From: Candidatus Bathyarchaeota archaeon
Lineage (GTDB): Archaea; Thermoproteota; Bathyarchaeia; 40CM-2-53-6
Length of the DNA: 61,237 nt
Assembly: GCA_005883075.1 (NCBI GenBank)
Contig: VBAX01000050.1
Coordinates: 3,226-64,462, forward strand
Reading direction: 5' to 3'
This document shows positions 1-61,237 of this stretch, one piece after another. Numbering within the stretch: position 1 is the first letter of the stretch; each line of letters opens with the position of its first letter. Both the position numbers and the translations under genes were made by a program. A model generated the notes under the pieces. That model was given only the letters and a program-made list of their open reading frames with translations. It had not been told where the DNA came from and did no database searches.

Positions 1-1308
1 GGCTGCATCGGGACCCATTACAGCTATCTCGGCCGAAGGCCAGGCAAGCTTCACATCAGCCCTGATATGTTTGCTTCCAAGCACGTCGTAGGCACCCCCG
101 TACGCCTTTCTTACGATTACAGTAAGTTTGGGAAGAGAGGCTTCGCAGTAGGCATAGAGGAGCTTTGACCCATGCCGAATTATCCCGTTATGCTCCTGTT
201 CTATCCCCGGCAAGAACCCAGGCACATCCACCAGGGTCAGGATTGGGATGTTGAAAGCATCACAGAACCTGACGAAGCGTGCAGCCTTGACGGAGGAATC
301 AATGTCAAGGGTCCCGGCGTTAACCTTAGGCTGGTTCGCAACGATCCCAATCGAGTATCCGCTTAGTCTGGCAAGTCCGATGACGATATTCTGAGCCCAG
401 AGAGGCTGTATCTCAAACAGTTCGCTTCCATCAACGATTCGGGTTATGACATCCCGGACATCGTACGCCTTGTCCGGGTTGTCAGGCAGGACATTGTTGA
501 GCTCACTCTTGTCCCCGACGGGTGGTTTTGGCTTGGCTCTAGGCGGGTCTTCGGTGTTGTTGGACGGGAAGAAGCTCAAGAGTTTCCGGATTTGCTGTAA
601 TCCTTCCTGCTCGTTCTGTGCGAAAAAGTGCGCGACTCCGCTCTTGGTGTTGTGCAGTCTTGCGCCTCCAAGCTCTTCGAAATCAACGTCCTGATTGAGA
701 ACGGCCTTGATGACGTCGGGTCCCGTTATGAACATGTAGCTCGTCTTGTCGACCATTATTGTGAAATCTGTCATGGCGGGGGAATATACCGCGCCTCCCG
801 CGCACGGACCCATCACAGCCGATATCTGCGGGATCACTCCCGAGGCAAGGACGTTGCGAAAGAATATCTCAGCATAACCCCCCAGGCTGACAACTCCTTC
901 TTGGATTCGGGCCCCGCCCGAATCGTTAATCCCGACAACCGGGACCCCAGTCTTGAGGGCGAGATCCATTATTTTCGTCACCTTCCTGGCGAACATTTCT
1001 CCCAGAGAGCCTCCGAAGACGGTGAAGTCGTGAGAGAACAAATAGACCGTTCTTCCGTCAACCTTGCCATAACCCGTTACGACCCCGTCGCCGAGAATCT
1101 TTTTCTCAGCCATGCCGAAGTCGGCAGTCTGATGAACCACGAACCTATCCAATTCCACAAAACTGCCAGGGTCCACGAGTGCGACAATTCTCTCTCTCGC
1201 GGTCATTTTTCCCTTGGAGTGCTGGTCCTCGACCTTGTCCCTGCCGCCTCCTTCCTGAGACTTTTCCCTGAGTTCACCGAGTTCTTTCGACAGTTCCTTC
1301 ATCGTCAT
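1..1308 (-). CDS. pccB: Acyl-CoA (propionyl/acetyl-CoA) carboxylase carboxyltransferase subunit, 3'-truncated by the window edge
   Basis: Not in the ORF track. My translation from ATG 1308 gives [10 protein letters not shown]...GKMTARERI...[10 protein letters not shown]...[11 protein letters not shown]...[16 protein letters not shown]...MFITGPDV...[10 protein letters not shown]...[15 protein letters not shown], open to position 1. Confidence 0.93.
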
Positions 1309-1362
1309 GGTTGTTTGGCGCTCGTTGGAGAGGCCTCCCGTATTAAAGTACGGAAGACGAGC

Positions 1363-2073
1363 TCAGGTGTCCAGTCGCAAAGTTCCATTGGTAACTGGTA
1401 CGATTCCGTTGTCTGTCTCGACGTTGAGGGTTCCGTCAGAGTTTACTCCGATACATTTCCCTTTGATGAGACGGTTGCCAGTGTTGATTCTCACAGCTTT
1501 CATTCTGTGGAAGCAATGATTCCACCACTCACTCATGATCGACCGTGGGTCCCAGAGTCTTTTGTAGTGTTTGGCGAAGGCCGATAGAACTGAGCCTAGA
1601 GTCTCTTCCAAGTCGATCTTTCGACAAGTGTCCATCAAAATCGAGGTTGCTCCTACCGGTAGTTCCTTGGTGGACAGGTTCACGTTGAGGCCCACTCCTA
1701 CGATTGCGTACCCAATCTTTGAGCCGCTGATCTTTGTCTCGATGAGTATTCCTGCTAGTTTTTTTGAATGTACTACGAGGTCGTTAGGCCATTTTACCTC
1801 CGGTTGAAGGCTGGACACCCTCTCAATGGCTTCACGCAGTGCGTTTGCGAACGAGAATTGAAGAAGGGGAATCTGCTCGACTGGTATTTTTGGTCTGATG
1901 ATTACTGAGAACCAGAGGCCACCTTTGGGTGAGTCCCAGGTACGACCCGATTGGCCTCTTCCTTTCGTCTGAACCTCGGAGACAACAACTGTCCATTCTT
2001 CACCGCCCTTTTCGGCCAGGGTCTTGGATTTAGTATTCGTTGAGGAGATCCGTTTGTATCTGATGATCTTCAG
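1363..2073 (-). CDS. birA: Biotin--[acetyl-CoA carboxylase] ligase (no N-terminal HTH), probable CTG start
   Basis: VKWPND and KKLAGILIE motifs lie in the track ORF. The frame extends upstream through KIIRYKRISSTN...QTKGRGQSGRTWDSPKGGLWFS to a TAA stop. Adjacent to the carboxyltransferase gene. Confidence 0.88.
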   Translation of the reverse strand: MKIIRYKRISSTNTKSKTLAEKGGEEWTVVVSEVQTKGRGQSGRTWDSPKGGLWFSVIIRPKIPVEQIPLLQFSFANALREAIERVSSLQPEVKWPNDLVVHSKKLAGILIETKISGSKIGYAIVGVGLNVNLSTKELPVGATSILMDTCRKIDLEETLGSVLSAFAKHYKRLWDPRSIMSEWWNHCFHRMKAVRINTGNRLIKGKCIGVNSDGTLNVETDNGIVPVTNGTLRLDT

Positions 2074-2110
2074 CCTGCAGTCCCATTATGGGATAATTGA
2101 AGACCCGTTT

Positions 2111-2794
2111 TTAGGTGTAGTTTGTGCAGAGCGGTCTCAGGGCTTGTGGAAACGGAAGCCATCTGGTGTAGATGTTGTCGGCGAAGTTGAGTGTTCGCAT
2201 CTCGACTGTTAGGGCTCCTTCGTTGTCTTGGTCTCGGAATTCGAGGACGATGTCGGCGAATCGTTTGACCATCTCGACCATGGGCTTCTCGTGAATGTCC
2301 TCTTTTATGACCAGAATCGCGGTTCTCTTTCTTAGTCGGACCCTTGAGGCGAGTTGGCAGAAGAATGAGTAGAAGCTCTCTGGTGATCCGATGCTCTTGA
2401 TGATGTTGTCGAGAAAGTCACCCAGAATTACTTGAGCTCCCTCGCCCTGGGAGGCTTTTTCGATGAATAAGTTGATCTCCAACAAGTTGTCCGGGGAAAT
2501 TATCTCTACGTCGCTGGAAGGGTGAGACATTGAGGTTCCGTCAACAAAAGTAACCCATCCGATTTTGCCGGTCCAGTCGGTGGAGAGATCCTCCGGGGCG
2601 GTTGGTCCCAAGACAAGTGTTGGGGAAGGGCCTTCAGGGCCGATTGCTTCTTTCAGGATTAGGCTCATGGTTTCCTTGACGCTAACGTTGCCTTTGACGC
2701 ATACCACTACCAAACGATACTGGTCTAAGGTTCCGCGGTTAAGGAGGGGTTTGCCTTGGTCGAGTCGCGTAAAGCTGAGTTTTCGTGTTGCCAT
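2111..2794 (-). CDS. RAD55/KaiC-like (RecA-fold) protein lacking Walker A, DUF835-like
   Basis: VILGDFLDN, LVIKEDIHE and FADIVLEFR resemble the RAD55 C-terminal half. No GxxxxGK[ST] motif. Confidence 0.55.
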   Translation of the reverse strand: MATRKLSFTRLDQGKPLLNRGTLDQYRLVVVCVKGNVSVKETMSLILKEAIGPEGPSPTLVLGPTAPEDLSTDWTGKIGWVTFVDGTSMSHPSSDVEIISPDNLLEINLFIEKASQGEGAQVILGDFLDNIIKSIGSPESFYSFFCQLASRVRLRKRTAILVIKEDIHEKPMVEMVKRFADIVLEFRDQDNEGALTVEMRTLNFADNIYTRWLPFPQALRPLCTNYT

Positions 2795-3227
2795 GTAAGT
2801 TGCCTTTTTGGGAAACTACCTTTTTGAGGTAACAAGGTTATTAGAATGTCGGCATCATGCCTGTCTAAGAAGGCAGCCCATTCCTATGGGCACGCTCGGG
2901 ATGGTTGATATGAACATGCTAGCCATCTTATCCATTCCTACGGAAAAGAGTATACTTCTACGCTAAACGACCTCAAAATACCCCTCCAGCCGCTTTTCTA
3001 CCGGGATGCTATTTAACTGAAACAACGGAATATGGTAAATTCCATGGCCCCTGTTCACGCCTCCGCATCAACATCCCACTTCGTAACCATCGATTGAAAC
3101 TAAGCCCTTCCGCCGTGCAAATTTTTCGTCCAGCAATCTCTTTCAAAATAAGCATTCTTTCTCGACCCCCGGGGGTGGTCGATTTTCCCGCGCCCCGCCC
3201 TTCGTGGCGCGAAACAAAACCGGATAT

Positions 3228-3439
3228 GGAATCGCCCATTATCAGCCCTGATCTAGAATCTGGCGCGATGGCCGTTAATTGCATAGCAAACCGTTCTTGA
3301 CGACTTGTTAAAACGCCATCTGATCCAAGCCTGGTCTGTGCCCTGAATCGCCTTTCTTGCCAATAATCACTGGCAGACAGCGAATTTTCTCTAGCCTAGG
3401 GGGGTCTTAGCGATCGACTCTCGCGACGCAAAAGAGGCG
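3228..3439 (+). repeat. Dispersed ~215-bp intergenic element, copy A
   Basis: Aligns by eye along its length with 32060-32274 (+) and 40121-40345 (-). Confidence 0.85.
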
Positions 3440-3522
3440 AATCTGGAGAGCACGCAAAAACTAAACTCGCCTGCCTGACACGCTGTCAAGCAGAGACCGA
3501 CGCGAGTAAGGCGAGTATCAGC

Positions 3523-3927
3523 CTAGTCGGTCGGCGAAGGACGCTGCGACATGCCGGCCTGACCTGTCCCGGAAGCGGTCCCAGGTCGCATCTCGAGCTG
3601 GCTCATAACCATGAGCAAACTGCGAATCTCGTCGATACTACGGAGGTTCGTCTGCAACTGATTCCGATATTCCTCCCTCGTCGACTTATACTCCTGCTCA
3701 GGAATATCGCCGGACATAAAACGGCTCTCCAAGCCAAGCAGGTTCTGGGGAGCATTAGTAACTTGATCCCTGAGATCCCGGACCCTTCGGGTAAGATTCT
3801 CGCCGAGCTGGGCCATCTTTTCAGCCATAGCCCGATTGGCCCTGGTGTATTCCTCCTTCAGCATAGCTAGCCTCTGGCGGAAACCGTTGATCTCAGTAAC
3901 TACCTTGTCTATCGCTACCTCACTCAT
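3523..3927 (-). CDS. Coiled-coil hypothetical protein (possibly CdvA-like/SHOCT-type motif)
   Basis: Heptad-rich helical sequence with an ESRFMSGDIPEQEY segment. Confidence 0.6.
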   Translation of the reverse strand: MSEVAIDKVVTEINGFRQRLAMLKEEYTRANRAMAEKMAQLGENLTRRVRDLRDQVTNAPQNLLGLESRFMSGDIPEQEYKSTREEYRNQLQTNLRSIDEIRSLLMVMSQLEMRPGTASGTGQAGMSQRPSPTD

Positions 3928-4025
3928 CTGATCGCACCGAAGAGTAGGCTGAGAGACGATAAAGCCGGAATTACAGCTGTTGTAACCAGAAACGCTGAGA
4001 AACAGTAACCTAAGATCGAGAAGAG

Positions 4026-4280
4026 CTAATGCTTTTCGTCAGGCTTCGAACCGGTTCCAGTAGTGCTTGGCTCAGCTTCCAACGGTGCCGGAGGCGGAGT
4101 TGTGAGCATTGTCCAGCCTATCCATCCTGTTATGCCAAGGATTCCTAGAACTCCCAGGACGACTGGGATCTCGATTGCATACGTCCGCCACGGTTCACCC
4201 GTCAAAGAAATCAAATAGACGATGAACACGATCGCGGAGACAGCGAATATCAGACCGCCATAGGACTGGTCTTTGTTCAA
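4026..4280 (-). CDS. Small two-TM membrane protein
   Basis: Two hydrophobic segments followed by a TPPP tail; lies downstream of thrS. Confidence 0.7.
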   Translation of the reverse strand: MNKDQSYGGLIFAVSAIVFIVYLISLTGEPWRTYAIEIPVVLGVLGILGITGWIGWTMLTTPPPAPLEAEPSTTGTGSKPDEKH

Positions 4281-4350
4281 GTCAAGCTATCACTTATCGC
4301 GACCGGCTATGAAAGGGTGCATATAAATTGCTTATTCTCCCTCGCTCAAC

Positions 4351-6195
4351 TTACATTCTCTTGTAGCCCGGACGCTGAGAGAGCAAGACTGGATAGGTAA
4401 GAGGCCTTACCGGGTATCCTTCAACTTCACCCTTGAGTCGTTTCAAGAACGCGGTCAAACCGATCTTGCTCTCCTTTGAATCGGCCCTCGATCTGACCGA
4501 GAGCTGCTTTGTCTTGATCTCTTTTTCCCCGTAGATCACAATGAAAGGTATCCAGCTGAGCTCAGCGTCGCGCACCTTACTCTGCATCGTATCATCTCGA
4601 TCATCGAGATCAGCTCTAATCCCAGCCTTCTCCAGTGTGCCGAGTAGTTTCATTCCTTGTTTAACGAACTGTTGCGCGACCGGGATGATTCGAACTTGGG
4701 TTGGTGAGACCCAGACCGGAAGCATCGGTTTCCTGCCCTGTCTCTCCAAACGAACCGCGGAATCAAGAAGAGTGAAGAGGTATCGTTCCAGTCCACCTAT
4801 CACGGCTGTGTGAATGATTACGGGGAACTGCTTCTCGCCCTTCTCATCCGCATATGCTATTCCGAACCGTTTCGCGTTTCCGACGTCGATCTGAAAAGTC
4901 CCGATCTCCCGAGGTCTATCCAGATCGTCTATGATATTGTACTCCACGTTTAGGACCCAGTAGTACAGCCCTTCAGGAACGAAGTTGAGCAGTATCGGCT
5001 TCTTCTCCACCTTCACCAGTTCCATGAACGCGTCTTTGTTTGCATCAAAGAATGATCGTGTAGTGTTGTAGAGCGAGACGTATTCTCTGTTCAGCTTCCT
5101 GATCTCTTCATAGATCGTACGATGTATCTTGTCTCCGATCCGTATCGCTTCGGCGACACTCTTCAGGTAGATGTGCAAATCAGGCATGAGAAATTTTCTT
5201 AGCCTGAAAGAGAGGAGCAACTCGCCGCTCTGCTCCATTCTGTAGCTATCCGCTACCTCGAACGTCCCGAACGGCAGTGTCCGGTAGCTTAGAGTCCAGT
5301 CTTTGACCATTGAGAATTGCTGGAAGCATGCAGCGTATCTCAGAACAAATGTTCTCTCGTCCACCTTCACCTCGTAGGCTCTGTACCCGACCAGTTGGAG
5401 GTGTTCTTTTATCGGCTTTACTGCGACATCGAACATGTTGGTTCCTTTCACGTTCAGTATCGGGATACCAATCCGTCGGATTACTTGTCCCGCATATTCT
5501 GCCAGTAGGTCCATTATCAGGTTGGACTCGGGTCCGAACCTCATTTGACCCACATCCGCAAAGGATTCCCACTCGATACCGAGTCGACGGGCATAATCCA
5601 GAAAATGCGGCTCGCCTCCTGTCAGCCCCTTCTTGAGAGCTTCTTTTTCGACAAGAGACTTGAATTCGGCGTCATGCGGCCCGAAGAAGAAATCTTCCGG
5701 CGAGTGTAGTTTTCCCTCCCGGTCCATGATGACATATTCGGTCTTGACCGCAGGCGCAGCCTGTCGTGATTTCGTATCCACTGTAATGGTTCTAGAAAGC
5801 TCGGATAGAGGATGTCCCTTAGCGGTTATCGTGAAGCTCTTGTACCATCCGAAGGGGCTTCTGCTAACCTCGTACCCCTTCTGAGCGAGCTTTTCTTCCA
5901 AGGCCTTGAGGATCGAGATTGCCGGCTCGCGGGAGCTCGTCGACAAATGGGCGTATGGATACACCATCACCTTCTTTGTCTTCAGCCATCCTAGTACCTC
6001 CTCAATTGAAGAGGCCGCGTTTGATGCGATCTGGTCAGGCTCTTGCTCGTCATTCTTCTCGACAGTCGAGAAGACGACAAGACCGTTCTCGAGGGTCCCC
6101 CTCTTGTGCGACTCGTCGAGAGGTTCAGGTTCTTTCACTGCCTTTTCTCGGGCTTCGTATTCGAATCGATCTGCATGAACTAAAAGGAGTCTCAT
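4351..6195 (-). CDS. thrS: Threonyl-tRNA synthetase, archaeal type with N-terminal editing domain
   Basis: MRLLLVHAD editing-domain start; YAACF, MPDLH and IHTA zinc ligands; C-terminal anticodon-binding domain. Confidence 0.96.
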   Translation of the reverse strand: MRLLLVHADRFEYEAREKAVKEPEPLDESHKRGTLENGLVVFSTVEKNDEQEPDQIASNAASSIEEVLGWLKTKKVMVYPYAHLSTSSREPAISILKALEEKLAQKGYEVSRSPFGWYKSFTITAKGHPLSELSRTITVDTKSRQAAPAVKTEYVIMDREGKLHSPEDFFFGPHDAEFKSLVEKEALKKGLTGGEPHFLDYARRLGIEWESFADVGQMRFGPESNLIMDLLAEYAGQVIRRIGIPILNVKGTNMFDVAVKPIKEHLQLVGYRAYEVKVDERTFVLRYAACFQQFSMVKDWTLSYRTLPFGTFEVADSYRMEQSGELLLSFRLRKFLMPDLHIYLKSVAEAIRIGDKIHRTIYEEIRKLNREYVSLYNTTRSFFDANKDAFMELVKVEKKPILLNFVPEGLYYWVLNVEYNIIDDLDRPREIGTFQIDVGNAKRFGIAYADEKGEKQFPVIIHTAVIGGLERYLFTLLDSAVRLERQGRKPMLPVWVSPTQVRIIPVAQQFVKQGMKLLGTLEKAGIRADLDDRDDTMQSKVRDAELSWIPFIVIYGEKEIKTKQLSVRSRADSKESKIGLTAFLKRLKGEVEGYPVRPLTYPVLLSQRPGYKRM

Positions 6196-6398
6196 CGTTT
6201 CATCCTCCACTGCTCAATCTGCTTATCCTTCTTGAGCTTCTTCTTGAGTTCTTTGTAGTGGCTCTTGCAGAGATAGCCTCTGCCTGAAGTGGAGGCCTTC
6301 AAACCAGCCCTTGAAATCTCCTCTAAAGAGATGGAGCGTACGGCGTCCTCTTTGCACCCGACAACGGAGCATTTGACGCCCTTTCCAACCTTACCCAA
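6192..6398 (-). CDS. Small basic zinc-finger protein (C-x4-C...C-x2-H)
   Basis: CSVVGC and LCKSHY motifs; the stop overlaps the thrS ATG (ATGA). Confidence 0.75.
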   Translation of the reverse strand: MGKVGKGVKCSVVGCKEDAVRSISLEEISRAGLKASTSGRGYLCKSHYKELKKKLKKDKQIEQWRMKR

Positions 6399-6500
6399 AC
6401 ACGACGACCTTCGTCGTCGCTCCCCTACCCCATAATAGAAGGTTTTGTGAAGAACGACAACCCTCTAATGCCGGCTCCAAATGGGGAAAGTCCCAGTCAC

Positions 6501-7100
6501 ATGCTCTCGAAAATCCAATACCTTGTAGAAGGGCATTTTCAACGGGCGGCAGGAGCATTCAACAAAACTGGATTCACTCCGAACTCGGTAACCTCGATCG
6601 GTTTTCTCTTGACCCTAGCCGCTTCACTGCTTTACTCGTCGGGCCTTGGAACCGTTTGGCTAGTCTGGGGAACTGTCTTGGCACTCCTAATTGGCGCCTA
6701 CTTCGACGCGATAGACGGGGCCATGGCCCGCCGGTACCATCAGACTTCCAAAATGGGAGGAATACTGGACAGTGTTTTGGATCGGGTTGGTGAGATAACA
6801 CTCTACGCCGGTCTCTTCGCGGGAGGTCTCGTCCCGGGATGGCTGTCTCTGTGGACGCTTTCAGCTTCTTTGATGGTAAGCTACGTTAGAGCGCGAGTCG
6901 ATGTCGAGGGTGTAAAACTGAAAGGCGTCGGATTAGCCGAGCGCCCCGAACGCCTTCTAATTCTAATGATCGCAACAATATTTGCCGCATTCAACTCCTT
7001 GTCGTTGGAATTGGGGGCTGGGCTAGTCGCGCTGCTGTCCACTGTAACTATTGTCGAGCGTCTTTACAGAACTCGAGTCGAACTTTCAGGTTCTGGCTGA
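6501..7100 (+). CDS. CDP-alcohol phosphatidyltransferase (archaetidylinositol-phosphate synthase-like)
   Basis: DAIDGAMAR...G..LDSVLDR signature; multiple TM segments. Confidence 0.9.
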   Translation: MLSKIQYLVEGHFQRAAGAFNKTGFTPNSVTSIGFLLTLAASLLYSSGLGTVWLVWGTVLALLIGAYFDAIDGAMARRYHQTSKMGGILDSVLDRVGEITLYAGLFAGGLVPGWLSLWTLSASLMVSYVRARVDVEGVKLKGVGLAERPERLLILMIATIFAAFNSLSLELGAGLVALLSTVTIVERLYRTRVELSGSG

Positions 7101-7108
7101 GACTCCGC

Positions 7109-7381
7109 TTAGAGGCGTCTGTCTTCCGCGGACCTCACCTTGGAGACCCCGAAATGCACGGCACAGGAAACGCAGAGGTTCTTCATGACTCTTTGTCGTG
7201 CGATGTAGGCTCCTCGAGCTCTCAGTTCCTTTGCCAGCGACGGCTCAACCAAGGACACCCAGCTAGTCACCCTCTTGACCTTATCTCGTGGCGTCAGCAT
7301 TCCACAATTCGCGCATTGGACCAGCTCGCTTCTTCCCTTGCCTCCTTTGCTTCGTCCCCTAGACCGTCTCTTCTTAGGCAA
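7109..7381 (-). CDS. rps26e: 30S ribosomal protein S26e
   Basis: MPKKRRSRGR, CANCG..PRDK and CVSCAVH motifs. Confidence 0.95.
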   Translation of the reverse strand: MPKKRRSRGRSKGGKGRSELVQCANCGMLTPRDKVKRVTSWVSLVEPSLAKELRARGAYIARQRVMKNLCVSCAVHFGVSKVRSAEDRRL

Positions 7382-7467
7382 TATCTAACAATCCTACCTT
7401 TCGAGGAGCGCCATGAGTACATAATCTCTTCCCGGAGAGTGAATCTTGGTCAACGGAGGGCTAACCG

Positions 7468-8370
7468 GTGAGAATTGGGGTCTATGGCAACCTTACTCTC
7501 GACGAGCTTGACCAAAACGGCAAACTTGTGGTCCGACCAGGCGGTTCCGCCCTCTACTCATCTCTTGCCGCCGCTTACTTTGGCGCAAGAGTATCAATCT
7601 ACTCCATGATTGGTAGCGATTATCCGAGAAACATCCTATCCTCGCTAAAGAACCGCGGAATAGATGTTTTTGGCGTCAACAAGCTCCAGGGCCCGACTAC
7701 TCGGTTCAAGATATCCTACCTCGCAGATTCGCGAAGGTTAGAACTGATTAATCCCGGCCAAAAACTCAAACCTAGCAGCACTCGTGATTCTCTGCACGCC
7801 ATTCACCTTGGCCCTGTCTTTTTGGAAATTGGATTGGACACGCTACATTACGCCCGCTATCACTCCAAATTCCTCTCACTTGATGTTCAGGGACTCTTAC
7901 GAACTGAACGGCCCAAAGGGTTTGTTCGTCTAGCAAGGAAAAGAATCGACCAGTTCCTGTCAAAGTGCAATCTGGTGAAGGCAACGGAAGACGAAGCTGG
8001 CGTCATTGCCCCCGCTCCGACCATAGTCTCGACCGCAAGACGGCTCTTGCACAAGGGGCCTCAGTACGTGATAATCACGCGAGGCCGATCTGGCTCTCTT
8101 CTGGTGGAAAAAGAAGGTGGTGCTCTCCATATTCCATCAGTACCTGAAGCCAGAGTAGTTGATCTGACTGGGGCGGGAGATATTTTCGTCGGTAGCTGGC
8201 TTGCGACTTTCTTGTCTGTGCGGGATGCTCTATGGGCTGGCGCCGTGGGTGCTGCATTTGCCTCTCTTTCGGTGCGGGGCTTTGGGGCCTCGAAGTTCCG
8301 ATTTGCTAGGGAAGAACTGTTCCGGCGAGCTTCGTGGGCTTACAAGAACTCAAGACTTGTCAAGGACTAA
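7468..8370 (+). CDS. PfkB/ribokinase-family carbohydrate kinase
   Basis: PGGSALY near the N-terminus and the DLTGAGDIF signature. Confidence 0.88.
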   Translation: MRIGVYGNLTLDELDQNGKLVVRPGGSALYSSLAAAYFGARVSIYSMIGSDYPRNILSSLKNRGIDVFGVNKLQGPTTRFKISYLADSRRLELINPGQKLKPSSTRDSLHAIHLGPVFLEIGLDTLHYARYHSKFLSLDVQGLLRTERPKGFVRLARKRIDQFLSKCNLVKATEDEAGVIAPAPTIVSTARRLLHKGPQYVIITRGRSGSLLVEKEGGALHIPSVPEARVVDLTGAGDIFVGSWLATFLSVRDALWAGAVGAAFASLSVRGFGASKFRFAREELFRRASWAYKNSRLVKD

Positions 8371-9809
8371 TAGGAGCGCGCGAAGTAAACCTCGATGGAA
8401 TTGTCCGCTCCGCAGTATACGCACTTGCCTTTTTTCGCCGCTTTCATGGGCACGACTCGTACCGTCGCTCCAGTTTCGATTTTGATCTTTTCTTCACAAG
8501 AGTCGTCGGAGAGAAAGGCTTTGATGAACCCTCCTTTTTCTTCCAAGACCTTCTTGAACGATTGCATATCCGTCGCTGTGGTCGTCAGACCGTCGAGGGA
8601 CTTCTTTGCCCGATCGAATAAGTGGTTCTGAATCTCGCTGAGTATCTTGCTGATTCGGTCGTTCGCGTCGGATCGGTTTATTGCGATCTTCTCCCTAGTA
8701 TCCCGTCTGACCGCCGTCACCTGCTTCGCTTGGACATCTTTAGGGCCAATTTCGACACGGAGGGGAACTCCTTTCATTTCCCACTCGTGATACTTCCAAC
8801 CGGGGGTGTACTGGGCTCGATCGTCGATTAGTGTTCTTACCCCGATCTGCTCCAGCTGAGATGACAGGTATCTTACTTCATCTGAGATATCTTTCTGGTC
8901 AGTCTCTTTGTAGAAGATTGGAATGATTACGACTTGTGTAGGGGCGATCCTAGGCGGAAGGATCAATCCTCGGTCATCGCCGTGGCTAAGGATTGCCGCT
9001 CCTATGAGCCGCCAAGATAATCCCCAAGATGTTGTCCAGCCGTAGTGCTCCTTCTCATCTCTTCCAAGATACTTGATCTCAAAAGGTATTGAGAACTTTT
9101 GTCCCAGGTGGTGTGATGTTCCCATCTGTAATGCCTTGCCATCCGGCATCATAGCCTCCATTGTTGTCGTATACACTGCTCCCTTGAACTTCTCTCTCTC
9201 CGTCTTCTTGCCCACAAGAATCGGGATCGCTAATTCATCCTCGACCAGTTTCGCGTAGATGCCTAAGATGGTCATCACTTCCTCCTCGGCCTCTCGTTCC
9301 GTTTCGTGTACTGTGTGTCCCTCCTGCCAGAGGAATTCTGTCGTTCGCAGGAAGGGTCGCGTAGACGTTATCTCGGCCCTCACTACCGAGTTCCATACGT
9401 TGATGAGAATGGGTAGGTCTCGCCAGCTCTTCACCCATTTGCTGTATGACTCGTAGATGATGGTCTCAGAAGTCGGCCTCACGGCTAGCTTCTCGGCTAG
9501 TTCTGTGTCTCCCGAGTGTGTGACCCAGAAGACCTCAGGGGTGAAGCCTGCGAAGTGTTCGGTTTCCGTTTTGAGCAGTCGCTCGGGTATGAGCAGCGGG
9601 AAGTAAGCGTTCTTGTGCCCTGTTGCCTTGATCTTCTTGTCAAAATCCTCTTTGATTTTCTCCCAGATAGAATAGCCGTACGGCATTAGAACCATGAAGC
9701 CTTTCGCGCTAGAATAATCCGCTAGTTGTGCCTTGGTCACTACTTGCGTATACCATTCCGAGAGGTCTTGGTCTTTCTTTACAGTAATCCCTAGCTCTTT
9801 GCTGCTCAT
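8367..9809 (-). CDS. proS: Prolyl-tRNA synthetase, archaeal/eukaryotic type
   Basis: RPTSET, RTTEFLWQEGHT and QMGTSHHLGQ motifs; C-terminal ARSY. Confidence 0.97.
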   Translation of the reverse strand: MSSKELGITVKKDQDLSEWYTQVVTKAQLADYSSAKGFMVLMPYGYSIWEKIKEDFDKKIKATGHKNAYFPLLIPERLLKTETEHFAGFTPEVFWVTHSGDTELAEKLAVRPTSETIIYESYSKWVKSWRDLPILINVWNSVVRAEITSTRPFLRTTEFLWQEGHTVHETEREAEEEVMTILGIYAKLVEDELAIPILVGKKTEREKFKGAVYTTTMEAMMPDGKALQMGTSHHLGQKFSIPFEIKYLGRDEKEHYGWTTSWGLSWRLIGAAILSHGDDRGLILPPRIAPTQVVIIPIFYKETDQKDISDEVRYLSSQLEQIGVRTLIDDRAQYTPGWKYHEWEMKGVPLRVEIGPKDVQAKQVTAVRRDTREKIAINRSDANDRISKILSEIQNHLFDRAKKSLDGLTTTATDMQSFKKVLEEKGGFIKAFLSDDSCEEKIKIETGATVRVVPMKAAKKGKCVYCGADNSIEVYFARSY

Positions 9810-9999
9810 AAGAAAAATCTCCGGATTAGACACACACGAGGATTGTTACAGCACGGTAGGTGATTCTGGAAGTAAATCGCCCATTTTGGAACCCTCGGAA
9901 CGAACTGGGCGAACGCTTCTCGACAGTATTTAGTCTTTCTATTCCAAATGATGAATAGCCACCGAACGATTCGAGAGTACCAAATCTTCCGTTTGGTAG

Positions 10000-10272
10000 T
10001 TATTCCGATACTGGTTTCCGGTCGCGCTTGTGGGTGTAGAGAACTATTGAAGAGACGGTACTTTTCACGCCCGGAATTTTTAGGATTTTGTTCTTGAGAA
10101 CCTCGCGAAAGGCTAGTATGCTTTCTGTCCTGAGCAAGCAGACAATATCGTATTCACCAGTGACCTCGTACACATCCGTAACCTCAGAAAGTTTCACGAG
10201 GCTGTCAGTGACCATCTCCAAGTCCTTCGATTCGACGAACAGGTTTAGGATAACTCGGACTTCGTTCTGCAA
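10000..10272 (-). CDS. Lrp/AsnC ligand-binding (RAM) domain protein
   Basis: VYEVTGEYDI and IPGVKST motifs; start moved to TTG 10272 by inference. Confidence 0.85.
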   Translation of the reverse strand: MQNEVRVILNLFVESKDLEMVTDSLVKLSEVTDVYEVTGEYDIVCLLRTESILAFREVLKNKILKIPGVKSTVSSIVLYTHKRDRKPVSE

Positions 10273-10385
10273 GAGTTGTCCTCGGGGTTCAAGCCGGGTC
10301 TTTTGGACAGCTAATAAAGCGGACGGTCGTTTCAAACGCTGTCTTATAGATACGGAAGACGATAAGGGAATCGCTGGCATTCGTT

Positions 10386-11654
10386 ATGCGTGTTTTTGCT
10401 GACCTTCAGGTCCACAGTCCTTACAGCAGGGCAACAAGCAAAAACATGAACCTGAAGGAGCTTGCCCATTTTGCTTCAATGAAGGGGCTGAATCTTGTGG
10501 GAACGGGTGATTGCACTCATCCTGATTGGAGGAAGGAGATTAGGACGGACCTTCAAGACGTTCCGGGCTCGGGACTCTACCGGTTGAGGGACGGTACCGT
10601 TCACGTACAGTACATGATTACAGGGGAGGTCAACACCACGTTCCAATTGGGCGAAAAATCACGACGGATACATCATTGCCTTCTCGTTCCTTCGATAGAG
10701 TCAGCGGATGCAGTAAGTGATCGATTAGCGAAATATGGCAACCTCGCGAGCGATGGTCGGCCCACGCTCCGGGCGACCGCTCCGGAGCTCGTAGATGAAA
10801 TGCTCGAAGCCGACAGACAATGCGTGATCTTTCCCGCGCATGCCTGGACCCCATGGTTCAGCCTCTTTGGGGCAAACAACGGATTCAACAGCCTCATCGA
10901 TTGCTACCAGGATCGATCTGATAAAATATTCGCACTCGAAACGGGCATGAGTTCGGATCCCGGGATGAACTGGCGACTATCACAACTGGATCATCTGTCT
11001 CTAGTATCGAATTCCGACGCGCACTCCGCGTGGCCGTGGCGGTTGGGAAGAGAAGCGAATGTGTTCGATCTGGAGCAACTCACGTATCAGAATCTGGTTG
11101 GCGCGATCAGAGATAAGGACCCTAGACGTTTCTTGTTTACGATAGAGACCACGCCTGCCTACGGCAAATATCACTGGACTGGACATCGTGAATGTCATGT
11201 TTCAATGTCCGCCAGGGACGCTCGCAAACTGGACGATACTTGTCCAAAGTGCGGAAAAAAGATGACTCGAGGCGTCGAAGAACGGATTGAAGAGCTTGCG
11301 GATCGACCAGAGGGTTACATGCCGAAAAAAGCAATCGGGTACCGCCATTTGCTCCCTCTCTCCGAGATTATTGCTATCGTAATCGGGGACGTCAATCCTG
11401 GATCGATGAAGGTCTGGGAAAAGTACAATATGCTCGTTGGAAAATTCGGGTCGGAATATTCTGTGATGCTAGACGTGCCAGAAGGTCAGTTGTTGCAAGT
11501 GGCTGGACCCGAGATCTCAGGTGCGATTCTTCGGGTGCGGAATGACGACATATTTGTCGAACCAGGTTATGACGGTGTCTACGGAAAACTTGACCTCAAG
11601 AAACCCGCTCCAGTCAAGAAAATCGCGGGTTTGGGACTTGAACAGTTTGTCTAG
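10386..11654 (+). CDS. Endonuclease Q-family PHP-domain protein (TIGR00375-like)
   Basis: DLQVHSPYSRATS, PAHAWTPW, SNSDAHS, GKYH, CPKCG and GYDGVYG motifs. Confidence 0.88.
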   Translation: MRVFADLQVHSPYSRATSKNMNLKELAHFASMKGLNLVGTGDCTHPDWRKEIRTDLQDVPGSGLYRLRDGTVHVQYMITGEVNTTFQLGEKSRRIHHCLLVPSIESADAVSDRLAKYGNLASDGRPTLRATAPELVDEMLEADRQCVIFPAHAWTPWFSLFGANNGFNSLIDCYQDRSDKIFALETGMSSDPGMNWRLSQLDHLSLVSNSDAHSAWPWRLGREANVFDLEQLTYQNLVGAIRDKDPRRFLFTIETTPAYGKYHWTGHRECHVSMSARDARKLDDTCPKCGKKMTRGVEERIEELADRPEGYMPKKAIGYRHLLPLSEIIAIVIGDVNPGSMKVWEKYNMLVGKFGSEYSVMLDVPEGQLLQVAGPEISGAILRVRNDDIFVEPGYDGVYGKLDLKKPAPVKKIAGLGLEQFV

Positions 11655-12766
11655 TTGGACTTGATCTTCAGCTTCTTCGGTAGATACTCATCAACGATAT
11701 AGGTAAGCCCGTATCTGCTGAATGCTTCTTGTTCCGATTTCTTCTTGACCTTTCTGAAGGTATCTATCTCTCTCTGCCAGAGGCCGCCAGCATACCGGGG
11801 ATCTTTCTCTAACTCGTTCAACCGTTTGACATCCAAGTCCGTCAGAGGATCGCTGGGGAGTTTGTAGTCTACAATGTCGGTCGCCCAGACTCCTCCCCAG
11901 ATTGCGTCTGGAGTATTGAGCTCACGCAGATGGGCTGCGTTCGCAGATCCTGAAATGATGACCATGGCGATGTGCATTCCCCATGGATCACCGTCGGTGA
12001 ATATGTAGACTGGGATGTCGAGTTCCTGGTTGAGCCTGCGAAGTAGGAATCTTGTTGCTCTGGGCGCTTGTCCGGCGGTGTGGATAAGGACAGCTTTGAA
12101 ACGCTGGTGCACCCGTTCCTCTATAAACCTCGTGAACAATCCGCCTTTCTCGATCGCAATTACCTTGTCGACTTTGCGGCTGTCGGGTCGAATGAACTCC
12201 GAGGTTGTCAGGGCCGGTCCAATCATCACACCGTCGGGGTGAGAGGCTAGGTTTAGCCTGCGTCCTTCGTATCCAGGGACAGTGTACTCGATCGTCAAAT
12301 CCCCGAAGATCGCGCTCCTTTCTTCAGGGTAGACGTTGAAGTCTTCTCTCGAGTATCCAGTCACAGTTTCTAGGTCGGTGATGAGATTGTCGCTTTCCTG
12401 CTGGTCCTGAAAATCCATCTCGTACGCTTGCGCTGAATAGAACACATCTCTCAACGTGCTGGTCTTGTTCTGCTCCGTGAGCTCGTCTGCGAACATGGCC
12501 GTCCAGAGGAGCTGTGTGAACGGGCGGAGATGCCTTACGTTTCGGGCGCTCCTCTTGACGGTTCTCTTTCCCAGAATGTACTGTCTTGTCTTGGAATCGT
12601 ATAGTATGTTGGCTATGGATCGGCTGGGCATGCGGAATGTTGGAAATTCCTTTTTTTCGAGCTGGCCGTAGACCTGTCCGCCGAGGTCCCGCATCGCGGA
12701 TAGGACCTTTTCCTTCCGTTCTTTGATGACGCCTTTACTCTTGCTCTTCTTCCTCTTCTGCACCAT
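11651..12766 (-). CDS. top6A: DNA topoisomerase VI subunit A (Spo11-like)
   Basis: TLRDVFY catalytic Tyr; IEK and TDGDPWG toprim motifs. Confidence 0.96.
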   Translation of the reverse strand: MVQKRKKSKSKGVIKERKEKVLSAMRDLGGQVYGQLEKKEFPTFRMPSRSIANILYDSKTRQYILGKRTVKRSARNVRHLRPFTQLLWTAMFADELTEQNKTSTLRDVFYSAQAYEMDFQDQQESDNLITDLETVTGYSREDFNVYPEERSAIFGDLTIEYTVPGYEGRRLNLASHPDGVMIGPALTTSEFIRPDSRKVDKVIAIEKGGLFTRFIEERVHQRFKAVLIHTAGQAPRATRFLLRRLNQELDIPVYIFTDGDPWGMHIAMVIISGSANAAHLRELNTPDAIWGGVWATDIVDYKLPSDPLTDLDVKRLNELEKDPRYAGGLWQREIDTFRKVKKKSEQEAFSRYGLTYIVDEYLPKKLKIKSN

Positions 12767-14312
12767 ACTTGATCACTCCTCTGAGCAGCGGTTTGATGTC
12801 TGGTTCTCTCTTCTCCTTTGCGAGTTTCGTCGAGAACTGGGCTACTTTCGGCAAATACTTCTCGAACACATCTAGCCGTCTCTTTTCCTGGGTGAGATGT
12901 TCACGTTTCGACAGGTAGAGCCGGAGGTTCCGACCAACTTCCCGGATAGCGTTGAGAATCTCATGCTCTACCTCAGGTCGGTCAGCAATGAATTCTTTTC
13001 CGACTGTCTTATAGGGGATCTTCGTACTGCAGACATGAATGAAAACGGCGAGCGGGGTTTCACCCGGGATGACCTTGTAATTTCGCCAATCAATCTCAGT
13101 GTCGACAACCTTCCATGACACATCGCTTGCCTCGTCGAAAAGTAGCGGAATCTTGTTTGCAAATCTGAAGAGGAGAATCTTGCCTTGCATCTCGATCTGC
13201 TTGGAGCTTGCGAGCCCGACTTCGATAATGAACGGAAACCCTCCGTACGTCGCAGGGCGTCTCTGAAGGGTAGTTACGAAGGCGGTGCCGCTCTCAATTT
13301 CCTGGTCCGTTATTCCAAGTTCCTTCTTTATTCCTGTTTCCATCAGGTCTTCGCCGAGAGGTGAGAGACAGGTGGGATCTGGAGAGAGAAAGCCATCGTA
13401 GCTCTTCATCGCGTTGACTAGCTTTACCATGTCTTGCGCGGACAGGTTTCTAGGATTCTTCTTTTGTCCGAGCCTTGCGAACTGGAGGAATTTGCGGGCT
13501 GTGGTCTCTCCTATTCTCTGGAAGTTCTTTCGCATGAACTCCTGCACGCTCTTAGCATTGGTCAGCTTCAGCATTCGCTGCACAGTTTCAACATCGACTC
13601 CATGTGGGTGAGGAGAGGTTTCAGTGGGTGCCGGTGGTACCTTTGTGGTGCCACGCAGAAACTTGTAGAGCCTTCCTCGTGGATCTACGAACGTAATGTT
13701 CGCGTACGGAACTATGATGGCTGTCTGCTTGAAGTATTCGAGAATCCTGGGCATTGCACGTGAGTAGTCGGCTTCTGTCTTGAACTCGATGATTGTGCCC
13801 TGCCAGTGAGGCTTGTTGGTCCGAGTCTTATTCTTGATAATGACGGGCTTGTTCTGTTGGATATCAATCCGAAGAATTACCTCAGCTATCCGAGATTTGG
13901 ATCCAGTGCTAGAGGTGATGGCGGCCTCAGAATGCGTGGTAATCTGTCCATAGAGGAGGGCCATTTTCCCGCCGAGGCCAAAGGTTCCTCTTGTTTGTCG
14001 GAGTTTGTATTTCGACCCGTAGAGAACCTGACCGAAAGCGGATGGGATCACGTTAGATGGGATCCCTATGCCGTTGTCCTCAACCCTCACTATGTAGGTA
14101 CCGGGGCCGTCCAGAGGACCGGACTCGTGGGACAATCGTACGTAAATGTCAGGCGGAATCCCGCCTGTCTCACATGCATCCAGAGAGTTTTCGACTAGCT
14201 CTCGAATCGTCGAGTATATTGATCTTGACGGACTTGTGAATCCTGCGATGTCCCGGTTGCGATAGAAGAAGTCGGCGGCGCTTATTTCTTGGAAGACCTC
14301 GGCCACTGTCAT
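12735..14312 (-). CDS. top6B: DNA topoisomerase VI subunit B
   Basis: GHKL motifs ELVENSLDA, DNGIGI and RGTFGLG; RFANKIPL. Confidence 0.97.
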   Translation of the reverse strand: MTVAEVFQEISAADFFYRNRDIAGFTSPSRSIYSTIRELVENSLDACETGGIPPDIYVRLSHESGPLDGPGTYIVRVEDNGIGIPSNVIPSAFGQVLYGSKYKLRQTRGTFGLGGKMALLYGQITTHSEAAITSSTGSKSRIAEVILRIDIQQNKPVIIKNKTRTNKPHWQGTIIEFKTEADYSRAMPRILEYFKQTAIIVPYANITFVDPRGRLYKFLRGTTKVPPAPTETSPHPHGVDVETVQRMLKLTNAKSVQEFMRKNFQRIGETTARKFLQFARLGQKKNPRNLSAQDMVKLVNAMKSYDGFLSPDPTCLSPLGEDLMETGIKKELGITDQEIESGTAFVTTLQRRPATYGGFPFIIEVGLASSKQIEMQGKILLFRFANKIPLLFDEASDVSWKVVDTEIDWRNYKVIPGETPLAVFIHVCSTKIPYKTVGKEFIADRPEVEHEILNAIREVGRNLRLYLSKREHLTQEKRRLDVFEKYLPKVAQFSTKLAKEKREPDIKPLLRGVIKYGAEEEEEQE

Positions 14313-14340
14313 TGGTCCCAATCCGCGAGGTCCGCATTGA

Positions 14341-14931
14341 TCATGTTTTCTTTGCTGTAGGCACTTGGCCTTCCCAGAGTCCTAAAGCTTTCTCCTTCTT
14401 GATTTCCTGTCGTCTTCTCCTCAGGAACTTGTAGACAGTCCCGTGCTGTCGCCCTTTGATCAATTTCTCCAGAGCATCTTTCGCAATAGTGACGGCTTCA
14501 TAGCCACCAATTATCGACACTGTGTGCCCGCTAACAGAGATGGCGGTTCCGGTCAGTTCTTCGAGAATCCTTCTGGTCTTGCCTTCCCTGCCAATGATTC
14601 TGCCATCAACCCTTCGAATCTCAGCCTCGTTCTTGCCGAAAAAGTCGTGAAGATCAATGATATCCAATGCATTGTCTTCGCTGAACAGCCTGAACGCTCG
14701 CTCGGGCGAAAATCCTCTCCCAATGGCAAGAACTATGTCCTTAGCTTGAAGCGCTCCCGACGGATCGGGAGCATCCGGTTTAACTCCGATTTCGACAGCG
14801 CCAGAAGGGCTGTCTATCCTGAGATCCACGAACAGCTTCTCTTCGATCGCTGACTTTACGGCGCCACCCGGACCAACAAGTACACCGACTCTATCCTTTG
14901 GTATTACCGTGGTCATCCTTGTCTCTGCCAA
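14341..14931 (-). CDS. KH-domain RNA-processing protein (Dim2/Pno1/Krr1 family)
   Basis: AIGRGFSPE, GRIIGREGKTR and G..HGTVY motifs. Confidence 0.92.
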   Translation of the reverse strand: MAETRMTTVIPKDRVGVLVGPGGAVKSAIEEKLFVDLRIDSPSGAVEIGVKPDAPDPSGALQAKDIVLAIGRGFSPERAFRLFSEDNALDIIDLHDFFGKNEAEIRRVDGRIIGREGKTRRILEELTGTAISVSGHTVSIIGGYEAVTIAKDALEKLIKGRQHGTVYKFLRRRRQEIKKEKALGLWEGQVPTAKKT

Positions 14932-14934
14932 TTT

Positions 14935-15708
14935 CTATCGAGCCCCTATGACCCTCGCTGGAGATCGCGTCCTAACGTTGAGGCCCTCAAAATAATGGTT
15001 GATGTTCTCGATATCTCTTTCGAGAAAAGCTCGGGCCTCGGGATGTTCTGTGGTGACTGCTTGCCCGAAGTCGATGATGACCGGGTATCCATTAGGAATC
15101 ATGATATTATACTCGCTTAGATCGCCATGGACGAGTTTCGCCTTATCGTACAGTTGCTTGATCAGTTCGATGATTTTCTTATACCAATCCGCTGCCGCCT
15201 GAAGCCGCACTTCTCTAAGGACTGGAGCAGGTATTCCGTCTTTCCCGATAAATCCGAGAATGAGAACATTCTTCTCCACATGGATTGGCTTCGGAACGGA
15301 AATTCCTGCATGGTCCGCCAGTTCCAGATTCTTGTATTCTTTCGATGCCCATTGATCTACGAGAGATGTTGTGTCATGCGGAATATCCTTGAACCGCGGA
15401 TCTCCGCGGATATACTTCAATCGGCCGTGCCGGAATATGTTGGATGTGGTGAGGAAAATCTTCACAGCTACTTCTTCGCCCTTCGGGTCTAGCCCGTGGT
15501 AGATCTTGCTCTCCTTTCCCGATTTCATTGCACCGTGGAGTTCTTTCAAGATACCGGTGTTCAACATCTTGAGAACAGTCATTATTGTTCGTCGATCGAA
15601 GACTTCTTCGAGCGATTCGGTATCCTCGCTCCACTTTATCCTCACTCTGCGTTCTCTATCGTACCGGACCTCTCGCCGTCTGACATTCTCGTCGACTTTG
15701 TCGCTCAA
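14935..15708 (-). CDS. rio1: RIO1-family serine/threonine kinase
   Basis: SGKES, AVKIF, VHGDLSEYNI and IDFGQ motifs; conserved adjacency to KH and top6. Confidence 0.93.
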   Translation of the reverse strand: MSDKVDENVRRREVRYDRERRVRIKWSEDTESLEEVFDRRTIMTVLKMLNTGILKELHGAMKSGKESKIYHGLDPKGEEVAVKIFLTTSNIFRHGRLKYIRGDPRFKDIPHDTTSLVDQWASKEYKNLELADHAGISVPKPIHVEKNVLILGFIGKDGIPAPVLREVRLQAAADWYKKIIELIKQLYDKAKLVHGDLSEYNIMIPNGYPVIIDFGQAVTTEHPEARAFLERDIENINHYFEGLNVRTRSPARVIGAR

Positions 15709-15997
15709 GGAGACCCGGTCTTTTCTATAAGCCAGAGGATATTTGCGGTACAAATTGATTGGTATTCACTGCAGCAGATAAGTCGCCACCGAGTCAACTC
15801 AAGTCCTATTCATTTCTCTCCACGCAAGAATCGATAGAGCCACGGGGAATAGCTCTCGGGTGCATCTCGGAAGTCCCCAAGGTGTGGTTAAATCATAACA
15901 TGATTTTGTCATATTCTTCCCCGGAAGCCATTTTTGAAGCTATCGCAAAGTCTTAAATTAACAACGGGGCGCAAATTAGCCCTTCTAACGAGACATC

Positions 15998-17755
15998 TTG
16001 GCAGAAGAGAAGTTATTCGTCCGAAAGGCAACTGGCCTCGTAAGGGAAATCGGAGCCATCACCGCGATCATCATTGTGATGGCTAATACAATCGGACTGG
16101 GTTGGCAAAAGCGAGTCTTTCAGTATACAGGGTTGGCACCGCTTCCAGAGAACCAGTACTGGGGTGGGATTCCTCCAATGACCATGGCCTTTATCGTTGG
16201 CGGAATCGCAGTTCTGCTCTCTGTGCTTGCTGTTTCCGTTCTCGCAGCTGCAATGCCTCGTTCAGGAGGGGGATACGTCGTAATTTCGAGAATCCTTGGC
16301 CCGGTTTGGGGGTTTCTGGCCGCTTGGCTTGAGTTCCTAAGCATTGCTTGGTCTTTCGGGATAATCGCAGTTGCCGTGTTCGAGGGCCTCTATTTCATAA
16401 TGGGTCCAGTGGCATTTGGTCTCAACTTTGGACCTCCAGCAGGTATTCCTACTGATGAGTTCCTCTTCCTCGTTGGGCTATTACTCGTCGTGATATTCAC
16501 CGTTATAGGAGTCTTCGGAGTAAAACTAACGGGTCTGCTACTCCAAGCGATGTTTTGGATTCCAGCCGTTCTCACCTTCTATGTTTTCGGACTTCTCAGT
16601 CAGGCTAACAACACGACGATTCTTTCAGGAATGCAGAACGTACTCGGAGTCACTCCCGGTAAATACGTTGCCGCTGCAACGAACGCGACTTTGACAAACA
16701 ATCTTCAAAGCCAGGTTGCCGGTATCGGAGGTTACGCTGGTGCCTTCACTACATGCCTGATCGGAGCATATTTTGCGTATATCGGGTATGCTGCCTCTAC
16801 TTTCGTTGCTGGGGAGATAAAGGAAGCCAATAAGGCGCTCCCTAAGACGCTTGCTATCGCATCAGTCTTGATTATCGCGCTCTATGTGAGCATATCTCTT
16901 GTTGGGGCATATGCCCTCAAGGGGATTGGCGAAGTTACCGTCGGCGGCAATAATTACTCCCTGCTGACGGCCTGGAGCTACTTGTCATATGGAGGGAAAG
17001 TGAGTCTTGCCAGCGTAGGGCTTCCTACCGTGAAACTTTGGACCACCACCGTAGCAGGACTCGCTGGTAGTGGAATCAATCTGGGATCTGCCAACGTAAT
17101 CTTGGTAATATTCGGAGTGTTTTGGGTTGCAAACGATATTCCGCCATTCATTCTGACAGCCTCGAGAATTCTCTTCGCTATGTCTTTCGACCGGGTTCTG
17201 CCCGCTCCGTTGGCGAATGTCAATGACCGTTTCCACTCTCCAATTAATGCCGTAATCATTGTCGGGATTGTGGCTCTTCTTGGTTGTTTCTCGGAGTCGA
17301 CGATACTTGATCCGGGTGGCACTTTGAACCCTGGGAACAATGCTGCCATAGCCGCCATTCTCGGCAGTGGAGGTGGAGTACAAATAACAGATTTCTATGA
17401 CTCATTCTTCTTTACATTATTCACCTTATCGCTGGTGATACTCCCTATACGGGCTAGTAAACGGCAAATTTTCGACACGGCACCTTACAAACCGGGTGGA
17501 AAGTGGGGTATGCTCATTTTGGGACTCGCTGGCTTTGGAGCTAATCTCTTCGTTGACTACGAATTTGTCTGGCCGCAGGGCTCAGACTTTGGCCTATCAC
17601 AGATAAACTGGGCATCATCAACGCTACTCAGCGACATATCTGCAGTCATCTTTACTATCGTGGTCGCAATACTGGGCGTAGTTGTATACTACATCCACAG
17701 AATGAGGCGGGGTATAAACTACTCAACCATCTTCGCTCAAATTCCTCCGGAATAG
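15998..17755 (+). CDS. APC-family amino acid/polyamine permease
   Basis: LFVRKATGLVRE N-terminus, MPRSGGGY and EIK...LPK motifs; about 12 TM segments. Confidence 0.9.
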   Translation: MAEEKLFVRKATGLVREIGAITAIIIVMANTIGLGWQKRVFQYTGLAPLPENQYWGGIPPMTMAFIVGGIAVLLSVLAVSVLAAAMPRSGGGYVVISRILGPVWGFLAAWLEFLSIAWSFGIIAVAVFEGLYFIMGPVAFGLNFGPPAGIPTDEFLFLVGLLLVVIFTVIGVFGVKLTGLLLQAMFWIPAVLTFYVFGLLSQANNTTILSGMQNVLGVTPGKYVAAATNATLTNNLQSQVAGIGGYAGAFTTCLIGAYFAYIGYAASTFVAGEIKEANKALPKTLAIASVLIIALYVSISLVGAYALKGIGEVTVGGNNYSLLTAWSYLSYGGKVSLASVGLPTVKLWTTTVAGLAGSGINLGSANVILVIFGVFWVANDIPPFILTASRILFAMSFDRVLPAPLANVNDRFHSPINAVIIVGIVALLGCFSESTILDPGGTLNPGNNAAIAAILGSGGGVQITDFYDSFFFTLFTLSLVILPIRASKRQIFDTAPYKPGGKWGMLILGLAGFGANLFVDYEFVWPQGSDFGLSQINWASSTLLSDISAVIFTIVVAILGVVVYYIHRMRRGINYSTIFAQIPPE

Positions 17756-17868
17756 TGAGCTTAGTCCGGGGGACTTTGGCCAGCCAGACCCTCGCATCTC
17801 CGCCTTGCTGACTCGATATGCGACTGAGCTTGTCTCAGTGGACAAAGCGATTGTCTTAATTCTCTCGC

Positions 17869-18414
17869 GTGCTTTCGAGTTACCGGAGTCGTTCATTGTC
17901 TGAACAGATTTCGCCGGTAGACGCGTTTGAGCTAAACCTCTTGCATGGAGGATCGCGTCTCATAGCTGATCTGACGGAGTTCTTCAGAGATTACAAGGTT
18001 GATGGCACGACATTCGCAATCTACGCGAAGGGAAATACAAGAAACAAAGGCCTATTCCTCTCTCGATTCTTCGCTTGGACGGTGCTTCCCAATTACCCTG
18101 TTTCGCTCTTCTGCGTAGATGAAGGGAAAACTCTCCTCTCAACCGACAGTCTTCGCAGGAGGATCGAGACCGTAACCAGGGTCACCAATGAAGACGAGTT
18201 ACAGTGGGCATGGTTAGTTGTTCTTTCAGATAGGGCCTTATCTCCGCAAATCGTTTCCTTCGTCTCTAGGTATGATAGAAAGGAACTTGGAATCGCGGTT
18301 GCAAGCACTTCATCAAAGCAGATCGTTCTGAGTAGCAATCAGGTAGGACGAAGCATTGGAAAACAGTTGAAGTTGAGGAAAGCTCTGGAGTCTAACAAGC
18401 ATTGGAGAAACTAG
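17869..18414 (+). CDS. Hypothetical protein (true start uncertain)
   Basis: 181-aa ORF between the permease and the next gene, overlapping the next start. Confidence 0.6.
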   Translation: MLSSYRSRSLSEQISPVDAFELNLLHGGSRLIADLTEFFRDYKVDGTTFAIYAKGNTRNKGLFLSRFFAWTVLPNYPVSLFCVDEGKTLLSTDSLRRRIETVTRVTNEDELQWAWLVVLSDRALSPQIVSFVSRYDRKELGIAVASTSSKQIVLSSNQVGRSIGKQLKLRKALESNKHWRN

Positions 18415-18875
18415 CTAAGATCCAGCTGACTGTACTGGCGTCCTACAGCATGCCGTTCGTTTTGCTCTCTGCCCTCTTAATCAACTCGCTTCTCGTGGAC
18501 TACCATGTCACTGGAGGGTCCTTGAAAATATTGTTTCTCGGCGGGGCCTTCCCTCTCGGGTTTTTGGCAGGTCGACTGATCTACGTTAAGCGGTCTCATG
18601 TCGAGATTCTCTTTGACGACTTTTCATTTAGTGTAATCAAGGGGTCGAGGCAGACAGAAACCGGATCTTGGAGGAACTTCCGTTTGGTGTCGCTAGTGTT
18701 GGACCAGTTCGGTAAACCTAACCTGAGACTCTACCGGGCATTGGAAGGTGAATATGTAGATCTTCCAATCTCCAAAACTAATGCTGATCCTCAAAGGTTT
18801 AGGGACCATGTCCAGTCTCTGATCTCGGGAGTTCGGATTAGAAAGACTACCCCTCAAGTCGTTGAAGCCGCTTAG
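18402..18875 (+). CDS. Membrane protein with two N-terminal TMs and a possible PH-like soluble domain
   Basis: Two hydrophobic helices followed by a beta-rich segment. Confidence 0.6.
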   Translation: MEKLAKIQLTVLASYSMPFVLLSALLINSLLVDYHVTGGSLKILFLGGAFPLGFLAGRLIYVKRSHVEILFDDFSFSVIKGSRQTETGSWRNFRLVSLVLDQFGKPNLRLYRALEGEYVDLPISKTNADPQRFRDHVQSLISGVRIRKTTPQVVEAA

Positions 18876-19791
18876 CCTTTCCATCTTCTAGCTCTATGAT
18901 GTACGCCCGTAGGATTCCCTCTGAATATTCGCTTCCGGGGTTAATGCATTGGGTCTTCCCTATTTTTACGAGGCCTGGGCTTTCGTGAATGTGACCATGT
19001 AGTCCTAGCAGGGGTTGATATTTTTCGATGACCCTTCTTACAGACTTTGATCCGACAGGTATGAACGCCGGTCTCCCACCCTCATAGACTGGCCGCAGAG
19101 TTGCATCAAGTTTTGGAGCCATGTCAATGGTGGAATTGTAGGGGGGCACATGAAAGCAGAAGCATGATGTCTCGACGGACTTCAGTTGTGACACTGTCTT
19201 CTCTAACTTCTCCAAAAGTTGTTCCTCGGTGCATTCCCGCGGGCTATGCCAAGGGGTTGGGTTTGACCAACCAACGCATGCCGCCTCGTGACGATCATCG
19301 AAACGGACCACTGACTCCTCTGCAAAGACTATGTTAGGAGAATTCCTTAGAACGTCGTCGAGAACAAACTTATCATCGTTTCCCGGGTGTATGATTACTC
19401 TTACATCGGGGGCTTTTTTTGGGATTAGAGACAGCCAGTCTTTTACCATTTCTACCTCTAGGTCCTCAAAGACCTTCTCTACATATTCCTGATCCCGGCT
19501 TAGCTTTTCGACCTCAGCTTTGGAGCAAACATAGGGGAGGTAACAATGCTGGCGAATTTGCTTCTTGAGGTCAGGGAGACCCTGCTCCGAAATCTTCACC
19601 TCTTTGCCTAGAAAGTTAGCGGTGTAACCTCCTTCAGGCTCTCTCACGATGGGAACCATCACTTTACTCGTCATGTCTCCTCCCATCAACAAGACGTTCG
19701 CGTTGAACATCGAGGCGGAGTTCAGGAACTTTCTCCAAACTACGTCGCTTCCGTGAAAGTCCGAGGAGAAGATTATTCTAGTCTTGGGCAA
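18847..19791 (-). CDS. Calcineurin-like metallophosphoesterase (Icc-related)
   Basis: DFHG, GGD, GNDD, HVPP and HGHIHE motifs all intact. Confidence 0.92.
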   Translation of the reverse strand: MPKTRIIFSSDFHGSDVVWRKFLNSASMFNANVLLMGGDMTSKVMVPIVREPEGGYTANFLGKEVKISEQGLPDLKKQIRQHCYLPYVCSKAEVEKLSRDQEYVEKVFEDLEVEMVKDWLSLIPKKAPDVRVIIHPGNDDKFVLDDVLRNSPNIVFAEESVVRFDDRHEAACVGWSNPTPWHSPRECTEEQLLEKLEKTVSQLKSVETSCFCFHVPPYNSTIDMAPKLDATLRPVYEGGRPAFIPVGSKSVRRVIEKYQPLLGLHGHIHESPGLVKIGKTQCINPGSEYSEGILRAYIIELEDGKAKRLQRLEG

Positions 19792-19919
19792 ACCCGAGTA
19801 AGGGAGAACTTTGATCCCTTAAATCCTCTAGGGTAATTTTTGGCGTAGTTCCTCGGGTTATACGAAATTTAAGTACGAAGCAAGACCTTCTGCAATTGGG
19901 TGGAAGAAGCTCCCTACTC

Positions 19920-20696
19920 ATGCAATCAGCAATATCTGACGAAGCGAAACGAATATTGGACGAGGCAAAGGGAAGAGGGATCATTCTTAGGCTCTTCGGC
20001 GGAGTTGCCGTAAAGTATCATTGTCCAAGTGCAACTCACAGGTCCCTCCAGAGATCCTATCCTGACTTGGATTTCTTTGGAAGAGGAAAACAAGGTCGAG
20101 AAATCAGGAAACTTTTCTTGGATCTTGGGTATGAGCCTAATCAAAGGTTCAACGCGCTCCATGGCGCTACTAGGTTGATCTTCGAAGACGCAAAGAATCA
20201 GAGGGTCGTAGACATTTTCCTTGATGTTTTTAGAATGTGCCATACTCTTCATCTTGGAGACAGGCTCTCTCTGGATGACTATACTATCCCCATCTCCGAC
20301 TTGCTGCTGACAAAACTACAGGTTGTAGAAATAAATGAGAAGGATATCCGAGACCTAATTGCGATTCTGAAGGACCACGATGTAGTCGATCAAATCGCGC
20401 CCGGAGATAAGGAAGTAATTGATGCTGGCTATGCTTCACACCTGTGTGAGGACGATTGGGGATTGTACAAGACTATCTCGCTGACCTTGGGGAAAGTCCT
20501 ATCCTTCCTTCCAAAATACGAGCTGGAACCTGAAGCTGAACAGAAGCTCGAAAGCCGAATCAACAAGCTTCTTCACGCGATTGAGACGGTTCCGAAGTCG
20601 TTCAAGTGGAAGTTGCGTGACAAGGTTGGGGAGAAGAAGCGTTGGTACGACCTCCCGGAAGTCCCCATACGGACGGAATCGGTTTCTTCAGCGTGA
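19920..20696 (+). CDS. Uncharacterised nucleotidyltransferase-fold protein
   Basis: GGVAV...DLD...VDIF pattern of Pol-beta-superfamily NTases; LLLTKLQ. Confidence 0.75.
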   Translation: MQSAISDEAKRILDEAKGRGIILRLFGGVAVKYHCPSATHRSLQRSYPDLDFFGRGKQGREIRKLFLDLGYEPNQRFNALHGATRLIFEDAKNQRVVDIFLDVFRMCHTLHLGDRLSLDDYTIPISDLLLTKLQVVEINEKDIRDLIAILKDHDVVDQIAPGDKEVIDAGYASHLCEDDWGLYKTISLTLGKVLSFLPKYELEPEAEQKLESRINKLLHAIETVPKSFKWKLRDKVGEKKRWYDLPEVPIRTESVSSA

Positions 20697-20966
20697 CAAT
20701 TGGAGATTGAAGGGTTTACCTTCCTTCAACACTCGCGGAGGGACGTTTTCTTGCCACTTGCTCAGCCAGGATAGTTCGTCTCTCTGCTCCCGTAAATCGT
20801 CGGGGAGGAGCTGGGGTATCTCATCCATAATTGGATACCAGCGGCCACACTCGGAACACACGAGCAGTCCTTCGACGATCTCGTCTTTCTCCTCGAAGAC
20901 GTGCAAGTCGAGGGGGTAGTGCTTGTCGATCGGACAAGCGAGGATATCCATCAACCGTCTCTTCAA
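20688..20966 (-). CDS. Trm112 family methyltransferase activator
   Basis: LMDILACPID, CSECGRWYPI and IPQLL motifs. Confidence 0.9.
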   Translation of the reverse strand: MKRRLMDILACPIDKHYPLDLHVFEEKDEIVEGLLVCSECGRWYPIMDEIPQLLPDDLREQRDELSWLSKWQENVPPRVLKEGKPFNLQLSR

Positions 20967-21083
20967 CGCAATTCCTCAGACTCTGAGGGGCTAGGCTTTC
21001 CCGGATAAGGATAACTATAACTGCGATTCTATTGATTCAGACTCAAGTGTTGCCTCGGTTTTCTGGGCTGACGCATAGCGATT

Positions 21084-22442
21084 CTAGGGTCGTCCTGTTG
21101 CAAGGTATGTAAATCCGGCCTCTTCGCACTCTTTCCTATTTCGCAGGTTTCTTGTATCATATAGGATAGGACGATCCCGCATAAGACCGCTCATTTTCGA
21201 AAGGTCGACACCTCGAAACGCACTGTGCGCCGTTGCTATTATTAGTGCGTCCGCGTCTCGGACGGATTCGGCTTCGGAGCTACTGGATTCGTACACTTTC
21301 CCTCCCACAGTCACACGTGGAACGTAGGGGTCAAAGACTCGAATCTTTGCTCGGGATTGTTTGAGCAGTTTAAGGAGCTCTAGGCTCGGACTTCTTCGAG
21401 TATCTTTGACCTCGCCCTTGTATGCTAAGCCCCAGATGGTCACGGTAGAGTCTGTTATGTTTTTCTTGCCGGTTTTCAGCGCCGTAGCCAACCGTTCAAT
21501 GGTGTGGACGGGCATCGTTTTGTTAACGGCCTTGGACGCGGATACTAAGCGCAGCGCGAATCCAGCCTGTTTTGCTTTGAATACGAGATAGAATGGGTCC
21601 TTTGGAATGCAGTGGCCTCCAACTCCTGGACCTGGATAGTGTGGCATGAATCCAAATGGTTTCGTCGCCGCTGCGTTGATCGCCTCGATAAAGTCGACGC
21701 CCAAGGCCTCATGAAGGACCGCCAGTTCGTTTACTAACGCGATATTCACGTAGCGGAATATGTTTTCAAGCATCTTTGTAGCCTCGGCCACCGAAGGGCT
21801 TCCAACCGTGACCACAGGAGCATCCAATATAGCCTTGTAGAATTCAGCACCTAGTTGAGTCGACTCGTCGTTAATTCCTCCTACAACTTTTGGAATGTTT
21901 CTGACTCCGAACTTTGCATTCCCGTAGTCTATTCGTTCGGGGGAATAGACCAGAGCGAAATCTCTATCAGGTTTCCTTCCGTTTCGTTCCAGTAGAGGTT
22001 GGAAAATGTCTGTCGTAGTCCCAGGAAAACTTGTGCTCTCAACAATGACGAGTTTAAATCCTGAGAAATTCTTCGACAAGTCCCTTGCGACCGACCGGAG
22101 AAACGAAAGGTCCGGCTCGCCCTTCTCGTTAAGAGGAGTTGGCACACATACTATCACGATATCGGAACCATTGGCCCCTTCGGATAGGCTCTCTGTGGCA
22201 CTGATCGATCCAGTCCTTACAAGTTCAGGAAGATGTTTTTCGCTGTAAGCGTCTTCGACATAGCATACGCCCTTATTGATCATGGATACCTTGTCTTTTT
22301 CTAAATCGACACCGATTACACGAAAGCCCGCTTGGGCAGAAGCGACTGCGAGGGGAACACCGACATACCCCAGACCAACAACGCACACTTTCGCCGTCTT
22401 CGATCTGATCTTATCTAACAAGACAGCTGTATTTTCGTTCAA
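21084..22442 (-). CDS. wecC: UDP-N-acetyl-hexosamine 6-dehydrogenase (WecC/WbpA family)
   Basis: GLGYVG, CVPTP, SPER, AEATKMLEN and GGHCIPKD motifs. Confidence 0.92.
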   Translation of the reverse strand: MNENTAVLLDKIRSKTAKVCVVGLGYVGVPLAVASAQAGFRVIGVDLEKDKVSMINKGVCYVEDAYSEKHLPELVRTGSISATESLSEGANGSDIVIVCVPTPLNEKGEPDLSFLRSVARDLSKNFSGFKLVIVESTSFPGTTTDIFQPLLERNGRKPDRDFALVYSPERIDYGNAKFGVRNIPKVVGGINDESTQLGAEFYKAILDAPVVTVGSPSVAEATKMLENIFRYVNIALVNELAVLHEALGVDFIEAINAAATKPFGFMPHYPGPGVGGHCIPKDPFYLVFKAKQAGFALRLVSASKAVNKTMPVHTIERLATALKTGKKNITDSTVTIWGLAYKGEVKDTRRSPSLELLKLLKQSRAKIRVFDPYVPRVTVGGKVYESSSSEAESVRDADALIIATAHSAFRGVDLSKMSGLMRDRPILYDTRNLRNRKECEEAGFTYLATGRP

Positions 22443-23521
22443 CGTATCCTCTGCTTCCCTGCTAGGTTTATCGTGCTAAGAATCTTGGCGACTGGGTCTT
22501 CCATCTTCGCGAGAAGTTGTTTTCCCCTCATTGACTGACCTTCAAACGCTTCCGGCTCGGTTAGCATTCTACGAACCCTGGTCGAGATTTCCCTGGGCGA
22601 CCTAATTGTTTCAACCAGACCGAGCCGCTCTAGATACTGAATGTAAAGCGGCTTAGGCCCCGGAAAGCACGAAATTGAAGGGATGCCCAGGAGGGCAGCC
22701 TCCACGGTCATGGTGCCCCCTGATCCAACAAAGGCCGACGAATACGAAAGCAGGCTAGTCGCATCAACTATCCTGTCAACTACCGTAACCTTTTCACCAA
22801 AGCGCTTCCTAATCACGGGAGCTTGCATTCCATACCGTGTAGAGACGACCACTTGGCAGTCTAATCCCCGCCTCAACAGCCAATCAATGATCGGTCCCAC
22901 CACAGGTTCCTTGTCGCTGGCTTTTCCCATGAGATACGAGGCAAAGGCTTCCTCCGTTCGGAGAACAACAATCGGTTGATCCTTCTTCAATTTCAATTGA
23001 CTTAGAACGTTGTGGTTCGGACGATGACGTTTGAGCCAAGCCGCAGGGTCCAGAGCTCTGTAGAGAATGACCCTCCGTAGGGGTCCGCCGAACTCTCTCC
23101 AAACGGATCGACCGATGATCCACGGACAGCATAGGAAAGTTGTCAGAGGTATCGTCAACCTGGCTACCATCCAAGAGTGAGGCGAGTCATTCGCAGCAAC
23201 GTGTGGTATTCCGAGGCCGAATGCGACCCGAGATGCCTCGACTGATGAGAAGGAGACAGCCACGTTAGGCTTCCAATTCTGAATTAGGTTCGCGAGTTTT
23301 GTAATTCTCTCGGCGCTCGCGGTGAGTTTTCCGAAAGCCGTTCCTCCGCCATGGCTTCCCACCACCGAAAATCGCAGTTTCTTTAACTTGAGAGTTTGTT
23401 CGGCTTCGCGGTAGACACGGGTTGTAATCAACGCCTCATATCCTTCCCGCTTCAGTGCGTGGTACAAAGGCTCGAAGAAGAGCGCCTGTTTCGGCGTTAG
23501 AACTTCAATCCAGACTTTCAT
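22439..23521 (-). CDS. DUF354 GT-B-fold protein
   Basis: WIEVLTPKQ, NDSPH and GGTMTVEAALLGIP motifs. Confidence 0.8.
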   Translation of the reverse strand: MKVWIEVLTPKQALFFEPLYHALKREGYEALITTRVYREAEQTLKLKKLRFSVVGSHGGGTAFGKLTASAERITKLANLIQNWKPNVAVSFSSVEASRVAFGLGIPHVAANDSPHSWMVARLTIPLTTFLCCPWIIGRSVWREFGGPLRRVILYRALDPAAWLKRHRPNHNVLSQLKLKKDQPIVVLRTEEAFASYLMGKASDKEPVVGPIIDWLLRRGLDCQVVVSTRYGMQAPVIRKRFGEKVTVVDRIVDATSLLSYSSAFVGSGGTMTVEAALLGIPSISCFPGPKPLYIQYLERLGLVETIRSPREISTRVRRMLTEPEAFEGQSMRGKQLLAKMEDPVAKILSTINLAGKQRIR

Positions 23522-23824
23522 AGTCTATTTTCCGGGCAACACTCGAGGGCAAACGACAAGTAGATAAAAGATGCAAATATTCTGACCCTCGAATCATTTC
23601 TGTGAGGAAGACTAGTGTCATTCATGTTAACTGGCTATTGACGCCATCTCGTAATGACGGCAACTTCTCCTTGTGGACCTCCCGATATTGTAATGGATTC
23701 GTATCAATTGGTTAACCCGCCATTGCAACTATCTGGAGTTTCCGCATGATTATGGTGGTTTCGAACGAGCAATCAATTTTCCGAATCCAAGATTGCTATC
23801 GTAGGCAACGACCCGGAAGCACTC

Positions 23825-25081
23825 TTGCTTTCAACCTTGTTTGCCGAGGCAGGCCGTCCAAACTACCTCGTAGGGCGTTTCGATGAAGCCAAGACGAAAA
23901 GAACGGATACCGGCGGGCTAGGCGAAGCGAGATGGTTGCTAGGGGTTCACCGGAAAACAGGAACTACCACTCTCCTGTCGGGCGTAGAAGCGCTCTCTGC
24001 GAATCCACCCTCGATTATTGTCTTGACCGGGCATGCCGTGAGTCAAAGGGAGATTAGTGAGCTCGAAATAACTACTCGCGCCATTTGCAAGTTTATCTCT
24101 CGTGGGACAAGCCTCACTTTTACCGGGTTATGCCGACCAAACTTCACCGATACAACCCTTCGACAAACCATCGAGAAGCACAGCGGCCACACTGTTGGCA
24201 GGGATGTCCAGCTAAGCTACGTGCCCTTGTTTTGGAGCGGGGAGACCCTTCAAAAATTTAGGGAGAAACCGAAACTCATCGCAGGAATAGGGACAGGTGC
24301 ACTCTCGTTGGCTCAGGAGATTTTTCTTGCTGCATTCCCCTCCATCAGTACGAGTTCAAAACTCAGCGCCGCTGAGGCGGCCGGCCTCTTCGGGCCAGTC
24401 TATAGAGATGTGTTGCGAGCCTTAGAGTTCGAACTAGCAACCCTCTGCGAGGCTGATGGTGTGGACTATTCTGAGGCTCTCGATCTCAACAGGCAATCTG
24501 GAACTGACAACCTGGGGATCCCCAACACATTCGTGGTTAGAGACGCAATTGCGAGCAACATCGCGATTGGCAGCTCGGCTAGCCGAGGAAACCCGAGCGT
24601 GGTTCGGGCAGCTCGTCGAATCAACGAGGCGGGTGAGCAAAAGGTTCTGGAATTGGTGAAGAGTGCATTGTCTCTTTGCGGAAAACGCTTTCGGCATTCT
24701 AGAATTGCAATCTTGGGTTTCAGTGGGCTGGAGTCACCCCGGGATTCGAAACCTAGTCCGCCACAAATTATTCGGACGCTTGAAAGGAGAGGGGCAATAC
24801 TTTCAGTGTACCCTGGGAGAGACAATCGATGGTTCGAAGCTGGCGTCCTAGGCGATGGGGTTAGAGTTGAGAACTCGCCGTTGAGAGCTGCATCGAGGAC
24901 GAGCTGTGCTCTAGTCGCATTAGACAGGTCGGACTTTGCGGAGATAAGTCCGCAAAAGTTGGCTTCGGAGATGAGCCGACCAGGGGCAGTATGCGATCTG
25001 TCAAGGGTTCTGGAAGCTTCAAATGTGGAGAGAGCGGGCCTCTTCTATACTTCTATTGGAAGAGGCAGTTCGAGGACTTGA
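23825..25081 (+). CDS. Degenerate nucleotide-sugar dehydrogenase paralog lacking catalytic residues; homology extends upstream to about 23786
   Basis: Collinear with WecC (KPKLIAG, SAAEAA, GVDYSEA, RAARRINE, IAILGF, CDL) but lacks GxGxxG, the catalytic Lys and the catalytic Cys. Confidence 0.75.
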   Translation: MLSTLFAEAGRPNYLVGRFDEAKTKRTDTGGLGEARWLLGVHRKTGTTTLLSGVEALSANPPSIIVLTGHAVSQREISELEITTRAICKFISRGTSLTFTGLCRPNFTDTTLRQTIEKHSGHTVGRDVQLSYVPLFWSGETLQKFREKPKLIAGIGTGALSLAQEIFLAAFPSISTSSKLSAAEAAGLFGPVYRDVLRALEFELATLCEADGVDYSEALDLNRQSGTDNLGIPNTFVVRDAIASNIAIGSSASRGNPSVVRAARRINEAGEQKVLELVKSALSLCGKRFRHSRIAILGFSGLESPRDSKPSPPQIIRTLERRGAILSVYPGRDNRWFEAGVLGDGVRVENSPLRAASRTSCALVALDRSDFAEISPQKLASEMSRPGAVCDLSRVLEASNVERAGLFYTSIGRGSSRT

Positions 25082-26019
25082 AACGTGTCGGCGCCGGCGT
25101 CATAGGAACCGGATTCTGGGGCGAGAATCAAGTACGAGTCCTCCGCCAAAATCCCAAATGCAATCTTATCGGAATCTGCGACTCTAATCACGAGCGAGCA
25201 AAACAGGTCGGGTCGAAATATTCGGTTCCGTGGTATACTGACACCCATGAGTTTCTTCGCATTCCCGAAATAGAAGCCGTGACGGTCGCAACACCTACCC
25301 AGACACACTTCCAAGTCGGGACTAGGATTCTAGAAGCTGGAAAGCACCTTTTGGTGGAAAAACCAATGACTGGGAATCAGGAACAAGCTCGCAAACTCGT
25401 CGCCACCAGCTCAAAAGCAGGTTTGAAGCTTATGGTCGGATTTATTGAACGGTTCAACCCAGGGGTTCGATTTGTCAAAAAGCTACTGACTCAAAAAGCC
25501 GCAGGCCAGGTCATTATCGCTACCGGGCGTCGCGTCGCGCGTTGGCCGATCAGGATAGGAGACGTCGGAGTGATCAAGGACACGGCGATACACGATATTG
25601 ATATCATGCGGTTTCTCTTAGAGGACAATGTCTCGGTAGTCTATGCCCAGACCGGTTCCTTGAAGCACTCCTTTGAGGACTATGCCGAGATCATGTTGCG
25701 TTTCAGTCGCGGCGTTACTGGTTTCTTGGATGCAAATTGGTTGACTCCTCGCAAAGTTCGCACATTGATAATTACTGGGAGTGAGGCAACAATCAACCTA
25801 GATTACATAACTCAAGAGATTACAGTTGAAAATTCGAAAATGATGACAAAACCGTACATTCGATACGATGAACCGCTACGATTAGAACTTGAATACTTCA
25901 TGAAGGTCGTGAGTGACGACGTGGACCCTATACCTTCCGGGAAGGACGCGATAGAAGCTATTCGCGTGTGTGACACGGCCTTGAAATCCGGCAAGACCAG
26001 AACCGCCTGTAAGAACTAA
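25078..26019 (+). CDS. Gfo/Idh/MocA oxidoreductase (WbpB/WlbA-like)
   Basis: IGTGFWG, LVEKPM, GFIERFNP and DTAIHDID motifs; TTG start overlaps the upstream stop. Confidence 0.9.
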   Translation: MKRVGAGVIGTGFWGENQVRVLRQNPKCNLIGICDSNHERAKQVGSKYSVPWYTDTHEFLRIPEIEAVTVATPTQTHFQVGTRILEAGKHLLVEKPMTGNQEQARKLVATSSKAGLKLMVGFIERFNPGVRFVKKLLTQKAAGQVIIATGRRVARWPIRIGDVGVIKDTAIHDIDIMRFLLEDNVSVVYAQTGSLKHSFEDYAEIMLRFSRGVTGFLDANWLTPRKVRTLIITGSEATINLDYITQEITVENSKMMTKPYIRYDEPLRLELEYFMKVVSDDVDPIPSGKDAIEAIRVCDTALKSGKTRTACKN

Positions 26020-26044
26020 TGATCAGTCCGCAGAGGCAAGCCGC

Positions 26045-26977
26045 TTAGCCATTTGACGTCATCGTCTTTGACGATTCCTCTAGTCCCAATACTAGTTTTG
26101 TCAATATCCCATTTACAGGGGTCTTGACCCCTGTCTTCTTTCCGTGGGAGAGAATGGCGCCGTTTAGTTGTCTAATCTCAGTCATCCTGCCTCGTTCTAT
26201 GTCTTGGAGCATCGAAGACTTGTTGGCTGTAGTTGACAACAAGATCTTCCGCCATAGTTTTCTCGGATCTCCAACAAGTCTGATGCCTATCGCGTGGCTA
26301 ACCGCTATCCCCTCGTTCATCGCGCTATGGGCGATCTCTCCTATCCCCCGGTTCTTGGCTAGTGCTCCATTGGGGAGTCTGGTCAAACTTGAAAGCGGGT
26401 TTATTGCCGCGTTGACTATGGCCTTTGCCCACAGAACTCCATGGATGTTGGAACTAGTTTTCGCCTTCAGTCCTGCTGTATCGAACGCTATCTTGATGCG
26501 AGAGCATGTGTCCGAGTTTGCGCCTCGTGCGCCCCCAATGAGTGTCACTCCCCTTCCCGTATGCACCACGTAGCCTGGGCCCAATGACAAGGCCCCTTCG
26601 GTGGTCGATGCCGCAAGGATCTCGTTCCTGAACGCAGATTGCAAGGTCTCAACATTGCTTAGACCGTTTTGAAGACTCATGACTGTCGTCTCGGGAAGTA
26701 TCCTCCCACGATAACTTGTTGCCAAAGCTCTGGTATCGTAGGCTTTCACTGCAACAATGAGAACCTCTGTTCCAGGTAGCCTTGTCGGACCCATTTGAAC
26801 GGGCACACTAACCTTAGTGAGTGTTCCGTCGAGGTCTTGGAGCTTAATCCCATTCTTCTTGATCTCCTGAATGACAATAGGGTCCCGATGTACAAGGGTG
26901 ACGTCGTGGCCTGCTATTCTCAATCTTGCGCCGAATAGACAACCAATGGCCCCTGCACCTACAATGCTGAAGCGCAA
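26045..26977 (-). CDS. panE: 2-dehydropantoate 2-reductase
   Basis: GAGAIG, VKAYD, LQNG, KAIVNAAINP and SSMLQD..TEI motifs; start refined to TTG 26977. Confidence 0.93.
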   Translation of the reverse strand: MRFSIVGAGAIGCLFGARLRIAGHDVTLVHRDPIVIQEIKKNGIKLQDLDGTLTKVSVPVQMGPTRLPGTEVLIVAVKAYDTRALATSYRGRILPETTVMSLQNGLSNVETLQSAFRNEILAASTTEGALSLGPGYVVHTGRGVTLIGGARGANSDTCSRIKIAFDTAGLKAKTSSNIHGVLWAKAIVNAAINPLSSLTRLPNGALAKNRGIGEIAHSAMNEGIAVSHAIGIRLVGDPRKLWRKILLSTTANKSSMLQDIERGRMTEIRQLNGAILSHGKKTGVKTPVNGILTKLVLGLEESSKTMTSNG

Positions 26978-26981
26978 GTTT

Positions 26982-27863
26982 TCAGGACTTCTGGTGTAAA
27001 TCGAGCTTGTTTCGTTCTGCGTCGTCGATTTTGAAGACGTGCTTCTCTTCCGGAAATGTGCCTCGACGGACCTCTGATGCGTATTCTCCAAGAGCTTTCC
27101 CTATCCTTGCCGCTAGGTCTGCGTATCTCTTTGCGAATTTTGGCACAAACCGAGGATAGAGCCCGAGAATGTCGTGTAAGACTAGGACTTGACCATCACA
27201 GTATCTCCCCGAACCAATACCAATGGTTGGGACGGAGACGGTTTGCGTGATGACCTTTGCCACTTCTTCTGTTATCATCTCAAGAACAATCCCGAACACT
27301 CCCGCGTCCTCTAGTAACTTAGCATCCTCAACGAGCCTCTTGCCGGAGTGAGCGTTCTTGCCCTGAATTCTATACCCTCCGTGGAGTGTTGCGGTCTGCG
27401 GCGTTAGCCCAATGTGTCCGAGGACTGGTATGCCCGCATTCGAAACGGCCTTTGCCATATGTGCCATTTCCCTTCCTCCCTCGATTTTGACAGCCTCCAT
27501 TCTTCCTTCTTTGATGAAGCGTCCTGCGTTTCTTATGGCATCCTCTTCGGAGATCTGGAAGCTTAGGAACGGCATGTCACCGATCAACAGTGAATGGCTC
27601 GCTCCTCTTTTGACCGCTTGGCAAACGGGAAGAAGCTCTTCTACTGTTACAGGAATTGTTGTGTCGTAACCCAGAACCACCATTCCGTAGGAGTCCCCGA
27701 CGAGGATCGAGTCGACTCCGACGTCATCCGCGATAGTCGAAGTGGGGTAGTCATATGATGTTACCATCACTATTCGCTGACCCTGAGCCTTCATTTTCGA
27801 AAAGTCAGCAACCGTTACCTTCTTTCTTTCTTTGTTAGAATTCTCACTCAAGTCTAGGCCCAT
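26982..27863 (-). CDS. panB: 3-methyl-2-oxobutanoate hydroxymethyltransferase
   Basis: LVGDS, DMPF, AVKIEGG, GHIGLTPQ and GQVLVLHD motifs. Confidence 0.97.
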   Translation of the reverse strand: MGLDLSENSNKERKKVTVADFSKMKAQGQRIVMVTSYDYPTSTIADDVGVDSILVGDSYGMVVLGYDTTIPVTVEELLPVCQAVKRGASHSLLIGDMPFLSFQISEEDAIRNAGRFIKEGRMEAVKIEGGREMAHMAKAVSNAGIPVLGHIGLTPQTATLHGGYRIQGKNAHSGKRLVEDAKLLEDAGVFGIVLEMITEEVAKVITQTVSVPTIGIGSGRYCDGQVLVLHDILGLYPRFVPKFAKRYADLAARIGKALGEYASEVRRGTFPEEKHVFKIDDAERNKLDLHQKS

Positions 27864-28606
27864 CCTTGCATGTAGTGAATCATGTCTTTCATCGCTCTCG
27901 CAAGATTCTTCTCATTGTCAAAGCTCGAAGCTATGGCGCCTAATCGAGACCTCGAAAGAGGTTTCATTCTCTCAGTGATTCGGAGCAGTTCCGGAATAGC
28001 TCTGATGATGTTGTCAACAATAGTGACAGTGGCGGCCAGGGAGGTCCGTGACATTGGATTGAGGTCTATCGCAATCACTGCCTTTCCTGCCTTTCTAAGT
28101 GCTTCCGCCCGGTCACCATCTTCAAGCGGGATCAATACAACGTCAGCGTTACCGATTCCCTGAGCATCGACGCTACGCCTTGGGCTGGCTACTCCTCGGA
28201 TCCTAACCTTAGTCTTTGAGTCCACTCCAAGTACTCGATCTGCTCCGTTGCGCTTGAGCAAAGAAGCAATTCTTCTCTCTCGCGCGAGACTTCTGTGAAA
28301 CAGATTTACTTCAAGTTCAGCCGGAACCGAATGTGCAAGTTTCACGACGTCTCGGGCTACTAAAGCGGCAGTGTTCCCGTTGATGGATATAACTGGGCTT
28401 TTTGCTCCCAATAGGAGAGCGCTGGCAGCCTTGGTCGCGAGTCGAGAGGATTTCGGTGTGACCTCACCGAGCATGTAATCGAATGCCTCTCCACGACCCT
28501 GGGCAATCAAGCCCTGAGAAGCTACGATTCCGCTTTGAAATCCTTGGACCAGTCGTTCTCTGATCTCGAGGGATCTAAAGCGTGGATGGTTAGGTGATAT
28601 TTTCAA
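27854..28606 (-). CDS. pps: 4-phosphopantoate--beta-alanine ligase (phosphopantothenate synthetase)
   Basis: HPRFRSL, AQGRGEAFDY, VPLEDGDR-like PLEDGDR and DLNPMSRT motifs. Confidence 0.94.
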   Translation of the reverse strand: MKISPNHPRFRSLEIRERLVQGFQSGIVASQGLIAQGRGEAFDYMLGEVTPKSSRLATKAASALLLGAKSPVISINGNTAALVARDVVKLAHSVPAELEVNLFHRSLARERRIASLLKRNGADRVLGVDSKTKVRIRGVASPRRSVDAQGIGNADVVLIPLEDGDRAEALRKAGKAVIAIDLNPMSRTSLAATVTIVDNIIRAIPELLRITERMKPLSRSRLGAIASSFDNEKNLARAMKDMIHYMQGWA

Positions 28607-29514
28607 ATCACTGCGGCTCCGTTTCTAGAGATCTTGCTAACTACCGGAATGAGACCAGCCGATCTGATGGTCGCCTTCGCTTTAGGGACGAGATCTCCGC
28701 CAACCACCGTGAAGAGTGATTCTCCAATCATCATCATACTGGACACTATCTGTCCCCTTTGCATGCTTGCTATCGCTTCCCGCAGTCGCGGGGAGAATAT
28801 TCCTAGGCAATCTGCGAACCTCCGCGATAATCTGATGAAAGTATTGGTCTCAGGACTCTTAGTTTGAAGGGAGACCAATCCTCGTCCGCATAGGTTGATT
28901 CGTGTCCTCAAACCATTGTCAGTTAGAACGCCCGCAGTTGATATCGGCCCGAACGCGCCTGAAACAACTCTAAGTGAGGACGGGGGGATGATTTTCTCGA
29001 CTTTTGCGATCCCGGGAGCTCCGGCACTCTTTCGTATCACCATTCCTCCATAGAATGCAGAAGTAACGGTTCCCAGGCCAGTCATGTGCTTCAGTTCCGC
29101 TTTGTGCGCGATCTGTGCGGCCTCAATGTTGCTAAGGTGGGAACCCAGGGCCTCGTTAACCGCCAGAGACAAGCTTAGCGCTCCCGCACCGCTGGTTCCG
29201 TAGCCGCAACCCATTGGAAGGATGCCCCTGTGAGAGATGTTTACTCTCAATGTTTTTGATGATCTTTCTAGATGTTCTTGAACAACGGTTCTAGATACGA
29301 CTGGGTCGGCGAGTGGCTTGCCGTTAAATGAGATAGCAAGTTTCGTTCGCGACGCTCCGCTTATCCTTACTGAGGTCGTCACTCCTTGTTGAAGGTTCAC
29401 TCCAGCCCCGGTCGATCCGATCTTCAAAGGGTCTTTTGCAGCATCATGTATGCTAAAGAAACCAGTAATCTGACAGGGCGAAAATGACAATCCGGTCTTG
29501 AGCGTAAGGATCAC
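28603..29514 (-). CDS. pok: Pantoate kinase (GHMP family)
   Basis: PCQITGFF, GSTGAG, PMGCGYGTSGA and TGLGTV motifs. Confidence 0.92.
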   Translation of the reverse strand: MILTLKTGLSFSPCQITGFFSIHDAAKDPLKIGSTGAGVNLQQGVTTSVRISGASRTKLAISFNGKPLADPVVSRTVVQEHLERSSKTLRVNISHRGILPMGCGYGTSGAGALSLSLAVNEALGSHLSNIEAAQIAHKAELKHMTGLGTVTSAFYGGMVIRKSAGAPGIAKVEKIIPPSSLRVVSGAFGPISTAGVLTDNGLRTRINLCGRGLVSLQTKSPETNTFIRLSRRFADCLGIFSPRLREAIASMQRGQIVSSMMMIGESLFTVVGGDLVPKAKATIRSAGLIPVVSKISRNGAAVI

Positions 29515-29636
29515 TCTTCGAGACCGCTGGATCTCTCCCTCTCGGACATCGGTAATTCCAAACTATTCTGTGTCCGGCTCTAAAGACAATATAGGGGACT
29601 AACGAACGGAAAATTCACGGGTTGCTTAGGATACAC

Positions 29637-30677
29637 TTGAGAGGATTGATACTTGCTGGAGGTTTCGCAACAAGACTGCGACCACTCAGTTGCTCTAAGC
29701 CGAAGTTGTTATTTCCGATCGTTGGCACGCCTCTCGTTGAATTGATGGCACGCTGGCTCAGCTCCGGTGGAGTTGATCAGATAATCCTAGCAGTAAATCA
29801 CCTTTCAGATAAGTTGAAGATCGAAGTAGGTCGCCATGTTGCAGGCGTGACGGTCAAGTTTTCAGTAGAGGAAACGCCTCTGGGAACTGCAGGCCCGATC
29901 CGGCTTGCGGCCAATCTTCTGGGCAAGGACGACCCATTCTTCGTTACAAACGGTGACATAGTGAGCGATATCGAGATTAGGCGCATGCTGGAGATGCACG
30001 AAGAGACAAATGCAGAGGCAACAATGGCGGTGGTTTCCGTCCCTGACCCATCCCCTTACGGCTCAGTCTTGACCGATTCCAACGGGAAGGTGAAAGAGTT
30101 CGAGGAAAAATCGGCGGTTCTCTCGGCCGCGAGTCATGTGAATGCTGGAGTATACGTCCTCAGTCAGAGCGTTATTGATTCTATACCAGGCGGCCGATCA
30201 GTCAGTCTAGAGAATGAAGTTTTCCCTAAGTTAGTTCGGAATGGGCGGATGCAGTCGTGGATGCACAAGGGATTCTGGTATGACATCGGAAGAGTTTCAG
30301 AATATGTGCGGGCCAACCATGAGCTCTTGCAGAAGCAAGAGCTAAAGGCCACAAAACCCGGTGCAAGCGAAGTCGGGAGGGAGATTTTGCGGCCTTCATA
30401 TTTGGGCACACGGACTCACATAGGAGTGGGCGCGAAGGTGGGACCTCTTGCGATTCTCAGCGACAACGTGAGTGTTGGAGATGAAGCAATCGTGCGGAAT
30501 TCAATAATATTTGAAGAAACATCGATTGGTGAAAAGGTCGCTGTCGAAGGCTCGGTCATCGGAGAGAGGGTGGTAATCGGTAAGGGATCGAGAATAGGCC
30601 ATGGGTCAATGATAGCTGGACAGCTAAGCATCCCCGAGGGATCAATTGTGCCGCCGAACTCGGTTATTCTCTGCTAG
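29637..30677 (+). CDS. NDP-sugar synthase (mannose-1-phosphate guanylyltransferase-like) with hexapeptide tail
   Basis: LAGGFATRLRPL, PKLL, LGTAG and NGDI motifs; C-terminal left-handed beta-helix. Confidence 0.92.
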   Translation: MRGLILAGGFATRLRPLSCSKPKLLFPIVGTPLVELMARWLSSGGVDQIILAVNHLSDKLKIEVGRHVAGVTVKFSVEETPLGTAGPIRLAANLLGKDDPFFVTNGDIVSDIEIRRMLEMHEETNAEATMAVVSVPDPSPYGSVLTDSNGKVKEFEEKSAVLSAASHVNAGVYVLSQSVIDSIPGGRSVSLENEVFPKLVRNGRMQSWMHKGFWYDIGRVSEYVRANHELLQKQELKATKPGASEVGREILRPSYLGTRTHIGVGAKVGPLAILSDNVSVGDEAIVRNSIIFEETSIGEKVAVEGSVIGERVVIGKGSRIGHGSMIAGQLSIPEGSIVPPNSVILC

Positions 30678-30678
30678 A

Positions 30679-32058
30679 ATGGAGGCGAAGGAAATTAGCA
30701 GATTCGTGAAGGCGCCAAGACTATTCGGAACCAACGGGATTAGGGGGGTCGCTGGCAAGGAGATCGACTCCGCCTTAGCTTTCCGTGTCGGTTCAGCTTT
30801 GGGAACTCTCTTTCCTAAGCACAAAATACTGATCGGCAGGGATGGTCGGATTTCTAGTCCTATGCTCCTAGAAGGGGTAGCTGCAGGTCTACTCGCTCAT
30901 GGGAATAGTGTAGAAGATCTCGGTTTGATCACAACGCCAGCGTTGGAATTTCTAGTGAAGAATACCGCCTCTTCGGCGGGAGTGATGATTACTGCAAGCC
31001 ACAACCCTCCCGAGTACAACGGATTCAAGGTGGTTGATTCTGACGGGATCGAGATCGATCGTTCAAAGGAGGAAAAAATGGAGCTACTGATTCATCGAGA
31101 CAAATGGCAGGCTAGTTATCAGTCAGGTCAGCGCGTGAGAAACGAGGGAGGAATAAGGTCCTATTTCGAGAAGGTTCAGACCCATGTCTTTGCTAGGGAC
31201 GGAATCGGAAATCTGAAGATTGTCATTGATACAGGTAACGGAGTTGCAGAACTTACTACCCCGAGCTTGCTTAGGAAGTTTGGAGCTCACGTGATCGGTA
31301 TTAATGATGTGATTGATGGCGAGTTTCCCGGTCGCAATTCGGAGCCGCGGCCCGAAAACCTAGGAGCTCTCTCGAGGATTGTCAGAGAGGAAAAGGCCGA
31401 CCTAGGAATTGCTCATGACGGGGACGGAGATAGGGCGATCTTTGTCGACGAGACGGGTATAGTTCAGCCGGGGGATCGGACTCTTGCACTTATCGAGGAC
31501 GAGTTGTTGAGGGATCATCCCGGCGCGAAGGTTGTAACGCCCATCAACACTTCAATGGTAGTATCGGAGATCGCTAGCAAGAGAAAGGGCAAACTGATCC
31601 TGACTAAGGTGGGGAGTATCGAGGTCGCAAGAACAGTCGAAAGAGTGGGTGCGTTGTTGGGTGGGGAGGAAAACGGCGGTATCTTCTATGCTCCTCATCA
31701 TCCCGTCAGGGACGGGACAATCGCAGCAGTCCTAGTTGTGAATGCAATCATTAGGAATGGTAAATCTCTTTCCAAGTTGCTTGATGGGCTTCCCAAGTTC
31801 TACATGGTCAAGGAGAAAATTCCCTGCAAGGAAGGGGGAAAGGACCGCGCGATCAAGTCCCTCGAGGCTATACTCAAAGGCAGAATATCCAGCAGCCTCG
31901 ATGGTATACGAGTGGACCTGGAGGGACGAGGATGGATTCTGGTTCGCGCCAGTGGCACCGAGCCTTTGCTTAGGCTATACGTTGAAGCGAAGACTGAGAG
32001 CCATGTCCAAGAGATACTAAACGAATTTCGACCCCTAGTGGTGAAAGCGTCAAGGTGA
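30679..32058 (+). CDS. Phosphomannomutase/phosphoglucomutase
   Basis: FGTNGIRG, TASHNP, DGDGDR, GEENGG and RASGTEP motifs. Confidence 0.94.
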   Translation: MEAKEISRFVKAPRLFGTNGIRGVAGKEIDSALAFRVGSALGTLFPKHKILIGRDGRISSPMLLEGVAAGLLAHGNSVEDLGLITTPALEFLVKNTASSAGVMITASHNPPEYNGFKVVDSDGIEIDRSKEEKMELLIHRDKWQASYQSGQRVRNEGGIRSYFEKVQTHVFARDGIGNLKIVIDTGNGVAELTTPSLLRKFGAHVIGINDVIDGEFPGRNSEPRPENLGALSRIVREEKADLGIAHDGDGDRAIFVDETGIVQPGDRTLALIEDELLRDHPGAKVVTPINTSMVVSEIASKRKGKLILTKVGSIEVARTVERVGALLGGEENGGIFYAPHHPVRDGTIAAVLVVNAIIRNGKSLSKLLDGLPKFYMVKEKIPCKEGGKDRAIKSLEAILKGRISSSLDGIRVDLEGRGWILVRASGTEPLLRLYVEAKTESHVQEILNEFRPLVVKASR

Positions 32059-32059
32059 T

Positions 32060-32274
32060 GGAAACTCGCCCCGAAACACGCCCTGATCTTCCATCCGGGA
32101 GCCCCTAGGCAACTCTCACGAAATTCGTTCGGAATTGTCGACTTCTTTCCATTTTCATCCCAGCCAGGATTGTGGCCGGAATCGCCTATCTCGCCCATTA
32201 TCACTGCCAGACAGGAAATGGTTTTCGGAAAATAGGGGGTCTTAGCGACCGACCCTCGCGTCGCAAGAGCGGCC
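32060..32274 (+). repeat. Dispersed ~215-bp intergenic element, copy B
   Basis: Homologous to 3228-3439 and to the reverse complement of 40121-40345; begins 1 nt after the phosphomutase stop. Confidence 0.85.
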
Positions 32275-32539
32275 TTTCCGGACATTAGTGAAGTAACCTT
32301 TCGGGGCTTATCATCTACCTCAAACCCTGTAGAATTGCGTGCTAGTAGCCCTGATCTCCAATCTGCTCATCGTTTCCACAGACTGCCTAAGAAATGGGCT
32401 AGAATACCGCGTTACTCGGCAAGGGTGATTTGTCCAGTCACGCTAGCAGGTCATTTCCGATACGTCACATGACCATCAAACCTGAGTCGGTATAGCCGTG
32501 CACAAATGTGGGTCGCCCCGCGGTTCCGGTCAGGTGTGT

Positions 32540-33337
32540 CTAGATTGGACTTGCGTCTGACCAGCGTTTGTCAAACGCGTCGGCGAAGACTCGTATCATC
32601 CCGTTGTTCTTGGTGAAGTGTGGGCGGAAGAACTTTGGCCGTCGTCCATTTCTTTCATTCGTAGCCCATATGAGGAACACGAGCTCCTTGTCGTCAGACA
32701 AAGTACCTCTTACAGGATACCAATCTTCCCTGGGTTGTCGAACCTCTATGCCCAATCCCATTGCCTCTCGGGCTCTGGAGACCGCCTCAGGATCTTTCGC
32801 GGTCATTAGGAGTCGGAATTTCACTTTCCTCTCGACTGCGCGATAGATTTCTTCTTTGACCTTCCCGAACCAGCCGAAGGTCTCCGCAGAGATCGAGATC
32901 TTTCTAGAGGCGTTGGCGATCACCTTGACCGTCCTAGTCTCCATCTCTTCAAGCGTCGGCAACGGTTCTAGAAGATCCTCCGGTTTGACCCCCAGTCGTA
33001 GCTCCCAATACTGAGGTTCCAACAAGGACAACAACCTCGTACTCTTGGCGTTCAAATTGTCAAGATCTCTCGACATCTCCGTCCTTTTCATGTCCTGGAT
33101 CCTAGCCACGAACTGTTTGGGCTCGGACGCTTCGAGCTTGTTGCTGCTAACCACGACAATACCCTTCTCGACAAGCTCCTTAACCGCTCTTTCCGCATCT
33201 CGCGTTGAGAAGCTTGAATGAGCTAGAATCTGCTCGATAGTCTCACCTGAGGGCTTCTCTAAGAGGGAGAAGTAGATTGAGCATCCTTCTTTCGAGAAAC
33301 CGAGTTCTTCCATGAGTTTTTGGGCTTCGTCATTCAA
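32540..33337 (-). CDS. TrmB-family transcriptional regulator
   Basis: N-terminal wHTH (LGFSKE..IYFSLL) plus a PLD-like effector domain (LSDDKE). Confidence 0.85.
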   Translation of the reverse strand: MNDEAQKLMEELGFSKEGCSIYFSLLEKPSGETIEQILAHSSFSTRDAERAVKELVEKGIVVVSSNKLEASEPKQFVARIQDMKRTEMSRDLDNLNAKSTRLLSLLEPQYWELRLGVKPEDLLEPLPTLEEMETRTVKVIANASRKISISAETFGWFGKVKEEIYRAVERKVKFRLLMTAKDPEAVSRAREAMGLGIEVRQPREDWYPVRGTLSDDKELVFLIWATNERNGRRPKFFRPHFTKNNGMIRVFADAFDKRWSDASPI

Positions 33338-33373
33338 TCCTGGAGTCGCCTTCGGCCTAAGAATCGACAGCCA

Positions 33374-33637
33374 TCAAGTAGACGTTGGCAGAGGGAAACC
33401 TCTACAGTCAACGTTCCCTTTCACTCGCCGAATAAAGTTGGGACATGCGAAGCACTGCGCAAAAGAAACGGTCTTCGAGAGCACTGGACAGTCGACAGCT
33501 TCCTTCTTCATTCTCGCTAGCTGTTTCCCTCCGACAACTCCTTTTAGATCTTGAACATACTGTTTTGGAGTCGTGGGGCTTTTTTCGGGAACGGTGACTT
33601 CCACAACGTACTTTGCTTGAGGAAGGTCTTCGCTCAT
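33374..33637 (-). CDS. Small Cys4 metal-binding hypothetical protein
   Basis: VDCPV...CFACPNF...VDC; directly upstream of trmB. Confidence 0.7.
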   Translation of the reverse strand: MSEDLPQAKYVVEVTVPEKSPTTPKQYVQDLKGVVGGKQLARMKKEAVDCPVLSKTVSFAQCFACPNFIRRVKGNVDCRGFPLPTST

Positions 33638-33719
33638 CTGCTTCCAGTCGCCCGCTCCGGGCTAGACTGCTAATTATCCCTTTGTTACTAGAGAACGTCT
33701 ACTCGGCCCGAAGCATAGG

Positions 33720-34208
33720 CTAGTCCTTTAGCTTATCTTTCGGCAGCCCGATTGAAGCGCCTTCCAACAGGGACTTCGCTTTGTCGAGAACGGTCCGGAA
33801 TTCCCTCTGCTCCTCCAGAGTCATTGAATGTTGTTGTTCCATCATTTTTGCCAGTGCCTTTGCAGTGAGCATCATCAGCGGGAGAAAGACCTCGCGCTCT
33901 TTCCCAGGGATAGCCCTATAGACGTAAGGATTGGATTCTGTAAGTACAGAAGCTTCCGCCGAGTATGCCCCTGTCCGCTTAATGTGGTACAGCCCTGCGT
34001 AGATACTTATCGGAACAATGATGAGAATGCCGACAATTCCAAACTCGTAAAGGTGAGGGAATATATTGTGAATGACAGGCACGCCGACGACGGCGAGTGC
34101 ATAGATTATTATCATCGTGCTCGCAAAGCCCAACGGGAAGGCAACGTAAGTTCCGTAGCCTATCCGGAAGTAGTACCAGCTTCGAAAGATCAACCTAGTG
34201 AGATTCAT
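33720..34208 (-). CDS. Membrane hypothetical protein
   Basis: Two TM segments; FRSWYYFRIGY N-terminus. Confidence 0.75.
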   Translation of the reverse strand: MNLTRLIFRSWYYFRIGYGTYVAFPLGFASTMIIIYALAVVGVPVIHNIFPHLYEFGIVGILIIVPISIYAGLYHIKRTGAYSAEASVLTESNPYVYRAIPGKEREVFLPLMMLTAKALAKMMEQQHSMTLEEQREFRTVLDKAKSLLEGASIGLPKDKLKD

Positions 34209-34239
34209 TGTCAGCCCGACACAAACGCTGCGCCTAACG

Positions 34240-34250
34240 TTTATATGAAA
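34240..34250. promoter_or_regulatory. TATA-like box serving divergent genes
   Basis: TTTATATGAAA lies about 32-35 nt from both ATG 34208 (-) and TTG 34281 (+). Confidence 0.5.
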
Positions 34251-34280
34251 TATCGGTCGACGGACAGTTCAGGAAGGCAC

Positions 34281-34646
34281 TTGGAGAAACGGCTCTTTCT
34301 ACTTCCTTTCGTTTGGGTCGTTTTCGGCCTTGGCTTGGTTTATGGCCTCAGATTCCTACTCGGACCCATTGTAAACATAGTTCCCACCATCTCCAATGAC
34401 AAGCCTATTGGCGGTTCGATCTTCTCCGTCCTATTCTTCAGTGTCGCCGCGGTGCTGGGAGTTCTAGCCGTGAGCCTATATTCCCTAGGCATCTGGAACG
34501 TAGACTTGTCGAGGAGAAAGGACAAAGCGGATCTTGGAGCCCTGCTTGTGTTGGTAACCGGAGGCCTGCTGCTTTGGTATGTTCCTCTGGCTTTCTTCGC
34601 CGTCGTCGCCTCCGTAGTCTATTTGCTTGCTGTGAACATCGAGTAG
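34281..34646 (+). CDS. Small multi-TM membrane protein (real part of track ORF 33828..34646)
   Basis: Hydrophobic helices start at TTG 34281; the upstream part of the ORF is antisense to another gene. Confidence 0.7.
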   Translation: MEKRLFLLPFVWVVFGLGLVYGLRFLLGPIVNIVPTISNDKPIGGSIFSVLFFSVAAVLGVLAVSLYSLGIWNVDLSRRKDKADLGALLVLVTGGLLLWYVPLAFFAVVASVVYLLAVNIE

Positions 34647-34761
34647 TCCTCGAATACCCTTGCGACCGAAACCTTAGTTATCAAGGGCAAACTCAGCCGA
34701 TCCCCACCGTTGAATCTGGGTCTCTTACTCCCATTCAGAAGGAAGCTTGTGAGTCAATCGA

Positions 34762-35469
34762 ATGACAATTCCTAAGACAGCCGTGATCCTCTCGGGTGGA
34801 GAAGGTCTACGACTAAGACCGATTACCCATGATATTCCGAAAGGACTGGTCAAGGTCGGCGGGAAACCTCTCCTCGAATGGGTAATCGAATGGCTAGAAC
34901 AGAACATGGTAACTGACTTGGTCATAGGCGTAGCCTATCTGAGAGAGAAAATAATCCACTACTTTGGAAACGGGGGGAAGTTTGGAGTGGACATTCGGTA
35001 CAGCGTTCATACGGTGGAGGGCGGAACGAGCGAGGGATTTCGCCTCGCAATTTCACGTTATGTGGATTCTCCCTCATTCTTTGCGCTTAACGGTGACCAA
35101 ATTACGGATCTTAGACTAGGTTCGTTCCACAGCAGCTACTCGAAGGATAGAGCCTTGGCATCAATTGCGGTGGTGCATCCAAGGTTGCCTTTCGGCCTCG
35201 TCGAAATTAGCCCCAAAGGATTCTGTGAAGGGTTCGTGGAGAAACCGGTTCTGAGAGATTTTTTCTGTTCGATGGGAATATACGTTTTCGATCGGAAAGT
35301 GCTGAAGTACATGCCTAGGAAAGGCGATGTTGAAAGAACAACTTTTCCAAAGCTGGCGAAAATGAATAAGCTAAAAGCCTTCAAGCACAACGGATCTTTC
35401 ATCACCGTTAACTCGTTGAGGGAGCTTGAAGAGGCCGACGAAGCACTGAAGGAAGGAAAATCAACATGA
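34762..35469 (+). CDS. Sugar-phosphate nucleotidyltransferase
   Basis: LSGGEGLRLRP, PKGL and LNGD motifs. Confidence 0.9.
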   Translation: MTIPKTAVILSGGEGLRLRPITHDIPKGLVKVGGKPLLEWVIEWLEQNMVTDLVIGVAYLREKIIHYFGNGGKFGVDIRYSVHTVEGGTSEGFRLAISRYVDSPSFFALNGDQITDLRLGSFHSSYSKDRALASIAVVHPRLPFGLVEISPKGFCEGFVEKPVLRDFFCSMGIYVFDRKVLKYMPRKGDVERTTFPKLAKMNKLKAFKHNGSFITVNSLRELEEADEALKEGKST

Positions 35470-36425
35470 ATGTCCTCATAACCGGAATAACTGGATTCAT
35501 AGGCTCAAGATTAGCCTCTCGCCTAGTTAGGGACGGCTACAACGTCCACGGTTTGGTCAGACACTCGTCCGAAAGAGAACTGAGCAGAATCAGAGATGTA
35601 ATTTCCCAGGTTCATCTCATAGAAGGAGATCTTGGAACTTTCCACTCCATAATATCGGCAGTCGATGCCTCAGAACCAGAGATAATCTTTCATCTCGGAG
35701 CGCTAACACCTGTCAGGTTGTCGTTCGACGACCCCTATCCATACATCGCAACCAACTTCGAGGGAACAGTAAACCTAGTTCATGCGATCTTGCGAGAAGC
35801 GCCTAACGCACGACTGATCGCAGCCTCCACCGCCGAGGTATACGGCTGGCAGGATGGCAACCGACCCATCGCAGAAGATGCCTTACTCAAACCAGCTTCC
35901 CCCTATGCGGTCACAAAATCCGCCGCAGACCAGTACGTTCAGATGGCCGACCGCGTCTACCATCTGAAGGGAACGGTGCTCCGACCTATCAACAGTTACG
36001 GGAGAACCGGCGAGGGAGGGTTCTACACCGAATATCTCATATCAAAAATGCTCGCAGAAGAAACCTGCTACGTTGGAGCCCCAGACTCAATCCGAGACTA
36101 CATGTTTGCAGAAGACCACGTCAGCAGCTACATCCTCGCCGCCAAGTCACCCAAAGCCATAGGCGAAGTATACAACGTGTCACCTGGCAACCCTGTTACA
36201 AACTCTGAGTTGGCGAAAATGTTGACGGGAATGACAGGGTTCAAAGGTAAGATTGTCTTTGGATCGTATCCGCCCGGTTACCCTCAGCGGCCGAAGTCGC
36301 AAGACCCGCAATATCTAGTATTGGACAATTCGAAAATATCCAAGGAACTAGGTTGGAAGCCGTCGCATACTCTTCAAGATGGACTGAAACTTACCGTGGA
36401 GATGTGGAGGTCTAAGAACAGCTAA
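35466..36425 (+). CDS. NAD-dependent nucleotide-sugar dehydratase/epimerase (extended SDR; Gmd/RmlB-like)
   Basis: TGITGFIG, HLGA, STAEVYG and YAVTK motifs. Confidence 0.92.
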   Translation: MNVLITGITGFIGSRLASRLVRDGYNVHGLVRHSSERELSRIRDVISQVHLIEGDLGTFHSIISAVDASEPEIIFHLGALTPVRLSFDDPYPYIATNFEGTVNLVHAILREAPNARLIAASTAEVYGWQDGNRPIAEDALLKPASPYAVTKSAADQYVQMADRVYHLKGTVLRPINSYGRTGEGGFYTEYLISKMLAEETCYVGAPDSIRDYMFAEDHVSSYILAAKSPKAIGEVYNVSPGNPVTNSELAKMLTGMTGFKGKIVFGSYPPGYPQRPKSQDPQYLVLDNSKISKELGWKPSHTLQDGLKLTVEMWRSKNS

Positions 36426-36459
36426 TTGGCGCGTTAAGTTTCAAGTCAAGCCGGTTTCC

Positions 36460-37563
36460 ATGAAGGTACTCTTGGTTCACCCTCGATTAGGCGTTAAGGG
36501 TGGTGGCGAAAGGGTTGCTATTCACTCGATCCTGGCGGCGACGAAGGCCGGTCACGAGGTTTCGCTTGTTAGCGAACGGTTCGACGAAGCGGGTTTCGAG
36601 GACTTTTACGGCTGCCCTGGGCTCTTCGACAAAGTCAACCGGTGCTATTATCCCCTCTTCAAGCCGCTCCTCGGGCCTCGGTTTCTGCTCTATCAAAGGC
36701 TAGCATATCACTGGGTTCGAATCAGGAGTGTCGTCTCTCGAAGTTCTTTCGATATCGTGCTCAGCACACAGGATATCGGTTACCTGCCATCGACGCGTAC
36801 TCCCGTCGTACAGTATTGCTATTTTCCGGAATATTTCTCTCATCTACAATCATCAATGTCTCCAGTCTGGCGCTTGTACTATGGGCCCGCAAGCGCCTAT
36901 TACCGGAATCGCGCTAGCCGTGTTAGGACCCTCTTGAGCGTCTCGAATTTTACTCGAGGAATCGTGGAGAGAAAATGGGGACGCGACTCCACGACCGTGT
37001 ACCCCCCTTGTCCTGTCGACGCCTATTCGGATCTCAGCAGGGTCCAGCCAAGGGAGAATTTGGTAGTGACGGTAGGCAGGTTCGTTCCGGAAAAGCGGTT
37101 CCACACATTTGTTGATTTGGCTCGCATGGTTCCTGGGACAAGATTTGTTGCCATAGGAAGTCTCGCAGATGGAACTTCAGCCTACTACGAACTGTTGAGA
37201 AGATCGGCACCAGAAAATGTTTCCTTTGTTCTATCACCTCTAAGAAAGGCAAAGGAGCTTCTTGGACGAGCCATGGCGTATGTTCATTGTGCTGAGAACG
37301 AACATTTTGGGATAACGATCGTTGAGGCAATGGCCGCCGGATGTGTCCCCATTGTCCATGACAGCGGTGGACCTAGAGAAATTGTTAGTAGCGATGTGGG
37401 TTTCCGATGGCGTGACTTAGCTGTTGCAGCAAGACAGATCACGACGCTTACTGAAAACGATCAGCTCCGTGGAGAACTCTCCGCAGCCTCATCTTCCAGG
37501 GCATGGGAGTTCCGACCGGAGGTTTTCGAATCAGAAATCGCAAGAGTCCTTCGAGTATCTTGA
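36460..37563 (+). CDS. Glycosyltransferase family 4 (ALG11-like)
   Basis: GGGERV, GRFVPEK and EHFGITIVEAMAAG motifs. Confidence 0.92.
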   Translation: MKVLLVHPRLGVKGGGERVAIHSILAATKAGHEVSLVSERFDEAGFEDFYGCPGLFDKVNRCYYPLFKPLLGPRFLLYQRLAYHWVRIRSVVSRSSFDIVLSTQDIGYLPSTRTPVVQYCYFPEYFSHLQSSMSPVWRLYYGPASAYYRNRASRVRTLLSVSNFTRGIVERKWGRDSTTVYPPCPVDAYSDLSRVQPRENLVVTVGRFVPEKRFHTFVDLARMVPGTRFVAIGSLADGTSAYYELLRRSAPENVSFVLSPLRKAKELLGRAMAYVHCAENEHFGITIVEAMAAGCVPIVHDSGGPREIVSSDVGFRWRDLAVAARQITTLTENDQLRGELSAASSSRAWEFRPEVFESEIARVLRVS

Positions 37564-37584
37564 CGCCAGAACCTTCTAGGGCTT

Positions 37585-37782
37585 CTAGGGCTCCGCTTCT
37601 CGCTCCTCCTCTAGGGCGACGACCCCCTGATATCCGCAGTTCTTGCACACATACTTTACAGGTAACATCCATCCTTCTAGTGGCATTCGCGATGTTACGA
37701 TGGATGAACCGCATCGAGGACATGCTCGGAGGCCTGCGGTGTCTCGTCGAAATGAGCCAAGGATTTCCTTAAGGATAGACAT
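37585..37782 (-). CDS. Small C4 zinc-ribbon protein
   Basis: CPRCGS...YVCKNCGY. Confidence 0.75.
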   Translation of the reverse strand: MSILKEILGSFRRDTAGLRACPRCGSSIVTSRMPLEGWMLPVKYVCKNCGYQGVVALEEEREAEP

Positions 37783-37795
37783 GCTATCCAGCTGG

Positions 37796-38104
37796 CTAGT
37801 GAAGCTCTATGCTAGTCTCAGGAAACCCGTATCCGACCAGGACTTTTTTCACTTTGTCGCGGTGGTCTCCTTGCAGGATGATCGCATTGTTCTTCGAGGT
37901 CCCGCCACACGCGCAGTATGTCTTGAGTTTCGTTGCTAGATCCGGAAGGTCTACGCTCTTCCCATCGATGCCCTCAACTATGGTCGCCGGTTTCCCCCAT
38001 TTTCGCATTTCCATACGCACCTTTACCGTCTGCTGCTCCATGCTGATAGTGCCGCAGACGCACAGGTCTTTTGGAAGGCCGCAGGTAGAACAGACGTCGG
38101 CCAT
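37796..38104 (-). CDS. sui1: Translation initiation factor 1 (SUI1)
   Basis: CSTCGLP..LC.C, KWGK.ATI, CACGG and LQGDHR motifs. Confidence 0.95.
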   Translation of the reverse strand: MADVCSTCGLPKDLCVCGTISMEQQTVKVRMEMRKWGKPATIVEGIDGKSVDLPDLATKLKTYCACGGTSKNNAIILQGDHRDKVKKVLVGYGFPETSIELH

Positions 38105-38190
38105 TCTAGAAGCCAGGTGCTCCCTTGTAATCGTCCACGGAGATTCTATCGCTGGCTTGCGTATTTAAGCGTGCCTTCAGAAACGATGGA

Positions 38191-38325
38191 TTAGACGCCC
38201 AGGTACAGAAAGAAGAGGAACCAGAACAGCCAAGCCATCCCTAGAGCAAGAATTATCGTCGTCCTTTCGGTCATCCTTTTCCTTATGTACCCTATATCCT
38301 GGAGTAAAATCCGGATTGTAACCAT
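38191..38325 (-). CDS. 44-aa single-TM small protein (below the ORF track cutoff)
   Basis: My translation: MVTIRILLQDIGYIRKRMTERTTIILALGMAWLFWFLFFLYLGV*. Confidence 0.5.
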   Translation of the reverse strand: MVTIRILLQDIGYIRKRMTERTTIILALGMAWLFWFLFFLYLGV

Positions 38326-38521
38326 GGGAACGGTGGGGGCCAAATCTTGGGCAGGGGGCAGCGAGATTGAGCCTCCGTCCGTTTAATGCTTCAAGTCTCT
38401 CTGTATTGCCATGGGTTTCCAGCGCTTTCCAGAAGGGTCGTGGAGGTTTAGTCGGCTCTAGGGGCTATCGATAAATAGGTATAGCCGGTATATACGACAA
38501 GGCGACTGAGAAGGTTCTCGA

Positions 38522-38770
38522 TTGAGTGAGCGGATAACCGTTTCGATTGAGCTGGAGTTCTTTAACAAATACCTGTTCAACGCATTGAAGAGGAGTCTCT
38601 ACAATGCGAATCCGAAGAAAAAACTGGATATTATCTACTACTACTCTAGGGATCCGCGGGTGAAATTCTCCATTTCTATGACAGGATATAGTACGACGAA
38701 GCCGAATCCATCACCACAATGGGCCACAGTGTTCAACAATATTCAGAGCATGCGCCAGTACCTTCGCTAG
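38522..38770 (+). CDS. 82-aa orphan hypothetical protein
   Basis: TATATA at 38489-38494 about 28 nt upstream of the TTG; ends convergent with tfb. Confidence 0.5.
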   Translation: MSERITVSIELEFFNKYLFNALKRSLYNANPKKKLDIIYYYSRDPRVKFSISMTGYSTTKPNPSPQWATVFNNIQSMRQYLR

Positions 38771-38779
38771 AACCTGGGG

Positions 38780-39712
38780 TTAGGCATTCAGGCCAAGGGC
38801 GTCTTTCAGGCCCTTGTACCTATTCCGAACGGTTACTTCGGTGACGTTCGCAATCTCTGCGATCTCTTTCTGAGTCTTCTTCTCTCCTTGAAGAACACAA
38901 GCAACATACAGCGCTGCTGCAGCTAGGCCCATCGGATCCTTTCCGGCCACAACTCCCTTCTTTCGTGCGTCTTTCAGTACTTGAATCGCTGACTGCTGTG
39001 TTTGTATTGTGATCTCGGCTCTGCTGGCAATTTTTGATATGCAACGAACTGGGTCTTCGACTGGCATCGACATTTCTAGCTCTCTAAGTAGGAGGCGGTA
39101 GCAACGCGCGACGTCTTTCTTCTTGATTCTGCTTGCCGATGCCACCTCCTTGAGGGTTCGGGGGGTCTCGCTGGATCGGCATGCTGCGTAGAGCGATGCG
39201 GCTGCTATTGCGGCAATTGAGCGTCCTCTGACAAGTCCGTTTTCGAGCGCCTTTCTGTATACGACTGCTGAGTCTTCTTTGACGTTGGCGGGTACGTGTA
39301 ACCTGTCGGTTAGACGGTCCAGCTCGGCCATTGCTTGGGCTAGGTTGCGGTCAGATGATGAGTGAACTCTTGTCCGGATTTGCCATTTCCGGAGACGGAG
39401 CATTTCCATTCTTGTCTCGAAGGGTAATTGTCTTCCGAACGCGTCTCTGTTGACTCGGTCGATGACGGTTGAGAGCCCCTTGTCGTGGATGGAGAAGGAA
39501 GTTGGTATTCCGACGCGGCCTCTCTCGTCCTTTTCTTCCTTAGTGAAAGCTCGCCATTCGGGTCCGCGACTCATCAGATTCTGGGACAGAACTAAGCCGC
39601 AGTCTTGGCAGATGGTTTCGCCTTGGTCGAAGTCTTCTATTAGGTTGAGGCTTCCGCATTCGGGGCAAACGTGAACTTTGGGTGGGTGTGCGCTTGGGGA
39701 TGGTGTGCTCAT
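38780..39712 (-). CDS. tfb: Transcription initiation factor IIB
   Basis: CPECG...CQDCG Zn ribbon, GPEWRAF and two cyclin repeats (GRSIAA, GKDPMG). Confidence 0.97.
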   Translation of the reverse strand: MSTPSPSAHPPKVHVCPECGSLNLIEDFDQGETICQDCGLVLSQNLMSRGPEWRAFTKEEKDERGRVGIPTSFSIHDKGLSTVIDRVNRDAFGRQLPFETRMEMLRLRKWQIRTRVHSSSDRNLAQAMAELDRLTDRLHVPANVKEDSAVVYRKALENGLVRGRSIAAIAAASLYAACRSSETPRTLKEVASASRIKKKDVARCYRLLLRELEMSMPVEDPVRCISKIASRAEITIQTQQSAIQVLKDARKKGVVAGKDPMGLAAAALYVACVLQGEKKTQKEIAEIANVTEVTVRNRYKGLKDALGLNA

Positions 39713-39824
39713 GGTTCTTGCCTAGGTTTCCGCGGACAGTGTGCGTCCCCGCTTCCTGGACTCGTTTGGGACGGCGCTTTAGAAGAGTCCAAGCTCGGAA
39801 AGCGAAAGCGACGCGTTCGATTTC

Positions 39825-39840
39825 AAATATAAGTGTTTCG
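39825..39840 (-). promoter_or_regulatory. BRE-TATA candidate for tfb
   Basis: The minus strand reads CGAAACAC-TTATATTT, implying a leader of about 90 nt. Confidence 0.4.
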
Positions 39841-40120
39841 ACAAGTATATAGGCTAGGTCGGGTTCCGACGCGCTCTCCGTGCAACCGATTTCGGGTGGT
39901 CCGATTGCAGGTGGGACCAGCACTTGCGTAGTAAGATGCTCTACGCCATACCCCCCCCAGTTGCGAGAGCGTTCCCTTCGAGCGAGATCTCCTTGCTAGT
40001 CTCGCGATTCAGAATCCAGTCCAGGCTTTGATCGAAAGGCAAGAAGACAAGACTCCTTCCACCAGTTCCGAACGCTTTCTTGGGCAGAATGAATTCCGGC
40101 TTTCCGACTCTTCTCTTCAA

Positions 40121-40345
40121 CCACTCTTGCGTCGCGAGGTGCCCTGCTCTTATCCCCGCCTCCCGTTTTCTAGAGAAGATTTTCTGTCTGGCATTGATAA
40201 TTGGCGAGACCGGCGGGTCAGGGCGTCATCCGGGTTTAGATGATAAGGGAAAACACGGGAAATATATGGCCGTTTCCGAACGATTTCCCGCGAGTTGTTA
40301 AGGGATTCCCAGATTCGAGATCAGGGCTGATTCTGGGCGATTTGC
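40121..40345 (-). repeat. Dispersed ~215-bp intergenic element, copy C
   Basis: The reverse complement shares AATCGCCC..ATCAGCCCTGATCT, GCCAGACAG and CTCGCGACGCAAGAG blocks with copies A and B. Confidence 0.85.
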
Positions 40346-40597
40346 TTACCAACCACACCCCTATACATTGATCCTTCAGCTCGGATCGTACAGAATCTAT
40401 TAGGGATCGCGCGGAGTCCCTTTCTTCTCGCGCTTCAAGAGGGGCCAAAGCGGCGACTTTCAAGCTCTCAACTCACAACAAACTGTCGTCCGGGATGTTC
40501 CCTGCAAGAGGCGGATGCTCGACCACTCTTGGTTCTCTCCATATCCAAACTCAACGAAACCTATTATGGCTAGTCAAAGAGCAACCGAGAACTTCGT

Positions 40598-40738
40598 AGC
40601 CCGGTGGTGTAGTGGTCTAGCATAGCATGGGCGTTTCGGGCCAGAAACACGGAAGCGTCCCTAGTCGGCTCTGGATCCCCTCGAACAGAGGGTTGGAGCA
40701 ACCTGCTGACGGGAGTTCGAATCTCCCCCGGGCTACCA
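40598..40738 (+). tRNA. tRNA-Gln(CUG) with two introns (29/30 at 40628-40666; 37/38 at 40675-40700) and encoded CCA
   Basis: Removing both introns gives a 76-nt cloverleaf: AGCCCGG/CCGGGCT acceptor (A1-U72), GCAGG/CCTGC anticodon stem with CTCTGGA loop, and GGGAG-TTCGAAT-CTCCC T arm. Confidence 0.93.
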
Positions 40739-40782
40739 CGATAGTCGCATGAAGCGTGCTGCTTTCTCAGCAGCGTCGGTGT

Positions 40783-41397
40783 TTAGAAATTCTTCAGCTC
40801 CGAACTCCAGAACCTTCGCAGAAGGAGCCCCGTGACAAGACCTCCGATATGCGCAAAGAACCCTCCCCCAGCGAAAATGTCCAAACCGACGATGAATATG
40901 ATCAAGACGACGCCTCGGAGCCCAGTTGCTGCCCCCATTATGCCGTAGACCGCACCTGAGGCGCCGACCCCGCAACTCAAGTAGAGAGAGTTGGGGAAGC
41001 CGGTAAGAAAAAATCCGGCAAGATCGGCCCCCACGAAGGTTAGGTTCCCCGCGATACCAGTGAGAAAAAAAGTGGTCATCCAACGGGTTTTCGTAACCTG
41101 TTCTTCAAGAATGAACCCGAAGAGTAACAGAAATAGGATATTGCTCGCGATATGGATGATACTCGCATGAAGAAAAATTGAAGTCACCAAAGTCCATGGA
41201 TAGATAGGTAATGGTCCGTCGCACTGGGCCAGAAATTGAAGTACGGACGAGGGTGTCGAGAGAGGACTGATAAAGTCCCCTACCAGGAACCCAATAACTA
41301 CGTAAACACAGATGAGTATGAGGGAAAAGACGAAAGTTGGGGAGGTCAGGTGTGGGTTTGATTTCTTCTCTACAGACGCTTGGATATTTTCGGGCAC
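40783..41397 (-). CDS. Rhomboid-family intramembrane serine protease
   Basis: FLHASIIHIASN, GASGAVY and AHIGG motifs. Confidence 0.93.
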   Translation of the reverse strand: MPENIQASVEKKSNPHLTSPTFVFSLILICVYVVIGFLVGDFISPLSTPSSVLQFLAQCDGPLPIYPWTLVTSIFLHASIIHIASNILFLLLFGFILEEQVTKTRWMTTFFLTGIAGNLTFVGADLAGFFLTGFPNSLYLSCGVGASGAVYGIMGAATGLRGVVLIIFIVGLDIFAGGGFFAHIGGLVTGLLLRRFWSSELKNF

Positions 41398-41537
41398 GAG
41401 ACAATCCGGTCTTCACCACCATATAACCTGGGGCGAAGAAACCGCTCCTACTACTAACGAAGCACCCCTTCGGTACGCAGAATCCAAGAGCCCTTATCTT
41501 GCAGACTGCGGATTTCAGCTCGCGGTGAGCCGCCGTC

Positions 41538-42140
41538 CTAGAGAGAAAGGAACTGTTGACTTGAGCCTCGTCTCTTTCGTCGAATCCAAAGAGCACCAAC
41601 CAAAGCGGCCAACGCGATTATCCCCAATTGAGACAGGTTTGCGAAAATCGACTGAACATCCGATTTCTGAAGAACTCGGTTCAAAGGTGTCAGATCAAAC
41701 GGCTTCGATGGCGAATTGTATAACCAAACCACCGTTAGTCCGATTAGAAGCATAAAGACGAAAACAAGATGTCCATAGTCTGTCTTCCTTTCTACCATCG
41801 TAGAGGACTCAGGTTCAGGATTGAACCCCTGAAATCGGCTTACATCTTCCGTCTCAGCAATCTCCTCTAGTGCCACATGATCCTCTTTCCCAAGTTTCTG
41901 CTTGAGCTCGGTCTGCCTAGTAAGGCTAGCAAGAATGTCGTCGGTGGTAATCCTGTCCTTCTTCTCTCTAGTCGGTCGGCCAGAAAAAGCCGAATCGGTG
42001 ACGAGCCTTGTGAGATTTGGAATTCGAACCCACTGCTCTCCCCTCACGTATCTATTGGGAGGATCGCGAATTTGAGGATGAGAGTGCTCATCAATACCGA
42101 TCTCAGGACTGCTTCCCGTCTCCTCTTTGACTCGTGTCAT
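41538..42140 (-). CDS. Hypothetical protein with two C-terminal TM segments
   Basis: ATG 42140 chosen as the start; hydrophobic C-terminal helices. Confidence 0.6.
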   Translation of the reverse strand: MTRVKEETGSSPEIGIDEHSHPQIRDPPNRYVRGEQWVRIPNLTRLVTDSAFSGRPTREKKDRITTDDILASLTRQTELKQKLGKEDHVALEEIAETEDVSRFQGFNPEPESSTMVERKTDYGHLVFVFMLLIGLTVVWLYNSPSKPFDLTPLNRVLQKSDVQSIFANLSQLGIIALAALVGALWIRRKRRGSSQQFLSL

Positions 42141-42244
42141 AAAGATATGGTGTGATCGTTTTCGCACCAGTCTCCAGAAAACCGAAGGAATTGTCCCTGG
42201 TAGCCCAAGCTTTATCCTTGAAATTCTGGCCAATTTTCTGGGAT

Positions 42245-42736
42245 TTGTCCCGATCAAATCGTAAATACCAGCTTGTGGCTCTTGGCGGAACCTTCGACCT
42301 CTTACACGCGGGCCACCGGCACTTGCTCTCTGAAGCTTTTAAGCTCGGAGACACGGTTTTGATCGGAATTACAAGTGACCAGTTTGTTGCGACCCTCCAT
42401 AAGAAACACCGAGTTCGTCCGTTTTCAAGTCGAGTTCGTGACCTGGACCGGTTCCTAAGGACTCGGCGCTGGTCGTCGAGAGCAAGAGTGACTGCCCTTC
42501 GCGAACCTTACGGACCCGCGGCCAAACGAAAGAAATTGCAGGCACTGATAGTGAGTAAGGGTACTGTAGCGAGCGGCCGTCGATTGAACCGGCTCAGGCG
42601 GCGGAATGGTCTTCAACCGTTAGATCTATTCGTCGTCAATTTGCTCAAGGCTACGGATGGAAAACCGATCTCAACGACACGAATTAGAAATGGGGAAATC
42701 GATCTTCAAGGGCGTGCCTTGAGGACTCGCCGTTGA
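42245..42736 (+). CDS. coaD: Phosphopantetheine adenylyltransferase, archaeal type
   Basis: GGTFDLLHAGH (HxGH), PYGPA, IVSKGT and ISTTRIRNGEID motifs. Confidence 0.88.
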   Translation: MSRSNRKYQLVALGGTFDLLHAGHRHLLSEAFKLGDTVLIGITSDQFVATLHKKHRVRPFSSRVRDLDRFLRTRRWSSRARVTALREPYGPAAKRKKLQALIVSKGTVASGRRLNRLRRRNGLQPLDLFVVNLLKATDGKPISTTRIRNGEIDLQGRALRTRR

Positions 42737-42788
42737 GCGTTCAATTTATTGGATGTATGCCAATGGTCCAGTTTATTGGAGACCTATT

Positions 42789-43184
42789 TCACCTAACTTC
42801 GTAACCGCTTTCTGAGGAATAGACCTTCATCATCTGCTCGAGCTCGTGCATGAACCCTCCGCTCATGTGCCACTTGGAATCGCGTTTCTCTATGAATCCT
42901 GCTCCAACAAGTCCATGAATCATGTTGTAGAATTGTCCGACACTCATCCCCCTTTTCGAAATCCAGTCTTTCCATGCCTGGATTGGCAGACCACTAGGTT
43001 CCGCTTTCTTGACTTCCTTCCAGAAGTTGTGAGCTTCCCCGGCAAGAAAGTCGCTCTTCCAGAAAACTCTACGGAAGAGTTCCTCTGGAGTACTAGGCAG
43101 GTTCCCCGCTTTGAACAAGATCGTGGTTTTTTGCTTGGCTGGTCTTCGAACTGCTCTTCGGGGCAAGTGTTTCGCGTCCGACAA
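42789..43184 (-). CDS. Hypothetical wHTH-like protein
   Basis: C-terminal QFYNMIHGLVGAGFIEK resembles a wHTH recognition helix and wing. Confidence 0.65.
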   Translation of the reverse strand: MSDAKHLPRRAVRRPAKQKTTILFKAGNLPSTPEELFRRVFWKSDFLAGEAHNFWKEVKKAEPSGLPIQAWKDWISKRGMSVGQFYNMIHGLVGAGFIEKRDSKWHMSGGFMHELEQMMKVYSSESGYEVR

Positions 43185-43420
43185 CGGGCAATTTCGCCTT
43201 TCGTTTAATCCTTATGGTTGCTGAAGAATCTGTAAGCTGAGAGAAAAAGATGGATTGTTGGCTGAGAGATTTCTAACGTAACTTCTTCGATGAATCACGC
43301 CTAACTTGTCCCCCTATATCCTTGCGTAACTTCCTGAGAATAGGCGAACCTTTCGATTCTTCGCAGTTTGCCTTCATCGTTTCGGAGGATTTTCTCCGCC
43401 ACCTAGGAGCTTTGTGTGGG

Positions 43421-44047
43421 TTAGGACTCGTCCAGGAGCTGTTTCTTCTCTTCGAGGGAGAGTTCTTCAACATACACGGCCGTCGCCCTCAAGTCTTTAT
43501 GTCCCATGAGACTCTGGACTTTCCAAGGGTCCCTACCGGTCTTTCTAGCCCAGAATGTCCCGAAATAGGCACGTTGACGGTGATTGTGGAGACGATCCCA
43601 GTCGGGAACACCCGCGAGTTTTGCATATTTTCGCAGGATGTTTGTTCCATGTTGTTCTGAGAGAGAGATAATCCTCTCGCCCATCTGAGCCTTTGAGGCG
43701 AGTTTCTGAGCAAGTCTAAGCCACTTCCTCCCAGGATAATCGGGTTCTGTTTTTCCTCCTTTGAAGTGAATCATTATTGTCTCCTCACCCACGTCCTCTT
43801 TCCTTATTCCCGGAAGATCCACGATACACACAACCCTCTCCCCGGTCCTCTTCCTTGTGTAGGTTACCTTGTTATGGCAACCCACAATGCTCCCGATGCG
43901 CCATCCGCGCTCGAGTTGGAGCCCTAAGAGAAGGTGATCTCGAGGAACTGCCTGGGCCAACTCGATCATGCGATTCTTTTGAGAGTCTGATATTCGTGTC
44001 TCGCCTCGTCCGTCTCTACTTATTCGCATCTGAGAACTCGCCAGCAA
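43421..44047 (-). CDS. Tyrosine recombinase/integrase, catalytic domain only (about 202-208 aa)
   Basis: R (GWRIGSI), K (KGGK), H-x-x-R (HRQR), H (LMGH) and Y (TAVY) appear in order. Confidence 0.9.
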   Translation of the reverse strand: MLASSQMRISRDGRGETRISDSQKNRMIELAQAVPRDHLLLGLQLERGWRIGSIVGCHNKVTYTRKRTGERVVCIVDLPGIRKEDVGEETIMIHFKGGKTEPDYPGRKWLRLAQKLASKAQMGERIISLSEQHGTNILRKYAKLAGVPDWDRLHNHRQRAYFGTFWARKTGRDPWKVQSLMGHKDLRATAVYVEELSLEEKKQLLDES

Positions 44048-44163
44048 CTGTTTTTCTTTCCCTCATCTCCCCAATGTACCCCCAATTCCTAAATTCTCCC
44101 ATGTGTTCCAAAAAGCCTCAACGTTTTCGTGCCCTATCCGGGTATTGGTAGCGGTGAGATAAG

Positions 44164-44191
44164 ACTTGCTAAAACTGCACTTTTAGCAAAT
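44164..44191. other. dif/att-like 11-6-11 inverted repeat, putative recombinase site
   Basis: ACTTGCTAAAA-CTGCAC-TTTTAGCAAAT; arms match 10/11 and the inner 9 bp are perfect. Confidence 0.6.
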
Positions 44192-44316
44192 ACTCGTGCG
44201 CATTAGTAGCATTGGGCAAATGGAATTCAAGAGCGCAATCCTTCTTTCCACCACCACTCCCTCGGTCTGGAGCCTAGACCTACACGCTCCTTCTCTGGCC
44301 ATTGTCCGCGGCTTAG

Positions 44317-44357
44317 TCCAATTTTTTGGAGGATTGATGAACCTCCAAAATTTTGGA
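44317..44357. repeat. 16-bp imperfect inverted repeat (hairpin)
   Basis: TCCAATTTTTTGGAGG-9 nt-CCTCCAAAATTTTGGA, 14/16 paired; lies just 3' of the gene ending at 44381. Confidence 0.6.
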
Positions 44358-44380
44358 TCGTCAAATAATTTGGGCTCGGA

Positions 44381-44824
44381 TTATGTTGTATAGCGCGGTT
44401 CGGATTTCTTTTGTCCTTGCTGTTGCTGCGCCTGCATTTGCTCTGGAGGCAAACCCATGGGTGGAAGTGGTGGCGGAATTCCCAGACTTTTTGACAATAG
44501 AATTGCCTCAGCCATAGCAATGCTCGACACCGCCTGGATTATCGCGACAGGGGGAGGCCTGTTTTGTTTGTGCTCATCTATCATCCTAGAGACCTCTTCT
44601 TTTTCGCCGAACACCTGGGCCCGACCTTTGACACTGAGCTGTGCGACCGATGGATTATAATTCACCGTGAAAACAAAGGGAGCATCGGCAGTGGACTCGC
44701 TCTTCAAATCCAATCCGACAATATTGATATTAACGGCAATCTGGACCTGGGGCGGTAATTGTGATTCATAGCCCCAGAAACGTTCGCCTGTCAGGTTTGT
44801 GATCTGTACGGTCACCCTTAGCAT
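44381..44824 (-). CDS. Conserved-looking archaeal hypothetical protein (possibly SecB-like beta-sheet fold)
   Basis: Alternating beta strands followed by a helix and a GIPPPLPP motif; fold call is weak. Confidence 0.7.
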   Translation of the reverse strand: MLRVTVQITNLTGERFWGYESQLPPQVQIAVNINIVGLDLKSESTADAPFVFTVNYNPSVAQLSVKGRAQVFGEKEEVSRMIDEHKQNRPPPVAIIQAVSSIAMAEAILLSKSLGIPPPLPPMGLPPEQMQAQQQQGQKKSEPRYTT

Positions 44825-44862
44825 CAGGTTTGCAGCATAGGGCAAATAGCGCTGCGCGGATA

Positions 44863-45102
44863 TTATGGTTTCTGCCGAGTATCTCCGCTTTCAAACGACT
44901 GTTGAATGCTCTTTTGAGCCCTCTGGACGATCAGCTTGCGCCCATCAACCCTGATGGCAAGTAGATCTCCCTCTTTGAATGGAAAGCTAGAATCATCGGT
45001 CAGCTTTGTAGGTAGGTAAATTCGAGGGGACCTGTATTGAGTGCCCTCAGATCGAGCAGGCTTCTTTGCGACAGCGAATCTAGTTAGGATTTTCTTAACC
45101 AA
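44863..45102 (-). CDS. AbrB/SpoVT-like swapped-hairpin DNA-binding protein
   Basis: RIYLPTKL...FPFKEGD.L.I...LIV pattern. Confidence 0.7.
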   Translation of the reverse strand: MVKKILTRFAVAKKPARSEGTQYRSPRIYLPTKLTDDSSFPFKEGDLLAIRVDGRKLIVQRAQKSIQQSFESGDTRQKP

Positions 45103-45198
45103 TTTGCTACGCCTTGACGACTTGAATAGTTGACGTAGTTACACTATGAAGGGTTTTTAGGTATTGTGGCGCGATTCACGGTTCGAGGGGAATAGGTT

Positions 45199-45747
45199 TT
45201 GGATCAGCTTGTCCAGTTTTGGGAACTCGCTGCAAGACTAAAAGCCGAGCCGCGCAGAGGCTGGCTCCAGATGCTTCGTCACCAACGAAACGAGTCGGTC
45301 GCCGATCACTCGTTTGCTCTCTCGCTTCTCTGTCTATTCGAGGGCGAGAGACGAGGCTACAACGTGGAGAGATTGCTAAAGCTCGCATTATTGCATGACC
45401 TAGAAGAGGCGATTACGGGAGATCTCACTCCTCAAGACAAAGAGTCGCGGGGGGAAAATGTCGTTAAGACTCAGAAAATCTCCGCCCGAGAACAACTGCT
45501 TTCCTATTTTCCAAAGGAGAATCAGCGAGCTTACCGGGACCTGTGGTCGGAGCTGGAGAACGAAAAGAGTAAGGAAGCCCAGCTAGTTCACGAACTCGAT
45601 AAGCTGGAGATGGCACTTCAGGCGAACGAATATGCTAGGGGAGGCATCGAAGCGACGAAACTGAAGGAATTCTACGAGTCTTCTATGGCAGTAATCAAAG
45701 ATCCCAAGCTAAAGCGTCTCCTAGACGAAATTTCCTCTGGGAGCTGA
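45199..45747 (+). CDS. HD-domain hydrolase (YfbR/HDDC2-like deoxynucleotidase)
   Basis: RRGW, ESVADHS, LLHDLEEAITGD and ELDKLE motifs. Confidence 0.9.
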   Translation: MDQLVQFWELAARLKAEPRRGWLQMLRHQRNESVADHSFALSLLCLFEGERRGYNVERLLKLALLHDLEEAITGDLTPQDKESRGENVVKTQKISAREQLLSYFPKENQRAYRDLWSELENEKSKEAQLVHELDKLEMALQANEYARGGIEATKLKEFYESSMAVIKDPKLKRLLDEISSGS

Positions 45748-45812
45748 GATCGGTTCCATCCGGATGGCGCCGGCCATGGATAATGGCTCCAGTTTATTCG
45801 ACAATGGTTCGA

Positions 45813-46349
45813 CTAGATTTGAGTAACGACTGCGACGCGCACTTGAGCCGCCTTTGTTAGATACTCTTTCGGAAACAAAGTCTTGAAGTCTCTCGCTAGA
45901 ATCGACATGTATTCCCCGATTTCGTCTTCACTCATGAATTGGAACATGTAGCCTCCATTGTAGGGGGAGGCTTCTCCCTCACGCTTCATGAACTCAATGT
46001 GCATTAGGGGGTCGCCCCTCTTGATTGTTATTGGCTGTCGCTCGTTGCTGAGGTTAACCAGCTCGAGGGCGAGCCGACCTATGAATCCGCTGTGGACCTT
46101 TGCGGCGTTCAGAAACGAAAGCCCCATTCTACCGTACTTACTCTTGGCAGTGAGATGCGCAACAAATTCCGGAGGAGTAAACACAACCTCGTTTGAGACA
46201 AGGTTCTGATGTTCCAGATAATGAAGCGTTCTCTCCTCCTTTACCGTGAGAACATAGCCATCTCCGTCAAGCAGCCCGTAGTCAAATGGATGAATGCACT
46301 TGTGAGCCTTTATCAGGCTAACCAGTTGGTTCTTGCCAATCACGCACAT
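45813..46349 (-). CDS. dcd: dCTP deaminase-family protein
   Basis: AKSKYGRMG, HSGFIG and LELVNL motifs; trimeric dUTPase superfamily. Confidence 0.78.
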   Translation of the reverse strand: MCVIGKNQLVSLIKAHKCIHPFDYGLLDGDGYVLTVKEERTLHYLEHQNLVSNEVVFTPPEFVAHLTAKSKYGRMGLSFLNAAKVHSGFIGRLALELVNLSNERQPITIKRGDPLMHIEFMKREGEASPYNGGYMFQFMSEDEIGEYMSILARDFKTLFPKEYLTKAAQVRVAVVTQI

Positions 46350-46397
46350 AGTAAATCGCTTGTTCGAGGGTCGAATTTGATAGTTTCGGTGTGGGTA

Positions 46398-46922
46398 TCA
46401 CACGACAGATGTCTGGACGACTTGGATCGACAAGACAGCTGGATTCGCTAAGACAAGGGACTCATCGAAACTTAACAGCAGTAGAACGTCTCCAAAGCCG
46501 TTCGGAGGGATGGGTAGCGTGAAGTTAGCATTCAATGTCGGGGTATTTGATAGCGAAACGCGAGAGGACCCTACAAGCGCGGTCGAATTCGTCATGACCA
46601 ATCGAATCGCATCATATCTGCCCGAGGTTATCTGGGCAGAGGCCACGATCTGTGGTAAAAACTGAGAGGCTATAGGGATGAGATCGATGGTTGGGGTCGT
46701 CTCAGTAACGTTGAACCATCCAGCACCGAATCCAAAACCGTAAGTGTGGAATTGCAAGTTCGCGAACTTGACGTAGAGATGGTCAATGACACCATGGGGA
46801 GTCAATCCATAAATGTGGAGCTTGATGGTGCCCTGAGTTATCGAGGGCGCCAAGGCAATGATTAGCACGACAACGAGTACCGCGACGAAGATCACTCGCC
46901 GCCATCCGGGGTAAAGATACAT
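46398..46922 (-). CDS. Exported/membrane-anchored protein (DUF4382-like)
   Basis: N-terminal TM; GRYDAIRL beta-sandwich segment. Confidence 0.6.
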   Translation of the reverse strand: MYLYPGWRRVIFVAVLVVVLIIALAPSITQGTIKLHIYGLTPHGVIDHLYVKFANLQFHTYGFGFGAGWFNVTETTPTIDLIPIASQFLPQIVASAQITSGRYDAIRLVMTNSTALVGSSRVSLSNTPTLNANFTLPIPPNGFGDVLLLLSFDESLVLANPAVLSIQVVQTSVV

Positions 46923-46980
46923 TGGTATTATGGCGCTTGGGAGAAAACACTGCTATTTAACAACCGACAAGCTTTGTGGT

Positions 46981-47646
46981 TCAGGCCACGCTTCTGTTGG
47001 ACGCAGGTCCCCGGGCTGTGAAGAAGAGGTTCATCAGCAGGTTCTCATAGAACAAATTTGAATCAGCAAAGAAACTCGACAATAAAACCTTCAACTGAGG
47101 CTTTGAGAAATTATTGTGAAACGGTTCAGATTGGGGATGGGTCACACTTAGAACGTTTCGGAACCTCCACAATGGATTGCTACTTGGAACTGAACCTATG
47201 AAAGTACCATTAGCTCTCATTACTCTTGCAATTTCCCCGAGAGCCCGAGCGGGACGATACAGATGCTCGACCACTTCTGTGCAAACTACAAAATCCGCCA
47301 GACCATTTCGAAGCGGCAAGTGCTCGACGTCGCATTGTACAAAGTCGGCGTCCGAAATTCGTTTCTTTGCCCGGTCAAGGTTCCATCGATTGATATCAAC
47401 GCCAACAATACGCGAAGACCGAATGTACCTAGTAATCAAACCGGTTCCGCAGCCGATATCCAGCGCGAACTGTGATTTGCCAATCCTTCGAATCAACCTC
47501 TTGGCAACGGTGGATCTTCCCCAATGGAAGATCCTCTCTAGGGCCCTAGGGTCGGTTACCCAATCGTAGAACTCACCCACGATATAATAGCACTTCACGC
47601 TTCGAGCGTCATCATGTGGGGGCGAGTCCATATCAGCAGTCCCCAT
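46981..47646 (-). CDS. Class I SAM-dependent methyltransferase
   Basis: LDIGCGTG, GVDIN and CTEVVEHL motifs. Confidence 0.9.
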   Translation of the reverse strand: MGTADMDSPPHDDARSVKCYYIVGEFYDWVTDPRALERIFHWGRSTVAKRLIRRIGKSQFALDIGCGTGLITRYIRSSRIVGVDINRWNLDRAKKRISDADFVQCDVEHLPLRNGLADFVVCTEVVEHLYRPARALGEIARVMRANGTFIGSVPSSNPLWRFRNVLSVTHPQSEPFHNNFSKPQLKVLLSSFFADSNLFYENLLMNLFFTARGPASNRSVA

Positions 47647-47880
47647 CAGTCAATTGAACATCGCAATCTCGTGACGCGTTCGACCAAATACAACGTCCCC
47701 AGCAAGAGAAGCATGAGAACATAGCTCGCCCCTAAGGGCGTTAAATTTGCCTAAAGTAAATAGAGCTTGACTGTGGCTCAGGGCCGTCATTTGAATACCT
47801 AGTCTTGCTTCGGAAAGGAGACGTCAAAGACAAAAGGAACCTCGCCTTGGTGCCCGGTTCTTCGAAGAGACAAAACGAGC

Positions 47881-48831
47881 TTGCCGCGTCAAACCCCCAT
47901 AACGGTTCTCGCCCTGGGCGGGAACGCTATTCTTCAACGCAAGCAACAGGGGACCTTCGACGAACAATATGAGAACGTAAGATCCACAGCGACTCAAATT
48001 GCGACGCTCGTAGATCAAGGTCTTAGAGTTGTCATCGTCCATGGAAACGGCCCACAGATAGGTGCAACTGTCATAAGGCATGAGATGGGTCGGACGAAAG
48101 TACCTCCCCTGCCCCTACACGCTTGCGGAGCAGAAACCCAAGGATTCCTGGGATACATCATTCAACAATCTCTTCAAGACGAATTATCCAAGCGTCAAAC
48201 GAGCAAGGCAGTTGCAACGGTTGTCACACAGGTCCTAGTGGACCGGAACGACCCTGCATTCAAGCACCCGTCAAAGCCTATTGGGCCATTCTACACAAAG
48301 GCGCAGCGAGATACCTTGTTGAGAGAGAGAAGCGACCTTGTTATTGAAGAGGATTCAGGCAGGGGATACAGAAGACTCGTTCCATCACCGGACCCTAAGG
48401 CCGTCATAGAGGATGAAGCAATCCGGGTTCTTGTCGACGACGAGTCCGTGGTAATTGCATGCGGAGGCGGAGGAATACCAGTCATAAGACAAGGCAACCG
48501 GCTGCAGGGTATAGAGGCGGTGATAGACAAGGATCTTGCAGCTGAAAGATTGGCTACATCGATTCATGCGGAAAACCTAGTTATTCTGACCGATGTTGAA
48601 GGTGTCTACACTAATTACGGTAAACAAGACCAACATCTATTGTCAAAGATTAGCCGAGATGAACTTGAAAGGTACGCGAAGAAGGGGTCTTTCTCCGCCG
48701 GGAGCATGGGCCCGAAAGTGGAAGCCGCAATAAGGTTCCTCCGGAACGGCGGAAAAAGATCGGTCATAGCTAATCTCGGAGACCTTGGCAGAGCAATCAA
48801 AGGCTCTGCTGGGACACAAGTAACAAATTAA
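47881..48831 (+). CDS. arcC: Carbamate kinase
   Basis: ALGGNA, VHGNGPQIG, KPIGPFY, GGGGIPV, VIDKD and GSMGPK motifs. Confidence 0.95.
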   Translation: MPRQTPITVLALGGNAILQRKQQGTFDEQYENVRSTATQIATLVDQGLRVVIVHGNGPQIGATVIRHEMGRTKVPPLPLHACGAETQGFLGYIIQQSLQDELSKRQTSKAVATVVTQVLVDRNDPAFKHPSKPIGPFYTKAQRDTLLRERSDLVIEEDSGRGYRRLVPSPDPKAVIEDEAIRVLVDDESVVIACGGGGIPVIRQGNRLQGIEAVIDKDLAAERLATSIHAENLVILTDVEGVYTNYGKQDQHLLSKISRDELERYAKKGSFSAGSMGPKVEAAIRFLRNGGKRSVIANLGDLGRAIKGSAGTQVTN

Positions 48832-48872
48832 GAATATCAAGCGATCATTACCAACCAGGCTGCTTTCACATC

Positions 48873-50657
48873 TTGTTCTATTCGCGGATAGTCGAGACGT
48901 ACGCCAAGATCGAGGCGACCACAAAACGACTGGAGATCACTCGCCTTCTCGTCGAACTCATAGACGCTACTCCACACTCGATTATAGATAAGGTAGTTTA
49001 TCTTACTCAGGGAAAGCTATACCCAGATTTTCTCGGAATTGAGCTAGGAGTAGCAGAGAAGCTCCTGTTTCGTGCCCTTGCCAGAGTAACCGGACAAGCC
49101 GAATCAAATGTTGCAACTCTTTACAAAAAACTGGGCGACCTGGGAACAATTGCGGAGCAACTCTTCAAAGACAAAACCCAGGTCTCCTTTCAGAGAGAGG
49201 CCCTCTCCGTGGAGGAAATCTACAACGTCTTCAACATCATAGCGCATGAGAAAGGCCAGGGCTCCATCGACTCTAAGCTTAAACATTTGACAAGCCTCTT
49301 GGGGAAAGCTTCCCCGACTGAGGCGAAATACATCACTCGAATGGCTCTTGGCCGGCTCCGACTTGGAGTCGCCGACATGACCATCCTTGACGCTCTCGCG
49401 ATTTCCCTCGGGCGTGGAAAAGAGTCAAGGCCCACTCTAGAGCGTGCCTACAACCGCACATCGGACCTCGGTTACGTCGCTAGAACTCTCGCAACTGGAG
49501 GAATGGAAGCAATTGAATCGCTCAAGGTTACGGTCGGTAGACCTATCCGGCCGATGCTCGCAGAACGACTCTCCGACTCGAAAGAGATCCTTGCTAAGAT
49601 GAACGGCGAGTGTGCCGCCGAGTACAAGTACGACGGCCTAAGGATTCAAGCACATGTCTCCGCTAAGGAGATCACTCTCTTCTCCAGACGCCTTGAGAAC
49701 ATCACTGACCAATTTCCAGACGTGCAACAACTATTGAAGAATAACTTGGAGGGAACAGCGTTAATTCTTGAAGGCGAAGCAGTTCCGGTTGACCAATCGA
49801 CAGGTGAACTTCTCCCATTCCAGCTGATCTCCCAACGGAGAGGCCGAAAATATGACATTGAAGGAACGATTAAGGACATACCGGTTGCTTTCTATCCCTT
49901 TGATCTTCTACACGCCGACGAGATTGACTATACCGACCGTCCTTACCTTGAGAGACGCGAACGTCTTCGAAGGCTGATTCGGAAGAATGAAAGACTTGAC
50001 CTAGCGAGACAGAAGATTTGCAATGACCCAGTGCAACTAGATGAATTCATGCAGGACGCGGTCGCAGATGGTTGTGAAGGCTTAATGATCAAATCCATTG
50101 ATCCCTTCTCGACGTACAAAGCAGGAGCAAGAGGATGGACATGGATCAAATACAAGCGGGAATATAAATCGGAAATGCAAGACAGCGTCGACCTAGCTGT
50201 TGTGGGAGCGTTCGCTGGCCGGGGACGGCGAGGAGGAGCATACGGCGCCCTGCTTCTTGCCGCTTACGACAAGAGCAACGATGTATTCAGAACTGTCTGC
50301 AAATGCGGGTCCGGGTTTACCGATAAAGACTTGGATGAATTGCCAAAGCTTCTTGAGAAGTATAGAGTAGATCACGTCCACCCGAGAGTGGATTCCAAGA
50401 TTGAGGCTGACGCATGGCTCGTTCCAGGACTCGTGCTCGAGATAGTTGGAGCCGAGATCACACTGAGCCCTATCCACACTTGTGGAATGAACAGTATCAG
50501 GCCGGGAGCTGGACTGGCCGTGAGGTTCCCACGGTTTACTGGAAAATATCGCGAAGACAAATCAGCTGAAGACTGCACCACGTCGAACGAAATAGTGGAA
50601 ATGTACCGTGCTCAGCTGAAGAAGGTCTCAGAGAGTCCTTCAGCAGAAGCAGCTTGA
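48873..50657 (+). CDS. lig: ATP-dependent DNA ligase
   Basis: EYKYDG, EGEAV, EGLMIK, WIKYK and VRFPRF motifs. Confidence 0.97.
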   Translation: MFYSRIVETYAKIEATTKRLEITRLLVELIDATPHSIIDKVVYLTQGKLYPDFLGIELGVAEKLLFRALARVTGQAESNVATLYKKLGDLGTIAEQLFKDKTQVSFQREALSVEEIYNVFNIIAHEKGQGSIDSKLKHLTSLLGKASPTEAKYITRMALGRLRLGVADMTILDALAISLGRGKESRPTLERAYNRTSDLGYVARTLATGGMEAIESLKVTVGRPIRPMLAERLSDSKEILAKMNGECAAEYKYDGLRIQAHVSAKEITLFSRRLENITDQFPDVQQLLKNNLEGTALILEGEAVPVDQSTGELLPFQLISQRRGRKYDIEGTIKDIPVAFYPFDLLHADEIDYTDRPYLERRERLRRLIRKNERLDLARQKICNDPVQLDEFMQDAVADGCEGLMIKSIDPFSTYKAGARGWTWIKYKREYKSEMQDSVDLAVVGAFAGRGRRGGAYGALLLAAYDKSNDVFRTVCKCGSGFTDKDLDELPKLLEKYRVDHVHPRVDSKIEADAWLVPGLVLEIVGAEITLSPIHTCGMNSIRPGAGLAVRFPRFTGKYREDKSAEDCTTSNEIVEMYRAQLKKVSESPSAEAA

Positions 50658-51478
50658 TCTTGAGATCTCAATATCGATTCCCCGACCGTATGCGTCCCGC
50701 AACGGTCCAAGAGAGATACGAATTCTACCATCAAGAGTTCAGGACAAATCTTGTGCGAGAATGGTTTCGAGGCTGGACAACACCAATAGTTTTCGCGGTA
50801 GTTATCGGACGGCATACCAAGATCTTTCCGGTTGAATATCGAAGGGAGAGATCCCGAACAATTCTCATTGATGAATACGAAGGGTTGCGGGATCTCCGGC
50901 AATATTGCATGGAATTCCGGCCCGAGTCAGTATATTACGACAGGAACTTATACAGGAACTGGAACGAAGCGAGACGTGGCCAATACAAAATCGAAGAGCT
51001 AGGCAAATCGTTCGGCCAACAACTGGCTTTCGACATTGATCCCGAGAATTTCGAGTGTCCAATACACGGGACGCTTGGGAAAAAACTCAGCAAACGCCAA
51101 GGACTGTCCTTTTGTAGATTGGAACTCCAATTGGCCCAAGAACAGGCACTCGAGTTGATCGACGAACTGTCTGAATATTTCGGAGAACTCCGGCTGGTTT
51201 ACTCTGGAAGGGGGTTCCATGTTCACGTTCTAGACGATGCTACGTTCTTCTGGACACGGAGGCAACGGCTTACGATGATTCGTTCGCTTGTTCGAAGAGG
51301 ATATCTGATGGATGAGTGGGTCGCAGGCGGAGCGATGAGATTGATCAGACTGCCCCACTCCCTCAACGGCTTGGTTAGTCGACTCGCAATACCGTTGGAC
51401 GGGATCGAGTCCCGTTCTCTAGACCTCGTATCTGATTCTCGCTGTATCCCTGGTTTCGTACGGACCCCAAAGCGTTAG
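50654..51478 (+). CDS. Archaeo-eukaryotic primase small-subunit-like protein (PriS-like)
   Basis: LAFDID (motif A), SGRGFH (motif B), DEWV..MRLIRLPHSL (motif C) and CPIHG...FC; overlaps the lig stop. Confidence 0.82.
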   Translation: MILRSQYRFPDRMRPATVQERYEFYHQEFRTNLVREWFRGWTTPIVFAVVIGRHTKIFPVEYRRERSRTILIDEYEGLRDLRQYCMEFRPESVYYDRNLYRNWNEARRGQYKIEELGKSFGQQLAFDIDPENFECPIHGTLGKKLSKRQGLSFCRLELQLAQEQALELIDELSEYFGELRLVYSGRGFHVHVLDDATFFWTRRQRLTMIRSLVRRGYLMDEWVAGGAMRLIRLPHSLNGLVSRLAIPLDGIESRSLDLVSDSRCIPGFVRTPKR

Positions 51479-51621
51479 TGCTTTAGTGATTTCCGCGCCG
51501 ATTTTTTCGCGGGCTTCTTTGCCTTTTTCTTCGCAACTTTCTTTGCCTTGGTCTCTTTTCCAGCATAGTAATAGTATGCTTTTCGTTTCTTTGCCACGGT
51601 ATCGGAACGTTTCACAGGCAT
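51475..51621 (-). CDS. 48-aa Lys/Ala-rich basic miniprotein (not in track)
   Basis: My translation: MPVKRSDTVAKKRKAYYYYAGKETKAKKVAKKKAKKPAKKSARKSLKH*. Confidence 0.6.
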   Translation of the reverse strand: MPVKRSDTVAKKRKAYYYYAGKETKAKKVAKKKAKKPAKKSARKSLKH

Positions 51622-51673
51622 AGGCCGTGATTTGTCCGCTGGACTGTCTTAACGTTTTGGAGACGAGTTGGGG

Positions 51674-52849
51674 CTAGGCGCTCTCGAGCATGGAAATTAT
51701 TCGTTTGTGAGTCCCATCTATGCTGTCGATGCCCGTGTTTAGAAGCAGGCATTTGACGTGGAACTTGGAAATCATTCGCCGGAAGAACTGTTCTTGGCGA
51801 GCATGGTCCAATAGTAGTAGATAGGGGTTGTACCAGGGTTCACTTGCTAGCTTCCCCCACATCTCTTTCGGACCTGCACCGGGGCGTACCATGTACTCTC
51901 CCTTTCTGAGGATCTTTATCGCCTCATCCGCGTCTAAGCGGACTTCTGGTGGACTTTTGTCGTCTCTTCGCAAGAGAACTAGGAGCTTGATTCTTGCTTG
52001 ATCTGTAACCTTTCCAGGCCCAAATACTCTTTCTCGAGGGACGAGTGCCCTGCTGTTTCCGAAAGCGTAGTAGCACCATTGAAGCCCTTCATCGAACACA
52101 CACTTGCCACCTGTTAGCTTGCAACCTGTAAGGCCGTCGGTGAACTCGCAATTCTCTTTATTCGTAGTGACGTTTTCGCATTTGTTCTCGTCGAAGATCT
52201 TTCGAAGCCATGGCTTGCTCATCTGCGTTTCTGTTCTCATGTAGAGGCTTTTCTCAGGCTGCCTACCGATCAGGTAGCCGAGTTGTTCTCCTTCATTGTG
52301 GTCAATGTACACCCAATCGTCTCCAACAATTCTCCCTCCTGGAAGCTCCATCAGTTTGAACGCCTGAGTTGTCTTGCCCGTACCTGTTGGAGCAACAATG
52401 ATGACCCCCCTCCCCGAAACGTCGACGCAGGCTCCGTGTATGGAATGAGTATTCCGGGTCTCCTCCATGATTGCCGCAGCCATGCCCAGGGCCCAGCTTT
52501 TGCACTGTCCGTAATATTCCGTGTTGAAGAAAACTGACTCGTGCGTTTCGGGGCAGTAGTACGCGGCAGGCTCGTGTCCCTCAACCCCGAACGCTGAGTA
52601 GATCCTTGCGTCAGGGCGGGAGGAATCAAGAGCTTCCTTCCAGTTTAGCTTCCAAAAATCGTACTGATGTTTGCTGTTTCCGTAAAACTCGACTGTAACG
52701 CCGTTGAGGTTAGCCTTAGACCTTAATGCGCGGGATTCTAGGAGCTTTTTCTCAACCACTGCCTTGAGCGTTTCAAACTTCGCTCTTGGTACGTTCTTGT
52801 CGCTTTTGACTCGAGCGGTGGACGCCGTGACATGGTTGTTCAGTTTCAC
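51674..52849 (-). CDS. HPr-kinase/PEP-carboxykinase-like P-loop protein with Cys-rich insert
   Basis: IHGACV, APTGTGKTT Walker A and GDDW motifs. Confidence 0.75.
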   Translation of the reverse strand: MKLNNHVTASTARVKSDKNVPRAKFETLKAVVEKKLLESRALRSKANLNGVTVEFYGNSKHQYDFWKLNWKEALDSSRPDARIYSAFGVEGHEPAAYYCPETHESVFFNTEYYGQCKSWALGMAAAIMEETRNTHSIHGACVDVSGRGVIIVAPTGTGKTTQAFKLMELPGGRIVGDDWVYIDHNEGEQLGYLIGRQPEKSLYMRTETQMSKPWLRKIFDENKCENVTTNKENCEFTDGLTGCKLTGGKCVFDEGLQWCYYAFGNSRALVPRERVFGPGKVTDQARIKLLVLLRRDDKSPPEVRLDADEAIKILRKGEYMVRPGAGPKEMWGKLASEPWYNPYLLLLDHARQEQFFRRMISKFHVKCLLLNTGIDSIDGTHKRIISMLESA

Positions 52850-53739
52850 GTGTCATGGCTCCGCGTTGACAGAGCGGCAATAGCCTCGAATATGACCTTT
52901 ACACCGACCGCGGCTGTCTGGCCTGAATCCAGCTGTGGTGACACCTCGACGAGGTCGAACCCGACGGTGTTCTTTTCCATTGATGCATCGACCAACGTAA
53001 GAAGCTCGTCTGTTGAAAGGCCATCCGGCTCAGGATTTCCGACACCTGGAGCAAACGCTGGATCCAGCACGTCGATATCTACTGTCACATAGCTCTGCGA
53101 AAATCCGGACAGGAATCCTCTGATTCTCTGAGCGGTCTTTGAAATTCCCGCTTCCCTCAAATCCTGTGGAGTAATCATCGTGACCCCTGATTTCCTTGTG
53201 AAGTCGAGCTCCGGCTTGGAGAAAGCGCGGATTCCGACTTCCATGATGTGATCCGAGCCAAGCCGCTCGGACACCCTCCGCATGAAGGTCGCATGAGAGA
53301 GTTTCTCTCCCAGAAACTCATCCCGCAGGTCAAGATGGGCGTCAAAGCTCACGAGGCCTGTGTCCTCCGGCAAGGCATCAGCGGCCGCTTTGGTTATGGA
53401 ATGCTCTCCGCCAACCATGATAGGAATCTTGTTTGAGTCTAACAGTTCAGAACAAACAGACTTGACTCTACCGAGAGTCTCTACGAGATTCTCAACAATA
53501 TCAACATCTCCCCAGTCGTGAACCGCGACTTGCTCTAGATCTACCTTTGACCTAACGCTGTAGAGTTCCATGTTCGCCGAAACATCTCGGAGGGCTCCGG
53601 GGGCAAATCTCGATCCGGCTTTGTAAGTGCTAGTCTTGTCGTAAGGGACACCGAAAAAGACGAAGCGTGACTTGTCATATGCCGATGATATCCCGGTGAA
53701 TGGAACTCTAGGTGATAGGTAGAGTTTCGCTCGGCTCAA
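52846..53739 (-). CDS. speB: Agmatinase
   Basis: GGEHS, DAHLD, DIDVLDP and GFDLVEV motifs; GSRFAP. Confidence 0.92.
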   Translation of the reverse strand: MSRAKLYLSPRVPFTGISSAYDKSRFVFFGVPYDKTSTYKAGSRFAPGALRDVSANMELYSVRSKVDLEQVAVHDWGDVDIVENLVETLGRVKSVCSELLDSNKIPIMVGGEHSITKAAADALPEDTGLVSFDAHLDLRDEFLGEKLSHATFMRRVSERLGSDHIMEVGIRAFSKPELDFTRKSGVTMITPQDLREAGISKTAQRIRGFLSGFSQSYVTVDIDVLDPAFAPGVGNPEPDGLSTDELLTLVDASMEKNTVGFDLVEVSPQLDSGQTAAVGVKVIFEAIAALSTRSHDT

Positions 53740-53815
53740 TTCTGCTCGACACCGTGCGGGAAGTCGTTGTAAAGCTTATTGGGGAAGATGCTGACCCGGC
53801 GTCCGAACACAAACA

Positions 53816-54232
53816 ATGCCTAAGCAAGACACCAAGCAGGAGCCGAGAGACAAGGCAATCTCCGGAGGAGTGATACGCCCAGTTGGTCTCTCCTTCTCCT
53901 CGTTCTTCTACGCCGCCTCGGGTCTCTACTACCTCATCTATCCTATCGTAATACAGGACACGACACTCTACCCGTTATACATCATCGGAGCCTTGTCTAT
54001 AGTCGGGTCCGTGGGAATAATGAGGGTGACGAGATGGGGTCTATGGGTCGGCCTGGCTCTCTTTCCGCTCCAGATAGTAGCCCCTGCGTTCGCTCTAATG
54101 ACCACCCTCCAATACCCAGGGGTAGCCTCAAGCAGCATCGCGCTAGCCTACATTGTATCACTTGTGATCTTGATGTTCTTTGCATCCCTGACTTTCCTTC
54201 TCGTTCTAGACAAGAGAAGGAGCTTCAAGTAG
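53816..54232 (+). CDS. Four-TM membrane hypothetical protein
   Basis: Four hydrophobic segments. Confidence 0.7.
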   Translation: MPKQDTKQEPRDKAISGGVIRPVGLSFSSFFYAASGLYYLIYPIVIQDTTLYPLYIIGALSIVGSVGIMRVTRWGLWVGLALFPLQIVAPAFALMTTLQYPGVASSSIALAYIVSLVILMFFASLTFLLVLDKRRSFK

Positions 54233-56357
54233 CAGCGAGAGCTTCCCGAGGTATTTGTATGGGAATCTTGCTCTTGCTGGAACCTGGCTTCACTTCTCTA
54301 GCTTTCGTTGCATAGCAACGTGGACACGAGACTAGCGGTCGACGTCCTCTTGACCTCGCTTGGACCATCTGAAATCCACAAGCACTGCAACGGCGCTTCA
54401 AGAGCGTAAGATTGCCGAATTGAGGCAATGGAAGAGTAAAATTGCATCCGGTTTGCCATTTGCCGTTGCAACCGATGAATCTTTTGCCACTCCCGCGACT
54501 GCGAACGACAGCAAGTTTCAGCCCGCATTTCGGACAGGAAGTGTCAAAGGTGACGTCCTCTGCTCTTTGTGTCACAATAACATCTGAGAGCTGAGAACCG
54601 ATCTCCTCTTCATTTTCTGCCAACGCGAGCATAATTGGTCGAAGATGATCAAGCGCTTCCACTAGAACGCCACGTCTAGACGCTGTTCCATTCTGGATGC
54701 CTTGCATCAAGTTCTCTAGATTCGCTGTGAAGGATGAGTCGATAATCAGAGGGCAATACGTCGAAAGAGTGTCAGTCACCTCGCCGGCGAGATCGCTCGC
54801 GCTCATCCGTTCTTCCCTAACGTACCCTCGCGCGTAGAGAAGGTCGATGATACCTGCTCTCGTAGCCTTCGTACCGATGTTGGCGTCTTCCATTTTCTTC
54901 AGCAAGCTACTTGGATTGTAACGATGAGGCGGTTGGGTGAATTTCTCGACAGTTTTGATGCCCTGAATTTTGGCTCTGTCACCAATTCTGAAGTCAGGTA
55001 GGGGTCTCGCATCATCGAGTGTGTACGGTCGATAGTACTCAATCCAACCCATCTTGATCACGCGAGACCCCGAGAGAAAGAATCTGTGGTTGTTGTGGGT
55101 GAGAATTATTCGGGAACTCGTTTTGAGGCTGGAATCAGCAAATGTGGCCATGAATCGTCGCGAAATGAGATCGTATAATTTGGCCTCTCCGCCTGACAGG
55201 GGTCGCTTGGGAGATTCGCCGGTAGGAAAGATTGCAGGATGAGCGGGGTCATTTTTGGGACCATTGTTCGGGCGAAGATACCCCCGAGTCATGAGCTTGG
55301 CGACTAAACGTTGGTAGGCTGTGCAAGATGCGATTCCCCCCAAGATTTCAGCGTACCCGATATCAGGGGGAAGTTTCTGGCTAGAGGTCCTAGGGTAGGA
55401 GATGAGCGCGTCGAGGTACAATCTCTCAGCGGACGCGAGGGTTCTCGCGGGAGAGTATCCAAAGTATCGATAGGCTTCGGATTGAAGGCTCGACAAGTCA
55501 AACGGGTAAGGAGGATATTGCTGAATCTCGCGGGATTCTATTGCTTTGACGTCGAGTAGAACATCTTTGCACTCGTCGCAAACGCTTTTTGCTTTTGCTT
55601 TAGATGTGATCTTGTCCTTTTCGTATTCTAGACTGTAAGTCTTATCGTCGTGAACGATTGTCGCCTCTATTGTCCAAAATGGAACCGGGACAAAACAGGA
55701 TATCTCTTCTTCTCGCTCTACAACGAAGCCTAGGGTAGGGCCTTGTACTCTCCCAGTGCTGAGGGTAGCGTAGCCTCTCCCTTGCCTTAGCGCGGATTCA
55801 GTCAGTAGCCGTGAGAGATTGATGCCGTAAAGCCAATCTAGCTCGTGGCGACACTTTCCGGCATCTACCAAAGGTAGTTCCGTTTTTGAATCGAGCTTTT
55901 GAAAGGCGAATCGAAGCTCTCTCTCCGTCATTGTGCTGAACTTCATCCTGAGCGCCTTAGTGTGGGCCCCGTTACAGGCGTATTGTAGAATCGTGTGGCC
56001 GATGACCGATCCTTCAAGGTCATAATCGCACGCGTTGATGTAGCGATCTACGTTTGTTGCGATCGATCCGATGACCTGAACCCATCGAGCCAGTCCCGCG
56101 GAGGCTCGATCAACTAGATGTTTCGGTGCCCAATGGTAATCCCAGACAGGGTAGGAACGTCTACTGGATCGACCTTTCGAGTGCACTCCATAGAGGTGTC
56201 CAAGGGCTGAGCAGACGATGAGCCGGCCTCTTTTTGTGTGGCACTCGAAGTAGGGAACGCCCTGCGATTCTAGTTTTCGAGGAAGGTTCTCTTCATCGAG
56301 CGCTCTAGCGACTCTTTGAGCGGCGTCGGGCTTCTCGCAAACGACTAGGGTCTTAAT
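54225..56357 (-). CDS. topA: DNA topoisomerase I (type IA), probable ATT start
   Basis: The toprim N-terminus (I)KTLVVCEKP...GHL lies upstream of the track start. Also DYDLEG, GRVQGP, ISYPRT (catalytic Tyr) and C-terminal Zn ribbons. Confidence 0.94.
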   Translation of the reverse strand: MKTLVVCEKPDAAQRVARALDEENLPRKLESQGVPYFECHTKRGRLIVCSALGHLYGVHSKGRSSRRSYPVWDYHWAPKHLVDRASAGLARWVQVIGSIATNVDRYINACDYDLEGSVIGHTILQYACNGAHTKALRMKFSTMTERELRFAFQKLDSKTELPLVDAGKCRHELDWLYGINLSRLLTESALRQGRGYATLSTGRVQGPTLGFVVEREEEISCFVPVPFWTIEATIVHDDKTYSLEYEKDKITSKAKAKSVCDECKDVLLDVKAIESREIQQYPPYPFDLSSLQSEAYRYFGYSPARTLASAERLYLDALISYPRTSSQKLPPDIGYAEILGGIASCTAYQRLVAKLMTRGYLRPNNGPKNDPAHPAIFPTGESPKRPLSGGEAKLYDLISRRFMATFADSSLKTSSRIILTHNNHRFFLSGSRVIKMGWIEYYRPYTLDDARPLPDFRIGDRAKIQGIKTVEKFTQPPHRYNPSSLLKKMEDANIGTKATRAGIIDLLYARGYVREERMSASDLAGEVTDTLSTYCPLIIDSSFTANLENLMQGIQNGTASRRGVLVEALDHLRPIMLALAENEEEIGSQLSDVIVTQRAEDVTFDTSCPKCGLKLAVVRSRGSGKRFIGCNGKWQTGCNFTLPLPQFGNLTLLKRRCSACGFQMVQARSRGRRPLVSCPRCYATKAREVKPGSSKSKIPIQIPREALAAT

Positions 56358-56612
56358 CTACTTCCACTTCTCCGGATTGCGAATGAGGAACTGCGCCATC
56401 TCTCTGACACGATCACCAGTTTCAGGCAGTGCAACTAGTCGCTTGAGAAAATCCTCGGTCGTCAGGCTGCCATATGCGGCGGACCAGAGAGGGTAGGCAT
56501 CTTTGACCTTGTCGTAAACCTTTGAGTGATTGGCACAAAGACCTGCGGGGGTTTCTACAATTTTCATTCCACAGACAGCGCACTGATCCAGATCTTGTCT
56601 CTCCAATCTCAC
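56358..56612 (-). CDS. Small hypothetical protein (CxxC...CxxH)
   Basis: CAVCG and LCANH motifs; abuts topA. Confidence 0.7.
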   Translation of the reverse strand: MRLERQDLDQCAVCGMKIVETPAGLCANHSKVYDKVKDAYPLWSAAYGSLTTEDFLKRLVALPETGDRVREMAQFLIRNPEKWK

Positions 56613-56763
56613 GATACCTTCACCATCAGAGCCTATTGATTCGAGTCTGAATCCGTAATCTCCACCTATAGATGTGAGTCCACATCAAATGTCCTAGCAA
56701 TCATGCCTGAGGCAAACTGTTTTAACTGTATTACCGTAAAATGGTCCGCTGGAAGTTCAACCA

Positions 56764-58011
56764 TTGGCAGACAAAAGAGCAGTATTACTAATCATCGACG
56801 GAATGGCTGATCGGCCCCTGATCGATCACGACTACAAAACACCTCTGGAATACGCGAACACTCCTAATATGGACAGGCTGGCAAAAGGAGGACTCGTTGG
56901 CCAACTCGACCCTATCTCTCCCGGTGTACGCGCGGGAAGCGATGTCGCAAATCTAGCCCTGCTTGGATACGACCCAGCCAAGTACTACACGGGAAGAGGT
57001 GCACTAGAGGCAATGGGTGCTGGAATCGAGCTTCGCCCAGGCGATGTGGCGTTTCGATGCAACTTCGCCACAGTTGATGATGACTTCCGCGTAGAAGATA
57101 GGCGCGCCGGACGAATCAGAAAAGGAACCTCGAAACTTGCCAAGGTGGTTGACGCAATCAAGATCGATGGCGTGCCGGGGGTCAGGACCATTTTCAAGGC
57201 CACGGTCGATCATAGAGCCGTCTTGGTCTTGCGTGGAGAGAAGTTGTCGAGAATGGTGTCCGATGTCGACCCGAAAGAGGAAGGTGCGAAAATCGCAATT
57301 TCAAAAGCCCTTGATGGAAGCGAGGAAGCGAAACGAACGTCTGCCGCAATTAATGAATTCGTCAAGAGGTCTCATGAGGCGTTGCGGGAACATCCATTGA
57401 ATCAAGAACGAGCGAATAATGGTGAAAAGGCCGCCAACATTGTTCTAACAAGGGGAGCGGGAACAATTCCAAACCTTCCAAGCTTCAAGTCAATGTTCGA
57501 CCTCAGAGGAACATGCATCTCAGGAACGCCGATGGTCCAAGGAATAGCTATGGCCGCGGGGATGGAGGTTATGGATATCAAGGGTGCAACTGGCGGGATC
57601 AAGACAGATTACGAAGCAAAGGCAAAGGCAGTCATCGAAGGAAGCAAGGACAAGAACTTTGTTCTAGTTCACGTAAAAGCGCCCGATATCGCGGGCCACG
57701 ACGGCGATTTCAAAGGTAAGGTCAGAACCTTGGAAGAGGTGGACACACTTGTCGGCCACATCATCGATGAAGTCGACATTGGGCTCAACTATGTCGCGCT
57801 GACAGCCGATCACGCTACCCCGGTCGGATATGGCGCTCATACCGGCGACCCGGTCCCGGTCATAATAGGTGGTCCAGATGTCCCAGCAAGCCGTGTTCTC
57901 AAGCTCAGCGAAGCATCGGCGGCCAGGGGAAATCTTGGAAGGATACGCGGACTTGACCTGATGCCCATAGTCACGGACCTTGTTGGGCGAAGTCGGCTCT
58001 ACGGCTCATAG
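56764..58011 (+). CDS. apgM: 2,3-bisphosphoglycerate-independent phosphoglycerate mutase (ApgM family)
   Basis: IIDGMAD, GSDVA, GRGALEA, AFRCN, DIAGHDG and TADHATP motifs. Confidence 0.92.
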   Translation: MADKRAVLLIIDGMADRPLIDHDYKTPLEYANTPNMDRLAKGGLVGQLDPISPGVRAGSDVANLALLGYDPAKYYTGRGALEAMGAGIELRPGDVAFRCNFATVDDDFRVEDRRAGRIRKGTSKLAKVVDAIKIDGVPGVRTIFKATVDHRAVLVLRGEKLSRMVSDVDPKEEGAKIAISKALDGSEEAKRTSAAINEFVKRSHEALREHPLNQERANNGEKAANIVLTRGAGTIPNLPSFKSMFDLRGTCISGTPMVQGIAMAAGMEVMDIKGATGGIKTDYEAKAKAVIEGSKDKNFVLVHVKAPDIAGHDGDFKGKVRTLEEVDTLVGHIIDEVDIGLNYVALTADHATPVGYGAHTGDPVPVIIGGPDVPASRVLKLSEASAARGNLGRIRGLDLMPIVTDLVGRSRLYGS

Positions 58012-59319
58012 ACCAATATGGTCTAGCCTAGCAACGAAATAACCAGCTGTTTTATCCCTATGAGGATAGAACCGTCGACAACTAGTTTGGCCCCAGAGCC
58101 CTGGTGAGCCATAGTCCTCTAAGACTGGATGAGTCTCGAAGTCTGGGTGTGCGGATAGAAATCTCGATATCAGAAATTCATTCTCTTCGAGCGTCAGACT
58201 ACAAGTGCAGTACAGGATGCGGCCCCCCGGACGCGTGTACTTCGACGATTCTTCAAGCATTCTAGATTGGAGGATCGAGAACTTCTGAAGGAGTTTCGAA
58301 GAGAGGTGCCATTTCATCCTTGGATTTCGATCCAAAATGCCTGTTCCGGTGCAGGGCGGGTCGACAATCACTAGATCGAATTGCCCGGTGAGGCCTAGCT
58401 TCGACGCGTCTCCGATCAGAGGCGAGGCGGTGTTAACCCCAAGTCTTACCGTCTCCGTCCTCCACGACTCCATCCTGTTCTTGGAATAGTCGACCGAAAT
58501 GATTCTTCCCCGATTCTTCATCAACTGGGCCACCGTAGCGGTCTTGCCGCCGGGGGCGGAACAAAGATCCAGAACACTCTCCCCAGGAGCAGGGTCTGCT
58601 GCCTTGACTGCTAAGTAGGAGGCCAAGTCTTGGACTTGGAATAGTCCGGTCTCGAAATAATTCGCAAGTATCGAGGGTGGCCCGGTCAATAAGTAGGTGC
58701 CGGAATCAGTCTCGACAAGCGGCGCCGAGCTCTTCTTCAATTCAAGGGGAAGGCTGGTTCGTCCACGATTTCTCAAAGGATTGACGCGAAGGTATCGATG
58801 ACGCGCAGGTGGAGAGAGAATCTTGAGACCTGTTTCTCTACCGAAGTGGTAGAAGCAATACGAGACCCACCATGGCGGATTGTGAGTTTGGATGCCCACC
58901 TGATCTATCTCGCTCATATCGCTGGAAGTATTGTGGAGCGTACCTGCTACCAGCGACCCAAGTAACTGTTCGAGGCTTGGGCCTTCGCGCTCGGAGGATA
59001 TTCTTCGCAGGGCCCTGATAAGATCAGTTCTTGCATCAGTATGGTCTGCGAGCATAATGTAGGCGGTGAGGTGGAAGAGAGCGAGGCTCCTTTTGTCAAA
59101 TTTCTCACCTGGAAATATCGTCTCGACCGCTCCGTTCAGAGAGTCAAGTCTCGAAACCGTATCAATCACCAGTTTAAGCGCTAAAGATTTCTCACGTTGG
59201 AAAGAAGGAGCTGCACTAGCGATTCTTGACACTGCGGACCTTTCACTTTTTCCCTGTGATACAAGAAGCAGGGCCTCACGCGCCAGCCGCAGCCTCTCCA
59301 CAAGATTCGATCCGGACAT
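58006..59319 (-). CDS. RsmB/NOP2-family RNA m5C methyltransferase
   Basis: QDLAS, DLCSAPGGK, DPPCTG and YCTCSL..ENE motifs. Confidence 0.92.
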   Translation of the reverse strand: MSGSNLVERLRLAREALLLVSQGKSERSAVSRIASAAPSFQREKSLALKLVIDTVSRLDSLNGAVETIFPGEKFDKRSLALFHLTAYIMLADHTDARTDLIRALRRISSEREGPSLEQLLGSLVAGTLHNTSSDMSEIDQVGIQTHNPPWWVSYCFYHFGRETGLKILSPPARHRYLRVNPLRNRGRTSLPLELKKSSAPLVETDSGTYLLTGPPSILANYFETGLFQVQDLASYLAVKAADPAPGESVLDLCSAPGGKTATVAQLMKNRGRIISVDYSKNRMESWRTETVRLGVNTASPLIGDASKLGLTGQFDLVIVDPPCTGTGILDRNPRMKWHLSSKLLQKFSILQSRMLEESSKYTRPGGRILYCTCSLTLEENEFLISRFLSAHPDFETHPVLEDYGSPGLWGQTSCRRFYPHRDKTAGYFVARLDHIGL

Positions 59320-59377
59320 TTCTCGACTCCCTACGGGGAACCTTTTTACCGATAAGCCCTTCCGGCTTTGGCTCTAC

Positions 59378-61237
59378 ATGATGTCCAGCCTTGACCAATA
59401 CCTAACAAAGCCACAACCCGAGGCTCCAAAGCCCAAGGCTCCAACGAAGCCGCAACTCGGGTTCAAGGCAAGTACACCGAGGGACATGACTCAGTCATAT
59501 TTTGTCGGAGCTGGATACGATGGCGAGAGAAGAGCAGTTTTCCTCAAATTATACGATCCTCAAACCGAGAAGATACAATTCTGGTACGATAACACGGGCC
59601 ACACGCCATATTGCCTTTCCAAGGACACGCCTGACAATCTCAAGAAAAACAAGGAACTGATGAGTCATCCGGGACTCTTAGGGCTCGAACCTGCGAGACG
59701 CTTCGACGCCCTCGAAGGGAAAGATATTCCTGTGACTATCGTGCTTGCGAGAGACCCGCTTTCCATAGGTGGACGACCCAGTGGGTGCATCAGAGACATA
59801 ATCACCGCTTGGGAGGCTGACATAAGGTACGTTGAGAACTACATTTACGATAGACATCTTGAGCCTGGAATGTCCTACAACATACAACAAGGCGATCTAA
59901 AACCAGGAACCTCAGCACAGGTTCCCGCTGTCAAGGAAGCAATCGAAGAAAAAGACGAAGACTACCGTGGACTAATGGAAAGATGGCTGCGCCTTCTTGA
60001 ATACCCAGTTCCAAACTTCAGACGAGTAGCACTCGACATCGAAGTCTACTCCCCGATAGAAACAAGAGTCCCCGACCCAACAACTGCAGAATACAAAGTC
60101 ATCTGCGCAAGCCTCTGCGGATCCGACGACACAAAGAAAGTGCTCTTACTCAAGCAACCCGGCACAGAAACCGTGGAACTTCCAGGAATAGAAGTCGAGG
60201 TGTACGACTCAGAACCAGAACTCGTTTCAGCAATATTCACCGCCCTGAACGACTACCCGTTTGTCCTGACCTTCAACGGTGACGACTTCGACCTCCGATA
60301 CTTGTTCCATCGCGCGCTAAGACACCTCGGCTTTTACCGAGACCAGATACCAATAGAGCTAGGAAGAGAATCCGCCACCGTCAAGTACGGAGTACACCTG
60401 GACCTCTACAAGTTCTTTTTCAACAGATCCATCCAAGTCTACGCCTTTAGCAATAAATACAGAGAGGTCACTCTAGACGCCGTTTCCGAGGCACTTCTCG
60501 AAACCGGAAAGCTCGATATTTCGGCATCGGTATCGCGATTAAGCCCAGCAGAACTAGCAGCATACTGCTACCAAGACGCTGAACTCGTCATGAATCTAAC
60601 GAGTTTCGATGGAGAAGTAGTTATGAAACTGATCACTGCACTCTCTAGAATAAGTTTCCTCCCCATGGAGGACATGTCTCGCCAAGGTGTCTCGGGCTGG
60701 ATTAGAAGCATGCTGTTCCGCGAACATCGGGCTCGAGGTTTTCTCATTCCACGATCAGAAGAAATCACCGCCAAAAAAGGATCGACTAGTACAACTGCAG
60801 TGATCAAGGGCAAAAAGTACAAGGGTGGAATGGTCGTCGACCCAGTTCCAGGTGTACACTTCGATGTTGCCGTGCTCGACTTCGCTTCGCTATACCCATC
60901 TATAATCAAAACATGGAACCTCGGCTACGAGACGATTCTTTGTGGACACGCTGATTGCCGAACCAACAAGATCCCCGACACAGACCATTGGGTCTGCAGA
61001 CATAGAAAGGCAATGGAAAGTCAACTAGTAGGGTCCCTTCGGGATCTCAGAATACATTGGTACAAACCCAGAGCCAAAGACAAAGGACTCTCGCCGGAGA
61101 AGCTTACCTGGTACCAGGTTGTACAAAACGCCCTCAAAGTAGTACTCAACGCAAGCTACGGGGTCTTCGGGTCAGATAGGTTCTCTTTGTATTGTCCTCC
61201 CCTCGCAGAGTCAACTGCGGCTGTTGGAAGATACGCG
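59378..61237 (+). CDS. polB1: Family B DNA polymerase (PolB1 type), 3'-truncated by the window edge
   Basis: Not in the track. My translation shows YDNTGHTPYC, LDIEV, FNGDDFD, YCYQDA, DFASLYPSII and KVVLNASYGVFG. Confidence 0.95.
   Translation, partial: MMSSLDQYLTKPQPEAPKPKAPTKPQLGFKASTPRDMTQSYFVGAGYDGERRAVFLKLYDPQTEKIQFWYDNTGHTPYCLSKDTPDNLKKNKELMSHPGLLGLEPARRFDALEGKDIPVTIVLARDPLSIGGRPSGCIRDIITAWEADIRYVENYIYDRHLEPGMSYNIQQGDLKPGTSAQVPAVKEAIEEKDEDYRGLMERWLRLLEYPVPNFRRVALDIEVYSPIETRVPDPTTAEYKVICASLCGSDDTKKVLLLKQPGTETVELPGIEVEVYDSEPELVSAIFTALNDYPFVLTFNGDDFDLRYLFHRALRHLGFYRDQIPIELGRESATVKYGVHLDLYKFFFNRSIQVYAFSNKYREVTLDAVSEALLETGKLDISASVSRLSPAELAAYCYQDAELVMNLTSFDGEVVMKLITALSRISFLPMEDMSRQGVSGWIRSMLFREHRARGFLIPRSEEITAKKGSTSTTAVIKGKKYKGGMVVDPVPGVHFDVAVLDFASLYPSIIKTWNLGYETILCGHADCRTNKIPDTDHWVCRHRKAMESQLVGSLRDLRIHWYKPRAKDKGLSPEKLTWYQVVQNALKVVLNASYGVFGSDRFSLYCPPLAESTAAVGRYA

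Follow-up and report, generated by a model that had tools for sequence, protein, structure and literature searches.

A genus-wide family of polar, non-coding repeats of about 240 bp in the intergenic regions of soil Bathyarchaeia

Introduction

Bathyarchaeia are abundant, uncultured archaea whose mobile DNA is, to our knowledge, almost uncharacterized. The stretch of DNA analysed here, 61,237 nucleotides in all and referred to below as the window, lies on contig C98 of a soil Bathyarchaeota metagenome-assembled genome (MAG; 1.90 Mb, 147 contigs, 52% GC, 88% complete) and includes genes for CdvA, TFIIB and an archaeal-type ThrRS. An earlier note on the window described three intergenic copies (A, B and C) of a diverged non-coding element, and proposed a REP/MITE-like family, a structured RNA or a protein-binding chromosomal element as possible explanations. 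The locus thus raises the question of what kind of element this is, how it came to occupy several intergenic regions, and whether it persists for its own sake or for that of its host. Below, G000 denotes the window's own MAG, labels such as G001, G005, G007 and G008 denote other genomes compared, and C followed by a number denotes a contig; window coordinates are C98 coordinates minus 3225.

Results and discussion

Copies of the element in the window

Copies A, B and C are homologous, with 72% column identity in a three-way alignment, and they lie at the positions and on the strands given in the earlier note when placed with R1, a sequence-only covariance model that was also used to search related genomes. 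The count of three needs to be extended by a degenerate tandem copy (C′) and a head fragment downstream of B, both previously overlooked:

3229–3437, + strand: copy A core, from head AATCGCCCATTATCAGCCCTGATCT to CGCAAAAGAGG (R1, 149 bits)
32060–32308, + strand: copy B with its conserved 3′ extension (core 32063–32272; R1, 133 bits)
32332–32365, + strand: solo head fragment GAATTGCGTGCTAGTAGCCCTGATCTCCAATCTG (repeat search, and a head-HMM match at C98 35572–35590)
39918–40090, − strand: degenerate tandem copy C′, covering model positions 54–227 (nhmmer E=1.1e-13; R1, 39.9 bits)
40121–40343, − strand: copy C (R1, 130 bits)

Copy A is located between a hypothetical gene (2111–2794, −) and cdvA (3523–3927, −), with its tail facing the cdvA stop, and has orthologues beside cdvA in G001, G008, G016 and G018 as well as a partial one in G017. 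Copy B starts 1–5 nt past the TGA of a PGM/PMM gene (30646–32058, +), and its tail faces a TrmB-like gene (32540–33337, −). Its 3′ extension ends in ...GTGAAGTAACCTTTCGGGG, and the tail ...GTGAAAGTAACCTT is conserved in the B orthologues, which occupy the identical place and orientation in at least eight other species (PGM 79–94% identical); the orthologue is decayed in G021 and G008, and in a distant clade of the genus the copy at this locus is reversed. The solo head fragment, approximately 270 nt downstream of the B head and conserved in G001, appears to be what is left of a second tandem unit. Copy C lies between a rhomboid gene (40783–41397, −) and the TFIIB gene (38780–39712, −), co-oriented with both, and is followed directly, head to tail, by C′. 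Copies at the C locus, upstream of TFIIB, are also present in eight species (G001, G021, G019, G005, G008, G011, G007 and G017).

A second, unrelated dispersed repeat, consisting of a GC-rich hairpin and a T-run (TCTCGACCCCCGGGGGTGGTCGATTTTCCCGCGCCCCGCCCTTCGTGGCG), was observed at 3153–3218 (+), about 20 nt upstream of the A head. It is paired with the 240-bp element also at C70, C136 and C76 of G000, sits at C75 and at 96.3 kb of C83, where G000 is without the 240-bp element, and has about 10 more copies elsewhere in this genome.

An old, genus-wide family

The similarity of A, B and C goes well past chance: with an HMM trained on just these three, a further 48 full-length matches were recovered in G000, with E values from 1e-16 to 1e-49. 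As the earlier note had anticipated, the element is thus present in many copies genome-wide, the 1.9 Mb containing 48 full-length copies and about 8 partial ones, or roughly 0.7% of the genome. R1 matches were found in 21 of the 21 other genomes searched from the genus, with at least 58 in each of many of them and at least 55 in each of G000, G001 and G008; the repeat occurs about 50 times per genome within the genus. Outside the genus, two of the three other genera searched from the family also gave matches, and 16 genomes belonging to different families of the order gave none. We found nothing alike in Bathyarchaeia in a literature search or in a 2024 review of prokaryotic MITEs (PMC10969869), and the repeat family is apparently undescribed so far.

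The copies of G000 are diverged from one another, with a median pairwise identity of 0.62 and no pair above 0.95, and there has thus been no recent burst of copies. A second subfamily, of about 12 copies, has only the head in common with the standard unit, and the tail in part, and is often located directly upstream of a standard unit. Two near-duplicate copies with near-identical flanks, at C9 281–518 and C95 265–501 on two short contigs, most likely represent strain variants or a duplication in the assembly instead of two loci. Of the 48 copies, four lie less than 600 nt from a contig end.

A polar unit without terminal repeats

The full unit is about 240 nt long, the heads of tandem copies being 238–247 nt apart. 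The unit thus extends some 25–45 nt further at its 3′ end than the coordinates of the earlier note. It is polar, with a sharp 5′ head followed by an internal partial head repeat, a G-run, a 3′ block and a variable tail. In the consensus, the head AAATCGCCCATTATCAGCCCTGATCTCGAATCTGG is followed by a variable block, ATCGTTCGG, another variable block, ATCCAAGCCTGG..GCCCTGAATCGCC.GTCTCGCCCAT(T/A)ATCA.TGCCAGACAG, AGAAAA, the G-run, TCTT, CCTCGCGACGCAAGAGTGG and finally a tail of 25–45 nt that differs by subfamily; the 3′ block ahead of the tail reads CTCGCGACGCAAGAG / CCTCGCGACGCAAGAG. The shared blocks previously listed for A, B and C are all present in the three-way alignment. The motif TCGCCCAT(T/A)ATCA occurs twice per unit, at about consensus positions 12–24 and 145–157, and hence the recurrence of the 5′ motif is real, with a spacing of about 134 nt and not 125. 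Conservation is block-wise; the head holds a 12-bp palindrome (ATCAG-CC-CTGAT), and the terminal near-palindrome CTCGCG-W-CGCAAGAG, also noticed earlier, is conserved, with 88% of its cells pairable.

The 5′ edge, at AAATCGCCC, is exact: across one copy, G016 and G001 match G000 at about 95% identity, and precisely at this sequence the similarity ends. At the ends of the unit, the head (its start also given as AAATCGCCCATTATCAGCCC) and the tail (...CCTCGCGACGCAAGAGTGG) are not complementary, and a repeat search for terminal inverted repeats (TIRs) returned only inverted matches between copies. Nor was there a sign of target-site duplication (TSD), as the longest word common to the 5′ and 3′ flanks had a mean length of 4.44 compared with 4.51 ± 0.13 in permutations (n=48).

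The element as RNA, protein or promoter

The block-wise conservation of the family and its size of about 210–250 nt are what a family of structured non-coding RNA genes might display, and such a reading had been offered for A, B and C. It is refuted as far as sequence analysis reaches, and we now give it almost no credence. RNAalifold yielded −1.77 and −1.61 kcal for the two strands of the 48 copies, the averaged pair-probability map contained no base pair with a mean probability above 0.28, and fold stability did not depart from that of dinucleotide shuffles (MFE z of +0.23 and +0.22 for the two strands). In two explicit hairpin models, covariation beyond shuffles was found neither in the near-palindrome nor in an alternative tetraloop hairpin. 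A search of Rfam gave no match at gathering thresholds and only chance-level matches at E values up to 5.

Two further candidates were rejected. The copy lengths (224–247 nt) are not multiples of three, the variable columns of orthologues fall 40/38/42 by codon phase with no three-base periodicity, and no copy in G000 overlaps an open frame of at least 200 aa, all of which speaks against a small ORF or other coding role. A promoter in the head was set aside as well, the promoter-region hexamers enriched in this genome being TTAAAT, TATATA and CTTAAA and not the head motif. The ATTATCA motif of the head resembles the TTTATC boxes upstream of a few tRNA genes (aragorn found only 10 tRNAs in the genome).

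Age, turnover and recombination between copies

Judged by their positions in related genomes, A, B and C are old, since each is found at the same locus in several species, and the comparisons show that most loci were occupied already before the species split. The detail of change at these loci emerges from 20 copies of G001, with flanks about 90–94% identical, that were compared with G000. Five loci hold a monomer in one genome and a dimer in the other, the extra unit starting exactly at the head. At two loci the element is gone from G000 or replaced by another repeat, while G001 and an outgroup retain it, and one copy differs by an internal deletion. Two segments, of 4.4 and 5 kb, are inverted between inverted copies (C96 5807/10454 and C33 40876/46047), G000 having the derived state according to the outgroups. 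Since every genome has retained a copy at either end of both segments, the inversions are products of recombination between resident copies. Replicative transposition was rejected as their cause on the same grounds, G001 and the outgroups carrying the element at both ends.

Copies are also often altered in place. The bodies of copies at the C locus differ strongly even between G000 and G001 while the flanks are unchanged, which indicates that bodies have been overwritten by other members of the family; at C54 and C40, the 5′ two-thirds of the copies differ between the same two genomes. Mosaic pairs of copies switch partner at positions 38–45, 172–190 and 204–219, which are edges of conserved blocks. 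A site-specific crossover at the internal head repeat was considered and rejected, as only 2 of 29 mosaic change points fall at positions 151–160.

We found one clean filled/empty site. At C30 of G000, a unit of about 245 nt is present 1 nt past a stop codon, and the corresponding site in G021 is empty, with no clear target duplication. G001 is filled here too, and the outgroup G014 has a copy in the same intergenic region; the difference may therefore be a loss in G021 and not a gain. Three further candidate empty sites, at C75, C83 and C144, proved to be intergenic regions that are remodelled or hold a different repeat.

Gene context and the case for a host function

The copies are intergenic, often 1–50 nt from stop codons, and head-to-tail dimers also occur. 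According to crude ORF calls, the flanking genes are convergent at 17 of 44 copies, tandem at 18 and divergent at 9, and a stop codon is faced by the tail in 29 of 44 copies and by the head in 26 of 48. The earlier note had taken the varied context of A, B and C as an argument against a shared cis-regulatory role, and the genome-wide counts bear this out to the extent that a role with fixed orientation is unlikely.

A function for the host is the most probable of the alternatives, although we consider it unlikely on balance. The element might be a DNA or 3′-UTR element selected at fixed loci, either as a set of protein-binding blocks or as a two-way transcription stop or insulator. Occupation of the same loci across many species would fit such a role, as would the block-wise conservation with its head palindrome, the share of copies between convergent genes, the closeness of the ends to stop codons, and a conserved C-run followed by T4 (AAGACCCCCC..TTTTCT) on the strand that is read by genes converging on the tail. 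Most suggestive is locus B, where the element is more conserved than four-fold degenerate sites of the adjacent PGM gene (identity 0.75 versus 0.45 between G000 and G007, and 0.78 versus 0.58 in the comparison with G005). Together with the persistence of the family's conserved blocks across species with saturated silent sites, this suggests constraint, which would fit a host function as well as it fits a selfish element; either selection or continued exchange among like copies maintains the sequence. The argument from constraint is counterbalanced by the freedom with which copies elsewhere are replaced and lost: they are exchanged for different subfamilies (C locus), lost, swapped for another repeat or truncated. 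In addition, the copies have no fixed orientation relative to the genes beside them, T4 terminates transcription only weakly in archaea, and the head motif, as noted above, is not among the promoter-region hexamers.

A one-sided GC skew

A property that sets the two sides of the element apart is the GC skew of its surroundings. In G000, the skew of the element strand is strongly negative only 60–2000 nt downstream of the tail (means −0.12 and −0.095; 38 of 42 and 39 of 44 copies have a negative value, with p about 1e-7 to 1e-9), with nothing comparable upstream of the head or beyond 5 kb. The three copies of the window conform (3500–5499 for A, 32340–34339 for B and 37900–39899 for C, the downstream gene of C being co-oriented with the element), and so do two of four further loci in other genomes. 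A regional replication signal was rejected as the source: a test with 20-kb skew was positive for 33 of 44 copies, but the distance-resolved signal is confined to the 60–2000 nt downstream.

The ordinary explanation would be that most tails point towards the 3′ ends of genes whose coding strand is G-rich. The coding-strand skew varies between genes of these genomes from −0.19 to +0.24, and the coding strand of the PGM gene is G-rich (+0.08 to +0.24) in all clades, whether it is the head or the tail that faces the gene. The skew would reflect either gene orientation or composition, or a polar mutational footprint.

If it were the latter, it is tempting to speculate about a DNA transaction that starts at a site and depends on direction. 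The head would be cleaved by a putative enzyme (an unannotated nickase, or the XerA-like recombinase described below), and copying would then run from head to tail. Head-to-tail repair of variable extent could account for the sharp edge, the tandem gain of whole units and the overwriting from the head onward, and repeated single-strand exposure on one side, beyond the tail, might leave the element strand C-rich over about 2 kb downstream (39 of 44 copies). We regard this as a speculative and rather improbable reading.

Search for a mobilizing enzyme

The earlier note had seen no clear TIRs, TSD or transposase, and this agrees with the end comparison, the flank permutations and the enzyme searches, the last of which covered MAGs that are 52–95% complete, such that an enzyme gene may be missed. 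The Y1 HUH transposase (PF01797) was found in 0 of 41 genomes, its controls being positive in 6 of 14 reference genomes. None of G000, G001 and G008, all of them rich in the repeat, has TnpB. A resolvase (serine recombinase) and a reverse transcriptase were each found in 1 of 22 genomes and IS110 in 2 of 22, in no case in G000. No Y1, TnpB, serine-recombinase, reverse transcriptase or IS110 gene tracks the family across the genus. In G000, head-to-tail pairs enclosing a gene were likewise absent, each pair being about 170–185 nt apart.

TnpB genes themselves (Cas12f1-like_TNB; noted for G007, G016, G017, G018, G019 and G021) run to 11–19 copies per genome in certain species of the genus and are missing from others, the one studied here included. 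These tnpB-only elements have no visible transposase, given that Y1 TnpA is missing from all 41 genomes.

These searches bear on the possibility that the family is a PATE-type derivative. PATEs are non-autonomous derivatives of IS200/IS605 that keep the subterminal hairpins and need the Y1 transposase, which moves them as single-stranded DNA. Like PATEs, the family has asymmetric ends, no TIR, no TSD and a polar unit, and a number of genomes in the genus are rich in TnpB-only elements. Unlike PATEs, it shows no hairpin or fold signal at either end (with RNA energy parameters) and no Y1 gene in 41 genomes, and the repeat is abundant in three genomes that lack TnpB; this reading is already largely refuted. 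Furthermore, only one of six tnpB loci has a copy nearby, and non-tandem neighbouring copies on the same contig point in opposite directions more often than in the same direction (10 versus 5, in a fragmented assembly with no known origin), in contrast to replication-polar IS200/IS605 insertions. We therefore hold a PATE origin to be very improbable.

The sole tyrosine recombinase detectable in G000 is encoded in the window itself, approximately 3 kb from copy C (43421–44047, −; 208 aa). It is XerA-like and very divergent, scoring 32 bits with Pfam, 34 bits with the NCBIfam XerA model (cut-off 220) and 16.9 bits with an integron-integrase model. Perhaps, then, the element is a unit-length cassette moved by a site-specific recombinase of this kind, with circles of one unit re-inserting at resident heads. 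Such a mechanism would account for the dimers, for the overwriting and for a head with a sharp edge, and it would fit indels that are unit-sized and start exactly at a head, the synteny break exactly at the head, and the inversions between inverted copies. The mosaic change points, however, cluster where conserved blocks begin or end, a pattern that homologous exchange would produce and one crossover site would not, and no 11-6-11 dif-like core was seen, nor any evidence of circles. Across most of the genus the gene, which is conserved and lies in the window by chance, occurs once and in syntenic position, as a housekeeping enzyme for dimer resolution would. A recombinase-driven cassette accordingly strikes us as improbable.

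Two ORFs beside heads were considered as enzyme candidates and discarded. One, of 362 aa (G016 and G001), has no Pfam match; the other, of 357 aa (G001), has only weak cupredoxin-like matches and is unrelated to the first. The 362-aa ORF is 100% identical in the MAGs of two species (L007 1789–2877, G016:C25; L037 50–1135, G001:C83) and lies 66 nt from a copy head; it is absent from G000, which has unrelated genes there. The segment could be a recent transfer, or these contigs could be shared between bins.

Comparison with known repeat families

BOX and RUP of Streptococcus pneumoniae and ERIC/IRU of enterobacteria are non-coding intergenic units of 100–250 bp present in tens to hundreds of copies. 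BOX, ERIC and RUP have an inverted-repeat or hairpin character and stable RNA or DNA folds, and RUP has TIRs and a TSD. The Bathyarchaeia family is like these in being intergenic, modular or mosaic, genus-restricted, non-coding and found without a known mobilizing enzyme, and unlike them in having no fold, TIR or TSD, in being strictly polar, in forming head-to-tail dimers and in being archaeal. By analogy, it appears to behave most like BOX, ERIC and RUP, that is, as a selfish, non-coding and recombinogenic repeat.

Integron gene-cassette arrays offer a different parallel, whole head-to-tail units being gained or lost at a precise boundary; unlike them, the family is without an integron integrase, a folded attC or an ORF, and is dispersed over about 50 loci instead of forming one array. 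The earlier suggestion of a REP/MITE-like family holds only loosely, for an undescribed dispersed family. REP, REPIN and BIME sequences are built on a palindrome of 20–40 nt and depend on a RAYT, whereas the present unit is about 240 nt long and non-palindromic, and PF01797, which covers RAYTs, is absent. As for MITEs, those of archaea have been reviewed for Sulfolobus (SM-type), Halobacterium and Haloquadratum walsbyi, with none from Bathyarchaeia (PMC10969869). Like them, the family consists of short, non-autonomous intergenic repeats that drive rearrangements; unlike them, it lacks all that defines a MITE, as TIRs, a TSD and a parent IS with matching ends were each looked for and not found.

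The favoured reading

Taken together, the element is probably one of an old, genus-wide, non-coding and non-autonomous family of interspersed repeats of about 240 bp in soil Bathyarchaeia, which we treat as selfish DNA. The family would first have spread by insertion of whole units through a mechanism that recognized the head, as we infer from the sharp 5′ edge and the single clean filled/empty site of 245 nt; no recognizable enzyme for head-directed insertion is encoded in G000. Ordinary homologous recombination and gene conversion could explain most of the present dynamics, namely the gain and loss of units beside a resident copy, the overwriting of bodies, the internal deletions and the 4–5 kb inversions between inverted copies.

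Several observations weigh against this account of a selfish repeat family. Neither near-identical paralogues nor an autonomous element were found, such that any present mobility would be putative, the clean filled/empty site is the only one, the conservation at locus B suggests constraint, and the downstream skew is not accounted for.

Implications for Bathyarchaeia

Recent inversions and indels that separate sister species have their breakpoints at copies of the family, which thus shapes genome structure in this lineage. The copies by contig ends suggest that it may also break MAG assemblies. As the family fits neither MITEs, REPs nor IS200/IS605 derivatives and has no visible enzyme, it points either to a new route of mobilization in archaea or to repeats that are kept by recombination alone. 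The direction-dependent transaction outlined above, if true, would make the family a mobile or recombination element of a kind new to archaea, one that leaves a mutational footprint on the genes around it. Should the downstream skew be a genuine footprint of mutation, it would connect a repeat element with strand-biased mutation in the genes beside it.

Follow-up and report, generated by a model that had tools for sequence, protein, structure and literature searches.

A catalytic-domain-only tyrosine recombinase and its single-copy palindromic site at a locus of swappable cassettes in soil Bathyarchaeia

The window analysed here, by which the whole stretch of 61,237 nucleotides is meant, comes from a metagenome-assembled genome of soil Bathyarchaeia (87.6% complete, 1.9 Mb). 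At 43421..44029 on the reverse strand it carries the gene for a mini tyrosine recombinase of 202 aa, called type A below, which consists of the catalytic domain only. The open reading frame had been called at 43421..44047 on the same strand, giving 208 aa from a TTG codon at 44047; the N-terminus of the orthologs, MRISRDG, assigns the start to the ATG at 44029. The frame is open from stop to stop for 213 codons only, and the next upstream gene starts at 44381, which leaves no room for an N-terminal domain missed through a wrong start or a frameshift. The sole Pfam domain of the protein, PF00589 (Phage_integrase), covers the catalytic domain alone. In an alignment of 32 family members reaching down to 31% identity, R44, K90, H150, R153, H177 and Y186 are invariant, and the start positions of all members agree within a few residues. 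Alignment with XerD confirmed the catalytic residues of the 202-aa protein, that is, the R-K-H-R-H pentad and the Tyr nucleophile. Of the solved sequences, XerD (E 1e-3) and XerA of P. abyssi (E 0.09) are the closest. An AlphaFold2 model (pLDDT 82) predicts a bare catalytic domain with no extra domain, and its best Foldseek matches are XerD, the XerA proteins of T. acidophilum and P. abyssi and the catalytic core of lambda Int; the SPbeta repressor YopR/MrpR is also among the structural matches. The first-pass annotation had described a catalytic-domain-only tyrosine recombinase with the full residue set, and the span of PF00589, the invariant residues, the model and the closed frame bear this out.

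Textbook tyrosine recombinases clamp DNA between a core-binding domain and a catalytic domain. In a profile search against 1.8 billion representative proteins, 41 clusters fell below 1e-30, nearly all of them 180-260 aa long. The recombinase is not a truncation but belongs to a genuine family whose members lack the core-binding domain. The type A gene is under strong purifying selection (median dN/dS = 0.048, as low as in neighbouring genes). It is the only match to PF00589 in the source genome, so that the separate full-length xerA for which a search had been suggested is absent from this assembly.

Upstream of the gene lies a palindromic site with the core ACTTGCTAAAA-CTGCAC-TTTTAGCAAAT (44164..44191, 28 bp), whose two 11-bp arms, inverted around a 6-bp spacer, agree at 10/11 positions. 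Its distance from the TTG is 117 nt and from the ATG 135 nt; the earlier reading of the sequence had placed an inverted-arm site about 120-140 bp upstream. About 0.7 repeats of the 11-6-11 form are expected per 61-kb window and two were found, so the palindrome alone is not beyond chance. The 28-bp site occurs once in the 1.9-Mb genome. Seven other genomes of the same genus likewise hold a single copy, always upstream of the gene, and approximately 72 soil-metagenome contigs carry both site and gene, with the site upstream and the orientation of arms and flanks constant. In its single copy, its length of 28 bp and its 11-bp inverted arms around a spacer of 6 bp, the site conforms to Xer/dif sites. 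The copy number and the co-conservation of site and gene, both of which the first-pass annotation had named as points to check, came out in favour of a paired system, and it is well supported that the palindrome is a co-inherited, single-copy partner of the recombinase gene.

The distance from site to start codon ranges from 23 to about 340 nt across relatives, because a small HNH endonuclease gene lies in between and is intact in some and decayed or deleted in others. In the source genome a remnant of it is found at 44041..44125 on the reverse strand; in three genomes (G011, G007, G013) and one metagenome contig (L228) the HNH gene is intact and runs into the recombinase start. The earlier statement that no tRNA or phage genes flank the recombinase holds for the immediate flanks, to which this decayed HNH gene between site and recombinase has to be added. 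On the gene-distal side the site is bordered by a conserved flank (44192..44228) with the motif CATTAGTAG, which reads ACTAATG on the gene strand and also precedes or overlaps the sites of two other recombinase types described below (type B and type E, respectively).

Orthologs with 83-93% amino-acid identity occupy the same neighbourhood in at least 11 genomes of the genus. The conserved order runs from carbamate kinase through a methyltransferase, DUF4382, dCTP deaminase, HD, an AbrB-like gene and a 154-aa ORF to the recombinase, and continues beyond it with an AF_0843-like gene, a cytidylyltransferase and a rhomboid gene. Both flanks are thus in conserved synteny, and the orientation of the recombinase is unchanged in all relatives. 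ARAGORN and Rfam searches of the window returned no tRNA or other match. Elsewhere in the window, the stretch 40551-40738 has an identity of 88-95% across the genus, much higher than that of the adjoining sequence, and neither ARAGORN nor Rfam (gathering thresholds) reports anything there.

The AF_0843-family gene (PF27297; 42789..43184, reverse strand) adjoins the recombinase and is highly conserved. Throughout this archaeal family, the AF_0843-like gene is always immediately downstream of the recombinase cassette. The model of its product has weak but uniform Foldseek matches to ArsR, MarR, GntR and IclR domains, and a winged-helix protein is predicted. Two palindromic boxes of the form CTCCAAWWWWTTGGAG, 27 bp apart, lie at 44316..44358, and a third, degenerate box of the same form is found just 3' of the AF_0843-like gene (42766..42781); in the source genome such boxes are confined to this locus. 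In almost all types and genera examined (three genera; L023-L044, L064-L067, L097), the cassette ends distally at the double box. In the L097 lineage, which has no recombinase, it stands about 260 bp upstream of the AF_0843-like gene, and because the double box persists where the recombinase is missing, the boxes belong with the AF_0843-like gene. The CTCCAAWWWWTTGGAG box is probably the operator of the winged-helix AF_0843-like protein; that this protein also assists the recombinases is speculation. AF_0843-like genes of 51-63% identity were also observed amid many small ORFs on two virus- or plasmid-like contigs (L094, L096), with no recombinase within 3.5 kb of them.

The stretch between these two landmarks is replaceable. 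Nucleotide homology to another genome of the genus (G005) stops at 44317 and at 43333, which delimits a cassette of 43334..44316. The genomes of the genus without a type A ortholog hold a different mini recombinase at exactly the same locus, 28-31% identical to type A, and the genes around the swapped recombinases are 50-98% identical. Each type has its own inverted arms of 10-12 bp and its own spacer of 6-7 bp just upstream. The type B site, in G005, is ATGTCGGAATCT-CTATAT-AGAATCCGACAT; the type C site (G004, G006, G009) is GTTTGCTTTC-N7-GAAAGCAAAC; and the type E site (G016, G018, G019, G021) is a perfect palindrome, TTAGTCTTTC-TGTAATG-GAAAGACTAA. Types C and E are single-copy and confined to this locus. 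The type E module consists of a 250-aa mini recombinase and a GIY-YIG nuclease-like gene, inserted divergently (L032 8368-9572 in G021). In two sister genera (g2 and g4; L064-L067) the same position upstream of the AF_0843-like gene is taken by type D, a full-length enzyme of about 340-360 aa, whose site CCGAAMGTAT-CATAGA-ATACRTTCGG is accompanied by a third, direct arm, as in FRT; the type D gene of G024 is frameshifted. A further lineage (P0060) has a recombinase 42% identical to type A in the same synteny, with the related site ATTTTACAAAA-GTGCTA-TTTTGACAACT.

The locus is therefore a hot spot of swappable cassettes, and since each type of recombinase has its own single-copy palindrome, what is swapped is the recombinase together with its site. 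In three genera, all genomes with a recovered locus have a recombinase there, and the types are interchangeable. The locus types A, A2, B/C and E fall into different clades of the family tree, which interleaves copies from the locus with members in virus- or plasmid-like contexts; hence recombinases have entered the locus on several occasions, drawn from a pool that it has in common with mobile elements. The surroundings of the cassette were searched for a second site or half-sites forming an attL/attR pair, and none consistent was found. A search for a similar palindrome beside the mobile-element-borne homologs also found none.

The four genomes with the type E module contain no type A site at up to three mismatches. 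The type E module stands where the full site stood, and an apparent right half-site is retained. An intact type A gene is kept in three of them (G016, G018, G021) and was partly recovered in the fourth (G019), where it runs off the contig end. For the pair G016-G018 the dN/dS of the type A gene is 0.048 despite the missing site.

Mobile DNA is found inserted in the type A site of some relatives. In three metagenome assemblies a 4.6-kb element sits in the site (L178 99-4663, L228 3546-8106, and L229). L178 has two copies of the core 4.6 kb apart, one of which borders the recombinase-proximal and the other the distal chromosome, and the same insert recurs in L229 and L228, assembled from other samples. 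L228 (9.7 kb) shows the full context: cytidylyltransferase, AF_0843-like gene, type A recombinase and intact HNH gene, followed by a site copy, the element, the second site copy, a homolog of the 154-aa ORF, the AbrB-like gene and HD. Read along the gene strand, the junctions have the sequences ATTTGCTAAAA-CTGCAC-TTTTATTTTCT and GTTGCTAAAA-CTGCAC-TTTTAGCAAGT, that is, they are hybrid copies of the site. When the element and one site copy were removed in silico, the sequence became collinear with an empty-site contig (L149), with 98.4% identity over 2,080 nt. The attP inferred from the junctions, GTGTTGCTAAAA-CTGCAC-TTTTATTTTCTT, has 20 bp in common with attB and keeps one good arm and the spacer; its second arm is degenerate. 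Because the element is flanked by two hybrid copies of the site in which it sits, the crossover occurs within the site, which thus undergoes recombination in nature.

The element encodes orphan proteins, an RHS-repeat fragment and one endonuclease VII, and no integrase or replication gene was recognisable in it. It is absent from 22 genomes of the genus and from IMG/VR, and scans of IMG/VR for the type A site and for the inferred attP gave no match. A scan with the type C pattern gave two, on unrelated low-GC contigs, which were taken as chance. In another contig (L136 1-406) a second, unrelated piece of DNA meets the distal flank of the chromosome precisely at the site, with TTAGCTAAAA as the left arm where CTTGCTAAAA is usual; this may be the end of another inserted element.

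The spacer (44175-44180) occurs in two states. Among 72 gene-linked sites (L112-L191) it reads CTGCAC in 59 and GTGCAG in the other 13, and the one-step intermediates GTGCAC and CTGCAG were found in none. On the gene tree the state has changed at least six times (6-7) independently, in some cases between sequences that differ by less than 1% and have identical flanks. Given the missing intermediates and the repeated independent changes, point mutation was rejected as the source of the two states, and the change is a concerted micro-inversion of the palindrome centre. The spacers of types C and D are also flipped between relatives. Hairpin template switching, which is known for small plastid hairpin loops, is one possible route; another would be an antiparallel exchange that the recombinase carries out, the site (S-TGCA-S) being nearly symmetric.

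The module was compared with known recombination systems. The archaeal XerA/dif system of Pyrococcus and Thermoplasma resembles it in structure, XerA being second to XerD among the structural matches (5hxy, 4a8e), in the 11-6-11 geometry of the site and in having no FtsK partner (PMC2958812, PMC8371274). However, XerA has about 280 aa with a core-binding and a catalytic domain, whereas the type A protein has 202 aa in a closed frame and the catalytic fold only. The XerA family model (NCBIfam NF040815) scored 34.1 bits against a cut-off of 220, over model positions 124-253 only, and no match in the genus reached that cut-off. By both score and architecture the type A protein is not a member of the XerA family. 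Furthermore, the Thermococcales dif is not adjacent to xerA, whereas the type A site adjoins its gene.

The placement of the site beside its gene is that of the single-recombinase Xer modules, as had been noted on first inspection. XerS/difSL of streptococci, the xerA/dif modules of some archaea (PMC5357621) and XerL/dif of Legionella, which was discovered through the mobile element LME-1 that mimics the site (PMC9765430), likewise have one recombinase and one single-copy chromosomal site beside its gene, with inverted arms and a short asymmetric spacer. These modules, too, are exploited by integrase-less elements with one good and one degenerate arm (PMC5357621, PMC9765430). They differ from type A in the core-binding domain, which type A lacks (the XerS model scored 12 bits against a cut-off of 267); moreover, the type A arms (TTGCTAAAA) do not resemble the dif ATAA/TTAT core, the type A module has been swapped for unrelated types within one genus, and no terminus signal was seen. 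The 4.6-kb insert in turn resembles the IMEX elements (CTX-phi, TLC-phi, GGI, LME-1), which carry no integrase, are flanked by hybrid host sites and have an attP with one degenerate arm; in L178, L228 and L229, set against the matching empty site of L149, the same combination was found. Unlike those elements, it sits in an archaeal host whose enzyme has no core-binding domain, its genes are almost all orphans, and it is known from integrated copies.

Enzymes of the FimB/FimE type have about 200 aa and are essentially a catalytic domain, and they illustrate that a core-binding domain can be dispensable for a recombinase working together with accessory DNA-binding proteins. The NCBIfam model of such invertases, NF007371, has 198 positions, close to the size of the type A protein. 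FimB/FimE act on two inverted repeats and invert the segment that these enclose, whereas the type A site is present once per genome, and the type A protein scored 12.3 bits against the cut-off of 222 for this model.

We consider it somewhat probable that gene and palindrome together constitute a resident module for site-specific recombination in the chromosome, of the single-recombinase Xer/dif-like kind, which an integrase-less element exploits. The 202-aa recombinase would most likely occupy the two 11-bp arms of the site as a dimer, and strands would be exchanged at the edges of the 6-bp spacer. The adjacent mini recombinase would then be the catalyst of the element's insertion, and the element would use the module as bacterial IMEX elements use XerCD/dif. 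Since the sites abut or overlap likely promoters, binding of the recombinase may also autoregulate its own gene.

What the module does for the cell is a more tentative matter. A Xer/dif-like resolution of chromosome multimers is plausible, and we give it somewhat less than an even chance. In two 250-kb contigs of relatives (G007:C40 and G006:C25, not closed genomes), GC skew, AT skew and ORF strand bias have no turning point at the locus, and 4-5-mers with a strand bias flipping at the site in both contigs were no more frequent than at random breakpoints. In archaea such skews are often weak. PF00589 has no match in six genomes of the same order with a completeness of 95-100% (G025, G030, G033, G034, G039, G063), which means that a Xer function is not obligatory in the order; a near-complete archaeal genome without any such match is unusual. 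Canonical XerA-like genes are patchy throughout the family, and their complementarity with the recombinase of the locus is not clear-cut. That the type A gene remains under selection in relatives without the type A site also speaks against a plain dif interpretation, and the mixture of locus copies and mobile-element copies in the family tree tells against the resident module as a whole.

The main rival explanation is that of an orphan or domesticated integrase module without a housekeeping role, a virus- or plasmid-derived cassette of recombinase and att site that serves as a semi-selfish landing pad for mobile DNA. Such a cassette would be lodged between the double operator box and the AF_0843-like gene, would have been replaced repeatedly, and would be helped in spreading by the homing endonucleases (HNH, GIY-YIG). 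The origin of the locus types from different clades fits this, as do the virus- or plasmid-like gene neighbourhoods of the closest non-orthologous relatives, the exchange of cassettes between genomes with flanking genes of 80-98% identity and the HNH and GIY-YIG genes within them. The AF_0843-like genes on mobile-element-like contigs, the existence of an "empty" arrangement with the boxes next to the AF_0843-like gene, and the many relatives that manage without a tyrosine recombinase point the same way. We nevertheless regard this explanation as rather unlikely, because a recombinase occupies every recovered locus in three genera and is under purifying selection as strong as that on its neighbours, because one full site per cassette and no attL/attR pair around it is found, and because the gene is the sole tyrosine recombinase in several good genomes.

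It is improbable that the palindrome is only an operator, to which a recombinase-fold regulator like YopR/MrpR would bind and autoregulate, with the insertion of the element catalysed by something else. The sites do lie at or beside likely promoters: as read from the sequence, type B has TATATA in its spacer about 28 nt before the start codon and the type C site is followed by a TATA-like box, and the type E site lies between divergent operons. YopR/MrpR is among the structural matches, and the gene is still selected where the full type A site has been lost. However, the six catalytic residues, including the Tyr nucleophile, are invariant across clades that are 30% identical, and the 11-6-11 geometry together with hybrid sites whose crossover falls inside the core are marks of tyrosine recombinase products, found here with an element that has no recognisable integrase of its own. 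With the catalytic residues conserved and the junctions being hybrid sites, this reading is less likely than a domesticated cassette.

The first-pass annotation had mentioned an inversion system as one option and an int(C) fragment as a possible objection. Either reading, that of a FimB/FimE-like invertase for phase variation or that of a truncated int(C) pseudogene remaining after a suicidal integration of the SSV type, agrees with the length of about 200 aa, the lone catalytic domain and a weak match to NF007371 (E 0.087), but is hardly credible given a single site per genome with no inverted partner, a gene orientation that is constant in all relatives, family-wide conserved N-termini, uniform length, a dN/dS of about 0.05, synteny on both flanks, no tRNA in the window by ARAGORN and hence no tRNA-borne att site adjoining the gene, and no int(N) piece.

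Beyond the resident module that we favour, a wider reading may be considered, according to which the locus represents a novel archaeal class of swappable dif/Xer-like cassettes built on recombinases without a core-binding domain, with the AF_0843-like protein, the IMEX-like entry and the spacer footprint as its parts. The winged-helix AF_0843 protein would bind the double box CTCCAAWWWWTTGGAG and supply a DNA-binding or architectural function in trans, the cassettes would let in IMEX-like elements, the first to be seen in archaea, and the recurrent flipping of the spacer would be the footprint of a recombinase acting on a nearly symmetric site. As a whole this reading is doubtful.

The recombinase and its 28-bp site make a very small pair for testing, and the locus offers the case of a recombination module exchanged like an allele at one position. 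If the proposed explanation is true, a conserved family that has no core-binding domain, but a DNA site that natural insertions show to be recombinationally active, would widen the view of the minimal requirements for tyrosine recombinase chemistry. The insertions at the site would be the first case of mobile elements parasitising a host recombinase in archaea, and the module would be a candidate for chromosome multimer resolution in soil Bathyarchaeia without XerA.
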